Below, piece by piece: positions 1 to 64,000 of a stretch of 64,000 nt of DNA (positions within the stretch are counted from its first letter, which is position 1; every line of letters starts with the position of its first letter). The stretch comes from a virus. Made by a program: the position numbers and the translations under genes. The stretch covers positions 27,621-91,620 of IMG/VR virus record IMGVR_UViG_3300047554_000303; one strand, written 5' to 3'. A model generated the notes under the pieces. It saw only the letters and a list, made by a program, of their open reading frames with translations. It made no database searches and was not told where the DNA came from.

Positions 1-1
1 T

Positions 2-1855
2 GACGGCTGCAATAACAACCTTTTCTGATTGTTCACGGACCTGAGGGGACATGTCTGCTCCCGCATTTCCAAGGGCGTTGAATACTTCAACTGCTGCTCC
101 AGCTACGTTTCCAATAAGCGGTATAGCCGCTAGTTCCTCGTCTAATACGATGTCGTCTGCCTGAGCCGCTACTAATAGCAAGTCCAAAGCAGCCTCATAC
201 TCTTCAGAGCCTTGCTCTGCAGTCTCAAATGTTTCCAGAGCGATACTTACCAAGACACCAACCTGCTCCTCAGTTAGAGTGGTCGGATTGATGTTTTCTA
301 TAACGGCTACAACATCTTCGATTGGAGTATCAGATGTTAAATCTTCTGGAGTTTCTGGAGCAGGCTCAGGCTTGGGTTCGGGACGTGGTTCTGGTGTCGG
401 GTCTACTGTGGGGGCTGGTTCTGGCTCTTCAGGAACTGGCTCAGGAGTAGGCGATGGTTGAGGCGTTTCTGTGGGTTCTGATTCTGGGGTATCTACTGGG
501 GTGGGGGTTGGAGTCGTGGTCGGAGAAGGTTCTGGCTCGGGACTCGGCGTCGGTTCTGGCTCAACGGGCACTGATTCTGTCACGGGTTCTGGGGTCGTTT
601 CTGGACTCGGCTCTACTGGCTGCGGCACTACTGGTTCTGGCGCTGGTGTTGGTTCAGGGTCTGGGGTAGGCTCAGGTGTTTGTATGGGGGTAGGTTCGGG
701 GGATACAGTCACGACTGACGATTGAGTAGGCTCAAACTGTCTAGCCCAGTCATTTGCATCTTGTAAAGCTCTGTCTGTCTCTGCTTGAGCTTGTTGGGCT
801 TGCTCTTCGGGGCTTAATACTGGAGGAGGAGTAGGCTCCACAGGTATTGGAGTAACAATAGCCTGTGCGTATTCAAAGTCCACTACAAGCTTCTTGTACC
901 ATCCAGGACAAGGGTCTCCGAACGTTCCGTTATCCGAACTTAGAACTCCTGATGTTTGACCTATAACGGCGGTTGCTACAATCGTGGACACTTCTACTCC
1001 ACAGTCACTATCATGAGCCACATACCTAGCCACTACTCCAGAAACCACCATGCCCTCTGGCGCTTGAAACTCAAGTGTGTTACCCTCATTAATTACGTAA
1101 TCCCACACAGGAGGCAAAGGTGTACTTGGTTCTGGTGAAGAAGTTGGTTCTGTGGAAGGTGACTCTGTCACTTCTTCTGACACTGACGGCAATTCTGGCT
1201 GTGGCTCTGGCGAGCTGGTGGACTCAGGAGTTGGCGATAGGGTTTCTGACTCTGATGCTTCTGGGCTCACAGATGGGTCTTCTGTGGGACTGGGGCTCTC
1301 AGAAGGCACTTCGGGAGATTCGGATAGTTCAGTAGATGGGGAAGACGTTTCTGAGCTGGTTGATGACAAATCAGGTGACGAAGTGGGTTCTGGTGATGCC
1401 GACTCTGATGTTGGCTCTGGGGTTGGTGTATTTGTGGGTTCGGGCGCAGGAGTTCCTGTCACGACCACGTTCATAATCGGTCCGTAGAAACCTCCCCAAA
1501 ATCCTCGGTCAATGCCTTCTAAACGAACAGTCTGTGTTCCAGTAATCGTGTAGGTGTAAGTTCTAGCAGTGTGCTTCTCTGTGATTTCAAGAGTGTCTGA
1601 ACCTACGGTAATCTTGTAGGTGTCAATTACTTCACCATTTCCACCAATCTTGTTGGTGATGTCGTTAGTAACTGTGATAGCAATAGTTACGTCAGTAAAC
1701 TCACGCTGAGCGTAGCCCCATGAGTAGCTGAACTGCATAGTGTCGCCAGATAAGGCAACGTTGTAAGATGCTTGCCAAGAGGCTTGTGCTGGGGATGCTA
1801 AGAATAAAGAGCCGAATGCTAGGAATAGTGCTGCGAATATGCGCAGGTTTCTCAC
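2..1855 (-). CDS. Secreted/membrane surface protein (3'-partial): signal peptide, FBA-like sugar-binding domain, SUEL-type lectin domain, Pro/Thr/Glu-rich linkers
   Basis: Absent from the ORF track because it runs off the window. GTG at 1855 overlaps the upstream TGA. Translates MRNLRIFAALFLAFGSLFLASPAQA..., GIDRGFWGGFYGP, FGDPCPGWYKKL and PEP/PTP repeats; spot checks are in frame down to position 2. Confidence 0.75.
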   Translation of the reverse strand, partial: MRNLRIFAALFLAFGSLFLASPAQASWQASYNVALSGDTMQFSYSWGYAQREFTDVTIAITVTNDITNKIGGNGEVIDTYKITVGSDTLEITEKHTARTYTYTITGTQTVRLEGIDRGFWGGFYGPIMNVVVTGTPAPEPTNTPTPEPTSESASPEPTSSPDLSSTSSETSSPSTELSESPEVPSESPSPTEDPSVSPEASESETLSPTPESTSSPEPQPELPSVSEEVTESPSTEPTSSPEPSTPLPPVWDYVINEGNTLEFQAPEGMVVSGVVARYVAHDSDCGVEVSTIVATAVIGQTSGVLSSDNGTFGDPCPGWYKKLVVDFEYAQAIVTPIPVEPTPPPVLSPEEQAQQAQAETDRALQDANDWARQFEPTQSSVVTVSPEPTPIQTPEPTPDPEPTPAPEPVVPQPVEPSPETTPEPVTESVPVEPEPTPSPEPEPSPTTTPTPTPVDTPESEPTETPQPSPTPEPVPEEPEPAPTVDPTPEPRPEPKPEPAPETPEDLTSDTPIEDVVAVIENINPTTLTEEQVGVLVSIALETFETAEQGSEEYEAALDLLLVAAQADDIVLDEELAAIPLIGNVAGAAVEVFNALGNAGADMSPQVREQSEKVVIAAV

Positions 1856-2121
1856 TTCTTCTCGGCGGCTCCTTGCTCATCTAAGCCCTTGAGTTTCACC
1901 GTCTGCCTAAATGCAGCATTGATTTCGTCTAGTGTGAGTTTTCCATCTTCTAAGAAGGCTAGAGCAAGTAGCTCCACTACCTTAAATACTGCGAGGATAC
2001 CGCCCATAGCGGCTGCAACCCACAGTTCTACGCCCATAATTGAGCCTGCACCGATAACGCCCAGTGCAGATGCGACAAATGTAGCTACAACGCGTAGCAT
2101 TACATTTCCAAAAAGTTTCAT
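1852..2121 (-). CDS. Small membrane protein (holin-like, 2-3 TM)
   Basis: Hydrophobic helices and charged C-terminus. Confidence 0.5.
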   Translation of the reverse strand: MKLFGNVMLRVVATFVASALGVIGAGSIMGVELWVAAAMGGILAVFKVVELLALAFLEDGKLTLDEINAAFRQTVKLKGLDEQGAAEKK

Positions 2122-2169
2122 TCTCTCTCCTAAGTAATTGCACCGAGTTGTATTACTTATTAGAGAAAG

Positions 2170-2421
2170 TTACTGCTGAAAGCCCCCGAAGCCAGCGTCT
2201 GCCACTACGTTGCCCGCGGTAGTGTCTGCAGCTGGTTGATTGTTTGTGTTGGTGGCTGTACTCATTGCCCCGTAGTTAGTTGTCGAAGAGTACATCACTG
2301 GGTACTGCTGCCACCAAGGACTGTTAGGAACGTTGTTCCCACGAGTCTTTCCAGGTACCGCATTAAGCTCTAGCAAATACGGGACGAGCTGGTTATCTTC
2401 CCATGAAGGTCCAGGCATCAT
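2170..2421 (-). CDS. Hypothetical protein
   Basis: ORF coupled to the upstream acidic ORF by an ATGA overlap. Confidence 0.55.
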   Translation of the reverse strand: MMPGPSWEDNQLVPYLLELNAVPGKTRGNNVPNSPWWQQYPVMYSSTTNYGAMSTATNTNNQPAADTTAGNVVADAGFGGFQQ

Positions 2422-2561
2422 TCTTCGTCATCCCAAGTCTCGTACTCTTCTGCATCGAAGAGAGCATAGAGGAGGTCATCATCTAAGTCATCTCCGTCGA
2501 AATAGAAATCGTCGTAGTCATCTTCGAAGTCGAAGGGGTCCAAGGCGTCATTCCTACCCAT
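2418..2561 (-). CDS. 47-aa very acidic peptide
   Basis: MGRNDALDPFDFEDDYDDFYFDGDDLDDDLLYALFDAEEYETWDDEE; GAAACT hexamer 6 nt upstream of the ATG. Confidence 0.6.
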   Translation of the reverse strand: MGRNDALDPFDFEDDYDDFYFDGDDLDDDLLYALFDAEEYETWDDEE

Positions 2562-2603
2562 GATGGTAGTTTCTCACGATTTATAGGGTATTACACTCTA
2601 AAG

Positions 2604-2676
2604 TCCCTGCGGTCAGATTCGAACTGACACTTTTACGATTTTAAGTCGCTTGCCTCTACCGTTGGGCTACGCAGGG
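2604..2676 (-). tRNA. tRNA-Leu(UAA), short variable loop, no encoded CCA
   Basis: Acceptor CCCTGCG/CGCAGGG, anticodon loop CTTAAAA, T arm GTCAG-TTCGAAT-CTGAC, discriminator A. Confidence 0.9.
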
Positions 2677-2682
2677 TGCTAC

Positions 2683-3312
2683 CTAGTCTATGTCTAGATA
2701 GCGTCGAATAGTGGACTTGTAGGTGACCAAGCTTGGGTGGTCTAGAGGCAGAACCTCAGTCGACCTTCCAGGCTTGAAGCCTGCGTGGACAATTAGTCCA
2801 TCACCTACGTAAATACTGGAGTGAAAGTATCCAGATGAATTACCAAATACGATGATGTCTCCTATTTGGGGCTTTTCCACCTCAGTGCCTAGCTTGGCTT
2901 GCTTAGCGGCAGAGTGGGGTAGTTCTACGCCCATTTCTCCGTAAGCCCAAGTGACTAGGCCTGAGCAGTCCCATCCAAGTGGCGTAGAGCCACTGAAGAC
3001 GTATCTGGTCTTTCCTACACGGTCTAGTACTGCTGTAACCATTGCTTCTAGTTCAGCTCTGTTAGAGACCTTCTGCTGCTCATACACCGCAGCTAGTTTG
3101 TTCTTCCTAACAACAGTTAGGGCGTCTGCCTCCGCTTTCGCAGAAGCTAGCTTTGCATCTTGTTCTAGTTGTGTTACTGCAGTCTTCGTTCCTAGCGGAG
3201 TGCTGTACTCCACCACTGGAAGTTCAACTGTTGTTCTTGTTTCCTGGGCGATTGCCGCTCCCGAAAGCGCCAGCAGGGATGAAACAGTAATGATTATTAC
3301 TGACCTCTTCAT
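2683..3312 (-). CDS. NlpC/P60 family peptidoglycan endopeptidase with signal peptide
   Basis: YVFSG...GWDCSGLV...GDIIVF...HSSIYVGDGLIVHA motifs. Confidence 0.92.
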   Translation of the reverse strand: MKRSVIIITVSSLLALSGAAIAQETRTTVELPVVEYSTPLGTKTAVTQLEQDAKLASAKAEADALTVVRKNKLAAVYEQQKVSNRAELEAMVTAVLDRVGKTRYVFSGSTPLGWDCSGLVTWAYGEMGVELPHSAAKQAKLGTEVEKPQIGDIIVFGNSSGYFHSSIYVGDGLIVHAGFKPGRSTEVLPLDHPSLVTYKSTIRRYLDID

Positions 3313-3418
3313 TTAGCGACCTACCTTTCCTTGCGTTAGTACTTGGTCGTTTATTGTTGAGCGATATTAAGTTGTGAGGCCCTAGCCTAGTAGAAATTAA
3401 CCTGCAGTTCAACTAGAC

Positions 3419-3454
3419 AAAAAGAAACCCCGCTAGTTTTAGTAGCGGGGTCTT
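3419..3454 (-). terminator. Intrinsic terminator
   Basis: ACCCCGCTA/TAGCGGGGT stem followed by TTCTTTTT on the minus strand. Confidence 0.75.
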
Positions 3455-3472
3455 AGGGGTAGAAACAGGCTG

Positions 3473-3643
3473 TTAGGCGTCTTTGCCCCAGCCTCCGCCC
3501 TTAAAAGTAACGGCTCCAACAGAGAACTTCTTACGACGAGCTATTGCACAAGTAGCGCAGATGATTACTGGGGAATCGGTAATTGGGTGCGAAATCTCAA
3601 CGACTGATTTGCACGTAGGACACTCATACTCGTAGCTAGCCAC
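3473..3643 (-). CDS. FmdB-family zinc-ribbon protein
   Basis: YEYECPTC...CATC...FKGGGW; GTG start after AAAGGAG. Confidence 0.85.
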   Translation of the reverse strand: MASYEYECPTCKSVVEISHPITDSPVIICATCAIARRKKFSVGAVTFKGGGWGKDA

Positions 3644-3659
3644 ATTTCTCCTTTGCACG

Positions 3660-3725
3660 TGGACTGTGTAGGAGTCGAACCTACAACTGGTTGAAAGGAA
3701 ACAAAAGACCCAGCACCCTCAGCCC
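3660..3725 (-). ncRNA. D-armless tRNA-like RNA with G3.U70 pair and an anti-SD loop
   Basis: GGGCTG/CAGTCC acceptor stem plus A; T arm GTAGG-TTCGACT-CCTAC; GCTGG/CCAGT stem closing a U/C-rich loop. Confidence 0.7.
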
Positions 3726-3731
3726 TAGTAA

Positions 3732-3820
3732 ATAGAGGCAGGGACAAGACCGAAGACGTAATCGAAGTTTTTGTTAGATTAATAGGTTAGTTATTAATTT
3801 AACCTTGTCCCTACCGCTAT
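3732..3820 (-). ncRNA. Candidate small structured RNA
   Basis: 12-bp stem GGTAGGGACAAG/CTTGTCCCTGCC enclosing an inner ATTAATA/TATTAAT hairpin. Confidence 0.5.
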
Positions 3821-3825
3821 TTAGT

Positions 3826-4050
3826 TTACTTTACTTCCTCCTCGGCCACATCAACCGATTCAGAAGTGTACCCAGAATACTCCAAAGCGCAGAGAGCGTG
3901 ATACGACACGCTGAAAAACTCTGACGCTTGTGGAAGCAGGTCTAGGACGTAAGCCCCCTCCTTGCCGTAGGTCTGACCCAAGTATTCCTCTAGAGCTGGA
4001 CCGAACACCTCTAGGAAACGGCTTGGGGTCATGGCTTTGTTAATGTCCAT
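3826..4050 (-). CDS. Hypothetical protein
   Basis: TAATG coupling to hsp20. Confidence 0.65.
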   Translation of the reverse strand: MDINKAMTPSRFLEVFGPALEEYLGQTYGKEGAYVLDLLPQASEFFSVSYHALCALEYSGYTSESVDVAEEEVK

Positions 4051-4577
4051 TAGCTAATCTCAATCTGCTTAGGCTTCTTCTCCTCAGGGAGCTCAAGCTC
4101 TAGCTTAATGGTTAGTAGTCCGTCTTCAAGCTTGGCGCTCTTTACCTCAATGTACTCTGCAATAGCAAAGGTAGTGGTGAAGTTACGCTGAGCGATGCCG
4201 TGGTGGATTACCTGACCGTACTGTCCCTCTTCAGGGATGTCGTTGCGGTCTTCGATGTCTGAGCGCACCGTGAGTACACGGTCCTTTACAAACACCTCTA
4301 CTTCTTCCTTCTTGAACCCAGCAAGCGCCATGGTGATGGTGTAGCTGTCACCAGACTTAGTTAGGTTGTATGGAGGGAAGGAAGGCTTGTGCTGTGCTAG
4401 CTCTGTAAGGGTGTTGAACACAGAGTCATAGCCGATACCCCAACGGTCAATGTTGGGAAATAGGGAGTAAATAGTGGCAGGCTTCTGGTCTACTTTAGGT
4501 AAAGTTTTGTAAGGCTGCTTGTTTGGGTAGTGGGCATCCTTGTCCCACGGCTGGATTTCAAATGGATTTCTGGACAT
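4050..4577 (-). CDS. Small heat-shock protein (Hsp20/IbpA-like)
   Basis: FPPYNL...MALAGF...HHGIAQRNF...AKLEDGLLTI...IEI alpha-crystallin motifs. Confidence 0.95.
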   Translation of the reverse strand: MSRNPFEIQPWDKDAHYPNKQPYKTLPKVDQKPATIYSLFPNIDRWGIGYDSVFNTLTELAQHKPSFPPYNLTKSGDSYTITMALAGFKKEEVEVFVKDRVLTVRSDIEDRNDIPEEGQYGQVIHHGIAQRNFTTTFAIAEYIEVKSAKLEDGLLTIKLELELPEEKKPKQIEIS

Positions 4578-4677
4578 AGTATCTCTTTCTAGACGATACG
4601 TGCCTCAAGCATCCCTGCCCGAAGCACAGGTTGTGTATGAACACCCAGTTGGCGTGTTCGATAACAGTATACACAAC
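4578..4677 (-). promoter_or_regulatory. hsp20 promoter and structured 5' leader
   Basis: Extended -10 TGTGTATACT; hairpins GAACAC/GTGTTC and CCTGT/GCAGG; GTTGTGTAT/ATACACAAC inverted repeat. Confidence 0.5.
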
Positions 4678-4710
4678 TTTCAATAAATGGTGTATAAAGT
4701 CTGTTTAATG

Positions 4711-4750
4711 AAAATGGGGCCAGACCTGCCGCAGCAATGGGTCTGGCCCC
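4711..4750 (-). terminator. Intrinsic terminator closing the ncRNA/tRNA-Trp transcript
   Basis: GGGGCCAGACC/GGTCTGGCCCC stem followed by ATTTT on the minus strand. Confidence 0.65.
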
Positions 4751-4751
4751 C

Positions 4752-4940
4752 AGCCGTTAGGTCTTGCGGTTACTCGGATTGCTCTCTGCATAGCCGTAAA
4801 CGGGTTTGTTAGTTCTATCTTACAACTTAATCTCTTGCGAGGTGCTGAACAATTACGAACCGCAGGTGTAAGTCTAGGAAGCAATCCCGTGGTTGGCCTA
4901 ATGCCTGTAATCAGGTTTAACCAACCAAGTGCGGTTGCTT
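4752..4940 (-). ncRNA. Candidate ~190-nt multi-helix structured RNA
   Basis: Long-range complementarities AACCGCA/TGCGGTT, GGATTGCT/AGCAATCC and CTTACA/TGTAAG, plus a GGTTGG..CCAACC hairpin; no ORF. Confidence 0.45.
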
Positions 4941-4942
4941 CG

Positions 4943-5010
4943 CACCCCGACTAAGAATCGAACTTAGCAAGACAAGTTTTGGAGGCTCGTCCGTACCCAG
5001 TACTCAAGGC
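4943..5010 (-). tRNA. Atypical tRNA-Trp(CCA) with minimal D arm
   Basis: Acceptor GCCTTGA/TCGGGGT, D arm GTAC-TGG-GTAC, loop CTCCAAA, T arm CTAAG-TTCGATT-CTTAG, discriminator G. Confidence 0.75.
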
Positions 5011-5129
5011 GTAGTATGACTCAGGGCCCGACTGTTACGTCTGCGGCCCTGAGTGCTCACATTAGTTAGTGTAGCAAACCGAGTGGACTAAGTGTGTAGT
5101 TTCCCACACGCCGTGTTCGGCTTTGCCGT

Positions 5130-5178
5130 GGGCAGTCAGGCGACGAAACCTGAATTACGCCCTCGTCTAGGCCTGCCC
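5130..5178 (-). ncRNA. Three-way-junction RNA with complementary loops
   Basis: GGGCAG/CTGCCC, GCCT/GGGC and TCAGG/CCTGA stems; loops contain GACGA and TCGTC. Confidence 0.5.
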
Positions 5179-5299
5179 TATTCCGATACGCACCTCGGAA
5201 AAACAGTGTCAGGTTATCTGCAGTTCGCCTGAACGGATATGTGACCTACACCAAAAGGGGAAAAGGTGTTATCATGGATAACCCCGTCGTTCATACCTT

Positions 5300-5407
5300 T
5301 TATTTTACTTCTTTATTGTGGCACCTGCAACTGCAAAGTGCAGTACTGCCCTCACCAGGGCAATTCTTGTGGTCGTTCTCTGAGCACCATCCAAACATTC
5401 CAGTCAC
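5300..5407 (-). CDS. Small Cys/His metal-binding peptide
   Basis: GWC...H..C...CSCRCH; GTG start after GGAG. Confidence 0.55.
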   Translation of the reverse strand: MTGMFGWCSENDHKNCPGEGSTALCSCRCHNKEVK

Positions 5408-5423
5408 CTTTACTCCAGACCAC

Positions 5424-5648
5424 TCACTGGTTCTGGAGCCTCTTGATTTCGTCGTTGATGTAGAAGATGGCTTTTTCAAGGTCTTGGATGTGGGTGTCTT
5501 CATTCTTTATACCTGCCCTCCACAGATACTTCATAGCATTACCGATGTTGTAGTTACGGTGGCGTAGCACCGTAATAGCCTCTACGCCTGAGGGGTCGCT
5601 GGTGTAGTGAGGCGGGTGGTTTACCATGTCAGTCACTTCTGCGCTCAT
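5424..5648 (-). CDS. DUF3310-family protein (T7 gp1.7-like nucleotide kinase domain)
   Basis: VNHPPHY...NAMKYLWRAGIK...DLEKAIFYI. Confidence 0.85.
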   Translation of the reverse strand: MSAEVTDMVNHPPHYTSDPSGVEAITVLRHRNYNIGNAMKYLWRAGIKNEDTHIQDLEKAIFYINDEIKRLQNQ

Positions 5649-5767
5649 TTGTTAAACGACCACCAAATCAAAGCACGAACGGCAAGCCAACCTACGACTA
5701 GATAAAGCCAACCGCCATCTAGTGCCCAATCAGTAAACCCAATCATGATGGGTCTCAAGTCAATCAC
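5645..5767 (-). CDS. Small membrane peptide
   Basis: GTGA-coupled to the IKGEQK ORF; one hydrophobic helix. Confidence 0.5.
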   Translation of the reverse strand: MIDLRPIMIGFTDWALDGGWLYLVVGWLAVRALIWWSFNK

Positions 5768-6069
5768 TTCTGCTCTCCTTTGATTAGTGCGATTAGCAAC
5801 CCTAAGTGGTGCGGGGAAGTGCAGAGGTTTTCTGAATGGTGAGAGCCATCTAATACGCAGTTATGTTTCTCTAGCAGCTTGATAATGCGCTCTTCAGTGC
5901 GCTTCTCTGCCTGAATCTCAGCCCTAGCAATTTTGGTCTCAATCATCGCAATTAGTGCGTGGGGTGCATCTAGCAGGTCATTAGCCCAGTGCTCAGCGAG
6001 AGCCTTATCCTCAGCTTCAGATAGTTCTGCGTATTCGTCTGAGTGCATCCACTCAAGCCACTTGTTCAT
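5764..6069 (-). CDS. Hypothetical protein with ERIIKLLE...IKGEQK module
   Basis: C-terminal module shared with 19392-19610. Confidence 0.75.
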   Translation of the reverse strand: MNKWLEWMHSDEYAELSEAEDKALAEHWANDLLDAPHALIAMIETKIARAEIQAEKRTEERIIKLLEKHNCVLDGSHHSENLCTSPHHLGLLIALIKGEQK

Positions 6070-6077
6070 TCCCGCTC

Positions 6078-6245
6078 CTAATCAAAGTCCCAGATGAAAT
6101 CCTCTGGGTTGCCTACGGTGCGAGTATAGTCAGAGCCTCCGTCAATAGCAATTGCGCGACACCTGCACTCCACGAAGTCGTGTCGGTGCTGTGAGAAGAT
6201 GACGTCAAGACATCTGGCGCACATTACCTTAGGCCCCGACTTCAC
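6078..6245 (-). CDS. Small zinc-binding protein
   Basis: CARC.DVIFSQHRHDFVECRC.AIAIDGG; below the ORF-track cutoff. Confidence 0.7.
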   Translation of the reverse strand: MKSGPKVMCARCLDVIFSQHRHDFVECRCRAIAIDGGSDYTRTVGNPEDFIWDFD

Positions 6246-6735
6246 TCTTCAGCCTCTCTACGAAAGCGTCTAGTCGCATCATGTGCTCTTTGGGGACTAC
6301 GTACCAGGTGTCGGTAAACCCACGCACATGGTCGAATGTAGTGGTGGTCTGCCAGTGCTCTCGGCTCTCAGGGGGGATAACCATAATCTTGCCAGTCTGC
6401 TGGCTCACTAGCAGCACAGCCAGGGGCTTCTCTAGCTTCTGCTCCCACCCGCTGACTGTGTCAACAAATGCAGTCTCAAAAGGGTAGGTGAAAGGATGGT
6501 AATGAAAATTGAGTCGTCTGGACTTAACTTCGAAGTGCCCTGAGCCATCTAGCAAGACAACATCGCGGTCGTGCTCAGTGAACTCTTTGATTTCGGCCTC
6601 AGTTTGGGCGACACGCATTTCAGTGGCTTCGCAGGGGATTCCCATAGCGTTTAGCTCTGCTGCAACGTGCTCAGCCCACTTACTACCTATAGCTAGTTCT
6701 TGGAGGAACAGTTCTCGGCGCATTGTAAATGTCAT
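6229..6735 (-). CDS. PD-(D/E)xK nuclease-like protein
   Basis: D..VL...FEVKSR motif; leaderless TATAGT promoter. Confidence 0.55.
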   Translation of the reverse strand: MTFTMRRELFLQELAIGSKWAEHVAAELNAMGIPCEATEMRVAQTEAEIKEFTEHDRDVVLLDGSGHFEVKSRRLNFHYHPFTYPFETAFVDTVSGWEQKLEKPLAVLLVSQQTGKIMVIPPESREHWQTTTTFDHVRGFTDTWYVVPKEHMMRLDAFVERLKSEVGA

Positions 6736-6750
6736 GCGCCCACTATAGCA

Positions 6751-6978
6751 CTATGCCCAGTGAGAAGGGTTTACTGGATTGCCGTCGTTGTCGTATGCAG
6801 CTAGGTCTGGATTCTTAGCAGCCCACTTAGCAGAAGTAGACCATTGAGCTGGGTTGAGGTTCTGGTTACGCTTCGCAGCTTCTTTACCAGCAGTTGTTCC
6901 GAGGGCCGCCAATTTTTTGTCACGCTTACGGATGTTAGAAACCGCTTTACGGTATCGACCTTCAAGACCCATGGTCAC
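6751..6978 (-). CDS. Small basic hypothetical protein (NLNPAQW motif)
   Basis: ORF track; motif shared with neighbours. Confidence 0.6.
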   Translation of the reverse strand: MTMGLEGRYRKAVSNIRKRDKKLAALGTTAGKEAAKRNQNLNPAQWSTSAKWAAKNPDLAAYDNDGNPVNPSHWA

Positions 6979-7274
6979 TCTTTCTCATGTTTGGACTCAC
7001 AATCCCGTGCCAAAGATTCGACTGGATATGACTTTTTGCAGATTGCACACTGTCCAATATTCATTTGAGTCAATTTTCGCACGCAAAAGTCGCTCGTGCG
7101 TCTTATTTGCAATTTTTAGCGATTTTGGCGAAAAAGTGGTGTCACAGAAGGCGCGTAGACGGCCTAACTCAATTGAGTATGAGTGATTGTATTAAAATGG
7201 GGTGTAATGCCCTTAAAATCGACTACAGGGCTGATTTAGCCACCCTGAGCCAGGTTAGCGTTAAAACGCCCCTA

Positions 7275-7496
7275 CTATCTAGCTACTCCGAACATTTCGG
7301 GGTCAAAATCGTTGCGCTTCTTGCTTGGAGTGCCAGTTGGGTACGTTTCAGCGAACTGTCTGTCGTCAAGATTGGAGTTACGACCGCGGTGCTCAATCAG
7401 ACGGTACTCCAACTCACCCTTCATGTCAGGAGTTCCGACTAGAGGGTCGTGGTAGTGCTTCTTCTGGTAAGCAGCGTCGACGAAGTGGTCAGACAT
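7275..7496 (-). CDS. Hypothetical protein (NLDDRQF motif)
   Basis: Part of the tightly packed 8287-7275 unit. Confidence 0.6.
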   Translation of the reverse strand: MSDHFVDAAYQKKHYHDPLVGTPDMKGELEYRLIEHRGRNSNLDDRQFAETYPTGTPSKKRNDFDPEMFGVAR

Positions 7497-7499
7497 TAC

Positions 7500-7784
7500 T
7501 TAGTCTCCAAACTGCCAAGAGTTTAAACCTGTGTGTCGGTTGAACTCGGCTCTGCGGTGCTGTGCATCCCCAGCCTCGTACACAGGGTACGGAGTGCGTC
7601 CTTTTGCTAGCTCACTTTGATTGAAGCGCTTGTTGCTCTTTTGTTCGGCCTTACCACCTTTGGTAGTAGTGTCGTACTTAACAATCGCGGCTTTCTTAGC
7701 GCCCTGGTTGTTAGCTGAAATCGATGATGTAGAACGAAGCTTCTTATCTGCCTTTTTAAAAGCTGGGCGGTTTGGGTTAGGCAT
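7500..7784 (-). CDS. Small basic protein (HTGLNSWQF motif)
   Basis: TAATG coupling; Lys-rich. Confidence 0.65.
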   Translation of the reverse strand: MPNPNRPAFKKADKKLRSTSSISANNQGAKKAAIVKYDTTTKGGKAEQKSNKRFNQSELAKGRTPYPVYEAGDAQHRRAEFNRHTGLNSWQFGD

Positions 7785-8077
7785 TACTTAGCCTTCTTAG
7801 CCTCACGAAGCTGGTTCTTCACGCCTTCAGCTGCTGCACGGCTCTTTAGCTCTTCGTGTGCGCCTAGTAGCCCTACGTGCTGACGGTTGGTTAGCTCTGG
7901 CATAGTGCGGCTCTTGTCGCTCATGCTGTCACCAAGCCCAGCAACGTTGCTAGGAAGGTCGGCCTCACCGTGCTCGCCTGCGTGCTTCTTGTAAAAAGCA
8001 ACGGCTGAGTCTACAGGGAGAATATCAGAGTGGTCGATTGAGACTAGGCTGCCTGACTTACGGTCGTGAAATAACAT
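7784..8077 (-). CDS. Hypothetical protein
   Basis: AAGGA RBS; coupled to the next ORF. Confidence 0.65.
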   Translation of the reverse strand: MLFHDRKSGSLVSIDHSDILPVDSAVAFYKKHAGEHGEADLPSNVAGLGDSMSDKSRTMPELTNRQHVGLLGAHEELKSRAAAEGVKNQLREAKKAK

Positions 8078-8086
8078 GGCGTATCC

Positions 8087-8287
8087 TTACTTGAATTGCT
8101 TGGTGTTTAGGGCGCGGTGCTTGCCCTCAGCTTTTTCTTCCTTATGTGCGTCATAGGCTGCGCCAAAAGCACGACCAGCTAGATAGGTGGCTAGACCTAC
8201 GCCTGCGCTGTGGGTGACCATAGCTGCACCAGTAGCAGCAACTGCTGCGGGAATGTGTCCAGTAGACGTTAGAAGCTGCTTCATCAT
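8087..8287 (-). CDS. Small Ala-rich protein (HRALNTKQF motif)
   Basis: ATG 6 nt after CGTGGGAAACT. Confidence 0.6.
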   Translation of the reverse strand: MMKQLLTSTGHIPAAVAATGAAMVTHSAGVGLATYLAGRAFGAAYDAHKEEKAEGKHRALNTKQFK

Positions 8288-8363
8288 GGAACTAGTTTCC
8301 CACGCCTCGGCCTTTTTTCGCACGGTAAACTTTTTTTGCCTGCAGGCTACCCCTAAAACGCCC

Positions 8364-8927
8364 CTACACTACGTTATGCGTGACACTTCGCAGGTAGTTG
8401 AAGCAAACTAAGTGCCTGGCGCTGTCCCAACCTGCGTCGTGAGGCTTGTAGTCAGTCAGGTTCATCTTGGCGTAATCAAGCGCCATCGACTTCCAAGTCT
8501 CAAATGACTTGTTGTTTTTACCGTGTAATAGCCATAACATGCCATTTAGGTCTGCCATGCGCCTAGAAAACAGTGAATAGGTCTTCGGTAGGGTCGCCTT
8601 AACAAACGGCATGTCAAAACCAATGATGTTAAACCCTACTGGGATGGTCTTGGCCCTCTTTTTCGGGTTAGCGCCGCGTTCGATTAGCCACTCGTACAGT
8701 ATCTCGTCCACCTCATCGGGGTGCAAGGCTCCCTTAAGAGCCTCCTGGGGGATTTTGTGGACTTGGGCGGCCTCTTCTGACCACTGCATCTCACCGACAG
8801 GGCGAATTAGGTAGTCAATCGTCTCAATACCGTCGGGGCCTTCTACGGATAGCCCAATCTGGATGAGCTTGCCCCCAGTCTGGAGGTCAGTGGAGCTCAT
8901 CTCGCCGTCAATACCTACGAATAACAC
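8364..8927 (-). CDS. DEDDh 3'-5' exonuclease (DnaQ/oligoribonuclease-like)
   Basis: GIDGE, GFN..FD and HDA..D motifs. Confidence 0.88.
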   Translation of the reverse strand: MLFVGIDGEMSSTDLQTGGKLIQIGLSVEGPDGIETIDYLIRPVGEMQWSEEAAQVHKIPQEALKGALHPDEVDEILYEWLIERGANPKKRAKTIPVGFNIIGFDMPFVKATLPKTYSLFSRRMADLNGMLWLLHGKNNKSFETWKSMALDYAKMNLTDYKPHDAGWDSARHLVCFNYLRSVTHNVV

Positions 8928-8963
8928 CCGACTAGGGTATCAGAATGATAGGGGCGATTTAGA

Positions 8964-9173
8964 TTAAGCCTGAGCTAGGTGTCCCCAGAGGGCAATAAAG
9001 CCTATCTCTGCTGCAGTTGGGTCGTCATACTCGGCAGATAGGTCGTCAATCAGCTCCAAGATACCCTCTTCGCTACCCAGCTGAACCCTCCACCATAGCT
9101 GAATCATGTGGTCGTGGAGCATGTGGGTGCCCTCTTTCTCAACGAATGAGGCGAATACTTGGTCAACTGTCAT
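8964..9173 (-). CDS. Hypothetical protein
   Basis: Leaderless TAAGCT-N6-ATG. Confidence 0.6.
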   Translation of the reverse strand: MTVDQVFASFVEKEGTHMLHDHMIQLWWRVQLGSEEGILELIDDLSAEYDDPTAAEIGFIALWGHLAQA

Positions 9174-9249
9174 GCGGATAGCTTACTACAGGGGCGAATC
9201 AGGCGCAACCTGCGAATTTCGAAGTGATTAGGGGGGTCAAACCAATGCT

Positions 9250-9671
9250 TTTCGTTGTTTTAGGCTACTGCCTCAACTGAAAACCCCTCAACCGTGTGTG
9301 AGACCTGGCGCTTACCTGACCGATTTTGCGCCTAACCTTGTCGCTCGTGATAGTTTCGGATTAGCACCGATTCAGTTCGCTCAGTTGGTGTCCCGTGTAA
9401 CGCCACCGCCCGCCACGCCTATGCGTGTCGGGTTGCGTGTGAATTGTTCGCAAACACTTGCGTGTGTGTTCTTACGGCACACGCCCACTAACCATGCCCT
9501 AATCGCTCTCATGCGTGTTAGGCATTGGGTTACGCCTACTCTACGGGGTATGGCGGTATGTGGGTGTGTGCTGTCCCGTATGCCTAGGGGGGCAACCCCC
9601 CTAAAACCCCCCTAGGTGTATGGGGCAGACAATCCCGTATGCCCACTAAACACACACAAAAGGAGACATTT
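9250..9671 (+). promoter_or_regulatory. Divergent control region and hairpin-rich leader of the early operon; possible genome end
   Basis: Strand switch; consecutive hairpins including a 22-bp stem at 9571-9628. Confidence 0.55.
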
Positions 9672-9989
9672 ATGTCCGCTCTACTATCCGCATCGGCTAT
9701 TGCTTCGGCACTATCCGAGTCACCTGAATACAAGGCACTTGTCCTAGCGTTTGAGGCTAAGGCAGCGAAGGCACTTACCGAGGAGTTTCAGGTGAAGTCC
9801 CTAGGTGTCAAGATGACCCTAGCCCGTATTGCTGTCACCTACCAGGTATACAAGGCAGCACCGAAGGCACTAGGCGAGTCAGCACGTGCCTACACCGAGT
9901 CCGTCTCACGTGAGTGCCTAGCCATCATCAAGGCTAACGGCTACAAGGCAGACTGGAACAGCATCGTAGCCCTAGCCCAGCACGCATAA
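9672..9989 (+). CDS. First early protein (hypothetical, helical)
   Basis: AAGGAG RBS, ATG at 9672. Confidence 0.8.
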   Translation: MSALLSASAIASALSESPEYKALVLAFEAKAAKALTEEFQVKSLGVKMTLARIAVTYQVYKAAPKALGESARAYTESVSRECLAIIKANGYKADWNSIVALAQHA

Positions 9990-10148
9990 GGCTACTGCCC
10001 CACACACAAGTGAGCCTAACCCCCTGTATGACCAGCTCATACGGGGGGTGGGCTTGCTGTTATCAGGTGTAAGAGCACTACGGGCACCCCCTAGTCCGTA
10101 GTGTTCTTAGGCTTGATAGCCCTACACACAGGAGAGAAAGGAAGAACT

Positions 10149-10355
10149 ATGTCCCAAATGTCCCTAACCGAGCAGATTGAGATGCTCACCCGTCACAGGG
10201 AAGAACTTCACCAGATGCTTGTGGGAGAGCATGACCTATCCCTAGAGGAAGTCAACAGGGCACTAGTGTCTATGAGAGCCCTTACTAGGGCAATACAGGT
10301 AAGAGAAGCCCGTATGCCCCTAGCAGCGTGGGAGAAAGAGCTACTAGGTATCTAG
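10149..10355 (+). CDS. Early hypothetical protein
   Basis: GAAAGGAA RBS. Confidence 0.75.
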   Translation: MSQMSLTEQIEMLTRHREELHQMLVGEHDLSLEEVNRALVSMRALTRAIQVREARMPLAAWEKELLGI

Positions 10356-10475
10356 TCTCTCTCTATGTAAGTAACACATAAGACCTCCCCCATAGCCAAA
10401 GAGCTAGGGGGGACAAGCCCCCCTAAGACCCCCCAGTGATAGGGGCGTTCTTAGGACAACCCGAAAGGATAAGCA

Positions 10476-10640
10476 ATGACAGTCACAGTCACCATAGTCA
10501 CAAGGTATGAGATAGACATACCTGAGCTAGATAACAACACCCGTAAGTACATCACCGATAACTATGAAGCAGCAAGCCTGCCTTACGAGTATCAAGATGC
10601 CGAGTATGTAGACGGCAGTATCACCTATGAGGAGAACTAA
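10476..10640 (+). CDS. Early hypothetical protein (54 aa, acidic)
   Basis: GAAAGGA RBS; MTVTVTIVTRYEIDIPE... Confidence 0.7.
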   Translation: MTVTVTIVTRYEIDIPELDNNTRKYITDNYEAASLPYEYQDAEYVDGSITYEEN

Positions 10641-10771
10641 TGACCGTAGATAAGAACGCCGAAGGTGCGTGGCGTGTAAGTGACATCATCGGTGGCTATC
10701 TAGTTACCAAGGTGTACTACGAGTACACCAAGCGTGAAGCAATCAAGCGATTCAAGGAGGAATACAAGTGA
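10640..10771 (+). CDS. Early hypothetical protein (43 aa)
   Basis: TAATG coupling; MTVDKNAEGAWRVSDIIGGYL... Confidence 0.7.
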   Translation: MTVDKNAEGAWRVSDIIGGYLVTKVYYEYTKREAIKRFKEEYK

Positions 10772-11055
10772 GAGTAAGAGGCGAGATTCAGTGTGATGCG
10801 TGTAGCACATACTGTGACCAAGACCCTATCGCAGTTATGGGAGCCTATTCCATACCTGAGAAGGTGGTAAGCGAGAAGGTAAAGGCAGAACTTGCGTGGT
10901 TCTGGCTATGTAGCGACTGTAAAGAAGACGTTACAGGTATTGAAGATTGGTTTACCCACGAGTATCTAACAAGTGTTCCATGCGATGAGTGTGGAGACCC
11001 TGGCATGTATGACGAAGACGCAGGTAAGAACCTGTGTGATGACTGCTGGGCATAA
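10768..11055 (+). CDS. Early double zinc-finger protein
   Basis: Four CxxC pairs. Confidence 0.7.
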   Translation: MRVRGEIQCDACSTYCDQDPIAVMGAYSIPEKVVSEKVKAELAWFWLCSDCKEDVTGIEDWFTHEYLTSVPCDECGDPGMYDEDAGKNLCDDCWA

Positions 11056-11068
11056 GAAAGGAAAACAA

Positions 11069-11284
11069 ATGAACAAGCTATACAAGCGTATTATGAACCG
11101 CCTAGCTGATGACCTTATCTCTAAGGCATACCTAGAAGGCTACAACCTAGGGCTAGCAAGAGGGGCGAACAGCGAGCGTAACCGCCTAGCTAACAAGCTA
11201 GAGAACCTAGAGATTGAGAAGTTCAACAACACAGGTGTAACCCTTGGGTATTACACCGCATTAGAGCTAGTCAAGGAGGACTAA
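11069..11284 (+). CDS. Early hypothetical protein
   Basis: GAAAGGAAA RBS, ATG at 11069. Confidence 0.75.
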   Translation: MNKLYKRIMNRLADDLISKAYLEGYNLGLARGANSERNRLANKLENLEIEKFNNTGVTLGYYTALELVKED

Positions 11285-11578
11285 GTGATACCAAAGAGCG
11301 TGTTCATTCACACTAAGCGTTGGCGTGACAAAGTAAATGGGCAGAGTTATTTCGCATCCCGTATTGAAGTAGGCACAGCTAACTACCTGTTCGTGCCGTT
11401 TCAGTATGGGTATGAGAGTGCTGACCTAGACGCAGCAGTCAAAGTATTACAGCAGGCAGGGTATGAGGTAGAGCGTAAGCACTTCAACACTAGCCAAGCA
11501 CCGTTTGACCACTACTACGCCAGTGAGTGGACAACCAAGAGAGAAACCAAGCGTTTCGGAGAGGACTTCAGCGGATGA
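11285..11578 (+). CDS. Early hypothetical protein
   Basis: AGGAGG RBS; WRDKVNGQSYF...PFQYGY. Confidence 0.75.
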   Translation: MIPKSVFIHTKRWRDKVNGQSYFASRIEVGTANYLFVPFQYGYESADLDAAVKVLQQAGYEVERKHFNTSQAPFDHYYASEWTTKRETKRFGEDFSG

Positions 11579-11667
11579 TTTTCTATAACGGGTTCAACCT
11601 ACTAGTAGACCTAGTGCTAGTAGCAATCACAGCAGTAATCGCATACAAGATGGGAGCAAGCAGATGA
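11575..11667 (+). CDS. Single-TM micropeptide (30 aa)
   Basis: ATGA coupling at both ends; hydrophobic core. Confidence 0.55.
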   Translation: MIFYNGFNLLVDLVLVAITAVIAYKMGASR

Positions 11668-11825
11668 GCACGAACGAATACCGTCTGACTACTGAGCAGG
11701 AGGAAGTATTACAGGATGTAATAGCCGAGAAGCTAGAGGAAGACTACGCCAAGCACAGTGTGCTACACCCTGTGTTTGAAGCAATCATTGGCAGATGGAA
11801 GCCAACGTATGAGGAGGATAACTAA
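11664..11825 (+). CDS. Early hypothetical protein (53 aa, acidic)
   Basis: Coupled to both neighbours. Confidence 0.65.
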   Translation: MSTNEYRLTTEQEEVLQDVIAEKLEEDYAKHSVLHPVFEAIIGRWKPTYEEDN

Positions 11826-12031
11826 TGGGTAGAGAAGTTCACTTTGTTATCGCAGTAGATGTAGATAACAACACCGTGTCCATAGATGATGACACTTACG
11901 CAGCTAAGTTTGATTACTCCCAAGGTTATTACGACACCGACAAAGAGCAATGGTTTGAAGATGAAGACCGCATCTTGTATGACTTAGCACTAGGCATACT
12001 CAACAACAAAGCACAACTAGAAAGGGAATAA
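11825..12031 (+). CDS. Early acidic hypothetical protein
   Basis: ORF track; GGAGG RBS. Confidence 0.7.
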   Translation: MGREVHFVIAVDVDNNTVSIDDDTYAAKFDYSQGYYDTDKEQWFEDEDRILYDLALGILNNKAQLERE

Positions 12032-12034
12032 CAA

Positions 12035-12238
12035 GTGGCATACGGACCAAGAGTTCTAGAGGAACTCACTAGGCAGTACACATACCTACACGACAAGACC
12101 TTTAGCAAAGGTGTGAACCTTTGGTATGGGGAAGCAGGCAGTGACTTCAAGGTAGCAGAGATGATACTTGAGGGTAACAACCTAAGTGTTGTAGAGCAGT
12201 ACTTGATTGACAACTATGGAGAGGGAGACGATGACTAG
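12035..12238 (+). CDS. Early hypothetical protein
   Basis: ORF track. Confidence 0.65.
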   Translation: MAYGPRVLEELTRQYTYLHDKTFSKGVNLWYGEAGSDFKVAEMILEGNNLSVVEQYLIDNYGEGDDD

Positions 12239-12554
12239 CATTACCGACAAGCTCAGTGAGCTTGATGAATACCTAGAAGAAGCAAAAGGTATCGCTTGGG
12301 ATAACTGCCACAAGATTTACATCATGATGGATAACCAAGAGGTAGAACAGATGCGTAAGTATGGGTATGACCCACTTATTACATCAGACGAGATGACACC
12401 AGCAGAGATGCTAGGCACAGTACTCAAGTGGTACAACGATTCATGTGGACTCAAGTTCATAGATATAACAAGCACTACGGATACAGGTACTGAGTTCTAT
12501 GCCCTAGTGCCGCAGTTCTTTGCTGATGAAGATGAGGAGGAAGACGATGAGTGA
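12231..12554 (+). CDS. Early acidic hypothetical protein
   Basis: GGAG RBS; IAWDNCHKIY motif; poly-D/E tail. Confidence 0.75.
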   Translation: MTSITDKLSELDEYLEEAKGIAWDNCHKIYIMMDNQEVEQMRKYGYDPLITSDEMTPAEMLGTVLKWYNDSCGLKFIDITSTTDTGTEFYALVPQFFADEDEEEDDE

Positions 12555-12690
12555 AGCAGTTTACAGCGTGTGGGTAGGTGGGGTAGAAGCTAACGATTAC
12601 TACCTGACTGAAGAGTTTGCTAAGCAGTTGGCAGACCTGTTCATACATGACGGCTACATAGATGTACTAGTAACTAAGGAAACCAAATGA
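12547..12690 (+). CDS. Early hypothetical protein (47 aa)
   Basis: MSEAVYSVWVGGVEANDYYL...; coupled. Confidence 0.65.
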   Translation: MSEAVYSVWVGGVEANDYYLTEEFAKQLADLFIHDGYIDVLVTKETK

Positions 12691-12920
12691 GTGAGCGTGT
12701 TACATACGTTGATTACCAATGGAAAGACTCAGATGTACCAGGTGACACCAGTGCGTTGGTAGTGATACTCAATGACTGTGGTAAGTATGAGCAGATGGTA
12801 GAAGACGAAGCTTATGATGCACGTGTCTGGTTCTACTTCCAAGATGAAGCAGAGTTTCAACGTGCCTTTGACCCAAGCTCAGATGAGTTTGAGTTCGTAC
12901 TAACAAATGAGAGGAAATAA
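12687..12920 (+). CDS. Early acidic hypothetical protein
   Basis: ORF track; AAGGA RBS. Confidence 0.7.
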   Translation: MSERVTYVDYQWKDSDVPGDTSALVVILNDCGKYEQMVEDEAYDARVWFYFQDEAEFQRAFDPSSDEFEFVLTNERK

Positions 12921-12922
12921 CA

Positions 12923-13450
12923 ATGGGAACAAGAGGGCTGACAGTAGTCACCTATAACAATGAAGTACGTGTAGCACAGTATGGACAGTGGGACCACTAC
13001 CCTGCTGGACAAGGTGTTACAGCTCTAGAGTTCTTGCGTAACCCTGAGAACGTAGAGCAACTACGCAAGAACATGGACAAGTGCTACTGGATTCCACAAG
13101 ACAGACACGAAGCTCTTATTGGTGAGTTCTCTAGCTCAGACAAGTCGGGGTGGATGACCTTTGAAGAGGGCAAAGCATTTGGGGAAGCATACCCAAGCCT
13201 TACTCGTGACACTGGTGCAGAGATTCTGTATGTAATTGCAGAAGCAACTGAGCCTGTGCCACTAGTCAACGAGTATGAGTTCAGTAAAGATGAGCTGATG
13301 TGTGAGGGCATCTACTCAGTAGACCTTGACCGCAACACGTTCATCAGTGAGTACGCCCCGTATCCAACAAAGGTGTATGACCTAGACAACCTGCCTACAA
13401 GGGAAGACTACCTTGCAGCGTTCAAAGAAGAGGAAGAAGTAAATGCCTAA
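12923..13450 (+). CDS. Early hypothetical protein (MGTRG...QYGQWDHYP type)
   Basis: ORF track. Confidence 0.75.
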   Translation: MGTRGLTVVTYNNEVRVAQYGQWDHYPAGQGVTALEFLRNPENVEQLRKNMDKCYWIPQDRHEALIGEFSSSDKSGWMTFEEGKAFGEAYPSLTRDTGAEILYVIAEATEPVPLVNEYEFSKDELMCEGIYSVDLDRNTFISEYAPYPTKVYDLDNLPTREDYLAAFKEEEEVNA

Positions 13451-14018
13451 CTGGTGTGAGAATGAGGTAGAGATTACCTTTGAGAGTAAAGCAGAGTATG
13501 ACAAGTTCATTACACAAGCTGGGGTAGATGAAAGCACTAGCCCTTACCTTGAGTATGACAACGAGAAGAATGGCTATGGGTTCTTCGACAGGTTCTTGCC
13601 TACCCCACCTGAGATGCTAGAAGGTGAGGGCTGGTGGAGCTGGCGCATCAGTAACTGGGGCACCAAGTGGAACCCTAACTTCAACAAGTTTGAGACGGAT
13701 GATGATGCCCTAACGATAAGCATGGACATGTCTACGGCATGGGCACCACCCATTGAGTTCTTCACTACGTTCACTGAGCTCTTCTCTAGTGCAATCGTAA
13801 AGCTTGCGTACCTAGAAGAAGGCATGGGCTTCTGTGGTAAAGCAGAGTTCTATCAAGGGTCAGTTGAAGACAACTACCTCAACGAGATACCTACCTCCAT
13901 GTACGTAGCAGCAGGTGCCACACTCAATGCTGATGGAGAGATTGACTGGGATGAAGACCAGAACTATAACCTGTGGGAAGTTATCAACGACTCAGAACGA
14001 TTCGACGAGTTCGTGTAA
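13443..14018 (+). CDS. DUF1281/YubB ferredoxin-like domain protein
   Basis: MPNWCEN...W..WRISNWGTKW...TAWAPP...Y.EEGMGFCG. Confidence 0.8.
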   Translation: MPNWCENEVEITFESKAEYDKFITQAGVDESTSPYLEYDNEKNGYGFFDRFLPTPPEMLEGEGWWSWRISNWGTKWNPNFNKFETDDDALTISMDMSTAWAPPIEFFTTFTELFSSAIVKLAYLEEGMGFCGKAEFYQGSVEDNYLNEIPTSMYVAAGATLNADGEIDWDEDQNYNLWEVINDSERFDEFV

Positions 14019-14069
14019 CAGACACCAACAAGCGTGACATGAGAGTGGAGAGGCTCTCCTGATTACGAA

Positions 14070-14105
14070 ACAAAGCCTAGGTCAGTGTGTGTACCTAGGC
14101 TTTGT
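14070..14105 (+). terminator. Long hairpin: terminator or RNase III-type processing site
   Basis: ACAAAGCCTAGGT/ACCTAGGCTTTGT 13-bp perfect stem. Confidence 0.55.
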
Positions 14106-14146
14106 CGTAGGGTAATGACCCTACCTGATGAGTAAAGGAAAGCAGT

Positions 14147-14482
14147 ATGGAAACAGTAACCATTACCCGTACGATTGATGCCGTTGAGTTCTGGTCAAGC
14201 ATCATGGGTAGCACAGAGTTCATGGGTGAACAATGGCTCAAGGTCAAGTACCACGGTGAGTCTGACTGGGATAAGCCAGGCAGCGTAACTATCACCGCTG
14301 ACAATGGTGAGGAAGAAATATCCAAGACACTAACCATTGAAGACCTAGTACAGGCATACGAAGCTGTAATAGCTAAGCCGTACTACCACTGTGGTGGCAC
14401 AGTTGACATCGACAACATGGATGAGTGTGCGAGTGACATCGTGCTACAGCAGGCGGTGTTCGGAGATGTTATCTATGGGTAA
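14147..14482 (+). CDS. Early acidic hypothetical protein
   Basis: AAAGGAAA RBS; ends D..LQ.AVFGDVIYG. Confidence 0.75.
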   Translation: METVTITRTIDAVEFWSSIMGSTEFMGEQWLKVKYHGESDWDKPGSVTITADNGEEEISKTLTIEDLVQAYEAVIAKPYYHCGGTVDIDNMDECASDIVLQQAVFGDVIYG

Positions 14483-14666
14483 GCGATGGCTCAAGCTAGT
14501 GCCGAGTCGCTGGGCAGGGCGTGGCCAACACAAACAAAACAACGATGAACACGTAACGATTAGGGTAAGCACCTTGCACCTAATCATTCGTGAGACATAC
14601 AACATGGGCAGAGAGGATGAACGTAATGAGTCGCAAAGTAACAGTGACCTACACAGTCACGTATGA
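14475..14666 (+). CDS. Hypothetical protein
   Basis: GGAG RBS; overlaps neighbours. Confidence 0.5.
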   Translation: MGKRWLKLVPSRWAGRGQHKQNNDEHVTIRVSTLHLIIRETYNMGREDERNESQSNSDLHSHV

Positions 14667-14829
14667 CCTACGCAAAGGTGATGTAGGTAGAGATTACGTA
14701 GAGTGGCTAGACGGCTACAGAGACAATAAGGGACTTCGTAGTTGGTTTGTAATAGACCGTTTCGTTGGTCACGACAACCTACAACTGTTTGACCCTAAGG
14801 CTAAGCTCCGCATAACAGAGGAGAAGTAA
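14626..14829 (+). CDS. Hypothetical protein
   Basis: ORF track with start trimmed. Confidence 0.6.
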   Translation: MSRKVTVTYTVTYDLRKGDVGRDYVEWLDGYRDNKGLRSWFVIDRFVGHDNLQLFDPKAKLRITEEK

Positions 14830-15086
14830 TGACACATGCACACACAGAGACACGAACAACCGAAAGCTCACGTGGCTGGTCACTGCACTGTACTGAGTGT
14901 AACGAGTACCTAGGCTTTGAAGATAAACCACCTGTGTACTCAGTGTTCGTAAATGGTTGGGAAGGTTCAATGAGGGTGTGGTATGCACCTGAGTTTGAGA
15001 CACCAGAAGAAGCACAGACTTGGCTAGACAACCAAGGCGAATGGGACGAAGGCCGTCCTTACGTTGAAGAGGTATACAACTACTAG
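14829..15086 (+). CDS. Hypothetical protein with CxxC
   Basis: TAATG coupling. Confidence 0.65.
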   Translation: MTHAHTETRTTESSRGWSLHCTECNEYLGFEDKPPVYSVFVNGWEGSMRVWYAPEFETPEEAQTWLDNQGEWDEGRPYVEEVYNY

Positions 15087-15098
15087 AAAGGAAACACC

Positions 15099-15248
15099 AT
15101 GTACCACGCAGATGATGACATGAATGACCTTTACGAGTTCATGCGAGAAGAAGCTACGGCTCGTGAAGAGGATGCCAATTACGAAAGTGACTCATCCGAT
15201 ACGGAAGAACTAGCAACCGCCAAAAGCATGCACCGAGAGGACTACTAA
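15099..15248 (+). CDS. Small acidic protein (49 aa)
   Basis: GAAAGGAAACA RBS. Confidence 0.65.
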   Translation: MYHADDDMNDLYEFMREEATAREEDANYESDSSDTEELATAKSMHREDY

Positions 15249-15424
15249 TGAACACCTATGAAGTAACCGTAGTAGAGAAGATTAAACACACTGTTGAGGT
15301 AGAAGCACTCAACGAAGACGAAGCCTTGACCAAAGGCTATGACATTGTCATGAACGGCCCTGAGGATGAGTATGACTCAGAGTCCCAAGGCAGTGCCGAA
15401 TCATACGTACTAAGAATCAACTAA
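15248..15424 (+). CDS. Small acidic protein (DpnD/PcfM-like pattern)
   Basis: YEVTVVE....VEVEA.NEDEA pattern. Confidence 0.6.
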   Translation: MNTYEVTVVEKIKHTVEVEALNEDEALTKGYDIVMNGPEDEYDSESQGSAESYVLRIN

Positions 15425-15445
15425 CACGAAAGAAAAGGAAACCAC

Positions 15446-16846
15446 ATGTACGCAACACTAATCCTTAGCCAGTCCCCGTACGGTGTACGCCAGACTGCTA
15501 TCATCCCTACCACCAACAACGGTGTACGTATCTTGCACAGATGCGGCTTCGGTCGTGGCCTAGCTGCAACTTGGAGCGAAGCTTACCCAGATGCAGAAGC
15601 ACTACAAGAGTATGTACTCAATGCACCTGTGTCACTAGCTATGACTCCAGCTCATGTACGTGACGCTGATGTCATGGCTCGTACTCCTAACAACGTACTG
15701 CAAGCACTAGGTAAGCGACTAGCCACAGCGTTCGTCCCTAGCAACTCCACTCTAGGTGAGCTATTAGACAATGTACTAGCCGCTTGTTCTACTAACCCTG
15801 CATCACTAGCCAAGTATGCACACAAGCAGTCAGTGACTGTGACTGTCCCTTCAGTAGCACCTGCACCACACCCTGTGACAGTGAGCGTCCACTACCCACA
15901 GACTAATGAGGTAGTACAAGAGCAGCTCACTCCGACTGCACCTGTAACCGAAGAGGTAATCAACATGGCTACACCTGCACCACAGCCAGCCACAGTTACT
16001 GTGACTAACCGCTCGCTCAACACCTTGAACATCCCAGACGTTGAGCCGTACTTTGAGCGTTCGTTCGAAGACATCTCTGAGTCACGTATCTATGACTCTG
16101 CACGTAAGAACCAGTGGAATGTACTACTGACTGGTGATGCTGGTACAGGCAAGACATCATCTGCCCGTAACTATGCAGCACAGCGCAAGCTCCCATTCGT
16201 AGTCATCGAATGTACTCAACAGATTGACAACAGCATTACTCAGGGTCGCTTCGTACCTGCTGAGGACGGCACGTCTATCAAGTGGGTGTACTCACAGCTA
16301 GCCACTGCTATCCAGCAGCCTTCGGTCATCTTGCTCAATGAGTTGACCCGTATGTCTCCCAAGTCATCCTCACTGTTCCTTCGCCTCATCTGGGAGCGTG
16401 AGCTATTGATTGAGCCATTCAACGAGGTTATCAAGGTACACCCAGAGTGCTTGTTCATTGCTGATGCCAACGTAGGTAACAACTACAGCGGTACCATGCG
16501 ACAGGACGGCGCACTGCTTGACCGCTTTGCTATCAAGCTTCCGTTCAGTTACGACGCTGAGCTTGAGGCCAAGTTCATCCCGTACCCTGCACTGCTAGGC
16601 TTTGCCACTGGTATCCGTACTGCGACCGAGCTAGGTCAGGAAGACTTCACTGTCCCACTGTCCACTCGTTTGCTACAGACCTTCGTAGCACAAGTCAAGG
16701 AGTTCAGTTGGAGCTTCGCTGTCCAACGTCTGCTGTCCAACTTCCCTACCGACACTGGTGAGCGTGACGCTATCAAGCTTCGTATCGATGCTGACGCACC
16801 ACGTATTGCTCGTGAGTTCGGTGTTGACTTAGCACCTACTGCCTAA
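15446..16846 (+). CDS. MoxR/CbbQ/CobS-like AAA+ ATPase
   Basis: Walker A GDAGTGKT, Walker B ILLNE, ALLDRF. Confidence 0.88.
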   Translation: MYATLILSQSPYGVRQTAIIPTTNNGVRILHRCGFGRGLAATWSEAYPDAEALQEYVLNAPVSLAMTPAHVRDADVMARTPNNVLQALGKRLATAFVPSNSTLGELLDNVLAACSTNPASLAKYAHKQSVTVTVPSVAPAPHPVTVSVHYPQTNEVVQEQLTPTAPVTEEVINMATPAPQPATVTVTNRSLNTLNIPDVEPYFERSFEDISESRIYDSARKNQWNVLLTGDAGTGKTSSARNYAAQRKLPFVVIECTQQIDNSITQGRFVPAEDGTSIKWVYSQLATAIQQPSVILLNELTRMSPKSSSLFLRLIWERELLIEPFNEVIKVHPECLFIADANVGNNYSGTMRQDGALLDRFAIKLPFSYDAELEAKFIPYPALLGFATGIRTATELGQEDFTVPLSTRLLQTFVAQVKEFSWSFAVQRLLSNFPTDTGERDAIKLRIDADAPRIAREFGVDLAPTA

Positions 16847-16872
16847 TCTAGAATAAACCTGAGGAGGTTATT

Positions 16873-18648
16873 GTGGCTATCACCGTATACAACAATCAAG
16901 TAGACAAAGAATCTGTGCAGCGCATCTACGCTGCCAAGTTGCAGCAGAGCTTTGGCAAGTTTGCTCGTGCAATTGCTTTGCGAGACATCTCTGTGTCTAT
17001 CGTCCCGCAACAGAGAGGGCTTCAGCCAGCACCTGCATGGAGCACAGACAACGGTCTGGTAGTTACTTACGACCAGAGCAAAGGGAGTGTGCTTGCTGCA
17101 AACAACCTGCTGCGACTCAAGGGCTTGGTCATTCATGAGCTATCTCACCTATTGTTTACGCCACGTAGTTTGACTGGTCTAGTCAAGTGGGTGCACGCAC
17201 AGAACTACGGCTCCTCGTTCAACATTCTTGAGGACAATCGTATTGAGAACATGATGGTAGCCAAGATGTCTGGTATTGCACCATGGCTAGTACACACTGT
17301 TGCAACAGAGTTACTGGCTGCCAGCAACCCAGACTTGCTTCCGCTTGTATGGGGTCGCAAGTATCTTGACTCCAACATCCGACTGCTTGCTCGTGATGAG
17401 TGGGCTAAGAAGTATGGTGCTGAGAATGCTGCTGAGGTGTGCAAGTATCTGGACAGATACGTACAGCTCAACCTTGGTGACACTAAGAACTACACAGAAG
17501 CACAGGAGATTATTGCTGCGTTCCACACACTGTGTCAGTTGGCTGCTCCCACCTCTTCCCTTCATGGTCAGTCTTCATCTGCTCCTGAGAGCAATGGTGA
17601 GAAGCCTGAGTCACGTAGTGAGCAAGGCAAGCTACTCAAGCAGGTCGACATGTCTGAGCCTGAAGAAGATGAGTCAACTGCTGTGCACACATCCTCTGAC
17701 TCGGAAGACACAGAGGACACTCCATCGTTGACTAAGCAACTACAGCGTGTTGCTGACGAGGCTTATACTGAGGTGTTAGAGGATGTAAAGAACACCATTG
17801 CTAACGTACGTAATGATGACGGTGTTGGCGAGGTACATGACCACGACAATGACAGGGGCAAAGGTAGGAGTGTGGTCAACATGCCGAGCTGGTCTTGGAG
17901 AAAGATTTACCCTTCTGCCGTTAGCATTCAAGCATCACGTAGGTTTGCTAATGAGCTTATCAATCTCAAGGCTGAGCATGACCCAGGTTGGTTGCGCAAG
18001 ACCAGCCAAGGCAAGGTCAATGTTCGACAGTTCATGCAGGGTGCTGACTTTGACGAGATGTTTGACCAGTGGTCTGAGGGCAACCAAGATGTCAGTGACA
18101 TTGAGTGTGTGGTTCTTGTAGACAGCTCTGGTTCAATGCACGACATGCTGACCCCTGCTTACGAAGCTATGTGGACAATCAAGCGTGCACTAGATAGCAT
18201 CAACGCTAGTACAACTGTTATACAGTTTGCTGACATGGGTGGTTGGCTATACAAAGCTGACGAGCGTGCACAGACATACATCAAGACTGCGCCTAGTGGT
18301 GTCGGCGGCTCTACCTACCCGTTCTCTAGTCTCAAAGCTGCCAAAGAAATCCTGACTAACTCTCCACGTGCAATCAAGCTGCTGCTTGTTGTTACTGACG
18401 GTGCATGGGGTAGCCCACAAGCATGCGACCAGTTGATTACTGGTATGCGTACATCGGGAGTACTGACAAGCCTCGTGTTCTTGACTGAACCTTCTGAGAA
18501 CATTCCTTACTACCTCCGCTCAGTTGATGGCGGCATAGCTGTTGACGGACACAAGTGTGAGTTCGTACAACACCTTACCAACCCACTAGAGATTGTTGAC
18601 GTAGCCAAAGCGATTACCAAGCGTGCACAACGTGCGCTTCTTGTATAG
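16873..18648 (+). CDS. CobT-like HExxH plus VWA domain protein
   Basis: IHELSH, NILEDNRIE, MIDAS DSSGS...TDG. Confidence 0.85.
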   Translation: MAITVYNNQVDKESVQRIYAAKLQQSFGKFARAIALRDISVSIVPQQRGLQPAPAWSTDNGLVVTYDQSKGSVLAANNLLRLKGLVIHELSHLLFTPRSLTGLVKWVHAQNYGSSFNILEDNRIENMMVAKMSGIAPWLVHTVATELLAASNPDLLPLVWGRKYLDSNIRLLARDEWAKKYGAENAAEVCKYLDRYVQLNLGDTKNYTEAQEIIAAFHTLCQLAAPTSSLHGQSSSAPESNGEKPESRSEQGKLLKQVDMSEPEEDESTAVHTSSDSEDTEDTPSLTKQLQRVADEAYTEVLEDVKNTIANVRNDDGVGEVHDHDNDRGKGRSVVNMPSWSWRKIYPSAVSIQASRRFANELINLKAEHDPGWLRKTSQGKVNVRQFMQGADFDEMFDQWSEGNQDVSDIECVVLVDSSGSMHDMLTPAYEAMWTIKRALDSINASTTVIQFADMGGWLYKADERAQTYIKTAPSGVGGSTYPFSSLKAAKEILTNSPRAIKLLLVVTDGAWGSPQACDQLITGMRTSGVLTSLVFLTEPSENIPYYLRSVDGGIAVDGHKCEFVQHLTNPLEIVDVAKAITKRAQRALLV

Positions 18649-18660
18649 AGAGGAATACAA

Positions 18661-18804
18661 ATGAATACAGAGCCAGAATACTATTGCATCTTCTGTGAAG
18701 ACTATGTAATGAACATCGACATGGCTATGAAGTGCTTACAATGTGGTGAGTACAAAGGGCTGGTCAAGGTCGGCCCAACACAAACAAATGGAGAGGATAA
18801 CTAA
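18661..18804 (+). CDS. Small zinc-finger protein
   Basis: CIFC...CLQCGEYKG. Confidence 0.65.
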   Translation: MNTEPEYYCIFCEDYVMNIDMAMKCLQCGEYKGLVKVGPTQTNGEDN

Positions 18805-18998
18805 TGAACCGCTATGAAGTACACGTACACGTTGTCTACAAGATAGACGCCGCATCGCTAGAGGATGCCTACCGCAAGATTAACGAGGGTGCCGAGTTCC
18901 CTGTCTTGCCTTACGACGATAATACTTATTGTGACGCTGTTGTTATTACAGACATTAAACAGTTGAGTGAAGCAGAACTATCAGAGGAGACAGTGTGA
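18804..18998 (+). CDS. Hypothetical protein
   Basis: Coupled ORF. Confidence 0.65.
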   Translation: MNRYEVHVHVVYKIDAASLEDAYRKINEGAEFPVLPYDDNTYCDAVVITDIKQLSEAELSEETV

Positions 18999-19288
18999 GC
19001 CTGTATTACGGAGTCAATGGAGAACCAATCACCTTAGAACAATGGGGTGAGATTATGGAGGATGTTGAGCAGAAAGTAGTTAAGCAAGACAGAGTAAATG
19101 GATTACTGGTGTCTACAGTTTGGCTTGGCATGAACCACAACTTCGGAGAAGGAGAGCCTCTTATTTACGAGACCATGGTTTTCCCAGAAGGTAGTTGGGA
19201 AGAGATGTACATGGAAAGGTACACCACCCGTGAGCAAGCAATCGCTGGGCATGAGGTAGCGTTGGAATGGACAAAGGAGCAGAAGTGA
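18995..19288 (+). CDS. Hypothetical protein
   Basis: VSTVWLG.NH...YETMVF...RY.T...A.AGH; ends KEQK. Confidence 0.75.
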   Translation: MSLYYGVNGEPITLEQWGEIMEDVEQKVVKQDRVNGLLVSTVWLGMNHNFGEGEPLIYETMVFPEGSWEEMYMERYTTREQAIAGHEVALEWTKEQK

Positions 19289-19395
19289 GTGAGGCAACTC
19301 AAATGTCAGACGGTCAAGACTGGACTGAACCAATCAAGTTGACCGCCGCTGAGTGGGAGCAGTTGAACGAAGCGTTAGAGGGAGAGCAGAAGTGA
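19285..19395 (+). CDS. 36-aa cassette ORF ending GEQK
   Basis: GTGA coupling at both ends; GGAGAGCAGAAGTGA tail. Confidence 0.55.
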   Translation: MSEATQMSDGQDWTEPIKLTAAEWEQLNEALEGEQK

Positions 19396-19610
19396 GTGTA
19401 GAGAGCATTATCAACAACCCACCAAAGGTATTTACAGAGCCTTGCGAGGCTTGCGGAGTAAGTGAGTTTCAGCTAGGCGTCAGCCACGCAGAAGAACGCA
19501 TTATCAAGTTGCTAGAAAAAGAAGCAAAAGGCTTCAACTTCATTAGAAATTTTTATGCGGAAGCCATAACTAGCGAACTAATTGGCAAAATCAAAGGAGA
19601 GCAGAAGTGA
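19392..19610 (+). CDS. Cassette ORF with ERIIKLLE...IKGEQK module
   Basis: Module shared with 5764-6069. Confidence 0.7.
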   Translation: MSVESIINNPPKVFTEPCEACGVSEFQLGVSHAEERIIKLLEKEAKGFNFIRNFYAEAITSELIGKIKGEQK

Positions 19611-19792
19611 GAGAGACATGGATGGGGTCAGGGGTCAACAGTACAATAAAGCTGTTTCACGTTACCTGCCCAAATTGTGATACCGAATGGGCAGATGATT
19701 TTTATGTAGACGATTGGGGCAATGTAGAAGAAGAGATTAAATGCTACAAATGCAATGAGCCGTTTACGTTTACACATTACAAAGGAGAGTAA
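19607..19792 (+). CDS. Small zinc-ribbon protein
   Basis: CPNC...CYKC. Confidence 0.7.
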   Translation: MRETWMGSGVNSTIKLFHVTCPNCDTEWADDFYVDDWGNVEEEIKCYKCNEPFTFTHYKGE

Positions 19793-19794
19793 GA

Positions 19795-20109
19795 ATGGCA
19801 AGAACGAAAAAACCAGTTGACCGTCAAGCAGTCACTATCATCCAGGTGAAAGACCCTCTGTGTGCTCAGACTGACCCTGAGATGTTCTTCCCGTCCGACA
19901 GCAAGGGAGACGGGTACACCACCACCAAGTACGCAAAGGACATTTGCGCCCAGTGCGATTACACAGTGCAGTGCCTTATTACAGCAATAATGAATAAAGA
20001 AGAGTATGGCATTTGGGGAGGCTCTAGCCCAAGAGACCGCCGAGCTATCAAGACTAGAACTCAGGCAATAACCTTCGTGAAGAAGTTAAAAGACGAACGC
20101 AAGAAGTAG
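19795..20109 (+). CDS. whiB: WhiB-family transcription factor
   Basis: CAQTDPEMFF...C..C.....C...EEYGIWGG. Confidence 0.93.
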   Translation: MARTKKPVDRQAVTIIQVKDPLCAQTDPEMFFPSDSKGDGYTTTKYAKDICAQCDYTVQCLITAIMNKEEYGIWGGSSPRDRRAIKTRTQAITFVKKLKDERKK

Positions 20110-20121
20110 CCCAACACAAAC

Positions 20122-20165
20122 AAAATGCGGGTCCATATGCTTCCATGCTATGGGCCCGCATTGTT
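20122..20165. terminator. Bidirectional terminator between convergent blocks
   Basis: AATGCGGGTCCATA/TATGGGCCCGCATT stem with flanking A and T runs. Confidence 0.75.
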
Positions 20166-20173
20166 ATCTGCTA

Positions 20174-21661
20174 TTAGTCTTCTATAGAAGTCTTTATAAT
20201 TCGGGTGGTTTGCTCCTCATTTAGAGGCTGTTCCATCTCCTTTAAGACGCTTGCTCGGTCACCGAAAATAGCGCTCAAAACACCTCCGCTAGTCTCTCTA
20301 CTAGCAGTGATTTGGACGAACTCTTTATTACTCTCCAAGTCCTTCATGTTTGCTATGAGCTTGAACAATCTGTCCACCTCTTGCGACACGTTCGGGTCAG
20401 CGTAGCCACCGTTCAATTCCTCTGCATACCGCATAAACATTACCCTCTGGCCTTGCATCTCTATTACAGATGTCAATAGGTCTTTGAGCTGTTCCTTAGT
20501 CTTTACCTCTACTGGCAAGTTAAATGCGCACATGTTATCTGGCTTAAATGCAGGGCAATTTGCGGCCACAAAACAGGTATTACACTGCCTTAACGACGCT
20601 TGTTGCGAACGCACTACGGGCACATCTCTGAGGGTATCGTCAGCGTCTACAATCGTCTTAGATTCGAACCCAAAAACAGGTAGATTAACCTTTTCGGAGG
20701 GGTCTCTAGGTTCTACTTTTTTCCGCACTTCCATGTCCCTGTTATTAGAAGGGGTAGTGTCGAAATCCATCAAACCCGTATATAGGGGTCCCTCGTTGTT
20801 ATCTGCTAACATCTCCTCTAATGAGGGCAGTCCACCTTTTATAACACGTAGGTCTGGCTTATTCTTATCCATTTTTGCCTCTAACTGTAGGTACGACCAG
20901 ACTGCAACTTTGGTCGCCTCTGTCGTATCGTCGTTTACGAACTTATCAAAATCTAACCCTGCTTGTGCTACTACGTTCTTATACCGTAGACGAGCTTGGT
21001 CTTTCATTTTCTTTGGGTATCGAACTAGCTTCGTGCCGTCCCATACAATCGTCTCTCCTCGTCGCATGGGCGATGTCCACGCCAGTGTGCTGGCAGTATC
21101 AAATGGAATCTGGCGTAGGTTATCTGGCTTGGCTGTGGCTAGGGCATGAAACTTTACGTCATTCTGCGCCTTGGCATTACGAACTAATCCTGACAACGAC
21201 GTTACCTTTTCTATGGCATCGCCAGGTATCGCTACGTTTGCGTACTCCTGCGCCCAGTCTCTCAATAACAACGTGTTATACGTTTGGTGCCATACAACCC
21301 ACATCTTTGGGTCATTCTGGAATGCGGCTCTGTTCTGGATTATCTTGGGCAGTCCCCAGACTTGGGAATCGAACTCTACCCAACCCTCTATTCTGTCGTA
21401 GTTTAGGGCTACGAACTCCTCGTAGTTTGCGGCATACTCCTCCAGCTCACGCTGTGATAATCCTGCTTTGTCTGCTTGGGTTGCTCCGCTGTCTACCCAC
21501 ACTTTCATGTGGGGCAAAAAATGCTCACCGATTAAATACGCCTTGGTCTTTGGTAAACCTCGTTTACACAATCCCCAGTAATTCAACATCACGTTGGTAA
21601 CACCACTGCGCTCCAACATGGTGCGGTTACTTGGAATCTCTACGCCACCGAAAATAATCAA
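20174..21661 (-). CDS. tRNA-guanine-transglycosylase-like (TGT/DpdA-like) TIM barrel fused to a C-terminal Cys-cluster/helical domain
   Basis: VWVDSGA, FHALA and FDTASTLAW resemble the DSG, H.(L/F)G and DS.SW motifs of phage TGT-like proteins; C-terminal CNTC..NCP..MC. Confidence 0.5.
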   Translation of the reverse strand: MIIFGGVEIPSNRTMLERSGVTNVMLNYWGLCKRGLPKTKAYLIGEHFLPHMKVWVDSGATQADKAGLSQRELEEYAANYEEFVALNYDRIEGWVEFDSQVWGLPKIIQNRAAFQNDPKMWVVWHQTYNTLLLRDWAQEYANVAIPGDAIEKVTSLSGLVRNAKAQNDVKFHALATAKPDNLRQIPFDTASTLAWTSPMRRGETIVWDGTKLVRYPKKMKDQARLRYKNVVAQAGLDFDKFVNDDTTEATKVAVWSYLQLEAKMDKNKPDLRVIKGGLPSLEEMLADNNEGPLYTGLMDFDTTPSNNRDMEVRKKVEPRDPSEKVNLPVFGFESKTIVDADDTLRDVPVVRSQQASLRQCNTCFVAANCPAFKPDNMCAFNLPVEVKTKEQLKDLLTSVIEMQGQRVMFMRYAEELNGGYADPNVSQEVDRLFKLIANMKDLESNKEFVQITASRETSGGVLSAIFGDRASVLKEMEQPLNEEQTTRIIKTSIED

Positions 21662-22149
21662 TCTCCGAACCTCACTGTCTCGGTTCGAATCAACCTCTTA
21701 TCCTGTGTCATCAACGCATTTTGTTTAGAAATGGCTTCTTCAATCTCTGTCCAGGCTCTTACCTTCTTGGGGGCGTCTGGCCTGAACTCTGGCCTTAAAT
21801 ACGTTGGTACACCAAACATCATGCTTGGAATACCCTGCTCAAATGCAAATGCCCATAATGAGGGGTTTGCGGTGATTAATAAATCAATTGGCCCACGGGC
21901 TCTTGCGTGACGAATCTGCCGCTTCTTCAGCTCTTCGCCTTCTAATCCGACTGAACTGTCGATGATGTTATCGAAATCTACTACCTTGTTCTCATCCAAC
22001 CACTGCTTTACACGTGCTGGTGACAACTCTGTAATGAATGTAATTTGGTTATACGCACTCAGTGCGCCCGTGACTAACGCACCCGCGGCAATCGGTTCAT
22101 CATTTCTGAACCCGCGTAGTACTCCGTCTAAATCAACAACAATGTGCAT
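21658..22149 (-). CDS. HAD-superfamily phosphatase-like protein
   Basis: N-terminal VVDLDGVL motif I. Confidence 0.7.
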   Translation of the reverse strand: MHIVVDLDGVLRGFRNDEPIAAGALVTGALSAYNQITFITELSPARVKQWLDENKVVDFDNIIDSSVGLEGEELKKRQIRHARARGPIDLLITANPSLWAFAFEQGIPSMMFGVPTYLRPEFRPDAPKKVRAWTEIEEAISKQNALMTQDKRLIRTETVRFGD

Positions 22150-22152
22150 AAA

Positions 22153-23040
22153 TTAAATACTATTACGGTATAACGCTGCTCGTCGTATTAATGTGCTTGT
22201 ATCTGGCAACTCAACACCATACTGCTTGGTGTCATCCTGGAACTCTTTTATCTTACGCAAAATGTCGATGGCACCGCTGCGCTTGTTGGCTTGCCATCTG
22301 TAATTATTGAAATCATAATAACCTGCACCACCGCTAGAAAACGCTTCTCTACGGTTGCCATGAATCTCCTCAAACAACGCTTCTGCTTGTTGCTTGGCTG
22401 CAGTCATCTTGACCTCTGCATTGCGGCGGTAGGCGTCTGCGTGTGAGTTTTTAACGTCCTGTAATGCGCTGGTAAACCGCATGTGAATCTGGTTTGCGGT
22501 CTTGGCGTCATTATCTGCCACAACATCCCACTCTGGGTTGGACGGGGCGTGCTGTGTAGGGTCTGGAGGAACTGTCCACTCATCGTACTTCAGGTCATAC
22601 GCTGCGTACGGGTTTATACTACGGATGTCTGTAGCGCCTGGATTAACGTAAAATGTCAACTCATACCCGTGCCAGTTGCTGGTCTTTGGCTGCAACTCAG
22701 CACGGAACTTCTCGTTGATGTCCTGTGCAATCTCTTTATCGGTTAAACCAGCGTATTCTGGGTTGGCTTTACGGAATTGAACGGCGTCTACACCAACCAA
22801 ACAATCTAAATCACCTGGACTGCGATGAGCTGACCACTGGTAACTTACTCCTGAACCAGCCAACCATGGGTGTGACCATAATTCAGAATGACGATAATAG
22901 TTTTGGAAAAACGTCTGCAATAACTCTAAAATACTTTGACGAACCCAGTTCTTAATCTTGCGATTTTCAAACAGGGTTGGGTCAAGTGTTGATGACGGCT
23001 CGCTAAAATACGACGTCGAATACTCACCCAGACCAGACAT
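22153..23040 (-). CDS. Pol-beta-superfamily nucleotidyltransferase
   Basis: LAGSGVSY...GDLDCLV (hGS...DxD) and a later acidic residue in YELTFY. Confidence 0.75.
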   Translation of the reverse strand: MSGLGEYSTSYFSEPSSTLDPTLFENRKIKNWVRQSILELLQTFFQNYYRHSELWSHPWLAGSGVSYQWSAHRSPGDLDCLVGVDAVQFRKANPEYAGLTDKEIAQDINEKFRAELQPKTSNWHGYELTFYVNPGATDIRSINPYAAYDLKYDEWTVPPDPTQHAPSNPEWDVVADNDAKTANQIHMRFTSALQDVKNSHADAYRRNAEVKMTAAKQQAEALFEEIHGNRREAFSSGGAGYYDFNNYRWQANKRSGAIDILRKIKEFQDDTKQYGVELPDTSTLIRRAALYRNSI

Positions 23041-23067
23041 ATGTCTAGTTTATAGAGTTATTAGATA

Positions 23068-23352
23068 CTATTCAGTCTTAAAACCACGTTCCTTTAGGGC
23101 GTCTTTTACCCTATCGGACACGCTTGGCTCTGTTGGGTTGATGGCACGCAGCACTGTCTCTGCTACTTTCTGCGCCAAGATGGATGACTCAAACTCATCG
23201 ACAACCTGCTTTGCAGTGGTATACACATCATAGTTATTTACTGGACGCTTAGCCTCAATACCCTCTTTTGGCATCTCTGGGAACGTCAGAATCTTTCCTT
23301 CTTCATCAATAACTGCAATGAAATAGGTCTCTGCTTTAATCGGATTAGTCAT
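23068..23352 (-). CDS. Hypothetical protein
   Basis: ORF track. Confidence 0.7.
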   Translation of the reverse strand: MTNPIKAETYFIAVIDEEGKILTFPEMPKEGIEAKRPVNNYDVYTTAKQVVDEFESSILAQKVAETVLRAINPTEPSVSDRVKDALKERGFKTE

Positions 23353-23905
23353 ACATGCCTCTCATGGCTCGCTTCTTAGTAACTGCTACAGTGTGGAATG
23401 GGCAGAAATGGCACAAATAAACCTTTGGAGCTCCTGAACTTGCGGGGTCTGGTAGTCCCAGCTCCATGCGCTCCTTGGCAGTCTTTGGCAACAACCTCTT
23501 GGCTTCCGACTCGTAGTCAGAACATCCAGGGTCTTTGGGGTATAGGTGGTACTTCCAGCACTCCATGGCGTCTTCTGCAAACGTCATTTTGGTGTCGTAG
23601 AATGACTTGTCTGGGTCTAGCTCGTCAAGTCCAGCGGAACCGCCGCCCTTTAACTGCTTAATAATCTCTTTACGGTGGGCTAGGTTACCCCATGTCTTTA
23701 CAGGGAGTAGAAACATCTTTCCCATGTGACGCTCACCGCTTGGGAACTCATGCTTCTCAAGGGTCAGCTCTAACAGAACGTCAGTCTCTGGAGGCCCGTC
23801 GTGTGGGGGCAGCTCATCAATGGTGTTACATACTAGGCATAAAACCAGTCTAATAACTGGCCCGTCCTTTATGTCTCTAGAACCAATTAGTGGTGCGTCA
23901 GACAT
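23345..23905 (-). CDS. Cys/His zinc-binding hypothetical protein
   Basis: CLVC, C..H...C, CHFCPFH. Confidence 0.7.
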   Translation of the reverse strand: MSDAPLIGSRDIKDGPVIRLVLCLVCNTIDELPPHDGPPETDVLLELTLEKHEFPSGERHMGKMFLLPVKTWGNLAHRKEIIKQLKGGGSAGLDELDPDKSFYDTKMTFAEDAMECWKYHLYPKDPGCSDYESEAKRLLPKTAKERMELGLPDPASSGAPKVYLCHFCPFHTVAVTKKRAMRGMYD

Positions 23906-24198
23906 CAGTTCTTCTTGGCCTTGTTTGCTGCACGAGTAGCGGCGGCTTTCTTAGCGGCCTCAGAACGCTTACGCTTCTTCTCTTCTAGGGCGTCTGCCTC
24001 AGACTTCTCTGCCTCGTAGGTCTCAATTGCACCTGGAAACAGGTCACGCAGTAGGTCTTCTACCTGCTTTTCAACCTCTTCAATGGTTAAAACAGGTGCC
24101 ACTGGTGTTGGGACAACCACTGGGGTTGCCTCTGTGTCGATGTCCATGTCAAGTAAGTCGGGCTTTTTCTTGCCGAACAAGTTTCTCCAAAATCCCAT
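23905..24198 (-). CDS. Hypothetical protein with basic tail
   Basis: RSEAAKKAAATRAANK tail; AAGGAG RBS. Confidence 0.7.
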   Translation of the reverse strand: MGFWRNLFGKKKPDLLDMDIDTEATPVVVPTPVAPVLTIEEVEKQVEDLLRDLFPGAIETYEAEKSEADALEEKKRKRSEAAKKAAATRAANKAKKN

Positions 24199-24235
24199 GT
24201 TATGCTCCTTGTTAGTGGTGGGGTTTTATTCTAGC

Positions 24236-24451
24236 TTACTTTCCTGGGTTTACCTTCTGTGCGTCTGGGAACTCAGATGTTACAAACCCGTATCCGTAGA
24301 ATGGGTGTAGGGACTGACGGTTGTCAAGGGTCAGCTCGTTGCCCTTTACATCTGAACCTAGCTCAGTGTCTGGGCGCATCTTGCGGTACTTACCGTCGGT
24401 AGAACCTTCGTTTAATCCTGCGTTCATGGAACGGCTGGTGTTTACTGCCAT
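24236..24451 (-). CDS. Hypothetical protein
   Basis: Last of a coupled series. Confidence 0.7.
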   Translation of the reverse strand: MAVNTSRSMNAGLNEGSTDGKYRKMRPDTELGSDVKGNELTLDNRQSLHPFYGYGFVTSEFPDAQKVNPGK

Positions 24452-24654
24452 TAGGCCATCTTGCCTTTCACTCGTCGTGCATTTCTGTCGTTCTTACAAC
24501 TATTACAGATGCCTGCGTTGTACATCGCTTGTACAGGGTCCATGACTATTCCACACTGTGGACATGCGCTAGAACCTCTATACAGTGTAGCATTCTGCAT
24601 AACCTTGTATGCCTGTAACTCCATGGTCTCTGAACCGTCACCATCACCGAACAT
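24451..24654 (-). CDS. Small zinc-ribbon protein
   Basis: CPQC...CNSC. Confidence 0.7.
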   Translation of the reverse strand: MFGDGDGSETMELQAYKVMQNATLYRGSSACPQCGIVMDPVQAMYNAGICNSCKNDRNARRVKGKMA

Positions 24655-25727
24655 TACTTGACCTCTCTGTCTCTAATGGCTGGGCTTGGGGCAGTTCTTG
24701 ACATCTTGCTGCCAGCCTTGGCAGGGTTTGGAACACCAGTAGTTTCGTATAAATAATTTAGAACATTGGTTCCGTCTTTAGTGGTCTTGCCACGAAGAGC
24801 TTCTAGTTGGTCTTTGTGAATCTTGCCCTTGGTTTCTAGGTCTGAACGGGCTTTGTTATAGTGCGCCTGTGCACTCATCTTTGGTGCCTTTGGAGGCAGG
24901 CTTGCCAACTTTTCTTCAGCAGGACTTAGGGCTCGTACTGCATTCGTGTTGGTTGGTCCCTTTTCCCTTAAGGCAGCTGGGAGGGTGTGGGGCTGTGGGT
25001 ACTGTATTTCACTTAGGTGAGTAACCCGCCCACGTACGGTTGCTTCAGGAGAAGTGTCTAGCTTTTCTAAGTTACCTGTAGCGCTCTTAGCGGCGGCTAG
25101 TTCTTGGTCAGCTTTATTTGGACCAAGCCTGTAGTTATCCTCAGTCTGGAAACGAGACTTGCCTGCTTTTGGAATAGCGGTTGGCCCGTTTATACCTGCT
25201 ACCTTTATCCGATAGTGGTTAGCCAAGGTATCAGCGTGGGACTTTAAGAATCCCAATGGGTACTGCTGGTTGTCCCCTAGGTGAGTAACGTGGCTTCCCA
25301 GTTTGTTGTTTAGAGTGGAACCTACAGCTTTGAGTTCTTTTGCGGCTAGCTCTAAATGCCCTGCTGCTTGTCCGTAGTCACCGTTGCGGTGAGCGTCAAC
25401 GTGTGCGTTCAGGTGCAGCGAGGCCCTGTGCAGCCCACCGTGCAACTCTGCAATGTCTTTTCTAGGGTGGTCTCCACGGTCTTCCAGCGCATTTACACCG
25501 TGAGACATAACGTCTAGAATATGGTGCATGTGAGTGTCGTGAGGGCTCCACTCATCAGGCTTGGTAGTCAACCTCTTAATACGGTTCATTGCCATAGTGT
25601 CTTCAACAGACTTCGGCTTTAGCGCCGTTGCTTCTCTACGGTCTACCTTAGGGGTTGTTGACTTTGGTTCTGGACGGGGCTTGGCTGTTGCCGCACCTTT
25701 ACCAGTACCTAACATGTTGTACGCCAT
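24654..25727 (-). CDS. Basic, partly disordered protein with His-rich helical module (possible internal virion protein)
   Basis: ORF track; composition. Confidence 0.65.
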   Translation of the reverse strand: MAYNMLGTGKGAATAKPRPEPKSTTPKVDRREATALKPKSVEDTMAMNRIKRLTTKPDEWSPHDTHMHHILDVMSHGVNALEDRGDHPRKDIAELHGGLHRASLHLNAHVDAHRNGDYGQAAGHLELAAKELKAVGSTLNNKLGSHVTHLGDNQQYPLGFLKSHADTLANHYRIKVAGINGPTAIPKAGKSRFQTEDNYRLGPNKADQELAAAKSATGNLEKLDTSPEATVRGRVTHLSEIQYPQPHTLPAALREKGPTNTNAVRALSPAEEKLASLPPKAPKMSAQAHYNKARSDLETKGKIHKDQLEALRGKTTKDGTNVLNYLYETTGVPNPAKAGSKMSRTAPSPAIRDREVK

Positions 25728-26213
25728 TTATTCTCCTTTAAAACGTAGCTGCGGAGTTGACGCCTTCTTCATTCGCTTTGGCTTTGATGGCTTAGGCTTC
25801 TTGGTGGGGGCAGGCGCAATCTGCGAGGAGTCCATTACTAACTCAGGAATAGCGGGCTTGGCCTTTACTCTTTTCTCTCCCTGACGCACCTTATTTACGT
25901 GGCCGACAATCTTCTCAGGGGTTAGAACATTTCCTCTAGTAGTTGTTCTACTTTCGATATCTGTACGAGTCCTGACCTGACGAGCCTTTTCTACAGCTGC
26001 GTTTAGTTCTTCTTGTCTAAATCCACGGCCTTTTACAGCGCGAGGGTGCTCAGGAGCAGCAGCTTCAGCTTTCTCGCGAGAGTTAAGGGTAAATGACTTT
26101 AGCTTTTGGGCTGGAGTAAGTGGTGCTGGGGCTTCAGCTTTAGGGGCTGGAGCTGCGGACATCTCAACAGACTCTTTAATGGCCTGTTCTACTTTGCGCT
26201 TACGGTCTGCCAT
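25728..26213 (-). CDS. Basic low-complexity protein
   Basis: K/P/A-rich. Confidence 0.65.
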   Translation of the reverse strand: MADRKRKVEQAIKESVEMSAAPAPKAEAPAPLTPAQKLKSFTLNSREKAEAAAPEHPRAVKGRGFRQEELNAAVEKARQVRTRTDIESRTTTRGNVLTPEKIVGHVNKVRQGEKRVKAKPAIPELVMDSSQIAPAPTKKPKPSKPKRMKKASTPQLRFKGE

Positions 26214-27547
26214 TACTTCTTATCCTTAGCATTTTTGCGGGATGAGATAAGGGCACGCTTTGCACCTGCGTCGGTGCGCTTTGCAAATGCCCCACGACCA
26301 GGCTTACCCGAAGGAATGTCTGCTGCACGAGGCTTGCCCTCTGGGGCAGGCAATCTGCGAAGACTTGGTCCAGCGTTATCTACTCCTGGACCACCAGTTC
26401 CTTCAGAGCGCTTAGTTGGACCTGTAATGTCTCCCTTAATAGTGCCTGAAGTACGTGTCTCACCGAAACCTGGGGTGCGTCCAATCTTGTTTGCATCAGA
26501 TGAGAACCTAGTGTCAATACGAACACCACGGCCTCTACGCTTAGGGTTGACTGGGGCGTCCTTATCGATACCTGAGATTTGGCCACCTACACCAGTTGGC
26601 AGCTTGTTAATAGGAGCTGCACCCTTTGGTACAATAACCTTATTAATCTGCTCAATAGCGGCATTACGCTTCTTTCTACGGTTAGGGTCACGTAGAGTTC
26701 CCTGTCCTGCCTCAAGCTTCTGAACACCGACATTTTGTCTGCCGCCTACTTCACGTGCTCGGTCAATCAAGTCGTCGTCAATTAAGTGGCCTGGAAGGGT
26801 TCCTCGTCCAAACTTAATCTCTTTAAATGGCTTCTTAGCGCCTGCAACACCCTCTACACCAGTACGAGGTAGCTGGTAAGCCTTGCTTGCTAAGTCAGCA
26901 ATAGCGGAGTCACTTGGGACTTCACCGTTTAAGTGGTGCTTAGCTAGCTCCGTGTGCACTCCTGAGCCAACGATGGCCTCGTGTGCCGAAGCGAGGTGCT
27001 GAGCAGCATCCTGCAAATGTCCGTGAACAGCATTACGGTCTAGAGTATTGCTCCACTTGTATGGGTTTGGCTCATCTTCACGACCAACCTTGGCTGCTGC
27101 AATTGCGTTTCTGTGAGAGGCTAGTGCGTTGCTCAAGTGGAAACGAGCAGTGTCAATTGCTGCCTTGTGGTCTTCCGACAGGCTCTTTACTGATGCAGCA
27201 TTGTTTAGAAGGGTTTGATACTTTGTAATGTGACCTTCTAGTTGCATACCTACTTGCTGAGAAGAAGGGCGAGGTCCCTCAGCAGCACCACGTGCTGCAG
27301 TTGGGATGACAGACTCTCGCTTTGGAGGCTTTGGAGCCTTGACCTTTGCTGGCTTACCAGGGGCTTCGCTCTCTACGATAGTCTCTTTAGCCATGATGCC
27401 CTGTTCCCGCTCTTTGTCGGTAACACTGTCTGCCGCTGTGACTCTGCGGACTGGCATGATTCTAGGCTCTGGACCTGCGCTCGGCTGAATGATTCCAATG
27501 TCTTTGTTACCCTCGGTTCGGCCTGTTTCGAAGTGCTCTACACCCAT
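26213..27547 (-). CDS. Basic, partly disordered protein with His-rich helical module
   Basis: ORF track; composition. Confidence 0.65.
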   Translation of the reverse strand: MGVEHFETGRTEGNKDIGIIQPSAGPEPRIMPVRRVTAADSVTDKEREQGIMAKETIVESEAPGKPAKVKAPKPPKRESVIPTAARGAAEGPRPSSQQVGMQLEGHITKYQTLLNNAASVKSLSEDHKAAIDTARFHLSNALASHRNAIAAAKVGREDEPNPYKWSNTLDRNAVHGHLQDAAQHLASAHEAIVGSGVHTELAKHHLNGEVPSDSAIADLASKAYQLPRTGVEGVAGAKKPFKEIKFGRGTLPGHLIDDDLIDRAREVGGRQNVGVQKLEAGQGTLRDPNRRKKRNAAIEQINKVIVPKGAAPINKLPTGVGGQISGIDKDAPVNPKRRGRGVRIDTRFSSDANKIGRTPGFGETRTSGTIKGDITGPTKRSEGTGGPGVDNAGPSLRRLPAPEGKPRAADIPSGKPGRGAFAKRTDAGAKRALISSRKNAKDKK

Positions 27548-27556
27548 GTTCTATCC

Positions 27557-27919
27557 TTAAATATCCTGAAGACTATTGCGAGAAGCCCCTGAGTAGCCGC
27601 CAACTCCTCCTGAATACCAAGAAACTCTTGGTTCAGTGTACACTCTGTCGACGCTTACCACATCGTCAATTGTGGGCTGCGTGCGCTCTCCAAACCCGAA
27701 TCGACCAGGGAACAAACGGATTTGAGGAAGCGGAGGGCGTACCTTTTCCTGTAATACTTTTCCAGGCATAGTGGCGACCATTAGCGCCTGTTGAGTTAAC
27801 CTGGACTCGTTACTGGCCCAAGGGCCATCGTAAGTCCAGCGAGGCTGTACTACATCGCTTGGCTCACCTGTGCGCCAAGGCTTCGTGTAGTCGTATACGC
27901 CATCAACATTCTGTGGCAT
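27557..27919 (-). CDS. Hypothetical protein
   Basis: GGAGG RBS. Confidence 0.7.
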   Translation of the reverse strand: MPQNVDGVYDYTKPWRTGEPSDVVQPRWTYDGPWASNESRLTQQALMVATMPGKVLQEKVRPPLPQIRLFPGRFGFGERTQPTIDDVVSVDRVYTEPRVSWYSGGVGGYSGASRNSLQDI

Positions 27920-27920
27920 A

Positions 27921-28448
27921 CTACCTCCAAACAGGCTTTAAATACGAGAGTTGGTCTGCTCTGCGGACGTTGATAGTGCCTGGAGAGTCAGACCTCATGT
28001 TGGCCTTACCGTCGTTTACAAGGTGAGGCGCTGGAGTTAGCTGCCACTGTGGGGACTGACGTAGAGCACGGTATACACCTGCTTTATCATCGTATACAGC
28101 TCTCATCTGACGCTTTAGGCCCATCTGGTCATTGAACTCTGGGGACCAGAAGTACGACGACGCCTCAATGCGCTCACCTTTGTGGACACCACGTTGGTAA
28201 GACTTTTGACCTACTCTTGACTTGATGCTATCCAACAGGCGGTCATCACGACGCGAGCGGATAGTGCCCAAATACCCGTCTGGATATTCGGCTGACGGTA
28301 CCCTACCTGTTCCGATACGGATAGCATCAAGGTCTGAGCGTGCGACACCGCCACCGTAGCCACCTTGGTTGTTATAGCCGTTTAGACCATTAGCACCAAG
28401 GGACTGCCAGTTTTGGTTGGGGGCAAAAGAGTTGTAATCTCCAGGCAT
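27921..28448 (-). CDS. Hypothetical protein
   Basis: AEYPDGYLGTIRSRRDDRL...YQRGVHKGERI. Confidence 0.7.
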   Translation of the reverse strand: MPGDYNSFAPNQNWQSLGANGLNGYNNQGGYGGGVARSDLDAIRIGTGRVPSAEYPDGYLGTIRSRRDDRLLDSIKSRVGQKSYQRGVHKGERIEASSYFWSPEFNDQMGLKRQMRAVYDDKAGVYRALRQSPQWQLTPAPHLVNDGKANMRSDSPGTINVRRADQLSYLKPVWR

Positions 28449-28714
28449 TAGACCTCCATACCAGGCAAACGGCCCATCTCAGAGCGAGCTCCAAGAAGGC
28501 TAGTGCCTGTGTCAGAGCTAAGCGCTAGTGGCTTGTCTGGGGACAGTGCCTTCGATTCAAACACGAACGATGTTGAACTGCGGTTACCCGACTGCAAACC
28601 AGCGCCACCACTGGTTGGACCAGAGTGGTGCTGCATTCCGTCAATAGCGGAGAAGTCAGGCTGCGAAGTTACTCCGTAGCGCTGAGCTAGTGAAAAGGCT
28701 GAGTGCCCATTCAT
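28448..28714 (-). CDS. Hypothetical protein
   Basis: AGGAG RBS. Confidence 0.65.
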   Translation of the reverse strand: MNGHSAFSLAQRYGVTSQPDFSAIDGMQHHSGPTSGGAGLQSGNRSSTSFVFESKALSPDKPLALSSDTGTSLLGARSEMGRLPGMEV

Positions 28715-28722
28715 GGCGACTC

Positions 28723-29178
28723 CTAGTACTGGTCGCTAATTGCGCCTCGGAAGTCAGGGTTCTGACGGCCCTGTACTGATGGAATGACACGAGCGTTAGC
28801 CATGGTTGGGCCTGCTACTGGGTCAACAGTTGGGGTGTAAGGAACCGAGACACGGTAAGAAGCACCTAGGGTCTCCTGAGAAACGTTGGAACGGACAGCC
28901 TGACCACCTGCGGTAGGGTCACCTGCCTGTACGTTCTTCTTGGAAACTAGAGTGCCCTTCTGTGGGGCGTTCTGCTCTGGGGACATCACCTCGTGAGGAG
29001 TGTCGATTGCACCCTCACCTAGGGCGATTCGTGGGCTGTTCTGGCCTTTTGCCATGTCGTACTGCTCCTCAGCGGTATCGTGGTCTCTTCCTGTTGACGG
29101 ACCTGCCGACTCTAGGTGGTTGGATGGGGCTCCAAGGCGACGACGCATTGCGTGTCCCATGTCAGTCCACTTACCCAT
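28723..29178 (-). CDS. Hypothetical protein
   Basis: AAGGAG RBS. Confidence 0.65.
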   Translation of the reverse strand: MGKWTDMGHAMRRRLGAPSNHLESAGPSTGRDHDTAEEQYDMAKGQNSPRIALGEGAIDTPHEVMSPEQNAPQKGTLVSKKNVQAGDPTAGGQAVRSNVSQETLGASYRVSVPYTPTVDPVAGPTMANARVIPSVQGRQNPDFRGAISDQY

Positions 29179-29221
29179 AAAGACTCCTTAAAATAATTTG
29201 TAATACCAGAATACGGCGAAT

Positions 29222-29515
29222 TTAGCTCGCTGTAATGGTAAAGATGATTGCGCTAATCTCGCCATCGTGGGACGTGATTGTAGTGAATCCAGGCTTGCAA
29301 GTGAGGTCTAGACCACGAGGAGCGGCATATCCACGAGCAATTGCGATAGCTTTTACAGCCTGGTTTACTGCGCCTGCACCTACGGCACGTAGCTTGACAA
29401 TCCTGTTGTCGTAAACTGCGTGTGCAATAGCGGATGCTACGGATTGTGGGTTAGAGCCTGCGGATACCCTTAGGAATGGTTCTTCGGCTGAGGGAGTTGT
29501 TTCGATGTCAGTCAA
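29222..29515 (-). CDS. spoVS: SpoVS-family (Alba-like fold) protein
   Basis: LRVSAGSNPQSVASAIA...AVGAGAVNQAVKAIAIARGY...PGF. Confidence 0.92.
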   Translation of the reverse strand: MTDIETTPSAEEPFLRVSAGSNPQSVASAIAHAVYDNRIVKLRAVGAGAVNQAVKAIAIARGYAAPRGLDLTCKPGFTTITSHDGEISAIIFTITAS

Positions 29516-29578
29516 TTTGTGTACCTTTGTTGTCGTATTAGTGTGCCGTCCTCAACAACAATGGTGACAGAAAAAGGT

Positions 29579-30178
29579 CTAGTTGTCCCGATATTTAGGG
29601 TCTTTTATTTGTTCTACGATAGTTTTCTCTACGGCGTCTGTGGCAATACCTGCAGCCAGACGAGCTAGGGCGTAAGAGTCTGCGGCGTTGTCATCATTGA
29701 ACTCAATCCCCCAGCGCTTATAAATCTGCATCAGCATCTCTTGCTTCTTAGCAGTGCCTTTGCCTGTTGCGTACTTCTTTAAGGTCATTGGGGGAATCTG
29801 CAGCGGAGTCCTAAGGTGCTCCTCGTAGGGAATGGCACTGTACAGGTTGCCATCAAAATAGTCCCAGATAGTCAGCTTTACTAACCCAGCCAGCTCTCCA
29901 AGCTTCAGGGCGGAATGAGATGCAAGAACAGTGCCTTCCATGGCAATGCCTGTTACTCTGCAACTTTGCTTATCTAAAAAGTCAAACTTATCCATCATCC
30001 ACCAGCGGATGTCTGCCAACCTTTTGACTCCGTGCTTTGGGGACTTATAAACCCACGTCTCATAACACTCTGGTTTATCTGTGTTTAGGGCGGTCATAGC
30101 AAACCCAGTTAGCGACTGGTCAATCCCCACCGCAACTTTTCCTGGGAGCAACCCACCGTCAAACACTTTCTCAGACAC
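29579..30178 (-). CDS. ruvC: RuvC-like Holliday junction resolvase
   Basis: VGIDQS, AMEG, KKYATGKGTAKK, DNAADSYAL. Confidence 0.85.
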   Translation of the reverse strand: MSEKVFDGGLLPGKVAVGIDQSLTGFAMTALNTDKPECYETWVYKSPKHGVKRLADIRWWMMDKFDFLDKQSCRVTGIAMEGTVLASHSALKLGELAGLVKLTIWDYFDGNLYSAIPYEEHLRTPLQIPPMTLKKYATGKGTAKKQEMLMQIYKRWGIEFNDDNAADSYALARLAAGIATDAVEKTIVEQIKDPKYRDN

Positions 30179-30719
30179 GCGCTACCTCTGGTAACTTAGA
30201 CATCTCATTCAACCCAGCTATAGGCACACTGTAATTGTTAACTCCATAAGGGGCTTTGTACTTCTCTTGTATACAGTCTTTCCCGTACGCCCAGCCCACC
30301 GCTCTGAAGGGAGGGGTGCGGTAGCCTTCGCTGGCACTTCTTCGGGTCTTCTGCTCTGGCCCACCAACAATCAAAATGTAAATTTGGTCTGGGTCATCGA
30401 CGCCGTCTTTATACCTCAGAGTGTACTTAGGGAGTTCTGGGTCACGCTTAGAAAAGGAGTACCTAATCTCATAGCCAGGAATGTCTAGCTTGTTTTTAAA
30501 GGTATTAACGTGTGGAACAAAGTCAGTTAGCCCAAACATACGAGCAGCGGCTAGCTCGGAAGCAGCCGCAATCATGTGCTGCCATGCCTCCCAGATGTCG
30601 CCTTCGGAGTAGTTGCGGTTACGCTCTGGCTGTCCCAACATAGGAAGCTGGCGCTCCCAGCCTACCCGTGCTGCAATAGCCTCTTCTTGAGGCGTAAGGG
30701 AGTATACCCAAGTATTAAT
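30171..30719 (-). CDS. Hypothetical (possibly nuclease-fold) protein with probable ATT start
   Basis: Frame stays open 26 codons upstream of the tracked ATG, to an ATT 5 nt after AGGAGG. Confidence 0.6.
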   Translation of the reverse strand: MNTWVYSLTPQEEAIAARVGWERQLPMLGQPERNRNYSEGDIWEAWQHMIAAASELAAARMFGLTDFVPHVNTFKNKLDIPGYEIRYSFSKRDPELPKYTLRYKDGVDDPDQIYILIVGGPEQKTRRSASEGYRTPPFRAVGWAYGKDCIQEKYKAPYGVNNYSVPIAGLNEMSKLPEVARV

Positions 30720-30737
30720 AGTGCCCTCCTATTTACT

Positions 30738-31007
30738 TTAAGCAGCGGCTGCTGACTTCTTAGCTTCGTCGCCGTGAATCTGCTTGACTAGGTTCTGGAT
30801 AGCGCCTAGACGGAATCCCGACCAGTGCTGGTCACCTGCCACCACAACAGGAGCTGCACTGTAACCTAGCTCTTTAGTAACGTACTCCATAGCCTCTGCG
30901 TCTGCGGAAAGGTCTACGATGTCGTAGTTAATCTTGCCTCTAGTCAGGGTCTTCTTGGTCATATCGCACTGTGGACATGTTGGCGTGGTGTATACAGTAA
31001 CCTGCAT
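30738..31007 (-). CDS. nrdH: NrdH-like glutaredoxin
   Basis: VTVYT..CPQC...APVV...HWSGFR. Confidence 0.92.
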   Translation of the reverse strand: MQVTVYTTPTCPQCDMTKKTLTRGKINYDIVDLSADAEAMEYVTKELGYSAAPVVVAGDQHWSGFRLGAIQNLVKQIHGDEAKKSAAAA

Positions 31008-31048
31008 TTGGGGTCTCCTAGAGGGAAAAATGGACAATGAGTTCTCCA

Positions 31049-31513
31049 TTATAGAGACCATTCTTTTCTAGTTGACCTCAAATCATTTGACCTTCTGGTC
31101 AGTTCTCTGCTAACAAGGGCAATGTCACGCTCATAGTTAGCCAGCATCATCTCTACTAGCTTTCTATAAGCGTACTTATCCTCATAATCTTGCGCTAAGT
31201 CCAGCACATCTTGGTCAGTAGCAATCTGTGCCTTGACTAAAGTGATGCGCTCGCCTTTAACAGCAGTGCCCATTTTACGGACTAATAGAGTGTTCTCTAG
31301 CAGGTCTAGCTTACGCTGGGCAGAGCGTTCTTCAATCTGAGCTACAGCCAACTGAGTTGCTGCGTAGTCTGCCCATGCTGTTAGAACGGTAAACTTTTCG
31401 CCCAACTGTTCGCTGGACAAAGCGGTGATGTCGCTTGGCAGTGACCCTACGTCCATGGTTGGACGATTGATGCTAAGCCCAAGCTCTTGTAGTTTAGAGA
31501 CTGCGTCTGACAT
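31049..31513 (-). CDS. Helical protein, possible UvsY-like recombination mediator
   Basis: All-helical; lies in the recombination block. Confidence 0.4.
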   Translation of the reverse strand: MSDAVSKLQELGLSINRPTMDVGSLPSDITALSSEQLGEKFTVLTAWADYAATQLAVAQIEERSAQRKLDLLENTLLVRKMGTAVKGERITLVKAQIATDQDVLDLAQDYEDKYAYRKLVEMMLANYERDIALVSRELTRRSNDLRSTRKEWSL

Positions 31514-32356
31514 TTATTCCTCGTATCCCTCACACTGCTTGCAGGTTCCGCCTACGTTGTTGTTGCAACGAGGTGCTACACCTTCTTCTACAGAGTTTAT
31601 AACCTTCTCGGCCTTTTCAAAGATGTGCTTTACCAGCTCATAGTCAGCTCTGATGGTGAACTCTTTGTAGTCTTGGTCAGCCTTCAGCTCATACAAGAAC
31701 ACAATCTCATTTACTTCGTGCCCCATGCGCTTCATCAGCTCTAGGTACATCTGGCCCTGCAGCAAGTGAGAGCGGAATGGACGGCGCACGTTTCTCCATG
31801 CAGCCATGAAGTCCTGCCCTGCCTCAAACAAGTCTGGTGCTTCGGAACGAATCGTTCCTGGACCAATTGACTTAATCTCAATCAGACAGTCGTCGCCAAT
31901 TCCCTTAATCCAACCGTCAGTGTGCCCTGCAATACGTAGGTCTTCATCTACCAGAGTTACTTCAGCGTATTCTAGGTCGTTGTGGTTGCAGTGCTCACAG
32001 TTGCTAGGGGAAGTTCCCCAGGTAATCTGACCGCAGGATAGGCACTTAAACTTGCCGTGCAAGTTGCCCATCTCGTAAAACCAGTTCTGCCACTTAGCGT
32101 GAATAGCGTGGCCTTCGTCAAAGATAGACTGCAAGCGAAGGTTTGGCTTCTCTTGAATCTTCTTGTGACCACGTAGAAGGAAGTAAGAAGCACGAAGGCA
32201 CCAGTCCTTCTTGATAATCTCAGAAGGGTGTAACACGTCTGTACGACGGTCTCCCACAGGTCTTGATAATAGGTGACGCTCAATGTGCCCCACAAGGCGG
32301 TGCTTCTGCCTTGTTGCGTCCAAGAATTTCTTTAGGTCTGACTTTACTACACTCAT
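31514..32356 (-). CDS. Cas4-like PD-(D/E)xK exonuclease
   Basis: LHPSE...C, GHTDG...IEIKS, Q.QMY, C-terminal C...C..C. Confidence 0.85.
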   Translation of the reverse strand: MSVVKSDLKKFLDATRQKHRLVGHIERHLLSRPVGDRRTDVLHPSEIIKKDWCLRASYFLLRGHKKIQEKPNLRLQSIFDEGHAIHAKWQNWFYEMGNLHGKFKCLSCGQITWGTSPSNCEHCNHNDLEYAEVTLVDEDLRIAGHTDGWIKGIGDDCLIEIKSIGPGTIRSEAPDLFEAGQDFMAAWRNVRRPFRSHLLQGQMYLELMKRMGHEVNEIVFLYELKADQDYKEFTIRADYELVKHIFEKAEKVINSVEEGVAPRCNNNVGGTCKQCEGYEE

Positions 32357-32694
32357 ACTGCCCTCTCCCGCTCTTTAAAGATGAAGTCCTTTAACGACAT
32401 CTTATGCCTATATTCCTTTTGATACTTTCGTACCAAGGCGTTTCGTTCTCTGTGGGATAGCCCTCCCCAGATACCGTGCTGCTCTTCAGTTATTACGGCT
32501 TCCCACAGACAGTGCGCTCTAACAGGGCAAGGGTTGTTTCCCTTAGGACCATTACAGTACTCTTTGGCTGAAGCCGCTATTTTGTTGTATAAATCTTTGT
32601 CACGTGGTGGGTAGAAGATTTCGGTGTCTGCATCGGCGCACCTTGCTTCCGCCCTCCATTCCGTACTTAAACGGTAAGGCTCGTTAATTATCAC
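32353..32694 (-). CDS. whiB: WhiB-family transcription factor
   Basis: W...ARC...FYP...AKEYC...CPV...C...GIWGGLS.RER. Confidence 0.92.
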   Translation of the reverse strand: MIINEPYRLSTEWRAEARCADADTEIFYPPRDKDLYNKIAASAKEYCNGPKGNNPCPVRAHCLWEAVITEEQHGIWGGLSHRERNALVRKYQKEYRHKMSLKDFIFKERERAV

Positions 32695-32998
32695 GTTTCT
32701 GAACTAGCTCCAACAGGTCGGTCTCTAACATAACTACGTAGTCCTCCCCGTCCAAGTGCAGTCCAAATACAGGCATACGCCCATCCATGATTGCCTCAGT
32801 CGTTATCTTTTTGAGTTCTGCTGATTGAATTGTCTTGGACTTTTTGCCCGTCCACTTGTGTTCAATCAATAACTCTTCTGACCTCACATCGCCTTTGCGC
32901 GACCAGAACGCTCCAGAAGCCGCAGTACGAGAACCGCCAATAGCTTTCGCTAGACGATTCTCGTGCTTGCGGGATTCCTTCTGACCTTCAGACCTCAT
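32684..32998 (-). CDS. Hjc-like Holliday junction resolvase/endonuclease
   Basis: HE.RLA...SGA...GDV...IEHK. Confidence 0.75.
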   Translation of the reverse strand: MRSEGQKESRKHENRLAKAIGGSRTAASGAFWSRKGDVRSEELLIEHKWTGKKSKTIQSAELKKITTEAIMDGRMPVFGLHLDGEDYVVMLETDLLELVQKRDN

Positions 32999-33213
32999 TA
33001 CCGAGTAGCTTTCTCCACTACGACCATGGCAATTTGAAGACCAAATGCTTGTGGGCTAGTAACAGCCCTGCTCTTCTGAACTTCTAGCTCACGAAGAATC
33101 TCAATGCGCAGCTCTTCTGCGCCTTCCTTGCGAAGCTCCTCTTTCTGAGCCTCTACAAACTCGTCGTATAGAGCTTCCTGCTCAGCTAATGACAGCTCGT
33201 TCATCTTAGCCAT
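32998..33213 (-). CDS. Hypothetical protein
   Basis: ORF track. Confidence 0.65.
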   Translation of the reverse strand: MAKMNELSLAEQEALYDEFVEAQKEELRKEGAEELRIEILRELEVQKSRAVTSPQAFGLQIAMVVVEKATR

Positions 33214-34255
33214 CTCCTCCTCCTACAAATGAATCAGGTGTTGATAATACCTTAGCACGGAGTTCGTCTACTAAGTCAACCTCTTCACGTAGTGAGGCAA
33301 CAAATGACTCTTGACCCTGCCACTTGCGGTCTGCATAATAAATCCAGCCACCCTTACGGTCGACTATCTGCTTCACAATTGCCATGGCAGCAACTTCCTT
33401 AGCGAAGTCAAAGTCACCAGCTGAGTAAATGCCAGAGTCTTGGAAGTAGAAGTCGACATAAGCTACACGCTGTGGTGGGGCAGTCTTGTTCTTAATAGTG
33501 CGAATCTTGATGCGCTGGCCTACACGAACCTTGTTAGTTCCTGAGCCTTCCTCAATCCACTCGTCACGGCGAACCTCTGAGCGAGTAAAGAAGGCGTAGT
33601 TCTTACCCTCACCACCAGGAGTGGTGCGTGGGTCTCCGTGCATTACACCAATCTTCATACGGTACTGGTTAATAACCAGACCTAGAATAGGTCGCTCGTC
33701 TTCTACTAGGGAACGCTTCATTGCAGACCCTACGACACGGAAGAACTTGTTAGTTAGCAGCGCACCCTTACCCACAGTCATTTCGTCCATGGTCTTCTCC
33801 ATTTCTGGAGCAGGGGATAGTGCTGGCAAGGAGTCGATGACGATTGCATCTACGGACTTAGACTCTGCAAAAGCAATTACAGCGTCGTATGCCTGCTCCA
33901 TAATGTTGGTCTCAACCACAATGACACGGCTGGTGTCAACGCCACACATCTCGGCGTACTCTGGAACCCACTGCTCGGCAGCTACCCACACAGTGATGTG
34001 TGCTGGGTTTGCTTGCTGGTTAGCAGCAATGGTCTTCAAAGCGATTGCGGTCTTGCCGTGGGATGGCTCACCAATTAGCTCGTTCCACTGGTTGGCAGGG
34101 AACCCGCCACCTAGAACGTAGTCAAAAGTAGTAGAGCCTGTACTAATTCTTTGAATCAGGTCTGTGCGAATGTTCTCGCCGATTACTACGGTGTTCTCAC
34201 CGAATCGTTTGTTGATTTGTGCCATGACTTTCATGGCTTCTGGACTAATCATCAA
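33206..34255 (-). CDS. recA: RecA/UvsX recombinase
   Basis: ISTGS..FD..LGGG, GEPSHGKT, IVIDS, INQ.R.KIGVMHGDP.TTPGG, KNKTAPP. Confidence 0.95.
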   Translation of the reverse strand: MMISPEAMKVMAQINKRFGENTVVIGENIRTDLIQRISTGSTTFDYVLGGGFPANQWNELIGEPSHGKTAIALKTIAANQQANPAHITVWVAAEQWVPEYAEMCGVDTSRVIVVETNIMEQAYDAVIAFAESKSVDAIVIDSLPALSPAPEMEKTMDEMTVGKGALLTNKFFRVVGSAMKRSLVEDERPILGLVINQYRMKIGVMHGDPRTTPGGEGKNYAFFTRSEVRRDEWIEEGSGTNKVRVGQRIKIRTIKNKTAPPQRVAYVDFYFQDSGIYSAGDFDFAKEVAAMAIVKQIVDRKGGWIYYADRKWQGQESFVASLREEVDLVDELRAKVLSTPDSFVGGGDG

Positions 34256-34397
34256 GTTCCTTTCCTCCTCTAATCAGGTCTTGAATCCTGGGTTTTACAC
34301 TGTCTGGTAGAAGCAAGTCTAGCTTAATAACAGTCAGAATCCTATCCTGCTCGTCGGCTCGCCCCATGTAATAGCCGTCAAAGTACTCTTTGCTCAC
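34245..34397 (-). CDS. Small hypothetical protein (50 aa)
   Basis: GTGA-coupled; EQDRILTVIK...LIRG resembles the cassette module. Confidence 0.55.
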   Translation of the reverse strand: MSKEYFDGYYMGRADEQDRILTVIKLDLLLPDSVKPRIQDLIRGGKELDD

Positions 34398-34600
34398 GCC
34401 TTCTTTTGAGATGCCCATATTGGTGCTTTCGTTTCATTCTTCTTCAAGGTCAGTACAGCGTCGTAGTGACCGTTCTTCTTTAGCAACTCTAGAATACGTA
34501 GGTACTCAGAGTGCTTCCCTGCAGTTGCTCCTCTGGTCATGGCAGCAGCGTAGTGCTCAGCTGCGATGTCTAGCGGAACTAGTTGTTCAAGTGTGCTCAT
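34394..34600 (-). CDS. Hypothetical protein
   Basis: Coupled ORF. Confidence 0.6.
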   Translation of the reverse strand: MSTLEQLVPLDIAAEHYAAAMTRGATAGKHSEYLRILELLKKNGHYDAVLTLKKNETKAPIWASQKKA

Positions 34601-34977
34601 TAGTTAACCCTCCCGATAATCCCTTGCGGGTTGTAGTTGTTTGTTGCATCATTTCCACGAGCGCCCTTGGTGTCACCAACTACTCGTGCTCCTGTTAGGG
34701 AACCGTACTTGCTGCCTGACTGCTCCATAGGGTAGCCACATTCGTAGCAACGTGGCTTGGAGCCATTAAATCCGAAGTAATTGTCAGAACCACAGTCAGG
34801 ACATGCAGCGGTCTGAGAGGCGCTCTGAGCCTTCACGGTAGGCTGCTGAGGTGCTGGGGCCTGGTAAGCAGTCATAGGCACCTGAGAGGGTGCCTGAGGG
34901 ACGCTCTGGGTCCTTGCTGGGGGTGGGGTAGGCTGTTGTTGCTGGAGCTTCTTTGCCCACCAGTCTGAGTTTGTCAT
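34600..34977 (-). CDS. Zinc-ribbon protein with Pro/Gln-rich N-terminus
   Basis: CPDC...CYECGYP. Confidence 0.75.
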   Translation of the reverse strand: MTNSDWWAKKLQQQQPTPPPARTQSVPQAPSQVPMTAYQAPAPQQPTVKAQSASQTAACPDCGSDNYFGFNGSKPRCYECGYPMEQSGSKYGSLTGARVVGDTKGARGNDATNNYNPQGIIGRVN

Positions 34978-35384
34978 TTGTACCTCTTTGGTATCTCTAG
35001 TAGTCCCATGTCTACAAGCTGGGAGATTGCTCCTAAAAGAGCCGCCACCGACACTTGTTCAAGTAACTTTCTACTATCCCACCATACAGCATCTGGGAGT
35101 TTTGCCATGGAGCTGGGCAGGTTTGTCCGCTGATACTCAACTGCCCCCTGAGATAACGATTGTGCGTGAGCATAAAGAAGTGGAATAAGGTGAGAGATAC
35201 GCTCTAGACGCTTTTCGCTCTCTTCCTCTTCTTTCTCCATAAGCTCGTCGCTCTCTGCAGCGCACCCTAGAATCATACTAATCTCGTGAGCGTTGTTTAT
35301 CTGGGAGTCCAGAAGGAAGCCCCGCATACGAGTGCTAATCTCAGCCATAGTAAGGTCAGCCTTTGGCTTTTTAAATAGTCTCAC
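34974..35384 (-). CDS. Hypothetical protein
   Basis: Coupled to polA. Confidence 0.7.
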   Translation of the reverse strand: MRLFKKPKADLTMAEISTRMRGFLLDSQINNAHEISMILGCAAESDELMEKEEEESEKRLERISHLIPLLYAHAQSLSQGAVEYQRTNLPSSMAKLPDAVWWDSRKLLEQVSVAALLGAISQLVDMGLLEIPKRYK

Positions 35385-37384
35385 TTAGCTTCGCCCCACT
35401 TGTCTACAATCTTGACGTCTGCAACCAACGGCACTGTGATAGCTCCCAACTTAATTCCTTCCATGGACTTTCGGATAGCTTCTGCTGTTTCCTCTGCCCT
35501 ATCTTCTGGAGTAATGGTCACGAGTTCGTCGTGCACCGTTAGAATCAAGTTTATATCAGGCTCATTTACAAAGCACGAGTGGGCACGCACCAGGGCGAGT
35601 TTCATAATGTCAGCAGCTGAACCCTGAATCACAGTGTTAAAGGCTTGACGCTCTGCACGTGCTAGAAGTCCCTGCTCTTTACTCTTTAGGTCTGGGATGT
35701 AACGACGACGACCAAACAGAGTTTCTACGTAAGGAATTGGAGCCTGCTGCTTTGCTAAACGCACGACCTTAGCCTTGTACTTATCAATCGACGAGAACTT
35801 CTTCTCAAAGTTAGTCAAAAGGTCTTTGGCTTCTTTCAGAGTACAACCGATGCTTGCAGCAATCTTGTCTGGACCTACTCCATAAGATATAGCTAATACA
35901 AGAACCTTACCAGCCTTGCGGTCTACACCCATAGTGTCACCGATAGCGGTGTAGATGTCACCGCCTGTTCGATAGTTCTCCACCATAACTGGGTCGTTTG
36001 AGAACGACGCAATAACACGTGGCTCAATCTGAGAGTAGTCAGCAACAACCAGCTTGTGTCCTGGAGGTGCAATGAATAGGTTACGAACTAGCTTTCCGTA
36101 GTCACCAGAAGACGGAATGTTCTGGAGGTTAGGCTCTGACGAAGAAAAGCGCCCAGTCTCAGCACCGTGTGCCTTGAAGTTGGTGTGGACTCGTCCGTTG
36201 ATTAGCAGAGAAGACTTCTGAATAATCTTCTTCTTGCCGTTAGTCTCACGCTCTACTTCTCCACCTTTATAGGGTGTTACATATGTCGTCATGAGCTTGT
36301 TTAGGTCTTGGTACTCCAACAGAGTGTCTACCAGCGGGTCTTTACCGCGGTAGAACTCCAGCGCCTCTGCTGAAACAGAGAAGGCTGTGTGGTCGACGTC
36401 TTTGCCAGAGTTGAACATCTCACGACCCTTAGGGGTGAAAGTTACCTTTACCTTTGGGTTTGGCTTGATGCGTGGCTTCTGGGTCACAGGGTCTGGGGCA
36501 AACAACAGGCGCTGCTTAACCTGAACCGAGTTGATAGAGAATGGCTCACCAGCAATCTCAAAGGCTTTAGCTTTTGCCTTCTCAAGGTCTTCGCTAATCT
36601 GCTCTGCCAAGTTGTCTAGCTGCTCTTGGTCGATGTAAGCACCTGTAAGCTCCATATCACACAAAGAGCGAAGCACGTCCATCTCTAGCTTCCATACCTG
36701 CTTAAGTGAGCCAGTAATCTTCGGCTCTAGTGCACGGTAAAGCTTCCAAGTTACGTCGGCGTCAATAGCAGCGTATTTAGCTACGTCGTCAAAAGAGTGC
36801 TGAGAGATGTCCTCACCTACACCCTTGACAATCTCAATACCCAGCTCACGCTTTACGCAAGCCTGCAAGCTGAGGTCAAAGCGGTTGAGGTTGTTGATTA
36901 GGAAGCTCGCCATCAAGGTGTCAAAGTAAGGTTTTACAGGCACTCTCTTCCTGTAATACTTTGCAATCGACTTGAGGTCGAACTTTAGGTTGTGCCCTAC
37001 CTTGAGCTGAGGTCCAAACATCAAAGGCTGAATTGCTTTGAAGACCTGTCCAGGTAGAAGCTGTACTGGTGGCTCACCAAACTGCGGCTTCCAGTGAGCC
37101 TTATTCTTAGAGAAGTGAGCGTCGGTCAAAGGCTTGCCCTTGGCAATCTGTGCTTGACCAGCCTTTAGAAGTGGCTTGGTGTAAAACTGGAACTCACCGT
37201 TAGGGTGGCCCATAGGAATGACGTCTACACGTCCGTCAGTAGCAAATGCAATCCAAGCTACGTCGTTAATGACGGGAAGAATGCGGTGCTCTCCGATTGT
37301 CTCTACGTCAAACGCAAAGCCATCGACCTTAGAGTATGCAGCTACGAACTCGTCCAGCTGCTCAAGTGTTGTAATGATGTTCAT
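35381..37384 (-). CDS. polA: Family A DNA polymerase with 3'-5' exonuclease
   Basis: FDVET, TGRFSSSEPNLQNIP, ADYSQIE, R...K.......YG, VHDEL. Confidence 0.96.
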   Translation of the reverse strand: MNIITTLEQLDEFVAAYSKVDGFAFDVETIGEHRILPVINDVAWIAFATDGRVDVIPMGHPNGEFQFYTKPLLKAGQAQIAKGKPLTDAHFSKNKAHWKPQFGEPPVQLLPGQVFKAIQPLMFGPQLKVGHNLKFDLKSIAKYYRKRVPVKPYFDTLMASFLINNLNRFDLSLQACVKRELGIEIVKGVGEDISQHSFDDVAKYAAIDADVTWKLYRALEPKITGSLKQVWKLEMDVLRSLCDMELTGAYIDQEQLDNLAEQISEDLEKAKAKAFEIAGEPFSINSVQVKQRLLFAPDPVTQKPRIKPNPKVKVTFTPKGREMFNSGKDVDHTAFSVSAEALEFYRGKDPLVDTLLEYQDLNKLMTTYVTPYKGGEVERETNGKKKIIQKSSLLINGRVHTNFKAHGAETGRFSSSEPNLQNIPSSGDYGKLVRNLFIAPPGHKLVVADYSQIEPRVIASFSNDPVMVENYRTGGDIYTAIGDTMGVDRKAGKVLVLAISYGVGPDKIAASIGCTLKEAKDLLTNFEKKFSSIDKYKAKVVRLAKQQAPIPYVETLFGRRRYIPDLKSKEQGLLARAERQAFNTVIQGSAADIMKLALVRAHSCFVNEPDINLILTVHDELVTITPEDRAEETAEAIRKSMEGIKLGAITVPLVADVKIVDKWGEAK

Positions 37385-37406
37385 AATGCCCCATGAAGTT
37401 TAAGAG

Positions 37407-37453
37407 GGGGGAAGCCACAATACGGAGAGGAGGGATGGACTGTGGCTTCCCCC
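37407..37453 (-). terminator. 13-bp hairpin with CU-rich loop between ssb and polA
   Basis: GGGGGAAGCCACA/TGTGGCTTCCCCC with a 21-nt loop. Confidence 0.5.
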
Positions 37454-37465
37454 GTGGTGTGTAAC

Positions 37466-38137
37466 CTAGCTTACGAGCTGGCGTGCTACCTTGAGGTTTT
37501 CCTCATAGGGGGCAACGTAGATAGACTTCGCGTCGTAGCGAGGGGCGACTGCTGCGACAGCGTCTATCTTCTCTGGGTCTAGGTCCCACTCTTCAGCGAG
37601 CTCGGAAGCCCGCACACGCTCAACGGTGTACTGAGTGTCACGGCCAGTTCCCTGACGTGAAATTGCCCAGTAGTACTTGCTTAGAGGTCCACGGCGGGGG
37701 TCCTCGTTAGCAGCCTGTAGTTGGCGTGCAAGTGTTACAGAAGCAGTCAGCACCTGAACCTCTGGAGTCTCGGAAGACAGGTTCAGGATGTTGAATGCAG
37801 CTTTGGCACGTGGGGTCAGACCAGCGATTACGGTTAGCGGGTCGTCTTCTCCTAGCGATACAAATGAACGCCATGAGACGGTTCCGTTGTCGTTTGGTAC
37901 CTGTACCCAGTGCTGCTTGTACACCGCAAACGGCTCGTCCTCAATAAAGCGGACAAGCTGAGCCTGCTCGGTGAACTTGAAGTCAGTAGGGTAGTCTCCA
38001 GCCTCACGCTTTGGCTTGGAAACTGCGGTGATGGCACCCCAACCTGCCTGCACGGTGGTGCCGTGCTTAGGGGCTGCCTCTACCTCATCGTTGATGAAGT
38101 AGTCGTTTGAATCAACTTCGGGCTCTAAAATAGCCAT
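37466..38137 (-). CDS. Single-stranded DNA-binding protein (gp32-like)
   Basis: VRF.EDEPF.VY.QHWV...ISRQGTG.DTQY; replication context. Confidence 0.7.
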   Translation of the reverse strand: MAILEPEVDSNDYFINDEVEAAPKHGTTVQAGWGAITAVSKPKREAGDYPTDFKFTEQAQLVRFIEDEPFAVYKQHWVQVPNDNGTVSWRSFVSLGEDDPLTVIAGLTPRAKAAFNILNLSSETPEVQVLTASVTLARQLQAANEDPRRGPLSKYYWAISRQGTGRDTQYTVERVRASELAEEWDLDPEKIDAVAAVAPRYDAKSIYVAPYEENLKVARQLVS

Positions 38138-38165
38138 AATGTACTGTTCTTTCTAATCGGAGACG

Positions 38166-38654
38166 TTACTCGGTTTTTGATTTGGCTACAGCGGTCTTCC
38201 ATCGGGCTACAAGAGCCTCTGTTAAATCGCCTAGCAGTTTCCACTCTACACGAGCTGAACCCAAAAGTCCACGAGCTGCAAACTCTTCGATAGTAATTTC
38301 GATAAGTTCCCGTGTGTAAACACGGTTGCCGTTTACTTTTTGCCCATTCAGTTGCTTTGAGCGGAGTCTGTAAGGAGCTACGGGGATGTATCCCTTTCGC
38401 TCCCACAGTCGGATGGTGACAATCTGCTTCTCTAGGGCCTGTGCTAGCGCTCCTACAGTAAACAGCTCTGTCTCCACTCCATTCAGGGTTTTAATAATTG
38501 GGTTTTCATCCCAACCATTAGACTCCCCGAAAGCTTGTGCACGCTTCTTCTGTGCGACAGGTGAGTCAGGACGGCGTGGCTTACGTGAGCCTGGGACGGT
38601 GTCCAGACCTTCAAACGCTTTGAGGATGTCCTCTTCGCTACGCATTCCTGGCAT
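38166..38654 (-). CDS. MerR-like HTH DNA-binding protein
   Basis: FTVGALAQAL...TIRLWERKGYIP...R.YT. Confidence 0.8.
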   Translation of the reverse strand: MPGMRSEEDILKAFEGLDTVPGSRKPRRPDSPVAQKKRAQAFGESNGWDENPIIKTLNGVETELFTVGALAQALEKQIVTIRLWERKGYIPVAPYRLRSKQLNGQKVNGNRVYTRELIEITIEEFAARGLLGSARVEWKLLGDLTEALVARWKTAVAKSKTE

Positions 38655-38657
38655 AAG

Positions 38658-39098
38658 TTACTTCTTTGGTGTTCTCAGTGCCCATACAACAGTAGTAGGG
38701 AACATCTGGTCAATCTGCTCTTCGGTAATCTTGCCCTCGTAGTAAGCAGCCATGAGCGCATCTTCATCGATTACTCGCACCATCTTGTAGACCTCGTCTT
38801 CAAGACTCTGGGCTGTAATGATTTCTTCTGCGACAGTCTCGTCTAGCTTACGGGTAGCACGGCGCTGCTTCTCAAGACGAGTGACACCTTCAATAGGGGA
38901 GTCAAACTGGTAGAGCACATTGCCCTTCTCGTCTTCTTCGCCCTCAGCATCAAGCAAATCAAAAAGCTTGGTGCGCAATTCTTTTTTGCGCTCTTCTAGC
39001 GAGTCAATAGCTTGTGATAGCTTGATGTACTCACGGATTTGTGAGTCTGAATCATCTGGATTTGCGAACTCTCTTGGTTCGTCGATTGCCTTTGGCAT
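38658..39098 (-). CDS. Hypothetical protein, possibly Gam-like DNA end-protection protein
   Basis: N-terminal coiled coil; IDEDAL motif. Confidence 0.45.
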   Translation of the reverse strand: MPKAIDEPREFANPDDSDSQIREYIKLSQAIDSLEERKKELRTKLFDLLDAEGEEDEKGNVLYQFDSPIEGVTRLEKQRRATRKLDETVAEEIITAQSLEDEVYKMVRVIDEDALMAAYYEGKITEEQIDQMFPTTVVWALRTPKK

Positions 39099-39106
39099 GT
39101 TCCCTC

Positions 39107-40660
39107 CTACAGTAACTTATCCGTTAAGAAGTTTATAAGACTTCCTACAGTCAAGTCAACTCCTCCCTTGGAGTTTATACCCTCACCGTCAAGAATTGCG
39201 TTAGCAATGTTTGATTTCTGTCTCAGCGTGTCGTACTGTCGCTGCTCAATGCTTCCTTTGACAAGGATGTCTTGAATCGTGATAGTCGACCACGTACTTG
39301 ACGCCCTATTGATGCGGCCGTTTCTTTGCACAGCAAGACCAGCGCTCCAAGGCTGGTCATAATTGACAAGAAGATTAGACTGAGGCAAATCCACACCGTA
39401 ACCACCAGCATCACTACTGACAAGAACACGACAACTTGCACTAGATTGAAAATGGACTTTAGCTGACTCTTTTTCACTGGCGTTCATCCTTCCTGTGTAC
39501 GCCACTGCTTCATACCCTGAAGCATTCAACCTTGAGACTATCTCTTCTACTGACTTTATGTAGGAGCTGAATACAACAGCTTTGTAACTTGGGTCAATGT
39601 CTAAGTGGTCTTGTAGGTAGCTGATGGTGGCGTCTAACTTAGGGGCCTTGTTTAACTCGTCTAGCTTTTCTCCCAAAGAGTGAATGTAGGCGCTGCCTTT
39701 GCCTGAGTGAGCGGCAAATTCTGCAGCACTTGCTTGAAGAACCTGAGGACTAGAACAAAGCATTCTCATAGCGGTGATTCTGGACATGACTTGCCCCCGC
39801 ATCTCGTTCATCGGGTCATCAGCAGACAGCTGACCGTAGTGTGCAGCCAGGTTGAATGACGACCCAAATGTTTCACGAGCCTCTATTAAAAGCTCTAATA
39901 AGTCTGTAGCAATGTAGTCATACACTTTCTGAGCTTTTGAGTCCAAGGAAATTAAGAGCGGCTCTCGGTACACAGCGTCTGGTAGGTACGGCTTTACGTC
40001 TTCATCTTTCTGGGACTTACGTACAGCGTGGTCCGACAGAACTTTGTGAAGAGTAGCTAGATTTCGATAGCGCTGAACTCCGCCAAAGTGATTGCGGACG
40101 ATAAACGTCTGGTCAAACAAATCAAAACGACCTAGCACAGTAGAGTCTACAAACTGCATAATGCTGTAAATCTCTTCTGGCTTACCATTCTCAATAGGTG
40201 TACCTGTTAAAGCAAACCTGATTGGAATTGGCTTGGCTAGTTCTTTAACTCTTTTAGCTCTTTTGGCTCTAAAGCCTTTGATTGCAGTAGCTTCATCACA
40301 GACGATTGCTTTGAACGGAATGTGCCTGACAATTTCCCAGTCATTTACAATCTGCTCGTAATTCATGACGGTGTAGCTGTGGTTGTTGACCTGAGCATAC
40401 TGCTCGGCTCTTTGTTTAGGAGTGCCGTCAATAACTATGGCGGTCTTGTCTGTGAACTTGGCGACTTCTTTTTGCCACTGATACTTTAGGGAAGCTAGGC
40501 ACAGCACCAAGGTTGGCCCTTCGACTTCAAGCGCTTCAACTGCGGCGATGGTCATAGGGGTCTTTCCCAGACCCATTTCGTAAGCAACAAGCATGCGCTT
40601 GTTCTCAACCATCTTTGTGACGGCCTCAGTTTGGTATGGCTTGAGAGTTCCCGTAAACAT
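39107..40660 (-). CDS. SNF2-family helicase
   Basis: EMGLGKT, CDEA, LTGTPIEN, QRNGRINR. Confidence 0.92.
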   Translation of the reverse strand: MFTGTLKPYQTEAVTKMVENKRMLVAYEMGLGKTPMTIAAVEALEVEGPTLVLCLASLKYQWQKEVAKFTDKTAIVIDGTPKQRAEQYAQVNNHSYTVMNYEQIVNDWEIVRHIPFKAIVCDEATAIKGFRAKRAKRVKELAKPIPIRFALTGTPIENGKPEEIYSIMQFVDSTVLGRFDLFDQTFIVRNHFGGVQRYRNLATLHKVLSDHAVRKSQKDEDVKPYLPDAVYREPLLISLDSKAQKVYDYIATDLLELLIEARETFGSSFNLAAHYGQLSADDPMNEMRGQVMSRITAMRMLCSSPQVLQASAAEFAAHSGKGSAYIHSLGEKLDELNKAPKLDATISYLQDHLDIDPSYKAVVFSSYIKSVEEIVSRLNASGYEAVAYTGRMNASEKESAKVHFQSSASCRVLVSSDAGGYGVDLPQSNLLVNYDQPWSAGLAVQRNGRINRASSTWSTITIQDILVKGSIEQRQYDTLRQKSNIANAILDGEGINSKGGVDLTVGSLINFLTDKLL

Positions 40661-41633
40661 ATGCTGATTCGCCTAGTATTGCAGACTTGGCGTTCTCAAT
40701 ACCCCACTGAATCTCGTCGTTGGTCATGTCGCCTGGGTCCTTCTTACCGCTGTCACCGTAGTTGAAGAAGAACAGGTTCATACCAAACTTACGAGCCCAG
40801 ATACGCATTTGGTCGCTGGCTTTCTTTCCAGCAGAGTCAATGTTGGGGTTATCGAACGCCGCAATTACTTTCTCTGAATACCGCAGAAGTTTCGCCTGCT
40901 CTTCGCTGACGATAGCTCCGCATGTTGCGACTGCTCCTTCGTATCCTGCACTATAAATTCTTAAACAGTCTAATGGAGATTCTACAACTATGGCGATATC
41001 CTCACGCTGAATCTCGCCACCGAACAAAGTCTTAGACTTCTGAAGTCCTGCTGGGCGATTCTTAAACGTGCGGTCAACAGTTCCCTTTTCTTGCCAGCCC
41101 ATCAACTTCTGGAAGTGAGGTTCACGAAGAGGGAGAATCCAGGTAGAAGTGTTGCGGTTCCACTGAACCCCGTACTTGATTGCTGCTTCTCGTGTTATTT
41201 GACGGGCTTCAAGAGCTTCGTCTGGAGGTGATACGTAAATTGCTAACCGTGCTTCTGACATAGGGACTGGGCGGGGAGGCGGAGAGATGTACTGAGGTAT
41301 CTTCCCTAGAGCTTGCTTTAGCTCTTCGATGGTTACCTCAATGGCACCTGCTAGCCACTTGTTGCCCATGTTGTAGTCGTACTGGGCTGGGACTCCATCC
41401 CATGACGGGGTGTAGAACTCTTTTACATCGCAGACAAGCTGTACTAGGTTGCCTTTATAACCACAGGAAAAACAAATGTGCTGCCCTGAGGTCAAGTGAA
41501 TAAACCACGAAGGGTTGTGGTCAGGGTCTCCTGTAATACGCTCGTGCATTGGGCAGAGCGCTTGGGCGTTCTCCCCACGGTCTTGATACTCAATCTCTAG
41601 TGCTTCAAGAGCCTTCTCTACGTTGTGGTTCAT
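40626..41633 (-). CDS. DNA primase (CHC2 zinc finger plus TOPRIM)
   Basis: CPMH...CFSC; VESPLD, FDN, KDPGD. Confidence 0.9.
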   Translation of the reverse strand: MNHNVEKALEALEIEYQDRGENAQALCPMHERITGDPDHNPSWFIHLTSGQHICFSCGYKGNLVQLVCDVKEFYTPSWDGVPAQYDYNMGNKWLAGAIEVTIEELKQALGKIPQYISPPPRPVPMSEARLAIYVSPPDEALEARQITREAAIKYGVQWNRNTSTWILPLREPHFQKLMGWQEKGTVDRTFKNRPAGLQKSKTLFGGEIQREDIAIVVESPLDCLRIYSAGYEGAVATCGAIVSEEQAKLLRYSEKVIAAFDNPNIDSAGKKASDQMRIWARKFGMNLFFFNYGDSGKKDPGDMTNDEIQWGIENAKSAILGESAYVYGNSQAIPN

Positions 41634-42880
41634 ACCATGCCCCATGGCGAGCAGAACTTGCAAGTAGCTGCCTTGGACTCGTCGTGGAAACAGCCAGTGT
41701 CCCAGTTCCAAGTAATTGAGGTCTCACTTGGTGGGCAGTTACGTGACTGGACAATCTTTAGAAGGCGCATGTTTTCGTCTTCCTCAATTGGCTCAAGACC
41801 AAGGATTACGTCAGAGTCCTGGAAGAACGAAGACGAGTAACCGATAGAGTCGGCGGTAACTTTTCCACCACGCATCTTCCAGAGCAGAGTCTGGGTGGTA
41901 ATGACCACGGGGATGTCTAGCTTCTGAGCCACACGCTTTAGTCCACGGGTGATGTTGGTCAGTGCCTGAGGGGTGTTTGCCTCACCAGTCACTTGGTCTA
42001 GCATCAGGTACACACCGTCAACGAATAGCACGTCTGGGTTTAGCTGCTCTGCCTTAGCAACCAGCGAGTCAATGGTCAAGCCGTTGATGGCATCCACAAA
42101 GTGTAGCGGCTGCTTATCCTTCAGCTCTTCGGTGAAGTTACGAGCACGGTCTTCTTCAGAAGCTGTCAGCTGACCACGGCGCAGGCGGTTGCTTGAAACG
42201 TGCGATGCCATAGCTAGGTAACGCTGCTCTTGCTCGTGGTTGTTCATCTCAAACGACTGGTACATAGGAACCAAGCCAGCTTCGTGAACGTTTGCAGCCA
42301 TACGTAGAGCAATCTGGGACTTACCAGTTTTAGGAGGCGCAATCATGGTGATTAGCTGGCCACCCTGCAAGCCTGCAGTTGCTTCGTCAATCTTCTCAAA
42401 ACCAGTAGGGACTCCCAGAAGCTTGTGGTTCTGCAGCGTCTCATAGTCTTCCCAGAACTTGTCTGAGTTCTTGGTGACGTCAATGTGAGTCGTACCTACG
42501 ACACCTTGAGCGTTGACCAACGTAATGGTCTTGCTCATTTCGGTAAGGGCAGACTCGTGGTCGTTCTGAGTCATCTTGTCCACAACCAGCTCAAGACCAT
42601 TACGGGTCAAGCGGTTGCGACGGAACTCCACCATCTTGTCGATTAGGTATTCAAGGTTATCTTCAACCTTGATGGCTCGGAAGTTAGGGAAGTTATCGGT
42701 GACGGCAATAATTGACGGCACTTCACGGTAGTTGGCGTAGTGCTCACGAACGAACTTCCAGACACGACGTAGGTCGTCGTCCACAATCCACTCGTCGCTA
42801 ATGCCCTGCTCAATAACAGGAATGATTACTCGGTCAGCAATTACTTTGCTAACTAACCGATATTCGTTGTCGTATGCCAT
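41630..42880 (-). CDS. dnaB: DnaB-like replicative helicase
   Basis: APPKTGKS, SFEM, FVDG, QDSDVIL. Confidence 0.92.
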   Translation of the reverse strand: MAYDNEYRLVSKVIADRVIIPVIEQGISDEWIVDDDLRRVWKFVREHYANYREVPSIIAVTDNFPNFRAIKVEDNLEYLIDKMVEFRRNRLTRNGLELVVDKMTQNDHESALTEMSKTITLVNAQGVVGTTHIDVTKNSDKFWEDYETLQNHKLLGVPTGFEKIDEATAGLQGGQLITMIAPPKTGKSQIALRMAANVHEAGLVPMYQSFEMNNHEQEQRYLAMASHVSSNRLRRGQLTASEEDRARNFTEELKDKQPLHFVDAINGLTIDSLVAKAEQLNPDVLFVDGVYLMLDQVTGEANTPQALTNITRGLKRVAQKLDIPVVITTQTLLWKMRGGKVTADSIGYSSSFFQDSDVILGLEPIEEDENMRLLKIVQSRNCPPSETSITWNWDTGCFHDESKAATCKFCSPWGMV

Positions 42881-42899
42881 CTGCCCTCCACAGGAACTA

Positions 42900-43319
42900 T
42901 TACAAGTTGTTTAGGTCTAAGCCCCAAGACCCATATCTTGCAACTTGGTTCGGTAAATCTATCACAGCTTTTAAGTTTGGTCGGTAGGGCAACTCACTAA
43001 CTAAGTCTTGAAAGCTATCGTACAGCTCGGCGTAGTTAAACGGGTTACCACCACGGTTGTCTAAACGTGCCATCAGCTTGTCTACGTCTGCTTGCACCCA
43101 GCCATCAGCTGAGAAAGCCGCCAGCTCAATTGCCAGCCCGTAGTTGAACGATGCGTTCCACAGTTTAGAGAGTTGAGCGTTGTTCAATCCTGTAACAGTG
43201 CGAGAGGTCTTGGACTTACCAAAGACGCCCTTCGTGGTGTTAACGTCGGACTGAACCACGACATCAATAGTGACAATGATTCGTGGAGGAGTCTCGTTAG
43301 AGATGTCCCCATTAATCAT
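42900..43319 (-). CDS. Hypothetical protein (possible degenerate HAD fold)
   Basis: ORF track. Confidence 0.6.
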   Translation of the reverse strand: MINGDISNETPPRIIVTIDVVVQSDVNTTKGVFGKSKTSRTVTGLNNAQLSKLWNASFNYGLAIELAAFSADGWVQADVDKLMARLDNRGGNPFNYAELYDSFQDLVSELPYRPNLKAVIDLPNQVARYGSWGLDLNNL

Positions 43320-43624
43320 TAAAGAACTTCGACTTTTGCGTACTTGATGATGAACTCTCGGAAAGCCTCAGCGCTCGCCATTGCAGCGTCTGCCTCTTCT
43401 TCCTCAATCTCCACAGGGATGTGCACGGTGTAGTGACCGTTGTTAGCATCCATGACTTCTCTGACACGCTTGATGTGGGCGCACTTGCCCTTAGCCTTAC
43501 CCGCCTTGCAGTTGCAGCGAGCCTGGTATGGGCGCAGAGAGTCAACCTCAACCTCTGCGATGCCTTCATCACCTAGAAATAGCTGGACAGTTCTCCAGTC
43601 ACTCAGCATAGTTGCGTCTTTCAT
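43319..43624 (-). CDS. SWIM-type zinc-finger protein
   Basis: CNC...CAH. Confidence 0.7.
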   Translation of the reverse strand: MKDATMLSDWRTVQLFLGDEGIAEVEVDSLRPYQARCNCKAGKAKGKCAHIKRVREVMDANNGHYTVHIPVEIEEEEADAAMASAEAFREFIIKYAKVEVL

Positions 43625-44346
43625 TAGTTCCTCCTCAGGTCCTTAGTTCCAATTATTACACGATTGAAAGCTTCAAATACGAAACTTCCCATTGCTTCTC
43701 CATATTTTCTTCCCCACTGCTCGCGGGTCAGGTTTGTCGTCACGATTGTTGGTAGCCCTTTGTCGTAACGAGAACGCAGCAGTTCGTCAAAACCAGCTAC
43801 GTTGTAGTCGGACGACAACTCTTTGCCCAAGTCGTCCAGCACTAGCACGCGGACGTTCAGGTGGTCAAACTTCGACCTGCCGTGCAGTCCTTCCAGAACG
43901 TAGTTAAGCTCACGACGCTGCTCTGGCTCAGCATCAATCAACGCCTTCTTGCGGTAGATAAAGTCTGGGACTGTCATGTAGTAAATCGGACGAGTCTTAA
44001 TTCCGTAGTCTTCAGTCTTGTACTTGAAAATCTCACGGGACTTCTGCTCGTCTTCTGGCAACGCACGGACTAGCTCAGTCAACGCCATTACAGCGTGGGT
44101 GGTCTTACCCAGTCCAGGTGCTCCGTCAAACAACAGCCCGACACCAGTCTTACCAAGACCTCCAATAGTCTTGATTACCTTGCCCGTGATTACGTCGTCA
44201 ATCCAGTCTTCAATCTCAGGAGCAAATGTCCCGATGCGCTTCTCAACATCCTTCGGGTCTAGCCCTAAGAAGCGGTGAGGGATGTTTGACTCTGATAGAA
44301 GCCAGCGACGCTTTAGCAAGCTAAGTGTCCCTAGGTCATATGGCAT
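43624..44346 (-). CDS. DnaC/IstB-like helicase loader ATPase
   Basis: GAPGLGKT, LVLDDLG, PTIVTTNL. Confidence 0.88.
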   Translation of the reverse strand: MPYDLGTLSLLKRRWLLSESNIPHRFLGLDPKDVEKRIGTFAPEIEDWIDDVITGKVIKTIGGLGKTGVGLLFDGAPGLGKTTHAVMALTELVRALPEDEQKSREIFKYKTEDYGIKTRPIYYMTVPDFIYRKKALIDAEPEQRRELNYVLEGLHGRSKFDHLNVRVLVLDDLGKELSSDYNVAGFDELLRSRYDKGLPTIVTTNLTREQWGRKYGEAMGSFVFEAFNRVIIGTKDLRRN

Positions 44347-45325
44347 TTTTCCTCCTCAATTTGTCTTCGTAGTTACTCATTGCCAAACGCCCTGGCATTG
44401 AGTTGTCGAAGCGACGCCCATCAGAAGCATACACAAACTCTGACGGATTTACCAAATCCAACTCTTCGGTGGTGGGTGCTGAACGCTCTGGCAGTCCTAG
44501 GTTGCGCAAAGCTTGGTCGTAGTGTGCGGCAAAAGACTTCAAGAATCTACCCACGATGTACTGAGGCTTGTCGACACCTTCACGCTGAAGCCAAGGGTCT
44601 TCAAAGAAGATTTTCATAATCTCTAGCTCAATCAAAGCGTTGCTGTCGTAGTCCTTGCGCATCTTCGATAGCGCACCACGAACCTTCTCGGTGTTGACTA
44701 GGTTAGGAACTCCAGGGATGGTTCGGTAGACCCTAGAAGAAAACTCTGAGGCTACGTCTGCTGTAGTCCAGTCTTCCTGTGGTCTCTGGTTTCTAGTTTT
44801 TGGGTTTCTCTTGCTTGCTACAGGTCCAGCAGCCTTAGCTACTAGCTCGTCCTCAAACAAGCCAAAGCCACCAACGTCATCATCATCTTTCCAACGATTA
44901 ACCAAAATGAATGGTCTCCTCTTCTCCTCTTTTGTGCCGTCAGGCACTAAATAAGACGTAGTCTTATTTACTTTTAAGTCATTACTAATAATACTGATAT
45001 TACCTGTTACAGCTGTTGACCCCACATTTTTGTGGGATGGTTCTTCAGTCCACCCCACAGTTTTGTGGGATGGTGAAATCAGCGAATAATGGCTGAAAGA
45101 GAACTTTCCAAGGTTGCGTTTTGTGCGCACCGTCTCAACTAGACTGGCAGCTTCAAGACCACGCAGTCCACGTCGAATTGACTCTTCAGAACACTGGGCA
45201 TAGCGGGCCAGTTCCGCAACAGTCACCTTGACTTTGCTGCCTTTAGAGAGCGTGCAAAGTATGTCAAGCAAGCGGTACTCACTTGCCGACAATGGTGTAA
45301 AGAATTTTTCCTCAGCCGTACACAT
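44336..45325 (-). CDS. Replication initiator protein (N-terminal winged HTH)
   Basis: HTH ELARYAQCSEESIRRGLRGLE; internal iterons; upstream of the DnaC-like gene. Confidence 0.75.
   Translation of the reverse strand: MCTAEEKFFTPLSASEYRLLDILCTLSKGSKVKVTVAELARYAQCSEESIRRGLRGLEAASLVETVRTKRNLGKFSFSHYSLISPSHKTVGWTEEPSHKNVGSTAVTGNISIISNDLKVNKTTSYLVPDGTKEEKRRPFILVNRWKDDDDVGGFGLFEDELVAKAAGPVASKRNPKTRNQRPQEDWTTADVASEFSSRVYRTIPGVPNLVNTEKVRGALSKMRKDYDSNALIELEIMKIFFEDPWLQREGVDKPQYIVGRFLKSFAAHYDQALRNLGLPERSAPTTEELDLVNPSEFVYASDGRRFDNSMPGRLAMSNYEDKLRRKNAI
44948..45074. repeat. Probable replication origin: two 23-bp iterons plus an AT-rich tract
   Basis: ACCCCACANTTTTGTGGGATGGT at 45019-45041 and 45052-45074; adjacent AT-rich region with AAATAAGAC/GTCTTATTT inverted repeat. 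Confidence 0.7.
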
Positions 45326-45336
45326 AGACAGCTATA

Positions 45337-45588
45337 TTAGCGTCTTAGTGAATTATTGATTACAACTGGTCGATTAATTAGCTTTAGGAAAGAGGCAGTT
45401 AAGAAGGCAGAGGCCAGAGTTAGCAAGGCTAACTGCACTTCGTAGTAGCCCATAAAATACAGCGACACGCCAGACGAGGCAAGTCCTGTTAGGAGGCGAA
45501 GAAAGGGACGGTCAAATAGCATCGCAACTAACTCAGTCACGTACCCTGCAACCATCCCAGCGATAATTACAGAGATTAGTAGGTCCAT
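45337..45588 (-). CDS. Small 3-TM membrane protein (holin-like)
   Basis: Three hydrophobic segments. Confidence 0.55.
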   Translation of the reverse strand: MDLLISVIIAGMVAGYVTELVAMLFDRPFLRLLTGLASSGVSLYFMGYYEVQLALLTLASAFLTASFLKLINRPVVINNSLRR

Positions 45589-45597
45589 AAGGACAGC

Positions 45598-47826
45598 TTA
45601 GTAGGTAATCTTGGCTTTCTCTAAGCCATCCAAAGTGAATACTTTGTACGAGGTTGTTACGGGCAGATATTTTTCAATCTCGTTTAGCAGCCTTGAGAGA
45701 CGGGCGCTCTTGACAGGGTAAACATACGACTCTGACTGGTGTGCGGTTCCGTACCAACCTGCGCCTGACGTGCCTGGCAGAGAGCCATCGAAGTAGTCAG
45801 TTGCACCAAGCGACTGCTCAATCTGGGCAGCATCAAAGTCGACTGCGGAGGTGCCGTCCACAATCTCCACACGAGCCTCTAGCTTTACATCCACTGAGGT
45901 GACTGGAACAAACAACGACACGGAGTAGCGAGCCCAGTTGTCGGTCAAGGTAACATCAGCTTCGGCAGTTGCTACTACGGCGTCAGTGGCGCTGTTGAGG
46001 GCGCTTAACACCAAGGTAGCCGCCTGAGTACCGCTGGCTAGCTGTGCATAAATGGAGAAGGTGTAAAAATTTCCCAGGTTTGGAATGCCGCCTGAAGTCT
46101 CTGTACTAAGGACAGTTGTTCCTGAGGCGAGAGGGGTGACACGAAGCGCATTAAGCCCTGAGTTCACTCCTACTAAAGTAGAGCCAACCTGCTCGCTGTC
46201 TTCTGCGACCACATCCCAAGGAGTTCCAGTCGGTATAAACGAAGGGTTCTTTACCCAGTTAGTCTTAGTCGGCTTCAAGGTCACCCAGATGCAACGTGCG
46301 TCTCGGTAGTCGCCGCTGAGGTCAGTGGTGAGCTGCAAGGCATCGACGTAAACCGTGCCAGTGTCTCCAAAGACAAGTTCTACAGCCGCATAGGTAGCAG
46401 AGTCGGCATAGCGCCAAGTGCTGAGCTGAGCAGTACCAGAAGTAATAAGCTCGCTAGAAGTGGCAGTAGCAGTTCTAGCAAAAGAAACAGTGGTGTCAGT
46501 TACAGCGGTGACTGTGTAGGTGCCGTTTAGGTCGTCCGTGTTATTAAAGATAAAAATAGAATCCCCAATAACAAACGGGTGAAGACCATCAAAAGTAATA
46601 GTGGTAACTGAGCTGGTGGCTTCATACGCTGTAATAGTCTTGCTGTACCCAGGAGCAAATGCCTGCATACTTCCAGTGCCCCATGAAGTGGTGGCGCTGT
46701 ATGCAGTTCCCGTAGATGTGGCAATCTTTTCTCCAAGGTAATTGAACCAGTGAATCTTGGGTGTAATAGACATAGTGCCTGTTACAGTCGCAGCCTTGAA
46801 GCTAAACAAGTACTTGGTGCCGTTAGTTACTGGGGCACCCAACTTAATAGGGTCAGTCTGACCGTTGATGATTGAAGCGCCTGCAGTTCCTACTACGGCT
46901 TTTCCAACGTACATGGTGTCACAGGAGGCAGACTCGCCTGAGTAAATACCAGAGCCATCAGCCGTTAGAGTCACGCCGTTTAGAGGCTGCCAAGAACCTG
47001 TGCCCTTGTAAAACGAGCTGTCTTCAATTGACAGGAGAATGTTTGGCGAGGTAGTAATCTCTGGCTCGTAACCTGAGACTGCTTCAACAAAAGCGCCCAG
47101 ACCAACTAGTGTGCCCTTGCGCTGGTACGCGTACACAGCTTCACGGACAGACTTGATGTGGGTTTGAGTTACAGTCTGAAGTTCTGGGGTGACTCCTAGC
47201 TCAAGGCTCTTTAGCGCCAAAGCAGTAGCGCTGCCGTAGTCACCGTAAGTCTCAGGGTGAAGCAGTTCAATGTAAGTCAGTAACTCGTCATAAGTAAACG
47301 AGAAGGACTCTAAAAACTTTGAAAGGTCGGAGTCGTAATCCACAGGGTCAAATGGTGAACGACCAGTTCCTGTAATAACTCGTGGAAGTAGCTCCATGAG
47401 CTTTCTGTGAGAAGTCTTGTCACCGATTGCGGTTGCGCCAAACTGTTTTGGCACAAGAACGGCTGCTTCTCCTGCAACTACCCATGAGTCGTCTGCGTCT
47501 AGTAGCCACACCCTGTAATAGGCGTACTTTCCTGAAACTAGCTGGGTGTTGTCTACGAACTGGTTCTGACCCTTTAGCTCATCTGAGTTTGGGTCATTGA
47601 AAGTCCAATCAAGAAGACGAAGACCGTCTTCAGGAGTTTCTGGCAAGTGGTTCTGGTTGCGCAGTAGTCGGAAAGCGGAGTAAGGGCTTTGAGAAGGTAC
47701 CCAGTTAAGTAGAACAGTGTCGTACCACAGTGCTTTAGCAGTCAGTGGTTCAACGGAGTAAGGTAAGTTGGACGCTTGACCGTACCGTGCGCCAGCGCCA
47801 TAAATTACGTTACCGTAAATAGCCAT
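45598..47826 (-). CDS. Baseplate wedge/tail protein with carbohydrate-binding-like modules
   Basis: Y.RKGT..G...V..VSG (P2 gpI-like); NPSF and YFDG modules. Confidence 0.7.
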   Translation of the reverse strand: MAIYGNVIYGAGARYGQASNLPYSVEPLTAKALWYDTVLLNWVPSQSPYSAFRLLRNQNHLPETPEDGLRLLDWTFNDPNSDELKGQNQFVDNTQLVSGKYAYYRVWLLDADDSWVVAGEAAVLVPKQFGATAIGDKTSHRKLMELLPRVITGTGRSPFDPVDYDSDLSKFLESFSFTYDELLTYIELLHPETYGDYGSATALALKSLELGVTPELQTVTQTHIKSVREAVYAYQRKGTLVGLGAFVEAVSGYEPEITTSPNILLSIEDSSFYKGTGSWQPLNGVTLTADGSGIYSGESASCDTMYVGKAVVGTAGASIINGQTDPIKLGAPVTNGTKYLFSFKAATVTGTMSITPKIHWFNYLGEKIATSTGTAYSATTSWGTGSMQAFAPGYSKTITAYEATSSVTTITFDGLHPFVIGDSIFIFNNTDDLNGTYTVTAVTDTTVSFARTATATSSELITSGTAQLSTWRYADSATYAAVELVFGDTGTVYVDALQLTTDLSGDYRDARCIWVTLKPTKTNWVKNPSFIPTGTPWDVVAEDSEQVGSTLVGVNSGLNALRVTPLASGTTVLSTETSGGIPNLGNFYTFSIYAQLASGTQAATLVLSALNSATDAVVATAEADVTLTDNWARYSVSLFVPVTSVDVKLEARVEIVDGTSAVDFDAAQIEQSLGATDYFDGSLPGTSGAGWYGTAHQSESYVYPVKSARLSRLLNEIEKYLPVTTSYKVFTLDGLEKAKITY

Positions 47827-48260
47827 TAAGCAGTGCCACCATCAATTGCTGCGACTAGGGTTCCAGCGGAAGTAACTCGGCCAAGAACAGTGCCAGAAGA
47901 GTTTTGTAGCTCCAGCAAGTTTCCAGACTGGCTAGCAGCTCCCTTTAGAACCAGAGGAACTACAGTAGCGGTGCTCGCAGTGATAGTGCTTCCGCCAGTA
48001 GTGCGTACAGCAGTGGTGTTTAGAGAAACGCCAAGGTTCTCAAGATTCTTGATACGGGCTGCTACAGTAGCAAAGCTGTCAGGAGTAGCAAACGTGCCAG
48101 TTCCCCAGCCGCCTGGAACGGTAGGAGTAACTCCTAGAGTGCTTTGAATTGCCTTGATTTCGTCATACGCGTCGTTTACGTCACGTGCGTAGACGATGTC
48201 AGTGAGGTCAATTTTATTGACAAGCTGAGTGGTAATCTGACCAGGATATTGAGCGGCCAT
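47826..48260 (-). CDS. Minor tail/fibre-associated protein
   Basis: Position; ends IDGG. Confidence 0.55.
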   Translation of the reverse strand: MAAQYPGQITTQLVNKIDLTDIVYARDVNDAYDEIKAIQSTLGVTPTVPGGWGTGTFATPDSFATVAARIKNLENLGVSLNTTAVRTTGGSTITASTATVVPLVLKGAASQSGNLLELQNSSGTVLGRVTSAGTLVAAIDGGTA

Positions 48261-48317
48261 AAGGTCTCCTAAGTTCTACTCTATTTTCTAAGGTTTCCCG
48301 CCAATAAACCGCCTGAA

Positions 48318-48773
48318 CTAAGTCAGGTCTGGTTTGTTTTCCTCTGCAGTCATGCGGGCCTCAAGGCTCGTCACTCGTGTTACTAAGCTCTCAATTTCTT
48401 GAGACATAGCTACTAGCGTTGCCACTAGGTCTAACTCTGTTCTATTGCTAGCTGTACTACTTACAATAAACTCTTCTGCTAGTTGAGCAGTAGTAGGGGT
48501 TTTAATAACCACTTTCTTAGACTCTTGTCCAGGAACAGCGTGTACTGCAGACCACACGGGAAACGCAGGGTTGCCACCCTCAAACATCACCCAGACTGTC
48601 TGGTTTACTTTTGGAACTTCGTAGTCTGTGGTGTTATTCAGCATAGCTGGAGCCCAGTCAGTGCTACTAGCACCAAAGAGTTGAGGTACACGAACTTTTA
48701 GGCGACGATTATTTAGGGGGTCCTTATTATCGTGAACCAACCCTAAGTAAACGCCACCAAAGTTCTGCTCCAT
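48318..48773 (-). CDS. Baseplate spike (gp5/gpV OB-fold)
   Basis: DP....RLKVRVP...WA...P.V...VWVMFEGGNP..PVW. Confidence 0.88.
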   Translation of the reverse strand: MEQNFGGVYLGLVHDNKDPLNNRRLKVRVPQLFGASSTDWAPAMLNNTTDYEVPKVNQTVWVMFEGGNPAFPVWSAVHAVPGQESKKVVIKTPTTAQLAEEFIVSSTASNRTELDLVATLVAMSQEIESLVTRVTSLEARMTAEENKPDLT

Positions 48774-50656
48774 TAAGAAGCCCTAGTGATAGTTACTGTG
48801 TAGGAGGTGCTGTCAACAGCATTCGCAGCAAATACAACCACGCTGACTACAGTGGTTCCAACTGCAGTAGTAATTGACTTTGAGGCACCAGTAGCTCCGT
48901 TAATGTACACCGTTGCTCCACCGTTAGTTGTGGTGATTCCTACGGTAGTAGCCGTAGTTCCGTTAGGAACGGTAGCAGTGTAGTTCTGAATGCTGGAGTT
49001 AAATGCTGGAGACAGCGTTCCTACGCTAAGCGTCAAAGCGCTTGCGGTTGACACGTTAGACGCCTCTGCAACCTCTACGGAATCCAATGAGCCTGAAGTG
49101 TCACTGAACACGAAGATTTCGTTAGGCTCAGCAATCAAGATGTTTCTAGCCTCAGCATCAGACGCGCGGTGTAGCGCAATCACCTTGACTGAGTCGACTA
49201 GAGGAAGCTGACGTAGCTGGAACTCAACTTCTTCAGGGCGAATTACATCTCCAAAGTTGATGTTGTTGTAAGAGAAGATGGAAAGCAGTGCAGACTTAAT
49301 CTGTGACTCAACCTGCTCTTGAGAATACCCTGATAGCTTTGTGTACTCTAGTACCGTCTTTACAGGCACGTATGTCGGAGGAGCTACCGTTACACTTACA
49401 CCCAACTGAGTGCGGTTCTCTAGGAACTCCTGAACTCTGTCACGAAGGGCGTACCACTCTGCCTTTGGAATCAGGGCTGACTCAGGGTCCTCAGGGTCTT
49501 CTAAAGTAAGTCCTGGGTAAGTGTCCGTTGACGTATCACTGCTTAGTGGAGACACATAAAGCGTGACCGAAGTACGGCTGCTCGCCACTGCCTTGGCCTT
49601 TCCTACTGAAGATACTCCGAGAGTAAGGCTTTCGTAGTCAACCAAGCTGACTGCACGGTTCAAAGCAGTTAAGGACTTTGGTGCAAGCAATCTAATTGAC
49701 TCAGTTGACTCTGGGTCGTTTCCACCAGTAGCAACCTCGTTTGTGATAGTCACGCTAGCCGCTAGCGCAGCAATTTCAGACTCTGTTAGTCCTGGCGCAG
49801 TCTTGATAGAAGTCAAAACATTGCTAGTGATGTTTCCTAGAACACCGCCGCCCACTACATAGTCAGCTTTAATACGAGCATTAGGCGCTGGAATAAGTCC
49901 AGAGATACCATCGCCAAACTGAATAGAGTGAACGTTATCGGCGTCAATGACCACTTCAAATACAGCGTCTGTTGAGCTGTAGTCCGAAAGGTGGGATACC
50001 TTGTCCCATTCAATCCAGTCATTTCCAACTTCAATAAACACCTGGATAGAGTCTTCTACAACAGTGGTCTCAGCCAGTTCAAACTTCTGGCTAGGAGTAC
50101 CGTTAGATACTCCAATAATCTCTCCACCGTCAACAAGGTACTCTGACCGCAAGCTAATCTGCTCACCATGGCTAGCTAGTACGTTCTGAACAGTAACTCC
50201 AGCATCAATAGTTACGTCAGCAACAGTGCTAAAGATAACCTCTACTTGAGAGTCAGCAACAAGGATGTCTCCTGCTACCTGAGTTCCTGCTGGAATCGTA
50301 ATTGTAGAACCGCTGGTGTTAGTGATAGTTAGATTAGTAAGCGCAGTTTGGAAACCTGCAGGAGTGTAGCCGTATGACCTAGCGATGTTGATTACGTTTT
50401 GACGCTGCGTAGCTGTAGAGATAAACGACTCATTAGCTGCACGGTCAATGTAATAGCTCATTAAGTCACCCATGTAAGCAAACGCCTCAATGAGAGCCAC
50501 ACCGAAGTCAGAAGGGTCATCTCCCCGCCAACGGCTAGATGCTTCGACAGACTCCAGACGAGCCTGGACTCTTTCAATGAGAGCCGCTCTTAGGGAGTAA
50601 TAGTCTCTGCTGGTGTAGTCAACGGAGACTGGAATAGTACTTGCAGGAGTTGTCAT
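48773..50656 (-). CDS. Baseplate wedge protein (gpJ/gp6-like) with C-terminal cadherin-like domain
   Basis: DYTSRDY, FGDG..G.IP, GG.DPES, RAVSL.DY. Confidence 0.9.
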   Translation of the reverse strand: MTTPASTIPVSVDYTSRDYYSLRAALIERVQARLESVEASSRWRGDDPSDFGVALIEAFAYMGDLMSYYIDRAANESFISTATQRQNVINIARSYGYTPAGFQTALTNLTITNTSGSTITIPAGTQVAGDILVADSQVEVIFSTVADVTIDAGVTVQNVLASHGEQISLRSEYLVDGGEIIGVSNGTPSQKFELAETTVVEDSIQVFIEVGNDWIEWDKVSHLSDYSSTDAVFEVVIDADNVHSIQFGDGISGLIPAPNARIKADYVVGGGVLGNITSNVLTSIKTAPGLTESEIAALAASVTITNEVATGGNDPESTESIRLLAPKSLTALNRAVSLVDYESLTLGVSSVGKAKAVASSRTSVTLYVSPLSSDTSTDTYPGLTLEDPEDPESALIPKAEWYALRDRVQEFLENRTQLGVSVTVAPPTYVPVKTVLEYTKLSGYSQEQVESQIKSALLSIFSYNNINFGDVIRPEEVEFQLRQLPLVDSVKVIALHRASDAEARNILIAEPNEIFVFSDTSGSLDSVEVAEASNVSTASALTLSVGTLSPAFNSSIQNYTATVPNGTTATTVGITTTNGGATVYINGATGASKSITTAVGTTVVSVVVFAANAVDSTSYTVTITRAS

Positions 50657-51078
50657 GCTATGTCCTCAGTTATTGGGTTGTTTCCAGAAAGGGTGGCGAC
50701 GCCGATAGTTACGGTCTCAAGCTCGTCTTCTCCAGGAAGGCTGTACAAAACCTCTACAGCAAGAATGTTCTGCATTGAGTCGTAGTCAATAATTACTTCA
50801 GAAAAACTTAGGGCAGGCAAAAACTGTGCAAACACTGACGAGATGTCCTGCTCAATTACTTCTTTTACAGCATCTGGAGAGTCAAATAGTGACTGCGGAA
50901 TTGCCGTACCATAATCAGGGCGGAAGACCCTCTCTCCCAGAGCTGTACCTACAGCTACACGGACGCGGTCTCCCCAAATCTTTTCCTGAGAAGTAGTTAC
51001 GGCCACGTTTCCAAAAGCATCAAAGCTAAAAGGTAGCGACACTGCGACAGGTTTTGGTGCGTTTGGGTTTACTATCAT
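50653..51078 (-). CDS. Baseplate wedge subunit (gp25/gpW-like)
   Basis: T.LGERVFRPDYG. Confidence 0.9.
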   Translation of the reverse strand: MIVNPNAPKPVAVSLPFSFDAFGNVAVTTSQEKIWGDRVRVAVGTALGERVFRPDYGTAIPQSLFDSPDAVKEVIEQDISSVFAQFLPALSFSEVIIDYDSMQNILAVEVLYSLPGEDELETVTIGVATLSGNNPITEDIA

Positions 51079-52376
51079 TGTCTACCTTCTGACTTACTCT
51101 TAGCAGTCGCTTTCCAACGAGTTGGAGTTCTTAAAAACCCTTGGTTTCCCTGCTTAATAATTCGGGTATTTGACCGAAGAGCGGTTGCTCCCTTTAAAGC
51201 TGAGCCTGCTCTTGGTGTGTTATCCACAATGGCTTTTTTCAAGTTTACCGTTCCAGCTAAGCTTGGAGTGGCTGTTCTATAAAGGGTTGTTAAGTTAGGT
51301 CCCGAACCATCGGTGAGCAAAAGAAGCTGAGCTTTGTACTCTCCGCTAATAACAAACTTGTGCACCACTTCAGAAATCATCCAGTAGCCGTCACCTAGTT
51401 GGTTTGTTCCTTCAACGTATACAGGATAGAACGGCTGCATACGAGGGTCACCTTGCGCCAAAGCCTTTGCTGGTAAAGAGAACTGAGAGAGCAATGCAGC
51501 TCCTGCTGTTTTAGACTTTGCCATGTCACGAGAGTGCGCTACTGAAGTAGTCAGAGGGTCCTCAAACAGCACGTCGCTAACCGTCTTGCGAAGACCCTTG
51601 CCTACGTCTTTCTGAGAAGTTCTAGTTACAAACTCTTTTCCAGTTTGTGGGTTGACTCCTGAAGAAATTTTAGCGGTTCTAGTATTAGAGCCTCTTTCAA
51701 CGTATTCTCCGCTCATAACTTTAAAACTAAGTAAAGTACGGTCGTAACCAACGTCTGTAAGTGGAATGTCAGTGTCCCACATCTGTAATACAGGGATGTC
51801 ACTGCTTCCTACGTCCAGGACTTCCTGTGCTCTGCGGAAGTAGAGCCTTGTGCCTGACACAAACGCCACGCAGCCAATTTCATTTGCGTGAACCTGCAGC
51901 CACTCCCAGTAGCTTTCGCCAGTAATGGTGAGCTGAGAGTACCTAATCAAGTTAGGTACTTTGTCACCGATAAATGACAGCCCATTTTCAGCAGCGATAA
52001 TGGCTGCTACCTCACGGATAGTCTTGTTCTTAAAAATACGAGAAGCAGACTGCTTTAGTACATAAGAAGAACCAACGCATTGGATTCGCATAGGCTGATA
52101 CTTTTGGGGTGACTTTTCGCTGTCTACGATTGTCACGTAGCCGTACCAAACGTTGCTACGCTTCCCTTGAGACCACTCAAACTTAACAGGTACACCTGTC
52201 TTTAAAGTTGCGAGCCAAGACGGAATGTTAATCTCAAACTCCATAATCAAGATGTCGTGCTGACCTGCTTTTTGATGTAAGTCAACCAAGGAGGGCTGAA
52301 TACTTCTATTAGGTAAGGTCGGAAAAGACACCTTGTAAATAGTGCCTTTGACATCTTTTGCAATTCTTCTAGACAC
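51075..52376 (-). CDS. Baseplate hub (gpD/gp27/VgrG-like)
   Basis: Q..ESYW.WL, GDP..., G.W.I..V.H. Confidence 0.82.
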   Translation of the reverse strand: MSRRIAKDVKGTIYKVSFPTLPNRSIQPSLVDLHQKAGQHDILIMEFEINIPSWLATLKTGVPVKFEWSQGKRSNVWYGYVTIVDSEKSPQKYQPMRIQCVGSSYVLKQSASRIFKNKTIREVAAIIAAENGLSFIGDKVPNLIRYSQLTITGESYWEWLQVHANEIGCVAFVSGTRLYFRRAQEVLDVGSSDIPVLQMWDTDIPLTDVGYDRTLLSFKVMSGEYVERGSNTRTAKISSGVNPQTGKEFVTRTSQKDVGKGLRKTVSDVLFEDPLTTSVAHSRDMAKSKTAGAALLSQFSLPAKALAQGDPRMQPFYPVYVEGTNQLGDGYWMISEVVHKFVISGEYKAQLLLLTDGSGPNLTTLYRTATPSLAGTVNLKKAIVDNTPRAGSALKGATALRSNTRIIKQGNQGFLRTPTRWKATAKSKSEGRQ

Positions 52377-52644
52377 TTGGTATACGCACCAGACTTCCAG
52401 GGAGGATAGACAGAGGGTTAGACAGCTCAGGATTTAGGTCCATAATCTGCCACCAAAGCTCAGGGTCACCTAAGAACTTCAAGGAGATTAAGTCAATTCG
52501 GTCAGCACTCGTCCATGTGTAGTAAAAGAACGCACGCACATCTTCAGGGAATACTCGTCCAACCGAAATGGAGTATAGGTCTTTACGCGAGTCTAAGTTG
52601 GTTTGTAAAACGCCGTCTGCGTATCTGCTGTCTGAAAGAATCAC
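52369..52644 (-). CDS. LysM/gpX-like baseplate protein
   Basis: DRIDLIS..FLGDP.LWW.I.DLNP...PG..VRIP. Confidence 0.85.
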   Translation of the reverse strand: MILSDSRYADGVLQTNLDSRKDLYSISVGRVFPEDVRAFFYYTWTSADRIDLISLKFLGDPELWWQIMDLNPELSNPLSILPGSLVRIPSV

Positions 52645-54002
52645 TGGCTACCTCCTTGAGTAGAACCGACATCATTTAGGTCTGTGTTTGTAGTACCGAT
52701 TGCGTCTGCAGGAATACGGTTAGCTGTAATAGACAACGTAGTGAACAACGGAACCATACGCTCATTGAAAATGACGTGCTTAAGGCTGATGTTTGTTACA
52801 GAGATTACATAGCGCAAACGATTTCCCATGTGCAGCTCTACAGGTTGAGGAATTGCAAAGCCTAGGTCTGAGGTCAACTCATTTCCACGCAACCAGCTCT
52901 TGTATGAAACGCCTCCCATAAGAATCTTTAATAAGAACTCAATGTCATACATTGTGCCCTTGTTATAGATTTCTTTAAGCTCGTTAGGTCTGCCCACCTG
53001 GTCGACCAAAGGAGTACGGTCGTACACATCCAAGTAATTAACCCCGTCTTTACGGTAGTTGCCGCTTGGCTTTATGTACTTCATGTCAGGCATACGATTG
53101 ACCAACAGTTCAAACTGCACTTGCCCCAAAGCAGAGTACACGTTACTCAATCCACCGCCTGAAGCAATCAGACCAAGGTCAACTCCGCTAACACTGCCGT
53201 AGGTCATGCTGACAGAGCCTGGGTTGTAGTGGAACTGAAACATGCGCCTTCCCAAAGCGATGTTCGTACCACCAGACGAAGAGTCTTTAGGCTTAGTAGC
53301 TTTGCTGTCAGTGCCCGCGGTAGACGGAGGCACAAACGTTTGAATGCGTCCCTTAGTTGCGACTCCTAGACCCCAAAGCTTCTCTGCGGTTTTGTAGCTT
53401 GTGTCAGCTAAGTAGTCTCGCCACTCAGTAGGCTTACCAGGGGAATTAGCAGAGATGTCTTTAGTTTCAGCCATGAACTGCTCCGTGCCTCGGAAGTACA
53501 GCTCTTTACAGGCACTAAGGTTCATCTTTGCAGACTTGTCTTCCTTTAGCGCAGTAGGTTGCTGAGCGGCTGCGATTGCAGCAGCCGCAGTTTCAGCTTC
53601 AGCTACAGAAGATGTGTACTCTTTAATTAGCTTTGCAGTAGCTGCTTTTAGGTTTTTAATTGCCGACAAACGGGTGTACTGCGCAGTCAACTCTTTTTGC
53701 TTCTTTGCAATTAGAGGGTCATTTACGCCACCTGGGTTATCTTCCTTTAGCTGCTTTATTTCAGCTAAGATGACTTTAATTTTCCCCAGAACTAGCTTTT
53801 CTTCGGCTACTAAGTCTTCAAGCCGATTTTTTGCAGAAGCAAGCTGCACTTTTGAGCTGTCTACAGCTGGAAGTTGATTTCTAGCACGCCCATAGTCAAG
53901 TGCTTGACGAGGGTCTTTGACTACAAGTGCACCGTTATTACTGCTTGCGCTAGGGTTTTGGCCTGACCTAGTGGTTCTTGGAGTAACTCCACTTACTGCC
54001 AT
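52641..54002 (-). CDS. Tail tube initiator-like protein with N-terminal coiled coil
   Basis: FQFHYNP motif; follows the tape measure gene. Confidence 0.65.
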   Translation of the reverse strand: MAVSGVTPRTTRSGQNPSASSNNGALVVKDPRQALDYGRARNQLPAVDSSKVQLASAKNRLEDLVAEEKLVLGKIKVILAEIKQLKEDNPGGVNDPLIAKKQKELTAQYTRLSAIKNLKAATAKLIKEYTSSVAEAETAAAAIAAAQQPTALKEDKSAKMNLSACKELYFRGTEQFMAETKDISANSPGKPTEWRDYLADTSYKTAEKLWGLGVATKGRIQTFVPPSTAGTDSKATKPKDSSSGGTNIALGRRMFQFHYNPGSVSMTYGSVSGVDLGLIASGGGLSNVYSALGQVQFELLVNRMPDMKYIKPSGNYRKDGVNYLDVYDRTPLVDQVGRPNELKEIYNKGTMYDIEFLLKILMGGVSYKSWLRGNELTSDLGFAIPQPVELHMGNRLRYVISVTNISLKHVIFNERMVPLFTTLSITANRIPADAIGTTNTDLNDVGSTQGGSQ

Positions 54003-54004
54003 GA

Positions 54005-56371
54005 CTATCTCCTACCTACGTTGCTCAAAGCAGCGTCTTCTTCTAAATATGACTTGACTAGTTCAGCTAGTTTCTTAGCTTCCATAGCAGAACTGTTGCT
54101 CAAGCTAACTGAGATGTGAACTGTGGGGGCGGTTCCTCTAGGAGCACTTGGCGTGCCGTACACAGCAGGCTCTGACGAGAGAGGTGAAGGAGCACCCACG
54201 CTGGAAGTTCCAAGTGCAATTGCGCTACCTTCACCGCCCACAGCAGCAACAGTGCCCGTAGCTGCAATAACAGGAGATGCTAGCGATAAACTGCCCCCCT
54301 TCATGCTGTTACCGACCATCTGAGAGCTTGTTTGGAAGTTACCCTTAACACCGCTATTAGAGACGCTAATAGATGGGACAACTCCGCTAGAGCCTTTGCC
54401 AAGCACCAAGTCTAGAATGTTGGCTTCAGAGCCTCTGGTCACTGCATTAGCAGTTCCGTTTCCCTTACTTGTGTTAGGTGCGCCTGTTCCTTGAATACCG
54501 CCTGCTAAAGAGCCAGGGCTTACCGCAACACCGTTCTTACGAACCTCAAAGTGCAAGTGAGGGCCAGTTACGTTTCCTGACTGACCTGACTTACCGATTA
54601 GCTGACCCTTAGTAACAGAGTCTCCTGGGTGAACTAGAGCCTGTGAAAGGTGCGCGTAAATAGTGGTGTACCCGTTGGCGTGCTCAATCGCAACGTACAA
54701 ACCGAAAGAGTGGTTTCCGCTTCCATGATGCGCTTTGCTAACAGTTCCTTCTGCAGCGGCGTACACAGCCGTACCTACAGGCACAGGATAGTCTGTTCCC
54801 TTGTGGTATCCTGCAGCCCATACAGAGCCTTTTTGACCATAGCTAGCAGATACGGCTGTAGACTCTACAGGCCTTTGGAATGCGCCTGCACTGGTGTCGG
54901 TAGTACCACCAGTACCTACACTGTTTTCTTCACCACCAGTAGCGTAGCCAATAGCTCCACCCACTAGTGCTGCTCCACCCATAATTAATGGAGTGAAGGC
55001 GTTAACTCCAGGGATGAAGCCAGCTAAGCTAGCGACGCTAGCAAATTGTCCCGCCATAGATAGTGCGTTACCAAGCTTGTTTCCTTGGCTGCCCTGCTCG
55101 TTTCCAGTTAGAGCCTTTACTCCCTCACCTGCAATCGCAGCTACAGCACCAGCACCAAACCCTTTAGCGCCAGTCATAGCTCTGGCTCCGCCCTTGCTAG
55201 TTGACGCCATAGACTTAGCGGCCTTACCGCCCTTACCGATTGCCCCAGCGCCTCTTGCTCCCAAGAATGAGCCTACAGCCATCTGAGCCACTCCACCCAA
55301 AGCTCCTAGACCACCGCTAGTAGCCCTGTCGCCAAACAAAGTCTGGCCCATCGCATTTGCGTAGCCAACAAAGCTGCTAGCAAGTTTGCCCGCTGCTTCA
55401 TTCATGGCTTCAATAGCAGGAGTAGCGTCATTGATAGCTTTTAAGTAGGTATCCTGAGCAGCCTGCATTGCACCAGTCTGCGCAGTGTTAATCTTGTAAG
55501 CAGATGTAAAAGGGTTAGCGTTAGGGTCGCTTAACTTTGACATGGCGCTTGGGTCAGACAAGTCCATGTTTACGCCTCGTGCTTGCGCAATCATGTACTG
55601 AGAAAACAGGTCTTGCTGAGCTTCGGTCATGCCTGAGTTACGGATTTCGTAACCGAGGAATCCACCACGTAGGTTTCGCATGGTTTCTTCAACGGACTGT
55701 TTCTTGTGGCCCATAGTTAGTCGTCCAGCAAGTTCAGAGAAAATCTGCCCTTGAGTCTTCTCTTTACCAGTAGTCGGGTCAGTAGTGAAGATTCCGTATC
55801 TAGACATGAAGTTTGCAGAGCCCTGACCAGAACCAAGTTGCTCAACTGCGGCAAATGCTTGGACAGTGTCCATGTTTAGGTACTTAGTAGCGTTACCAGC
55901 AGACCGTAGCATGGCCTGATAAGCCGAGCTGTTTCCAGAAACAAACGCCCTAGAAGCGTATGCTGCAACGTCAGCATCAGCACCAGCGTAGCTAAGGCCG
56001 CCAGCCAATCCTAAACTAGTGTTGCGTTGAAGCTGGGCAGTACCAATACCGCCCATACGAACGCCTGCAGTAAAGAACCCTCCCATGCGGCCAATGGTAG
56101 CGTCTACGGAAGGCATCATATTGAATGCGCCAACTGCCGCAGTTCCAAGGCCACTCTTTAGCAGGCCACCAGCAGCACTCATAGTGCTCATGTGGAACGA
56201 GTTGTTAGCTAGAGTGCTAATCTTTGCAAGGCTGCCAGACATGACGCCGCCACCGCCAGCGGCGTTATTGCCACTGCCGAGTGCCTTGAGGAGCTTGTCA
56301 GCTTTTTGGGTAGCCTTATCCAGCTCGGTGTTAATCCGAGCTACAAGCCCTATAGCGTCGTCTTTTGCCAT
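54005..56371 (-). CDS. Tape measure protein with M23 peptidase domain
   Basis: Ala/Gly-rich helical body; HKGTD...YAHL...TGPHLHFE. Confidence 0.88.
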   Translation of the reverse strand: MAKDDAIGLVARINTELDKATQKADKLLKALGSGNNAAGGGGVMSGSLAKISTLANNSFHMSTMSAAGGLLKSGLGTAAVGAFNMMPSVDATIGRMGGFFTAGVRMGGIGTAQLQRNTSLGLAGGLSYAGADADVAAYASRAFVSGNSSAYQAMLRSAGNATKYLNMDTVQAFAAVEQLGSGQGSANFMSRYGIFTTDPTTGKEKTQGQIFSELAGRLTMGHKKQSVEETMRNLRGGFLGYEIRNSGMTEAQQDLFSQYMIAQARGVNMDLSDPSAMSKLSDPNANPFTSAYKINTAQTGAMQAAQDTYLKAINDATPAIEAMNEAAGKLASSFVGYANAMGQTLFGDRATSGGLGALGGVAQMAVGSFLGARGAGAIGKGGKAAKSMASTSKGGARAMTGAKGFGAGAVAAIAGEGVKALTGNEQGSQGNKLGNALSMAGQFASVASLAGFIPGVNAFTPLIMGGAALVGGAIGYATGGEENSVGTGGTTDTSAGAFQRPVESTAVSASYGQKGSVWAAGYHKGTDYPVPVGTAVYAAAEGTVSKAHHGSGNHSFGLYVAIEHANGYTTIYAHLSQALVHPGDSVTKGQLIGKSGQSGNVTGPHLHFEVRKNGVAVSPGSLAGGIQGTGAPNTSKGNGTANAVTRGSEANILDLVLGKGSSGVVPSISVSNSGVKGNFQTSSQMVGNSMKGGSLSLASPVIAATGTVAAVGGEGSAIALGTSSVGAPSPLSSEPAVYGTPSAPRGTAPTVHISVSLSNSSAMEAKKLAELVKSYLEEDAALSNVGRR

Positions 56372-56372
56372 A

Positions 56373-56537
56373 CTAGCCTCTTACTAATTTTCCAGATTCC
56401 CTGGCTATTTCTATCCAGTTATCTCGTTCACGTGGAGACAGCTCTTTAATCTCTGTCAGGCTCCAACCTGTAAAACTCTGGGCAATTAATGCCCACTCTC
56501 GCATCAGTCGTTCGTAACTGCAGATACTAGAGTCGAA
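56373..56537 (-). CDS. Tail assembly chaperone C-terminal extension (probable +1 frameshift product)
   Basis: GWSLTEIKELSPRERDNW; overlaps the upstream ORF in the +1 frame. Confidence 0.65.
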   Translation of the reverse strand, partial: FDSSICSYERLMREWALIAQSFTGWSLTEIKELSPRERDNWIEIARESGKLVRG

Positions 56538-57342
56538 AGATAGCCCCAAGACTAATTGGGACCACAACCTTTCCATCGGTTTCAGGGTTTGGCACGGTTA
56601 TGTCGTCAAATTGTGGACCAGGGGCTCGGTTTGTTAGTTCTTCGGTAATTAGCTGGCGGTCTGCAATTCCTAAAGCACGAATCTGCTCTAGAGAGTAGAC
56701 AGGTCCACCATTAATTTCCTTTACACAGTGATACAGCAAAATTGATGTAAGTTCAGACACACTCTTGTCGGAAGATGCTGCCATTTCCTTCTGAGCAGCC
56801 CCCGTAGGTAGTGCGACTACATACTCGTTCTTTTTGCCTTTAACTGTAAATCTGCGCTCGTTGATTACATCGGTAAGCAGTCTGTGCTTGATGTCTTCTA
56901 CGATGTTTACGGTTACGGACTCTACCTGTCCAGTAGAAGTGTCGTACCCGCTTAGGTCTACGGTGTCACCAAAGGTTGCACGGTAGATGCCTAGAATCAG
57001 TGCGTCACGGTCACCAACCAGTAGCTCATCTAGAAGCGACTCAGTTGCGTCCATGTCACCAATTTTTACTACACCTCTGTTGAGGATAGTAATGAGAGCT
57101 TTACCGATATTAGGGGCTTTAATAATTGCCTCTTCATCTCGGCCTGTAAGCTCTCGGACTTCAGCCGTGGTGATGACCTCCCCAGCGAGTGTTACATACC
57201 CGCCAGGAAGGTCAACCACGTTACTGAAAGGAACTTTTACCTCTGCCTTTTCAATGACAGGGGCTTCGTCTTGTATTGCCTGCTGAATTAGCTTGTTAGC
57301 TAGGCCAGGGTTTTGTGATGCTGATACGGTCTTGTTTTCCAT
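56527..57342 (-). CDS. Tail/baseplate assembly chaperone (T4 gp26-like)
   Basis: VRELTG.DEE...LLVGDRD.L...I..ATFG; between tube and tape measure genes. Confidence 0.75.
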   Translation of the reverse strand: MENKTVSASQNPGLANKLIQQAIQDEAPVIEKAEVKVPFSNVVDLPGGYVTLAGEVITTAEVRELTGRDEEAIIKAPNIGKALITILNRGVVKIGDMDATESLLDELLVGDRDALILGIYRATFGDTVDLSGYDTSTGQVESVTVNIVEDIKHRLLTDVINERRFTVKGKKNEYVVALPTGAAQKEMAASSDKSVSELTSILLYHCVKEINGGPVYSLEQIRALGIADRQLITEELTNRAPGPQFDDITVPNPETDGKVVVPISLGAIFRL

Positions 57343-57363
57343 TTAGTTCCTTACTTTAGATGT

Positions 57364-57978
57364 TTACGCTGAAACCGCTCCAGCTGCGTAGCTGGTTGGT
57401 GCAGTGCTAGTTAGGCTAGAAGCCCAGTTGAGGTCAAATCCCTCGTGAACCAAGGTCATCTGCTCAACGAAGATGGCGTTGTCACCTGCGTTTAGGTCCG
57501 AGTAAGCAACGCTGGTAGGCCATGCGTTGTAGACCTTGAAACGAAGAGAGACGTGGTCATCTCCAGCAGTGCCTGCTCCGCTAACCTGAGTAGAGCCAGG
57601 GACTGGGTGGGTTAGCACTGCAATCTCTAGGTCTGCACGGAAGCTCTTAGCGAGGGTGTTTGAGGAGCCACCTTCTACGGTAGCGAACAGCTCACGCATC
57701 CACTTCCAGTTCTGGTTAGTGCCGATGATTACACCGCGCTGAAGCGTAATAGGTGCAAACGTGGTCTGACCAGGAATCTGGTGAACGGTGGTGTTGTAGC
57801 CACCCTCACGGTAAGGAATAGAGTCAGTGGTGACCGCTAGTCCGCCAACCGAAGTAAACCCTAGAGTTACAGGGCTTAGCCAAGTGGCGTCCTTGGAGTG
57901 AGGAGTGAAGGTAACCAGAAACCTAAAGTTTCTGATTGGGTCAGTCTCTAGAGTTGACCTGTTGTTTAGAATAGGCAT
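57364..57978 (-). CDS. Tail tube protein (T4 gp19-like)
   Basis: DP.RNFRF, YREGG, ITLQRG, NAWP, DLNA, L.HEG. Confidence 0.93.
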   Translation of the reverse strand: MPILNNRSTLETDPIRNFRFLVTFTPHSKDATWLSPVTLGFTSVGGLAVTTDSIPYREGGYNTTVHQIPGQTTFAPITLQRGVIIGTNQNWKWMRELFATVEGGSSNTLAKSFRADLEIAVLTHPVPGSTQVSGAGTAGDDHVSLRFKVYNAWPTSVAYSDLNAGDNAIFVEQMTLVHEGFDLNWASSLTSTAPTSYAAGAVSA

Positions 57979-57994
57979 TTGTCTATCTCCTTAA

Positions 57995-59488
57995 TTAGTT
58001 AGCAGTCTTCTGGCTCAAGGTGATGACTACGAACTCAGCTGGGTACTGCAGAGCAACACCAATCTCAATACGTACTTCACCATTAGCAATTGACTCTGGA
58101 GTGTTGTTCTCGGCGTCTACCTTCACGAAGAAAGCCTCAGCCTGAGTAGCACCACGTAGACCGCCTTGGTTGCGGTAGTCGTTTAGGAACACAGTTACAG
58201 CAGTGCTGATTCGGTTCCATAGACGCTCATCGTTGTTCTCAAAGAGTGCGAACTCAGTTAGGTCCTTCAAGCTCTTCTTGATGTAGATGAGGGAGCGACG
58301 CATGTTGACGTAGCGGTTAGCAGTGCCGTCCTGTAGAAGGGTACGGCCACCCATTGCTACGATGCCTGCACCTGGAATGCTACGAAGAGCGTTAACAGGA
58401 GTTGCAGCGGAGTTTAGGGTGTCTAGCTCAGAAGAAGTTAGGGTCTTCTCTAGAGCTACTGCGCCACGGACCTGAGCACGAACACCAGCTGGAGCCTTGA
58501 AAGGACCAGTCTGCTTGTCAGTCGCGATGTACTGTCCAGCCATTGCACCTGCAGGGCCAAGCTTACGTAGCGAAGAAGAGCTACGGCCTAGTGGGTCTGC
58601 GATGAAGATGTTTGGGTAGTAAACAGCAGCGTAGCTGGTAGCGTCTAGACCAGATGCGTAAGTAACAGCCTGAGCAACCGATAGGTTGTCGTCAGTGTCT
58701 ACCACAGCAAAGCCGTCGTTAGCCTCAGCCCAGCTGATGATTGCGTCGTGAACAGTCTTACCGTTGGTTGCACCTAGCACCGAGATAATCTCTGGAGCAA
58801 AGATGACCAGTGGCTGGTCAACAGTGGAGAAGGCGTCAACAGCAGTTACGTAGTCCGACGCAGCAGCAGCGGTTCCGTTAGTACCACCAGTTAGTGGTAG
58901 TGGGGTTCCAGAAGTTGCTGGGGCAGTTGCGTTGTCAGTGATGGTCACTGAGATGTTGGCCGAAGACTGGTTAACTACGGTAGCTACGTAGTCAGTCGAC
59001 GCAGTGTCATTGAACACTACGTTAGTGAACTGCTCAAGTAGTACGTCGTTGTCTGGGCTAGAAGCAACCTCCTTGAATACAGATAGGTTGTAGAAGCCAG
59101 AGATGGCTGCTGCAGTAATCTGAATACGTAGGTTGTTTCCGTCTGCACCACGGTTCTTAGCTACCACGGTACCTACAGCGGCACCAGTGCCAGTACGAGG
59201 GATAGACACGGCTGCGGCAGCAGCGTCAGATGCCAGCACGCGCTTCACGTACAGCTCAGAGCCACCATTCTGGAAGAACTGAGCTACACCGAAGGTAGCT
59301 GGGAATGAAATGCTGTAACTGCCGAACTTCTGTACAAAGTCATACCATGAAGTAACACGGGTTACAGTTTCGGGACCCTGAGCAAATACACCGAGAGCGG
59401 CACCCGCAGCGTTTGCGGTTCCAGTTACGGTAATTGGCGCAGGAAGTAGGCGCTCGCTGATGTAGACGCCTGGACGACCGTAAGTCAT
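57995..59488 (-). CDS. Tail sheath protein
   Basis: RPGVYI.E, FFQNGG, KAPAG, RYVNMRR, FENND, PAEFVVI. Confidence 0.95.
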   Translation of the reverse strand: MTYGRPGVYISERLLPAPITVTGTANAAGAALGVFAQGPETVTRVTSWYDFVQKFGSYSISFPATFGVAQFFQNGGSELYVKRVLASDAAAAAVSIPRTGTGAAVGTVVAKNRGADGNNLRIQITAAAISGFYNLSVFKEVASSPDNDVLLEQFTNVVFNDTASTDYVATVVNQSSANISVTITDNATAPATSGTPLPLTGGTNGTAAAASDYVTAVDAFSTVDQPLVIFAPEIISVLGATNGKTVHDAIISWAEANDGFAVVDTDDNLSVAQAVTYASGLDATSYAAVYYPNIFIADPLGRSSSSLRKLGPAGAMAGQYIATDKQTGPFKAPAGVRAQVRGAVALEKTLTSSELDTLNSAATPVNALRSIPGAGIVAMGGRTLLQDGTANRYVNMRRSLIYIKKSLKDLTEFALFENNDERLWNRISTAVTVFLNDYRNQGGLRGATQAEAFFVKVDAENNTPESIANGEVRIEIGVALQYPAEFVVITLSQKTAN

Positions 59489-59531
59489 CTTTATCTCCTA
59501 ACTAGTTGGTTTTATTTCTAAGGGTTCCGAA

Positions 59532-60179
59532 TTATTCCGAAAGTACTTGCTCGCCAGTCCCCAGATAAACTGGAGCCATCGTACGACCACCAGCACGCTC
59601 AGGAGCTGGGTCTTCAATGTGGACTTCAAGGACCTTGTTGAGGATTTTGTAAGTTGCCTGCGAAATCTCGCTAGAGACTCGCACGGTTATTGCGTTGATA
59701 AACAGCCTCTTTGACTGCTCAGTGACATCTCTTTTAGTGATGTCTAACACGTCAAGCCTTCGGACAGTGTTGTCGTCTAGCTCTAGCGTGCCAAATCTAA
59801 TAGGTAGCTTTACCCCAAGTAACTGGCTCATAATAGCGCGGTCATGTCTAGGGTGCCTAGAATACGTTGTAATTTGGTAGTCAACGTTTACAGGGATAGG
59901 CAGGTCAATTTCAAATGCCTCGTTAGTACCGACTACTACGTCTCCCTGCAAGTAAGCAGCGTTAGTCTTTCCACGCATTTCACGTAGGTTGTCACGGTTA
60001 ACGTCAATCATGTCAATCGTGATGTAAGGGTAAGTCTGAGAGCGAATCTCTTGGTCAGGCTGGCCGAACCAAACACCGACAGGTCTGGCAATGCCTTCTT
60101 CGTCAGCCTTCTGGTCAGTGACAGTCATTCCCTGCAGTCTTTCACGCAGGGCCTTGTCTTCAGAGAGCAAAAATGTCAT
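59532..60179 (-). CDS. Tail terminator/sheath stabiliser
   Basis: YPYITI...PVNVDYQITTY; upstream of the sheath gene. Confidence 0.7.
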   Translation of the reverse strand: MTFLLSEDKALRERLQGMTVTDQKADEEGIARPVGVWFGQPDQEIRSQTYPYITIDMIDVNRDNLREMRGKTNAAYLQGDVVVGTNEAFEIDLPIPVNVDYQITTYSRHPRHDRAIMSQLLGVKLPIRFGTLELDDNTVRRLDVLDITKRDVTEQSKRLFINAITVRVSSEISQATYKILNKVLEVHIEDPAPERAGGRTMAPVYLGTGEQVLSE

Positions 60180-60180
60180 G

Positions 60181-60453
60181 TTATCCCTCCAACTTGCTGT
60201 CGACACGGTTCATAAAACGGCGCATTACAGCGTTAGGACGGCGAAACTCAGTGCCGTACTCCCAAGAGTGGATGTCGTTGCGTAGCTCATCAGGGTAGTC
60301 GATGCTGACTTTACCGTCGGAGGAGTTAACACTAAGAGAACGTGCGAGACCTTCAGGCCAGCCGCTGTTTACGGCAGAGCTACGCAAGTCCCTAGATAGA
60401 CCTACGGTTTTCTTTTGAATGCTCTTGTGAAGGGTGCTAATTACGTCGTTCAA
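60181..60453 (-). CDS. Neck/tail-completion-like protein
   Basis: WEYGT...P motif. Confidence 0.55.
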   Translation of the reverse strand: MNDVISTLHKSIQKKTVGLSRDLRSSAVNSGWPEGLARSLSVNSSDGKVSIDYPDELRNDIHSWEYGTEFRRPNAVMRRFMNRVDSKLEG

Positions 60454-60646
60454 CTTTGCGACCTATTGGCTGTGGAGTTTGCTGCTTGCTGTTAGGAACA
60501 TAGCCTGCGAGTAACTGTGCCACCATTGCTTCTTGGCGGTTGTTAGGCTGGTAGTCAGTAGCCCCACGAACAAACTCGCCTCTTTCTTCAAAGAGGTAGT
60601 AGTCGTTGACTCTTTCCCACCAGGGCTTTACATCCTTGGCAAACAT
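60437..60646 (-). CDS. Hypothetical protein
   Basis: ORF track with start trimmed. Confidence 0.55.
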   Translation of the reverse strand: MFAKDVKPWWERVNDYYLFEERGEFVRGATDYQPNNRQEAMVAQLLAGYVPNSKQQTPQPIGRKVERRN

Positions 60647-60714
60647 AGCAAAATCCCCAATCAGAGGCGCAGTTCTAGCAACGCTAGGCAGACTCCGCAC
60701 GGAGTTCTGCACTA

Positions 60715-61110
60715 CTAGGATAGGGAAGAATCTTGGGTTACGAGGGGTGAACGGTAACGAGTAAAGTGGTCTTTATTGAGGTAGCTCTTTAGGTTGTGGC
60801 AGTTGGCACACAGTGTCCTAAAGTTTGACGGGCTGTTGTTGTACTTGTTGCCGTCAATGTGGTCCACCGTCAGCTGGCAGTCATGCTCAGGTAAGAACCC
60901 ACAGCGCTCACAGTGGTCTTTACGGTGAAAGTCCCATGGGCGTTCAATAGAGGTCTTTGTAACAAGGTATTTACGGTAGCAGCGATAGTACTGCTTTTGA
61001 TTTGCTTTTTTTGCGTAGCTCTTGCGCACTCGCACAGAAGGCCCACAGACAAGACAATCCCCCACCAGAGCGTCTTCATTGACGTTGGTGAGGGAATGTT
61101 TTATAGCCAT
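60715..61110 (-). CDS. HNH endonuclease
   Basis: CERCG...VDHIDGN..NN..SN..TLCANCH. Confidence 0.88.
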   Translation of the reverse strand: MAIKHSLTNVNEDALVGDCLVCGPSVRVRKSYAKKANQKQYYRCYRKYLVTKTSIERPWDFHRKDHCERCGFLPEHDCQLTVDHIDGNKYNNSPSNFRTLCANCHNLKSYLNKDHFTRYRSPLVTQDSSLS

Positions 61111-61130
61111 TCTAGTTCCTTGTCGGGTTA

Positions 61131-61187
61131 CTAGTTTGGTAGTTTATCATCTTTCTTACCGCAACCGCAGTTCTGACACCCGCACAT
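61131..61187 (-). CDS. 18-aa Cys-rich micropeptide
   Basis: MCGCQNCGCGKKDDKLPN; TAATG coupling. Confidence 0.45.
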   Translation of the reverse strand: MCGCQNCGCGKKDDKLPN

Positions 61188-61324
61188 TACTTTTTCCCCT
61201 TCATTTGTCCTTTAGAGTTTTTCATTCTATCGGACAAGTTCTGGCTACGCTTCATCTGAGGGTGCTTCTCGTACGAGGGCTTCTTAGGGTCAAGCCCTTC
61301 TACCTTCTTCTTAGGTCTAGCCAT
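61187..61324 (-). CDS. Small basic protein (45 aa)
   Basis: TAATG coupling; Lys-rich. Confidence 0.55.
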   Translation of the reverse strand: MARPKKKVEGLDPKKPSYEKHPQMKRSQNLSDRMKNSKGQMKGKK

Positions 61325-61605
61325 TACTTCTTACCTGCTCTACGCTTGTTCTCTTTGGCGGTGTTCTTGCCTTTATCCATCAGCTGAAGGTTACCCTTGC
61401 GGTCATCGCTGTGGTTGTTGTTCTTGTGGTCAACAGTTTTGCTCTTGCTCTTAATCTTGCCGTGGTCAGACTCATAGTCAGCACGAGCTTTGTTCTTAGA
61501 AGTAGTTACCCACTTACCATCTACCTTTTCCTTGTAGACGTAGATAGGTCGACCACCGTTGGCCTTAGAGCCTTTGTATGGTCCAAACTTCTTCTTTTCT
61601 GCCAC
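61324..61605 (-). CDS. Basic HNH-motif protein
   Basis: VDHKNNNHSDDRKGNL...N. Confidence 0.7.
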   Translation of the reverse strand: MAEKKKFGPYKGSKANGGRPIYVYKEKVDGKWVTTSKNKARADYESDHGKIKSKSKTVDHKNNNHSDDRKGNLQLMDKGKNTAKENKRRAGKK

Positions 61606-61607
61606 TA

Positions 61608-61916
61608 TTACCACTTAACCTTGTCGGCCCAGTATGCTGCGGACATCTTGCCCTTAGCAATGTTCTTAGCGTGACGAGCCTTGAAGCTCTTACGCTTAGC
61701 CTTCATGCGCTCAGACTCTCCAGGCTTTGGCTTTCCAGCGGTCTCGGCACCTTGCTCACCAAAACGGATAGTCTTAATCTGGTTGCCTTCTTTAGCAACG
61801 ACAACGTGAGACTTCTTAGCTCCTGGGGTAGCCTTAGGCTTGTTGTAGCCTGACACTCCCGCACGCTCTAGGCGTGGGTCCTTCTTTTTGCCGTGAGGCT
61901 TTTTACTTTCTGCCAT
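61608..61916 (-). CDS. Small basic virion-region protein (DUF6321-like)
   Basis: KTIRFG...RKSFKARH...SAAYWA. Confidence 0.65.
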   Translation of the reverse strand: MAESKKPHGKKKDPRLERAGVSGYNKPKATPGAKKSHVVVAKEGNQIKTIRFGEQGAETAGKPKPGESERMKAKRKSFKARHAKNIAKGKMSAAYWADKVKW

Positions 61917-61989
61917 ATTTCGCTGCCTTCTTAGTTGACTTAACCTTCTTCTTGCATGATGCGCAAGAGCCACACTTACAAGTTGCCAT
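61903..61989 (-). CDS. 28-aa Cys/Lys micropeptide
   Basis: MATCKCGSCASCKKKVK... Confidence 0.45.
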   Translation of the reverse strand: MATCKCGSCASCKKKVKSTKKAAKYGRK

Positions 61990-62127
61990 TTACTTCTTCT
62001 TTGCCTTCATTGCGCCGCCCTTTTTCATCTGAGCAGCCTTGATGATGTCGCCACGGGTAATCTTGCCCTTGTCGCCAGACATAGCTGCTAGCTTCTGCTG
62101 CTTAGGGGCCATCTTCTTTTCAGCCAT
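61990..62127 (-). CDS. Small basic protein (45 aa)
   Basis: AGGA RBS; KITRGDII. Confidence 0.6.
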   Translation of the reverse strand: MAEKKMAPKQQKLAAMSGDKGKITRGDIIKAAQMKKGGAMKAKKK

Positions 62128-62135
62128 TTACGGTC

Positions 62136-62372
62136 CTATCTGTGCTTTGCTGTTTTCTTAGCAATCTTTTTTGGTTGTGCTACGAACTGCTTGCCCTTCT
62201 TGTTGCCAGCAGCTTTTGCTTTATTTGTTGCAGCCTTTTCAGCAGGGGTTAATTCGCTCCATGCCTTCTTTGGCAAGTAACGCTTCTTTCCCTTGGACTC
62301 TGAGCCGTCGTGGGTTGTCCACTCTTGCTTAGTCCATTCCTTCAAGGACTTCTGGGACTTAGCGAGTGCCAT
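62136..62372 (-). CDS. Small basic protein (DUF5872-like, C-terminal part)
   Basis: QKSLK.WTKQEW...RYLPKKAW. Confidence 0.65.
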   Translation of the reverse strand: MALAKSQKSLKEWTKQEWTTHDGSESKGKKRYLPKKAWSELTPAEKAATNKAKAAGNKKGKQFVAQPKKIAKKTAKHR

Positions 62373-62563
62373 TACTTGTAGCCTCCGCCAGCCTTCTTAT
62401 ACTCAGAAGCTAGAAGCTGAGCCTTGCGAGCCGACCACTCACCAGGGTCGCCTCCCTTAGAGCCAGCCTTAATCTTATTAAAGAGTGCTTTACGCATTCC
62501 AGGCTTGGTGTAATTACCAGCTTCGTTTACCTTAGACTTAGTAGTCTTTTTCTTCTCTGCCAT
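62372..62563 (-). CDS. Small basic protein (DUF5872-like, N-terminal part)
   Basis: NYTKP...GG.PGEWSARKAQLL...YKKAGGGY. Confidence 0.65.
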   Translation of the reverse strand: MAEKKKTTKSKVNEAGNYTKPGMRKALFNKIKAGSKGGDPGEWSARKAQLLASEYKKAGGGYK

Positions 62564-62751
62564 TAGTCAGCCTTCTTGTAGCGAATCTTGGCGGATGGCT
62601 TACGCACAATCCCGCCTTTCTTAGACTTAATCTTTGCACCACCAGCACGGTACTTGGTGCTATCTAGGCTGGTCTCCACGTTGGCAGAGGGGTTCTTTCC
62701 CACTCGGGATGCGACACGGGCTTTGCGAATCTTCTTGCGTTCTTCAGCCAT
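62563..62751 (-). CDS. Small basic protein
   Basis: K/R-rich; coupled. Confidence 0.6.
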   Translation of the reverse strand: MAEERKKIRKARVASRVGKNPSANVETSLDSTKYRAGGAKIKSKKGGIVRKPSAKIRYKKAD

Positions 62752-63323
62752 TAGTCCTCCAACAGCTCTCTTAAGTCAGGGCGAGAAGGAGTTGCATACT
62801 TTGCAAACTGCTCGTCGTTGACTAGCTCTTCTGCGTTGACTTCATTACAGTCAATCGTTACTACTGCCCAACGGAAGCTAAAAGCACCACGGGGGTTAAC
62901 GCGGGTAGGAGTGAACACCTGACCACGGTAAAGAATACGGTCTTTAATGTGCTGGTTTGGCTCATTACGAAGTATCTCAGGCAAACGGTTCTTAACTTCA
63001 CCTGCGCTGATAACTAGGCGCAAAGTATCCGAAGTATAGAAACCGCGCTCGTTCATCTGGTTTCCACCACGTACAATCTGTGCAGAAATAGTAGGCATCT
63101 TAAACGGGGCCATCCAGCGACGGCCACCACCTTCAACGGAACTTGACACGTCATAGATGTCGTCTACTACGTTGTTGGCAGGGTCTTCTAAGTACCAGTC
63201 CTGCCAGCGGAACCAGTCCACGTCAATACCGACTTTGCCACCTAGCTCCTCGGCCATGGCTTCATACATGGATATGGCTTCATAATCCATGTCGAATCTG
63301 CCGATGATTTTACTGCCGCGCAT
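62751..63323 (-). CDS. Head-tail adaptor/head closure-like protein
   Basis: Position in the neck region; DRILYRGQVF. Confidence 0.55.
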   Translation of the reverse strand: MRGSKIIGRFDMDYEAISMYEAMAEELGGKVGIDVDWFRWQDWYLEDPANNVVDDIYDVSSSVEGGGRRWMAPFKMPTISAQIVRGGNQMNERGFYTSDTLRLVISAGEVKNRLPEILRNEPNQHIKDRILYRGQVFTPTRVNPRGAFSFRWAVVTIDCNEVNAEELVNDEQFAKYATPSRPDLRELLED

Positions 63324-63374
63324 GATGGCCTTTCTTACTAAATAAGTGTGCCCTATTTGATTTAAAAAATCAGG

Positions 63375-64000
63375 TTAGAAGCTGGACTTAACCCAGCTAG
63401 TGCCGTTGTAGACGTGCAGCGCTCCCTTATTCCAAGCAGTGCCATCGTAAGCATAAACCTCTTTAGGAGACCAAGTAGAGCCGTCAAAAACACTGACTTG
63501 GCCTGTAAGGTCAGGCTGGACTGAGCCGCTAAACGCTTGAGATACGCTGCCTTGTGCGTTGGTGGCAGTGATAGTAAAGGAGTAAGCAGTTCCGACAGAG
63601 CCTGTAGGAGTACCAGTTACAGCGCCTGTTGATGAGTTCAGCGACAAGCCTGCTGGCAAAGAACCTGACGTTACAGAGTAGTTAGGGCTGTTAGTAGCTG
63701 AGACCCCATCTGAGAAAGCCACTCCGTTAATGACAGTGCCAAGAGTGTTGTCAGTCCAGTTAGGAACTAGAACAATGCTCCCGCTAAATGACGCTGTAAT
63801 AGACCCTGAGCTATTAGACGCTTGAATAGTAAAGCTGTATGAGCCACTGCCGCTTGGAGTACCAGTAACTGCACCCGTAGACGAGTTAAGGGAGATACCT
63901 GCAGGCAGAGACCCTGCGCTAATGGTGTAGGTAGGGCTGTTAGTAGCGCTTACTGCGTCTGAGTACCCTCTTCCCTGCAAGAAACTGCCGAGAGTTTGGT
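63375..64000 (-). CDS. Ig-like (He_PIG) repeat virion protein, 5'-partial
   Basis: Repeated GSLPAG.SLNSSTGAVTGTP...YSFTI.A.N. Confidence 0.8.
   Translation of the reverse strand, partial: QTLGSFLQGRGYSDAVSATNSPTYTISAGSLPAGISLNSSTGAVTGTPSGSGSYSFTIQASNSSGSITASFSGSIVLVPNWTDNTLGTVINGVAFSDGVSATNSPNYSVTSGSLPAGLSLNSSTGAVTGTPTGSVGTAYSFTITATNAQGSVSQAFSGSVQPDLTGQVSVFDGSTWSPKEVYAYDGTAWNKGALHVYNGTSWVKSSF

Follow-up and report, generated by a model that had tools for sequence, protein, structure and literature searches.

The locus and its transcription unit

The stretch of DNA analysed here (the window, 64,000 nt) comes from an IMG/VR record of 91.6 kb that is complete and has direct terminal repeats. 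Among its genes are those for a tail sheath, a baseplate, a DNA polymerase and a helicase, which points to a myovirus-type phage. It has no close isolate: by the helicase, the closest ones are Streptomyces phages that are only 36% identical. Near-identical DNA occurs in freshwater, sediment and rhizosphere metagenomes, and a separate DNA search returned nothing except a tRNA-like 50-mer common to Acinetobacter phages. The complete 91.6-kb genome was searched for tmRNA (by model search), SmpB, integrase and Ro60, and none of them was found.

The subject of this work is a 66-nt element of the minus strand (Table 1). All its neighbours lie on the same strand, in the order Hsp20 gene, 74-aa ORF (p74), long hairpin, element, zinc-ribbon gene and terminator-like hairpin. 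Neither the vicinity of the element nor the interval between it and the upstream genes showed a sigma-70-like promoter, so that the element is probably transcribed within the Hsp20/p74/zinc-ribbon unit. In one sequencing run labelled metatranscriptomic, which is probably DNA, coverage is confined to part of the Hsp20 gene. The genes recognised beside the element include none for defence or counter-defence.

Table 1 Features of the locus discussed in the text (window coordinates)
Feature	Position	Strand	Context or basis
Hsp20 gene	4577..4050	minus	upstream, co-oriented
74-aa ORF (p74)	4050..3826	minus	upstream, co-oriented
Conserved long hairpin, 20-bp stem, A/U-rich interior of about 60 nt	3729..3823	minus	directly 5' of the element
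Anticodon-less alanine-type tRNA-like RNA, 66 nt (the element)	3660..3725	minus	sequence, fold, orthologues, covariance model
Weak 5-bp stem with 19-nt U-rich loop (3691-3709)	3686..3714	minus	minimum-energy fold
Loop core UUCCUUUC, 8 nt	3693..3700	minus	sole internal block common to the orthologues' loop
T arm, stem 5-6 bp (GUAGG/CCUAC), loop UUCGACU	3667..3685	minus	fold and alignment
Small hairpin of the element's 3' end with the start of the next gene	3640..3662	minus	predicted fold
Zinc-ribbon gene (FmdB-like, PF09723), 56 aa	3473..3643	minus	co-oriented; starts 17 nt after the element
Intrinsic-terminator-like hairpin with U run	3425..3453	minus	ends the Hsp20/p74/RNA/zinc-ribbon unit

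Other features of the window deserve mention. Like Hsp20, a queuine tRNA-ribosyltransferase-like gene (PHROG 887, 20174-21661, minus) and an ATPase gene matching PHROG 249, a family labelled porphyrin biosynthesis (15446-16846, plus), are auxiliary genes; the former presumably hints at 7-deazaguanine DNA modification. A 68-nt tRNA-Trp-like element (4943-5010, minus) combines a CUCCAAA-type loop with a good T arm, and its acceptor contains three G.U pairs. The 3' two-thirds of this second element are 87-91% identical to an Acinetobacter myophage stretch that is annotated as tRNA-Trp in three records; neither ARAGORN nor the Rfam tRNA model calls it, and it does not fold as a cloverleaf.

Anatomy of the 66-nt element

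The RNA sequence reported in an earlier reading, made from the letters alone (hereafter the sequence-only reading), is exact from 3725 to 3660. Its acceptor stem has 6 bp, joining 3725-3720 with 3666-3661 (positions 1-6 with 60-65), and includes G3.U70 at 3723/3663; the seventh acceptor position is an A.A mismatch and the discriminator A73 (3660) is unpaired. The interval between acceptor and T arm measures 34 nt and contains neither a D stem nor a 7-nt anticodon loop, and the CCA is not encoded at the 3' end. Sequence and fold thus bear out the canonical T arm, the G3.U70 and A73 and the missing D stem described in that reading. Its loop of ~19 nt fared less well: it appears in the minimum-energy fold, but the 5-bp stem that closes it is weak and missing from the centroid, and the fold is no better than those of shuffled sequences (z -0.87). 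The core of this loop, UUCCUUUC, is complementary to Shine-Dalgarno sequences of the GAAAGGAA type.

As the sequence-only reading had expected, no normal tRNA was called here by either ARAGORN or Rfam at the gathering score, each of which found a single tRNA-Leu(UAA) in the window (2603-2676). Under permissive settings the Rfam tRNA model RF00005 gave the element 18 bits against a gathering score of 29, matching the T arm and the 3' acceptor only. An ordinary tRNA-Ala was rejected on these results and on the lack of a 7-nt anticodon loop. Two other identities were also rejected. A phage attachment site copying the 3' end of a tRNA or tmRNA does not agree with the presence of both acceptor strands, and the complete genome has no PF00589 match; for a mimic of the YrlA-type Y RNAs, which would go with Ro60, there is no TROVE match and no RF02553 match at the locus, and the acceptor ends are free.

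Building a covariance model from related phages had been proposed as a check of the earlier claim. Such a model, based on the 80-nt orthologues described below, recovers the element at 32 bits (E about 3e-8 locally). The element also occurs in contigs of two other metagenomes, which are about 96-99% identical to the window over its stretch and have no listed difference within 3660-3725. Counted over their whole length, these contigs show 31 differences from the window in 921 positions and 11 in 513; about 2 would be expected by chance in 66 nt, so that this identity is weak evidence of constraint. Given its score under the orthologue model and its copies in two other metagenomes, the element is not a chance look-alike.

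Orthologues of 80 nt in related phages

Relatives of the locus were sought by an Hsp20 protein search of IMG/VR and by a search of IMG/VR and metagenomes with the upstream hairpin, resulting in five related loci; the metagenome scan with the hairpin added two relatives, plus one chance match. Four of the five loci (L087=L002, L111, L113 and L107=L004) carry an 80-nt version of the element at the same place. The fifth, L110=L003, lacks precisely the element, the hairpin being joined directly to the Shine-Dalgarno sequence, and the element is therefore dispensable. Among the four contigs the 80-nt versions have 95-100% identity, against 66-94% for the zinc-ribbon gene and 55-97% for the upstream ORF. 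This excess of RNA identity over that of the flanking genes is the mark of strong purifying selection on the whole 80-nt RNA, helix and loop included.

In the folded 80-nt form, a 7-bp acceptor is followed by an unpaired UGG-containing linker of 10-11 nt and a bulged hairpin of 10 bp that closes a 14-nt loop, and a linker of 3 nt then leads to the T arm. The minimum-energy and centroid predictions agree on this tRNA-like fold (z -1.97), which is retained when downstream sequence is added. L107 is a natural variant in which the bulge has moved and 9 of the 10 hairpin pairs are kept. A pattern combining the loop core with the T arm matched only two already known relatives. When bacterial and archaeal genomes were searched, the specific pattern had no match and the loose one returned essentially ordinary tRNA-Ala genes. 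Two matches to the alanine acceptor/T-loop pattern in Micromonosporaceae MAGs (L248:4269-4338 and L288:4674-4743) measure 70 nt, shorter than a normal tRNA-Ala, and may represent this class on the chromosome or in a prophage.

The window copy is an outlier in this family. It is 14 nt shorter than the 80-nt form and 64% identical to it, and its flanks are 67-91% identical. Two automatic alignments disagree on where the missing letters were, one placing two deletions on either side of the loop and the other a single 17-nt deletion of the D-loop stand-in. The structure-aware alignment favors the two flanking deletions: the window copy lacks both strands of the inner 6-bp stem and retains the loop core. 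Its linker has 5 nt and is followed by a weak 5-bp stem, versus 10-11 nt and a 10-bp hairpin in the orthologues. Both members of one T-stem pair have changed relative to the orthologues (G-C to A-U), the seventh acceptor position no longer pairs, and the copy folds poorly in its context (z +1.27). Its divergence, the broken pair and the poor folding indicate either a short-helix variant or a partly eroded copy; with the inner helix and most of the D-loop stand-in lost, any remaining function may be that of a bare alanine minihelix.

One possibility is therefore that the family is functional and that the window's copy, having lost the helix and the D-loop stand-in, is a decaying remnant that drifts. 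Its low identity to orthologues that hardly differ among themselves would fit this scenario, as would the broken seventh pair, the weak folding and the dispensability of the element in L110. Nevertheless, the T arm and 6 acceptor pairs are intact, the altered T-stem pair has changed on both sides, the two deletions remove exactly both strands of one stem while leaving the loop core, and the contigs of the two other metagenomes list no differences, although with about 2 expected this last point is a weak one. We regard decay of the window's copy as improbable. A decayed ordinary tRNA, which the sequence-only reading had itself named as the result that would overturn it, is rejected for the family as a whole; partial erosion could still apply to the window's copy.

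Flanking hairpins and a possible processing signal

The long hairpin upstream of the element is present in 6/6 relatives, including the one without the tRNA-like RNA, and 3 of its pairs covary. Its G.U pairs fit the minus strand only, and an invariant stretch, CUUC.AUUACGUCUUC, lies in its interior. In most comparisons the flanking genes are less conserved than this hairpin, which matches no Rfam family. On the other side of the element, CCACGU from its 3' end is predicted to pair over 6 bp with A(U/C)GUGG, which holds the GUG start codon of the zinc-ribbon gene, leaving the Shine-Dalgarno sequence AAAGGAG (3648-3654) in the hairpin loop. This start-codon hairpin is predicted in the window, L087 and L107, and the same letters occur in L111 and L113; a C-to-U change in the window leaves a G.U pair. 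The relative that lacks the element, L110, has an ATG start and no start-codon hairpin.

These surroundings suggest an alternative in which the element acts as an RNA-processing and translation-control signal instead of a trans-acting RNA. In this scheme RNase P and the 3' tRNA-processing enzymes, recruited by the tRNA-like fold, would cleave the polycistronic transcript. The long hairpin would be left as a protective end on the Hsp20/p74 mRNA, and the zinc-ribbon mRNA would gain a short leader with its GUG start freed from the small hairpin. The loop might in addition pair in cis with the adjacent AAAGGAG. Several observations agree with this proposal. No promoter-like site was found upstream of the element and the terminator comes only after the zinc-ribbon gene; the element sits between the conserved 20-bp hairpin and the Shine-Dalgarno sequence of the next gene; the start-codon hairpin is predicted in three carriers, with the same letters in two more, and the relative without the element lacks that hairpin; and the minimum-energy fold of the window copy in a 196-nt context pairs the loop with the downstream Shine-Dalgarno sequence. 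Moreover, in a related 77-nt family (L060 and L097) the next ATG follows the tRNA-like RNA by 4 nt and has no Shine-Dalgarno sequence.

Yet a bare signal would not need the near-invariance of the 80-nt orthologues over the whole hairpin and loop, and in those orthologues the tRNA-like fold beats any pairing of the loop with the Shine-Dalgarno sequence. The loop core and this sequence are both invariant, which leaves no covariation test of their pairing, and every Shine-Dalgarno sequence of the genome is complementary to the loop. Processing and translation coupling thus appears unlikely, but it stays the main rival to the explanation preferred below, since the core survived divergence, the loop could pair in cis with AAAGGAG and the start-codon hairpin is predicted.

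The L060/L097 loci also show a separate feature: in L060:7640-7760 and L097:11120-11240 a TATAAT box precedes the RNA, whose first G follows about 7 nt later. The sequence suggests that these RNAs would have their own promoter and that a near-leaderless downstream mRNA would result from processing.

Complementarity of the loop to Shine-Dalgarno sequences

The sequence-only reading had proposed that the loop is an anti-Shine-Dalgarno device directed at the early ribosome-binding sites (RBSs) of the phage. The RBS matches it listed are all present: 11 nt at 15086-15096, 9 nt at 11056-11064 and 15434-15442, and 8 nt at 10136, 12676 and 14134. The genes concerned belong to a plus-strand block (9298-20109) of about 30 small genes, nearly all with a purine-rich Shine-Dalgarno sequence in many variants, which diverges from minus-strand genes on both sides and is presumed to be the early region. 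To be meaningful, such matches have to exceed what any loop of this kind would give, and they do not. With UCCUU fixed and the other loop letters shuffled (n=1000), genes with a match of 8 nt or more number 6 against a mean of 3.4 in the shuffles (p 0.17), and the longest match gives p 0.08; for the loop of the relatives the same test gives p 0.6 for gene number and 0.59 for longest match. A model 16S tail matches the RBSs about as well as the loop, and on either strand the 5-mers with the highest enrichment ahead of predicted starts are of the Shine-Dalgarno type (AAGGA, GAGGA, AGGAG). As for the conservation of the loop, which had also been suggested as a check, the orthologues have only the 8-nt core in common with the window, and the loops of more distant homologues are unrelated. 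Because the complementarity is generic, the shuffle p values are as given and only the core is shared, the idea that the loop is aimed at early RBSs is unsupported.

The broader version of that idea, a stable tRNA-scaffolded RNA silencing early or host mRNAs with GAAAGGAAAC-type leaders, is accordingly hard to sustain and we judge it very unlikely. It can appeal to the reality of the six matches in the plus-strand block, one of them of 11 nt, to the sharing of the core, and of no other internal block, by the 66-nt and 80-nt forms, and to an unrelated element, L057, whose loop also contains CCUCC. Against it, shuffled loops that keep UCCUU match about as often, the motifs in question are the most enriched ones ahead of predicted starts on both strands, with many variants in the plus-strand block, the loops of distant homologues are unrelated while the helix beneath them covaries, genes are labelled early by position only, and an RNA sponge of this sort would have to rival the number of ribosomes.

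The pyrimidine-rich loop, whose core resembles the 3' tail of 16S rRNA, could still be the working part on a tRNA-like scaffold, pairing with Shine-Dalgarno sequences either in cis or in trans; we consider this quite doubtful. The cis version would couple translation of the zinc-ribbon gene to tRNA-type processing of the transcript, and in the trans version the loop would act on a subset of phage or host mRNAs. If true, such a reading would represent a new kind of translational regulator on a tmRNA-like chassis.

The L057 element (L057:1199-1263) is a 65-nt alanine-type mini-RNA from another phage. The UUCCUCC of its hairpin loop is anti-Shine-Dalgarno-like, which may be a coincidence.

Relationship to tmRNA and a wider class of phage RNAs

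G3.U70 and A73 form the AlaRS identity set (PMC3968760). The tRNA-like domain (TLD) of tmRNA has a reduced, stemless D-loop that can contact the T loop and is followed by helix H2 at the place where tRNA has its anticodon or variable region (PMC3968760). The 80-nt form was compared with this architecture by means of the tmRNA model RF00023, which is its best clan match, with 16 bits (E 5e-5 in a 151-nt search) versus a gathering score of 47; the window copy has no match to this model. The 77-nt L050/L070 family provides an intermediate. It has the same architecture as the 80-nt form, with 16/20 of the first 20 nt identical, and scores 33-34 bits with RF00023 (E about 1e-10) and 49-51 bits with the orthologue-built model. 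The TLD-only RNA of phage DS6A scores 43 bits with RF00023 and 31 bits with the orthologue-built model, the latter being no higher than the 31.3 bits that this model gave to one ordinary tRNA. The orthologues have a degenerate version of the tmRNA D-loop signature UUCGAC...GGAC, and the window copy has none. A search for the D-loop stand-in pattern gave, among the matches listed, only chance ones except for the L050 family. There is no mRNA-like domain with resume codon and tag ORF, as only 34 nt separate the acceptor from the T arm. By covariance score, then, the RNA falls outside the tmRNA family, whereas it resembles that family in architecture and through an indirect chain of sequence similarity.

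G3.U70 and A73 are invariant in all the orthologues and in 10 superfamily members. Across these 10, the T stem is paired in 98% of cells, and the middle helix is paired in 93% with changes on both sides in 10/10 pairs, a count that leans towards structure because both the fitting of the alignment to the model and the choice of members by an acceptor pattern favour it. More distant homologues keep a helix at the middle position under unrelated loop sequences. A loose acceptor/T-loop pattern matched 60 loci in IMG/VR, corresponding to 45 distinct elements: 18 of them are callable tRNAs, mostly tRNA-Ala, and the other 27 have no anticodon arm and are callable neither as tRNA nor as tmRNA. Some of the uncalled elements lie in tRNA arrays, others between protein genes like the element of the window. 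The orthologues and this wider phage class uphold the earlier description of the element as a tRNA-Ala/tmRNA-like mini-RNA distinct from an ordinary tRNA.

Proposed function

The explanation that we prefer, with about even confidence, is that the locus is a phage gene for an anticodon-less alanine-type tRNA-like RNA, kin of the TLD-only (CDS-less) tmRNA-like mini-RNAs such as that of DS6A. The element is a new, somewhat degenerate member of this known class. DS6A supplies the functional precedent: its TLD-only RNA inhibits tmRNA in E. coli, according to Mao et al. 2009 as cited in PMC4131195 and PMC11915505. From the anatomy and this precedent, the most likely targets would be SmpB, EF-Tu or AlaRS. 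The RNA would be transcribed within the Hsp20/p74/zinc-ribbon unit, RNase P would release its 5' end, the 3' end would be trimmed and the host CCA-adding enzyme would supply the CCA. Once charged with alanine by the host AlaRS, it would engage the factors that bind the top half of tRNA (SmpB, EF-Tu, AlaRS). The outcome could be that host trans-translation is damped, or that stalled ribosomes are rescued without a tag.

Alternatively, the RNA could be a decoy or sink that draws off host factors whose substrate is the tRNA acceptor end, such as acceptor-targeting toxins or AlaRS, and not the trans-translation machinery. Its anatomy, an intact alanine acceptor/T minihelix without the decoding part, would suit such a role. 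On the other hand, no defence or counter-defence gene was recognised beside it, and known anticodon nucleases, which the sequence-only reading had in mind, would find no target in it. A decoy of this kind has only a slim probability.

Anticodon-less alanine-type mini-RNAs appear common in uncultivated phages, with a predicted alanine-accepting role, and DS6A is the only example found in the literature consulted and the only one assayed (in E. coli). Well-anchored families can help to show whether such RNAs block or replace host ribosome rescue and which of their parts are selected. The present clade is a natural series, in which the element occurs at 80 nt, occurs at 66 nt with the inner helix missing, or is absent altogether, as in one relative, and its unusually conserved loop could separate a function of the minihelix only from one that depends on the loop.

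Comparison with known systems

Natural RNAs with a tRNA-like fold inside a longer transcript are known in eukaryotes. mascRNA at the 3' end of MALAT1 (RF01684) resembles the present RNA in this respect, and in both cases RNase P could define the ends. The mascRNA system is eukaryotic, however, and RF01684 gives the 80-nt form 16.5 bits, far below threshold.

The acceptor/T-arm coaxial helix with G3.U70 and A73 is that of tRNA-Ala and of synthetic alanine minihelices. A minihelix with these two elements is sufficient for alanylation, as reported by Hou and Schimmel 1988 (cited in PMC3968760) and by minihelix work cited in PMC9976931. The present RNA differs in coming from a natural gene and in having an additional hairpin, and the D arm, the anticodon arm and an encoded CCA are all missing from it.

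The CDS-less tmRNAs of jakobid mitochondria and Mallomonadaceae plastids likewise consist of little beyond the tRNA-like domain (about 65 nt in plastids) and are presumed to act with SmpB without adding a tag (PMC11915505). These organellar RNAs are traceable to full tmRNAs and co-occur with SmpB, whereas the homology of the phage RNA to tmRNA is only indirect.

The closest parallel is the TLD-only tmRNA of DS6A (JN698994: 28478-28560; PMC4131195, PMC11915505). It differs from the present RNA in that it keeps the tmRNA sequence signature and has an RF00023 score far above that of the 80-nt orthologues, the window copy having no match at all. The window copy is in addition shorter than its own orthologues and deprived of the inner helix. 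The present RNA probably forms part of a transcript that also codes for proteins, and the loop on its capped helix is pyrimidine-rich and conserved. These differences notwithstanding, the DS6A RNA and the 80-nt form are both phage-encoded, about 80 nt long and without a tag ORF, the DS6A RNA and the present element both go uncalled by tRNA finders of the ARAGORN type, and the DS6A RNA and the 80-nt form share a 7-bp acceptor with G3.U70 and A73, an unpaired stand-in for the D-loop, a short capped helix in place of helix 2, and a T arm.

What the first reader, a model, noticed from the sequence alone, without database searches (positions are those of the whole stretch)
9446..12817. Restriction-site desert marking the probable first-injected DNA end
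Seen, by line-by-line reading: no GATC, CCGG, GGCC, GCGC, CGCG, TCGA, TGCA, AATT or TTAA in ~3.3 kb, where about 13 of each would be expected at even composition. CTAG, AGCT, GTAC, CATG and ACGT remain. The missing sites return gradually: TGCA ~12818, AATT ~13234, TCGA ~13585, GCGC ~13643, GGCC ~14523, TTAA ~15282. Known: T7 and T5 expose an early segment first and express anti-restriction functions from it. Inference: staged DNA entry beginning near 9250-9450, with an anti-restriction factor encoded among these first ORFs.
Basis: partly seen in the sequence, partly recalled or inferred. Interest (0 to 1): 0.72.

Follow-up and report, generated by a model that had tools for sequence, protein, structure and literature searches.

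The report
Restriction-site desert in phage early block
A 3.4-kb stretch at the start of the only rightward-transcribed gene block of an uncultured 91.5-kb actinobacterial phage has been purged of seven extra four-base restriction-type palindromes. Relatives purge the same block, which fits a first-entering "leading region" like that of phage T5 but does not prove one.

Summary
Seven palindromes (AATT, TTAA, TGCA, TCGA, GCGC, GGCC, CGCG) have 1492 sites in the genome, about one per 61 bp. They leave one 3376-bp gap at 9442-12818; the next longest gap is 468 bp. GATC and CCGG are not local: they are absent from the whole 91.5-kb genome.

Shuffling synonymous codons in the 14 desert genes predicts about 53 sites; one is seen. 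Codon choice is bent accordingly (Leu CTA 58% against 26% elsewhere), which also explains the CTAG excess.

The desert opens the only + strand block (9672-20109), made of tiny, mostly acidic orphan genes plus a conserved AAA/vWA pair and WhiB. All seven uncultured relatives examined purge extra palindromes in the same block, with different word sets. One lacks TGCA, GTAC, ACGT and GGCC over about 12.5 kb. Words purged from the rest of a genome stay purged in the block.

In two cultured relatives (Streptomyces phages BRock and LuckySocke, TerL 53-54% identical) short terminal repeats lie in the homologous divergent junction.

Best reading: a T5/T7-style leading region, exposed to restriction before early anti-restriction functions act. 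The terminus, staged entry and the anti-restriction gene are inferred, not shown. The principle is known; this is a new member of it.

The parts
9446..12817 (.). Core desert: no AATT, TTAA, TGCA, TCGA, GCGC, GGCC or CGCG, in addition to the genome-wide absence of GATC and CCGG
9173..9672 (.). Divergent intergenic region between the first gene of the long - strand array and the first + strand gene. By analogy with BRock and LuckySocke this is the probable site of the physical ends and a short terminal repeat. The last local sites lie at 9203-9442.
   Evidence: PMC7453282
9672..12920 (+). Fourteen small ORFs of the desert (30-107 aa), most of them acidic with pI about 4.1-4.4. Nearly all are orphans even within the phage family. 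Codon usage is distorted (Leu CTA 58%, Asn AAT 8%, Ile ATA 31%).
12818..20109 (+). Rest of the + strand block with graded, partial depletion. Over the whole block AATT, TTAA, GCGC and GGCC are about 3-6 times rarer than outside it and CGCG is absent; in this part TGCA is at its normal density and TCGA nearly so.
15446..16846 (+). AAA_5 (MoxR/CobS-like) ATPase, conserved in the + block of all relatives examined
16873..18648 (+). vWA (CobT-like) partner protein, conserved with the ATPase
19795..20109 (+). WhiB-family transcription factor, the last gene of the + block; points to an actinobacterial host
   Evidence: Pfam E 1.4e-18
20125..20163 (.). Hairpin at the convergent end of the + block (likely a bidirectional terminator). 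In relatives the purge ends within a few hundred bp of this point.
8675..22084 (.). 13.4-kb gap in CGCG spanning the whole + block

Best explanation
The + strand block (9672-20109), and most strictly its first 3.4 kb, is the leading, early-expressed end of a linear genome whose physical ends lie in the divergent junction at 9173-9672.

Proposed sequence of events (inferred):
1. This DNA is in the cell, and must stay intact, before the phage's early proteins have neutralised host restriction.
2. Any site for a host type II enzyme in it is therefore lethal, and selection removes such sites by synonymous codon choice.
3. Early products then disarm a subset of restriction systems, or allow or protect entry of the rest of the DNA. 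Those sites are tolerated elsewhere in the genome.
4. Sites of systems that cannot be neutralised (here GATC and CCGG) are purged from the whole genome.

Shown: the local, palindrome-specific, codon-level purge; its recurrence and nesting across the family; and the position of the ends in cultured relatives.

Inferred: the position of the ends in this genome, the polarity and staging of DNA entry, early expression of the block, and the existence of an anti-restriction function.
For: 1. The purge is extreme and specific to palindromes.
2. It acts on DNA words, not proteins. Synonymous shuffles give 52.9 sites against 1 observed, and codon usage is bent towards rare but safe codons.
3. It starts at the junction and runs only into the + block. 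The - strand side shows normal site content.
4. All seven relatives fetched (TerL 79.7-91.5% identical over the aligned 492 residues) have palindromes as the most depleted words in the same block, with different sets. In G003, TGCA is 0 in the block against 454 outside, GTAC 0/331, ACGT 0/214 and GGCC 0/78. In G005, ACGT is 1/258. In G004, AGCT is 8/556.
5. The sets are nested. Words purged from the rest of a genome are also absent in the block, with a single CCGG as the exception.
6. In 19 loci that span the junction, the + side lacks more palindromes than the - side in 13 and fewer in 2 (p about 0.01).
7. BRock and LuckySocke share the gene order and have short terminal repeats in the homologous junction (PMC7453282).
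8. Precedents exist. EcoRI sites are cut only in T5 first-step-transfer DNA (bioRxiv 10.1101/866236). Type I motifs matter only in the leading region of Murciavirus (PMC12455610).
9. The block consists of hypervariable small acidic orphan genes, as is typical of leading and anti-defence regions.
Against: - No read-end or coverage data exist for this genome, and the assembly is circular-type.
- The cultured relatives with known ends show no such desert.
- If the terminal repeat sits next to the long array, as in BRock and LuckySocke, it would include the six sites at 9203-9442.
- In this genome the complete purge covers only the first third of the block.
- No known anti-restriction homologue was found.
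- Staged entry has not been described for this phage group.
- Purge boundaries that match the transcription block fit some rival explanations equally well.
Confidence: 0.55

Rival explanations
1. The whole genome enters at once, but only the early operon must stay uncut. A cut inside it stops early expression and kills the infection. Cuts elsewhere are re-ligated or repaired by recombination once early proteins (nuclease inhibitors, anti-restriction, ligase or recombinase functions) are made. Extra selection therefore falls on the early transcription unit without any staged injection.
For: In relatives the purge matches the transcription block from the junction to the convergent terminator, not a fixed distance from an end. 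Relatives encode a host-nuclease inhibitor, a RecA-like recombinase, a Cas4 exonuclease and RNA ligases. This explanation needs no unusual DNA-delivery mechanism in a contractile-tailed phage.
Against: Repair of several double-strand cuts in a single infecting genome is inefficient. Known cases of sub-genomic site avoidance (T5, T7-like phages) are tied to staged entry (bioRxiv 10.1101/866236; PMC12455610). It does not explain why the strictest purge in this genome lies nearest the junction.
Confidence: 0.2
2. Module history. The + block is a hypervariable, horizontally exchanged cassette drawn from a gene pool shaped in phages or hosts with a wider restriction repertoire. The desert would then be an imported composition signature, not selection acting at this position.
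For: Desert ORFs are orphans or patchily shared. Nucleotide similarity to relatives is almost nil within 9.4-12.8 kb. Metagenomic contigs break preferentially in this region: 38 of 80 contig ends lie within 4 kb upstream of the AAA gene against 13 of 80 downstream, and the ends are not at homologous positions. Some family members purge seven palindromes genome-wide and could act as donors (G001).
Against: The avoidance sets are nested in all eight genomes: the block always also lacks what the rest of the genome lacks, and never carries words the rest has purged, apart from one CCGG. Random import predicts non-nested sets. In G003, G005 and G002 the purge fills the block up to its boundaries, including the conserved AAA/vWA genes.
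Confidence: 0.13
3. Uneven DNA modification. Most of the genome is protected by a phage-made base modification, while the + block is poorly modified and has to avoid sites instead. A TGT/DpdA-like gene at 20174-21661 could belong to such a pathway.
For: There is a PHROG hit to queuine tRNA-ribosyltransferase (phrog_887, E 1.4e-59), in an operon next to the block.
Against: No mechanism is known that excludes a 10-kb block from modification. AATT and TTAA contain no G and would not be protected by a guanine modification, yet they are tolerated outside the block. Pfam gives no hit for the protein.
Confidence: 0.05

Closest known systems
Phage T5 first-step-transfer (FST) region and its restriction insensitivity
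   Same: One end segment of about 8-12% of the genome carries small, fast-evolving pre-early genes and is kept free of restriction sites that are tolerated elsewhere. Protection of the remaining DNA is attributed to early functions (bioRxiv 10.1101/866236; PMC10644984).
   Different: T5 is a siphovirus of E. coli with roughly 10-kb terminal repeats and a mapped injection-stop signal. Here the phage is a contractile-tailed actinophage, relatives have only 221-344-bp terminal repeats, no stop signal or A1/A2 homologues were identified, and 7-9 four-base words are involved, not a single six-base site.
Leading-region dependence of type I restriction in T7-like Murciavirus (PMC12455610), and T7 Ocr
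   Same: Only motifs in the first-injected, inward-transcribed, hypervariable region decide sensitivity. Early anti-restriction proteins are thought to protect the rest.
   Different: Those are podoviruses, the motifs are type I, and the result is experimentally proven. Here the words are type II-like palindromes and the evidence is purely comparative.
Streptomyces myoviruses BRock (Borockvirus), LuckySocke, Alone3, GiJojo
   Same: TerL is 53-54% identical. They share the same two-arm gene order, with a short block of small genes diverging from the long array, and short direct terminal repeats in the junction (PMC7453282).
   Different: They show no palindrome desert in the block and no genome-wide GATC/CCGG loss. 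Their genomes are larger (112-116 kb) with many tRNAs.
Leading regions of conjugative plasmids
   Same: [quoted passage not shown]
   Different: Plasmid DNA enters single-stranded by conjugation and is not a phage.

Membership tests
Leading-region (first-injected) restriction-site avoidance, T5/T7 type | Statistically significant depletion of restriction-type words confined to one genome segment | tested here: met
Leading-region (first-injected) restriction-site avoidance, T5/T7 type | The segment abuts a fixed physical genome end (not headful or permuted packaging) | tested here: inconclusive
   The ends lie in the homologous junction in BRock (PMC7453282) and LuckySocke.
Leading-region (first-injected) restriction-site avoidance, T5/T7 type | The segment enters the cell first, ahead of the rest (staged or slow polar entry) | not testable with these tools
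   Needs infection experiments.
Leading-region (first-injected) restriction-site avoidance, T5/T7 type | The segment is transcribed inward from the end, expressed early, and encodes an anti-restriction function | tested here: inconclusive
   The inward orientation and small acidic orphan ORFs are met. Timing is unknown. No Ocr/ArdA-type match was found, and the one fold attempted had pLDDT 61.
T5-like two-step transfer specifically | Long terminal repeat containing the FST genes, an injection-stop signal and A1/A2 proteins | tested here: not met
   Relatives have 221-344-bp repeats only (PMC7453282). Pfam and PHROG searches of the block proteins gave no A1/A2-like or other functional match. 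No repeat-rich stop region was seen; only a hairpin at 20125-20163.
BRock-like Streptomyces myoviruses | Shared terminase, structural and replication gene order, and two-arm architecture | tested here: met
   TerL is 53-54% identical, so the relationship is distant and not the same genus.

The most novel reading that the evidence does not exclude
A large, uncultured family of actinobacterial myoviruses (at least 600 related contigs in IMG/VR) delivers its DNA in two steps. The whole 11-14-kb divergent block acts as a first-transfer segment that ends at the convergent terminator. Early products of that block, possibly including the conserved AAA/vWA pair, neutralise many unrelated type II restriction enzymes or gate entry of the rest of the genome. 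The two-tier, nested purge pattern would then report, from sequence alone, which host restriction specificities each phage can and cannot disarm.
Probability: 0.3. Interest if true: 0.8.

Novelty: new member of a known kind. Interest (0 to 1): 0.6.

Why it matters
Restriction pressure focused on the first-entering DNA has been shown experimentally for only a few model phages. This case suggests it also operates in an abundant uncultured group of contractile-tailed actinophages. There it is unusually strong: up to eight four-base palindromes removed from one block, at the price of rare codons.

If the reading holds, an inside-versus-outside word scan could do three things from metagenomic sequence alone:
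- locate genome ends and leading regions;
- flag blocks rich in anti-defence genes;
- separate restriction systems a phage can neutralise (sites purged only in the block) from those it cannot (sites purged everywhere).

The block's orphan acidic proteins and the conserved AAA/vWA pair become candidates for new anti-restriction or DNA-entry functions.

Tried and rejected
- **Nucleotide searches of the phage collection:** no match.
- **The exact 127-bp end overlap of the contig:** read as an assembler overlap, not a true terminal repeat.
- **Contig ends as a proxy for physical ends:** ends cluster upstream of the AAA gene. However, they are not at homologous positions, some lie in coding sequence, and one full-length "linear" contig simply overlaps itself inside the block. 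This is better explained by hypervariability, so it was not used as support.
- **G004 contig ends:** they sit at the junction with an imperfect repeat of about 600 bp; ambiguous.
- **Sigma-70-type promoter scan:** fewer hits than in shuffles; uninformative for an actinobacterial host.
- **GTTCTTASG motif:** occurs three times in the first three intergenic regions of the block; left unexplained.
- **ArdA search of the genome:** negative.
- **Pfam and PHROG on the desert ORFs:** no function.
- **ESM Atlas for the 107-aa acidic ORF:** no usable hit.
- **AlphaFold2 single-sequence model of that ORF:** pLDDT 61, too poor for a fold search.
- **Chance, composition, amino-acid content and coding-strand bias:** rejected as explanations.
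Full report
**What the window is**

The window is bases 27621-91620 of a single 91,620-bp virus contig whose first and last 127 bp are identical. That is an assembler-type overlap, so the true length is about 91,493 bp and the record start is arbitrary. The phage has a contractile tail: tail sheath, baseplate, portal, major head protein and large terminase are all recognisable.

Nearly every gene is on the - strand. The only exception is one + strand block at 9672-20109. It diverges from the long array across a 500-bp intergenic region (9173-9672) and converges with it at a hairpin at 20125-20163. The last gene of the block is a WhiB-family factor (Pfam E 1.4e-18), which points to an actinobacterial host.

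**Checking the observation**

Two of the nine words, GATC and CCGG, are absent from the whole genome, as are ATGCAT, CTCGAG, GAATTC, GGCGCC and GCGCGC. They therefore belong to a genome-wide tier of avoidance, not to the local feature.

The local feature is the loss of AATT, TTAA, TGCA, TCGA, GCGC, GGCC and CGCG.
- Together these have 1492 sites in the genome, about one per 61 bp.
- Their longest gap is 3376 bp (9442-12818); the next longest is 468 bp.
- Of the 12 four-mers missing from the region, 9 are palindromes. The other three are frequent as reverse complements, which is plain coding-strand bias.
- In an unbiased comparison of about 132 reverse-complement word classes inside and outside the region, the six most depleted are all palindromes with zero counts.

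**The purge is at the DNA level**

I shuffled synonymous codons among the 14 desert genes, keeping the proteins and the local codon usage. This gives 52.9 sites of the seven words on average (minimum 35 in 1000 shuffles) against 1 observed, and that one is the TGCA at 12818. Codon usage is distorted in the direction that avoids the words.

| Codon | Desert genes | Core - strand genes |
|---|---|---|
| Leu CTA | 58% | 26% |
| Asn AAT | 8% | 24% |
| Ile ATT | 31% | 61% |
| Ile ATA | 31% | 8% |
| Arg CGC | 7% | 18% |
| Arg CGA | 2% | 10% |

The shift to CTA explains the CTAG excess (38 observed against 28 in shuffles). The desert is therefore selection on DNA words, paid for with rare codons.

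**Extent of the depletion**

- To the left, the last sites lie at 9203-9442 inside the intergenic region.
- The - strand side shows normal site content.
- To the right, the words return one by one. Over the block as a whole AATT, TTAA, GCGC and GGCC remain about 3-6 times rarer than outside it. CGCG is absent up to 22084. Beyond 12818, TGCA is at its normal density and TCGA nearly so.

**Relatives with known ends**

The large terminase is 53-54% identical to those of Streptomyces phages BRock, LuckySocke, Alone3, GiJojo and pSt2308. BRock and LuckySocke share the whole architecture: a block of small genes of about 10-12 kb diverging from a long array that runs from small genes and tRNAs through terminase, head, tail, replication and lysis genes.

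BRock has a 221-bp direct terminal repeat defined by double coverage with sharp margins (PMC7453282). The LuckySocke record repeats its first 344 bp at its end. In both, the physical ends fall in the divergent junction, and in BRock the block sits at the left end reading inward. This is an inference: reads could not be obtained.

Neither cultured relative has a palindrome desert.

**The uncultured family**

IMG/VR holds at least 600 contigs with a terminase 78-98% identical. I fetched seven near-complete relatives (G001-G007, GC 41-52%). Each purges its own set of palindromes genome-wide. G001, for example, has no AATT, AGCT, ATAT, CGCG or GATC, and only 1 CCGG and 2 GGCC.

In every one, the most depleted words inside the + block relative to the rest of the genome are palindromes (counts).

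| Genome | Word | Sites in block | Sites outside |
|---|---|---|---|
| G003 | TGCA | 0 | 454 |
| G003 | GTAC | 0 | 331 |
| G003 | ACGT | 0 | 214 |
| G003 | GGCC | 0 | 78 |
| G005 | ACGT | 1 | 258 |
| G005 | GGCC | 0 | 77 |
| G004 | AGCT | 8 | 556 |
| G002 | AGCT | 8 | 304 |
| G002 | TTAA | 3 | 256 |
| G007 | TTAA | 9 | 323 |
| G001 | GTAC | 1 | 83 |

- In G003, G005 and G002 the gaps are 12.5-19 kb long. In G003 and G005 they start at the junction and in G002 within about 1.6 kb of the block start; most end within a few hundred bp of the convergent end of the block.
- Words purged from the rest of a genome are also absent in its block, with one CCGG as the only exception. The sets are therefore nested.
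- Across 19 junction-spanning loci, a 3-kb window lacks 2.8 palindromes on the - side and 4.4-4.9 in the block. The block lacks more in 13 loci and fewer in 2 (Wilcoxon p about 0.01).

**Interpretation**

A cut anywhere kills a genome that is fully inside the cell. Avoidance confined to one block therefore implies that the block is exposed, or needed, before the rest is at risk.

The best fit is the known leading-region logic of T5 and of T7-like phages. In T5, EcoRI sites are cut only in first-step-transfer DNA (bioRxiv 10.1101/866236). In Murciavirus, motifs matter only in the first-injected region (PMC12455610). Here the block would be the first-entering, early-expressed segment. Systems its products can disarm would leave a footprint only in the block; systems they cannot disarm (GATC, CCGG) would leave one genome-wide.

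The block's content fits this picture. It holds tiny, very acidic orphan proteins, and a conserved AAA_5/vWA pair and WhiB. No known anti-restriction protein was found.

Because genes beyond the convergent hairpin face the other way, transcription from the block could not draw in the rest of the DNA. A T5-like second step is therefore more natural than a pure T7-like mechanism. This last point is speculation.

**Rivals**

1. The whole genome enters at once, but only the early operon has to stay uncut. This fits purge boundaries that follow the block.
2. The block is an imported, hypervariable cassette. This fits the orphan genes and the frequent assembly breaks there, but it is weakened by the nested word sets.
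3. DNA modification is uneven, with a TGT-like gene next to the block. This has little support.

Chance, base composition and protein content are excluded.

**Verdict**

The principle is already known, so this is a new member of a known kind. It is notable for its strength, for the two-tier nested pattern, and for occurring in an abundant uncultured group of actinobacterial myoviruses.

Noticed in passing
whole genome (window 1-64000 and L001/L002): GATC and CCGG are completely absent from the 91.5-kb genome. So are the six-base palindromes ATGCAT, CTCGAG, GAATTC, GGCGCC and GCGCGC. ATAT (observed/expected 0.14) and CGCG (0.20) are strongly depleted.
   Followed up: partly
G001 (IMGVR_UViG_3300032216_000646; loci L098-L102): This relative has no AATT, AGCT, ATAT, CGCG or GATC at all in 95.6 kb, and only 1 CCGG and 2 GGCC. 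That is one of the most extreme genome-wide palindrome purges I have seen.
   Followed up: partly
G003 (IMGVR_UViG_3300032323_000939; loci L108-L112), about 81.6-94.3 kb in my orientation: A stretch of about 12.5 kb covering the + strand block has no TGCA, GTAC, ACGT or GGCC, although these have 78-454 sites elsewhere in the genome. The gaps end inside the last gene of the block.
   Followed up: yes
window 9587-9612 and 10409-10434: Two copies of a G6-loop-C6 hairpin followed by TAA(A/G)ACCCCCC lie in the first intergenic regions of the block; none is expected by chance. GTTCTTASG also occurs in each of the first three intergenic regions (9468, 10103, 10447). These may be early regulatory or processing signals.
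   Followed up: no
window 15446-18648: An AAA_5 (MoxR/CobS-like) ATPase and a vWA (CobT-like) protein form a pair that is conserved in the + block of all relatives examined. The vWA protein also has homologues in Gordonia and Brevibacterium phages. Their function in phages is unknown.
   Followed up: partly
window 13443-14018: A 191-aa, very acidic protein (net charge -29) carries a DUF1281_C ferredoxin-like domain (Pfam E 2.5e-11). It is one of the few block proteins shared by several relatives.
   Followed up: no
window 20174-21661: A 495-aa protein matches the PHROG family for queuine tRNA-ribosyltransferase (E 1.4e-59) but has no Pfam hit. It may be a DpdA-like DNA-modification enzyme and lies at the far end of the long array.
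   Followed up: no
loci L133-L210 (IMG/VR contigs carrying the AAA gene): Metagenomic contigs of this family end preferentially just upstream of the AAA gene: 38 of 80 within 4 kb upstream against 13 of 80 downstream. The ends are at non-homologous positions, which suggests an assembly-breaking hypervariable zone at the start of the block.
   Followed up: yes
BRock 1-12 kb and LuckySocke 103-114 kb (L007, L004): In the cultured Streptomyces relatives the homologous block is enriched about 2-4-fold in CGCG (and, in BRock, CCGG) relative to the rest of the genome. The block therefore has a distinct composition there too, but in the opposite direction.
   Followed up: no
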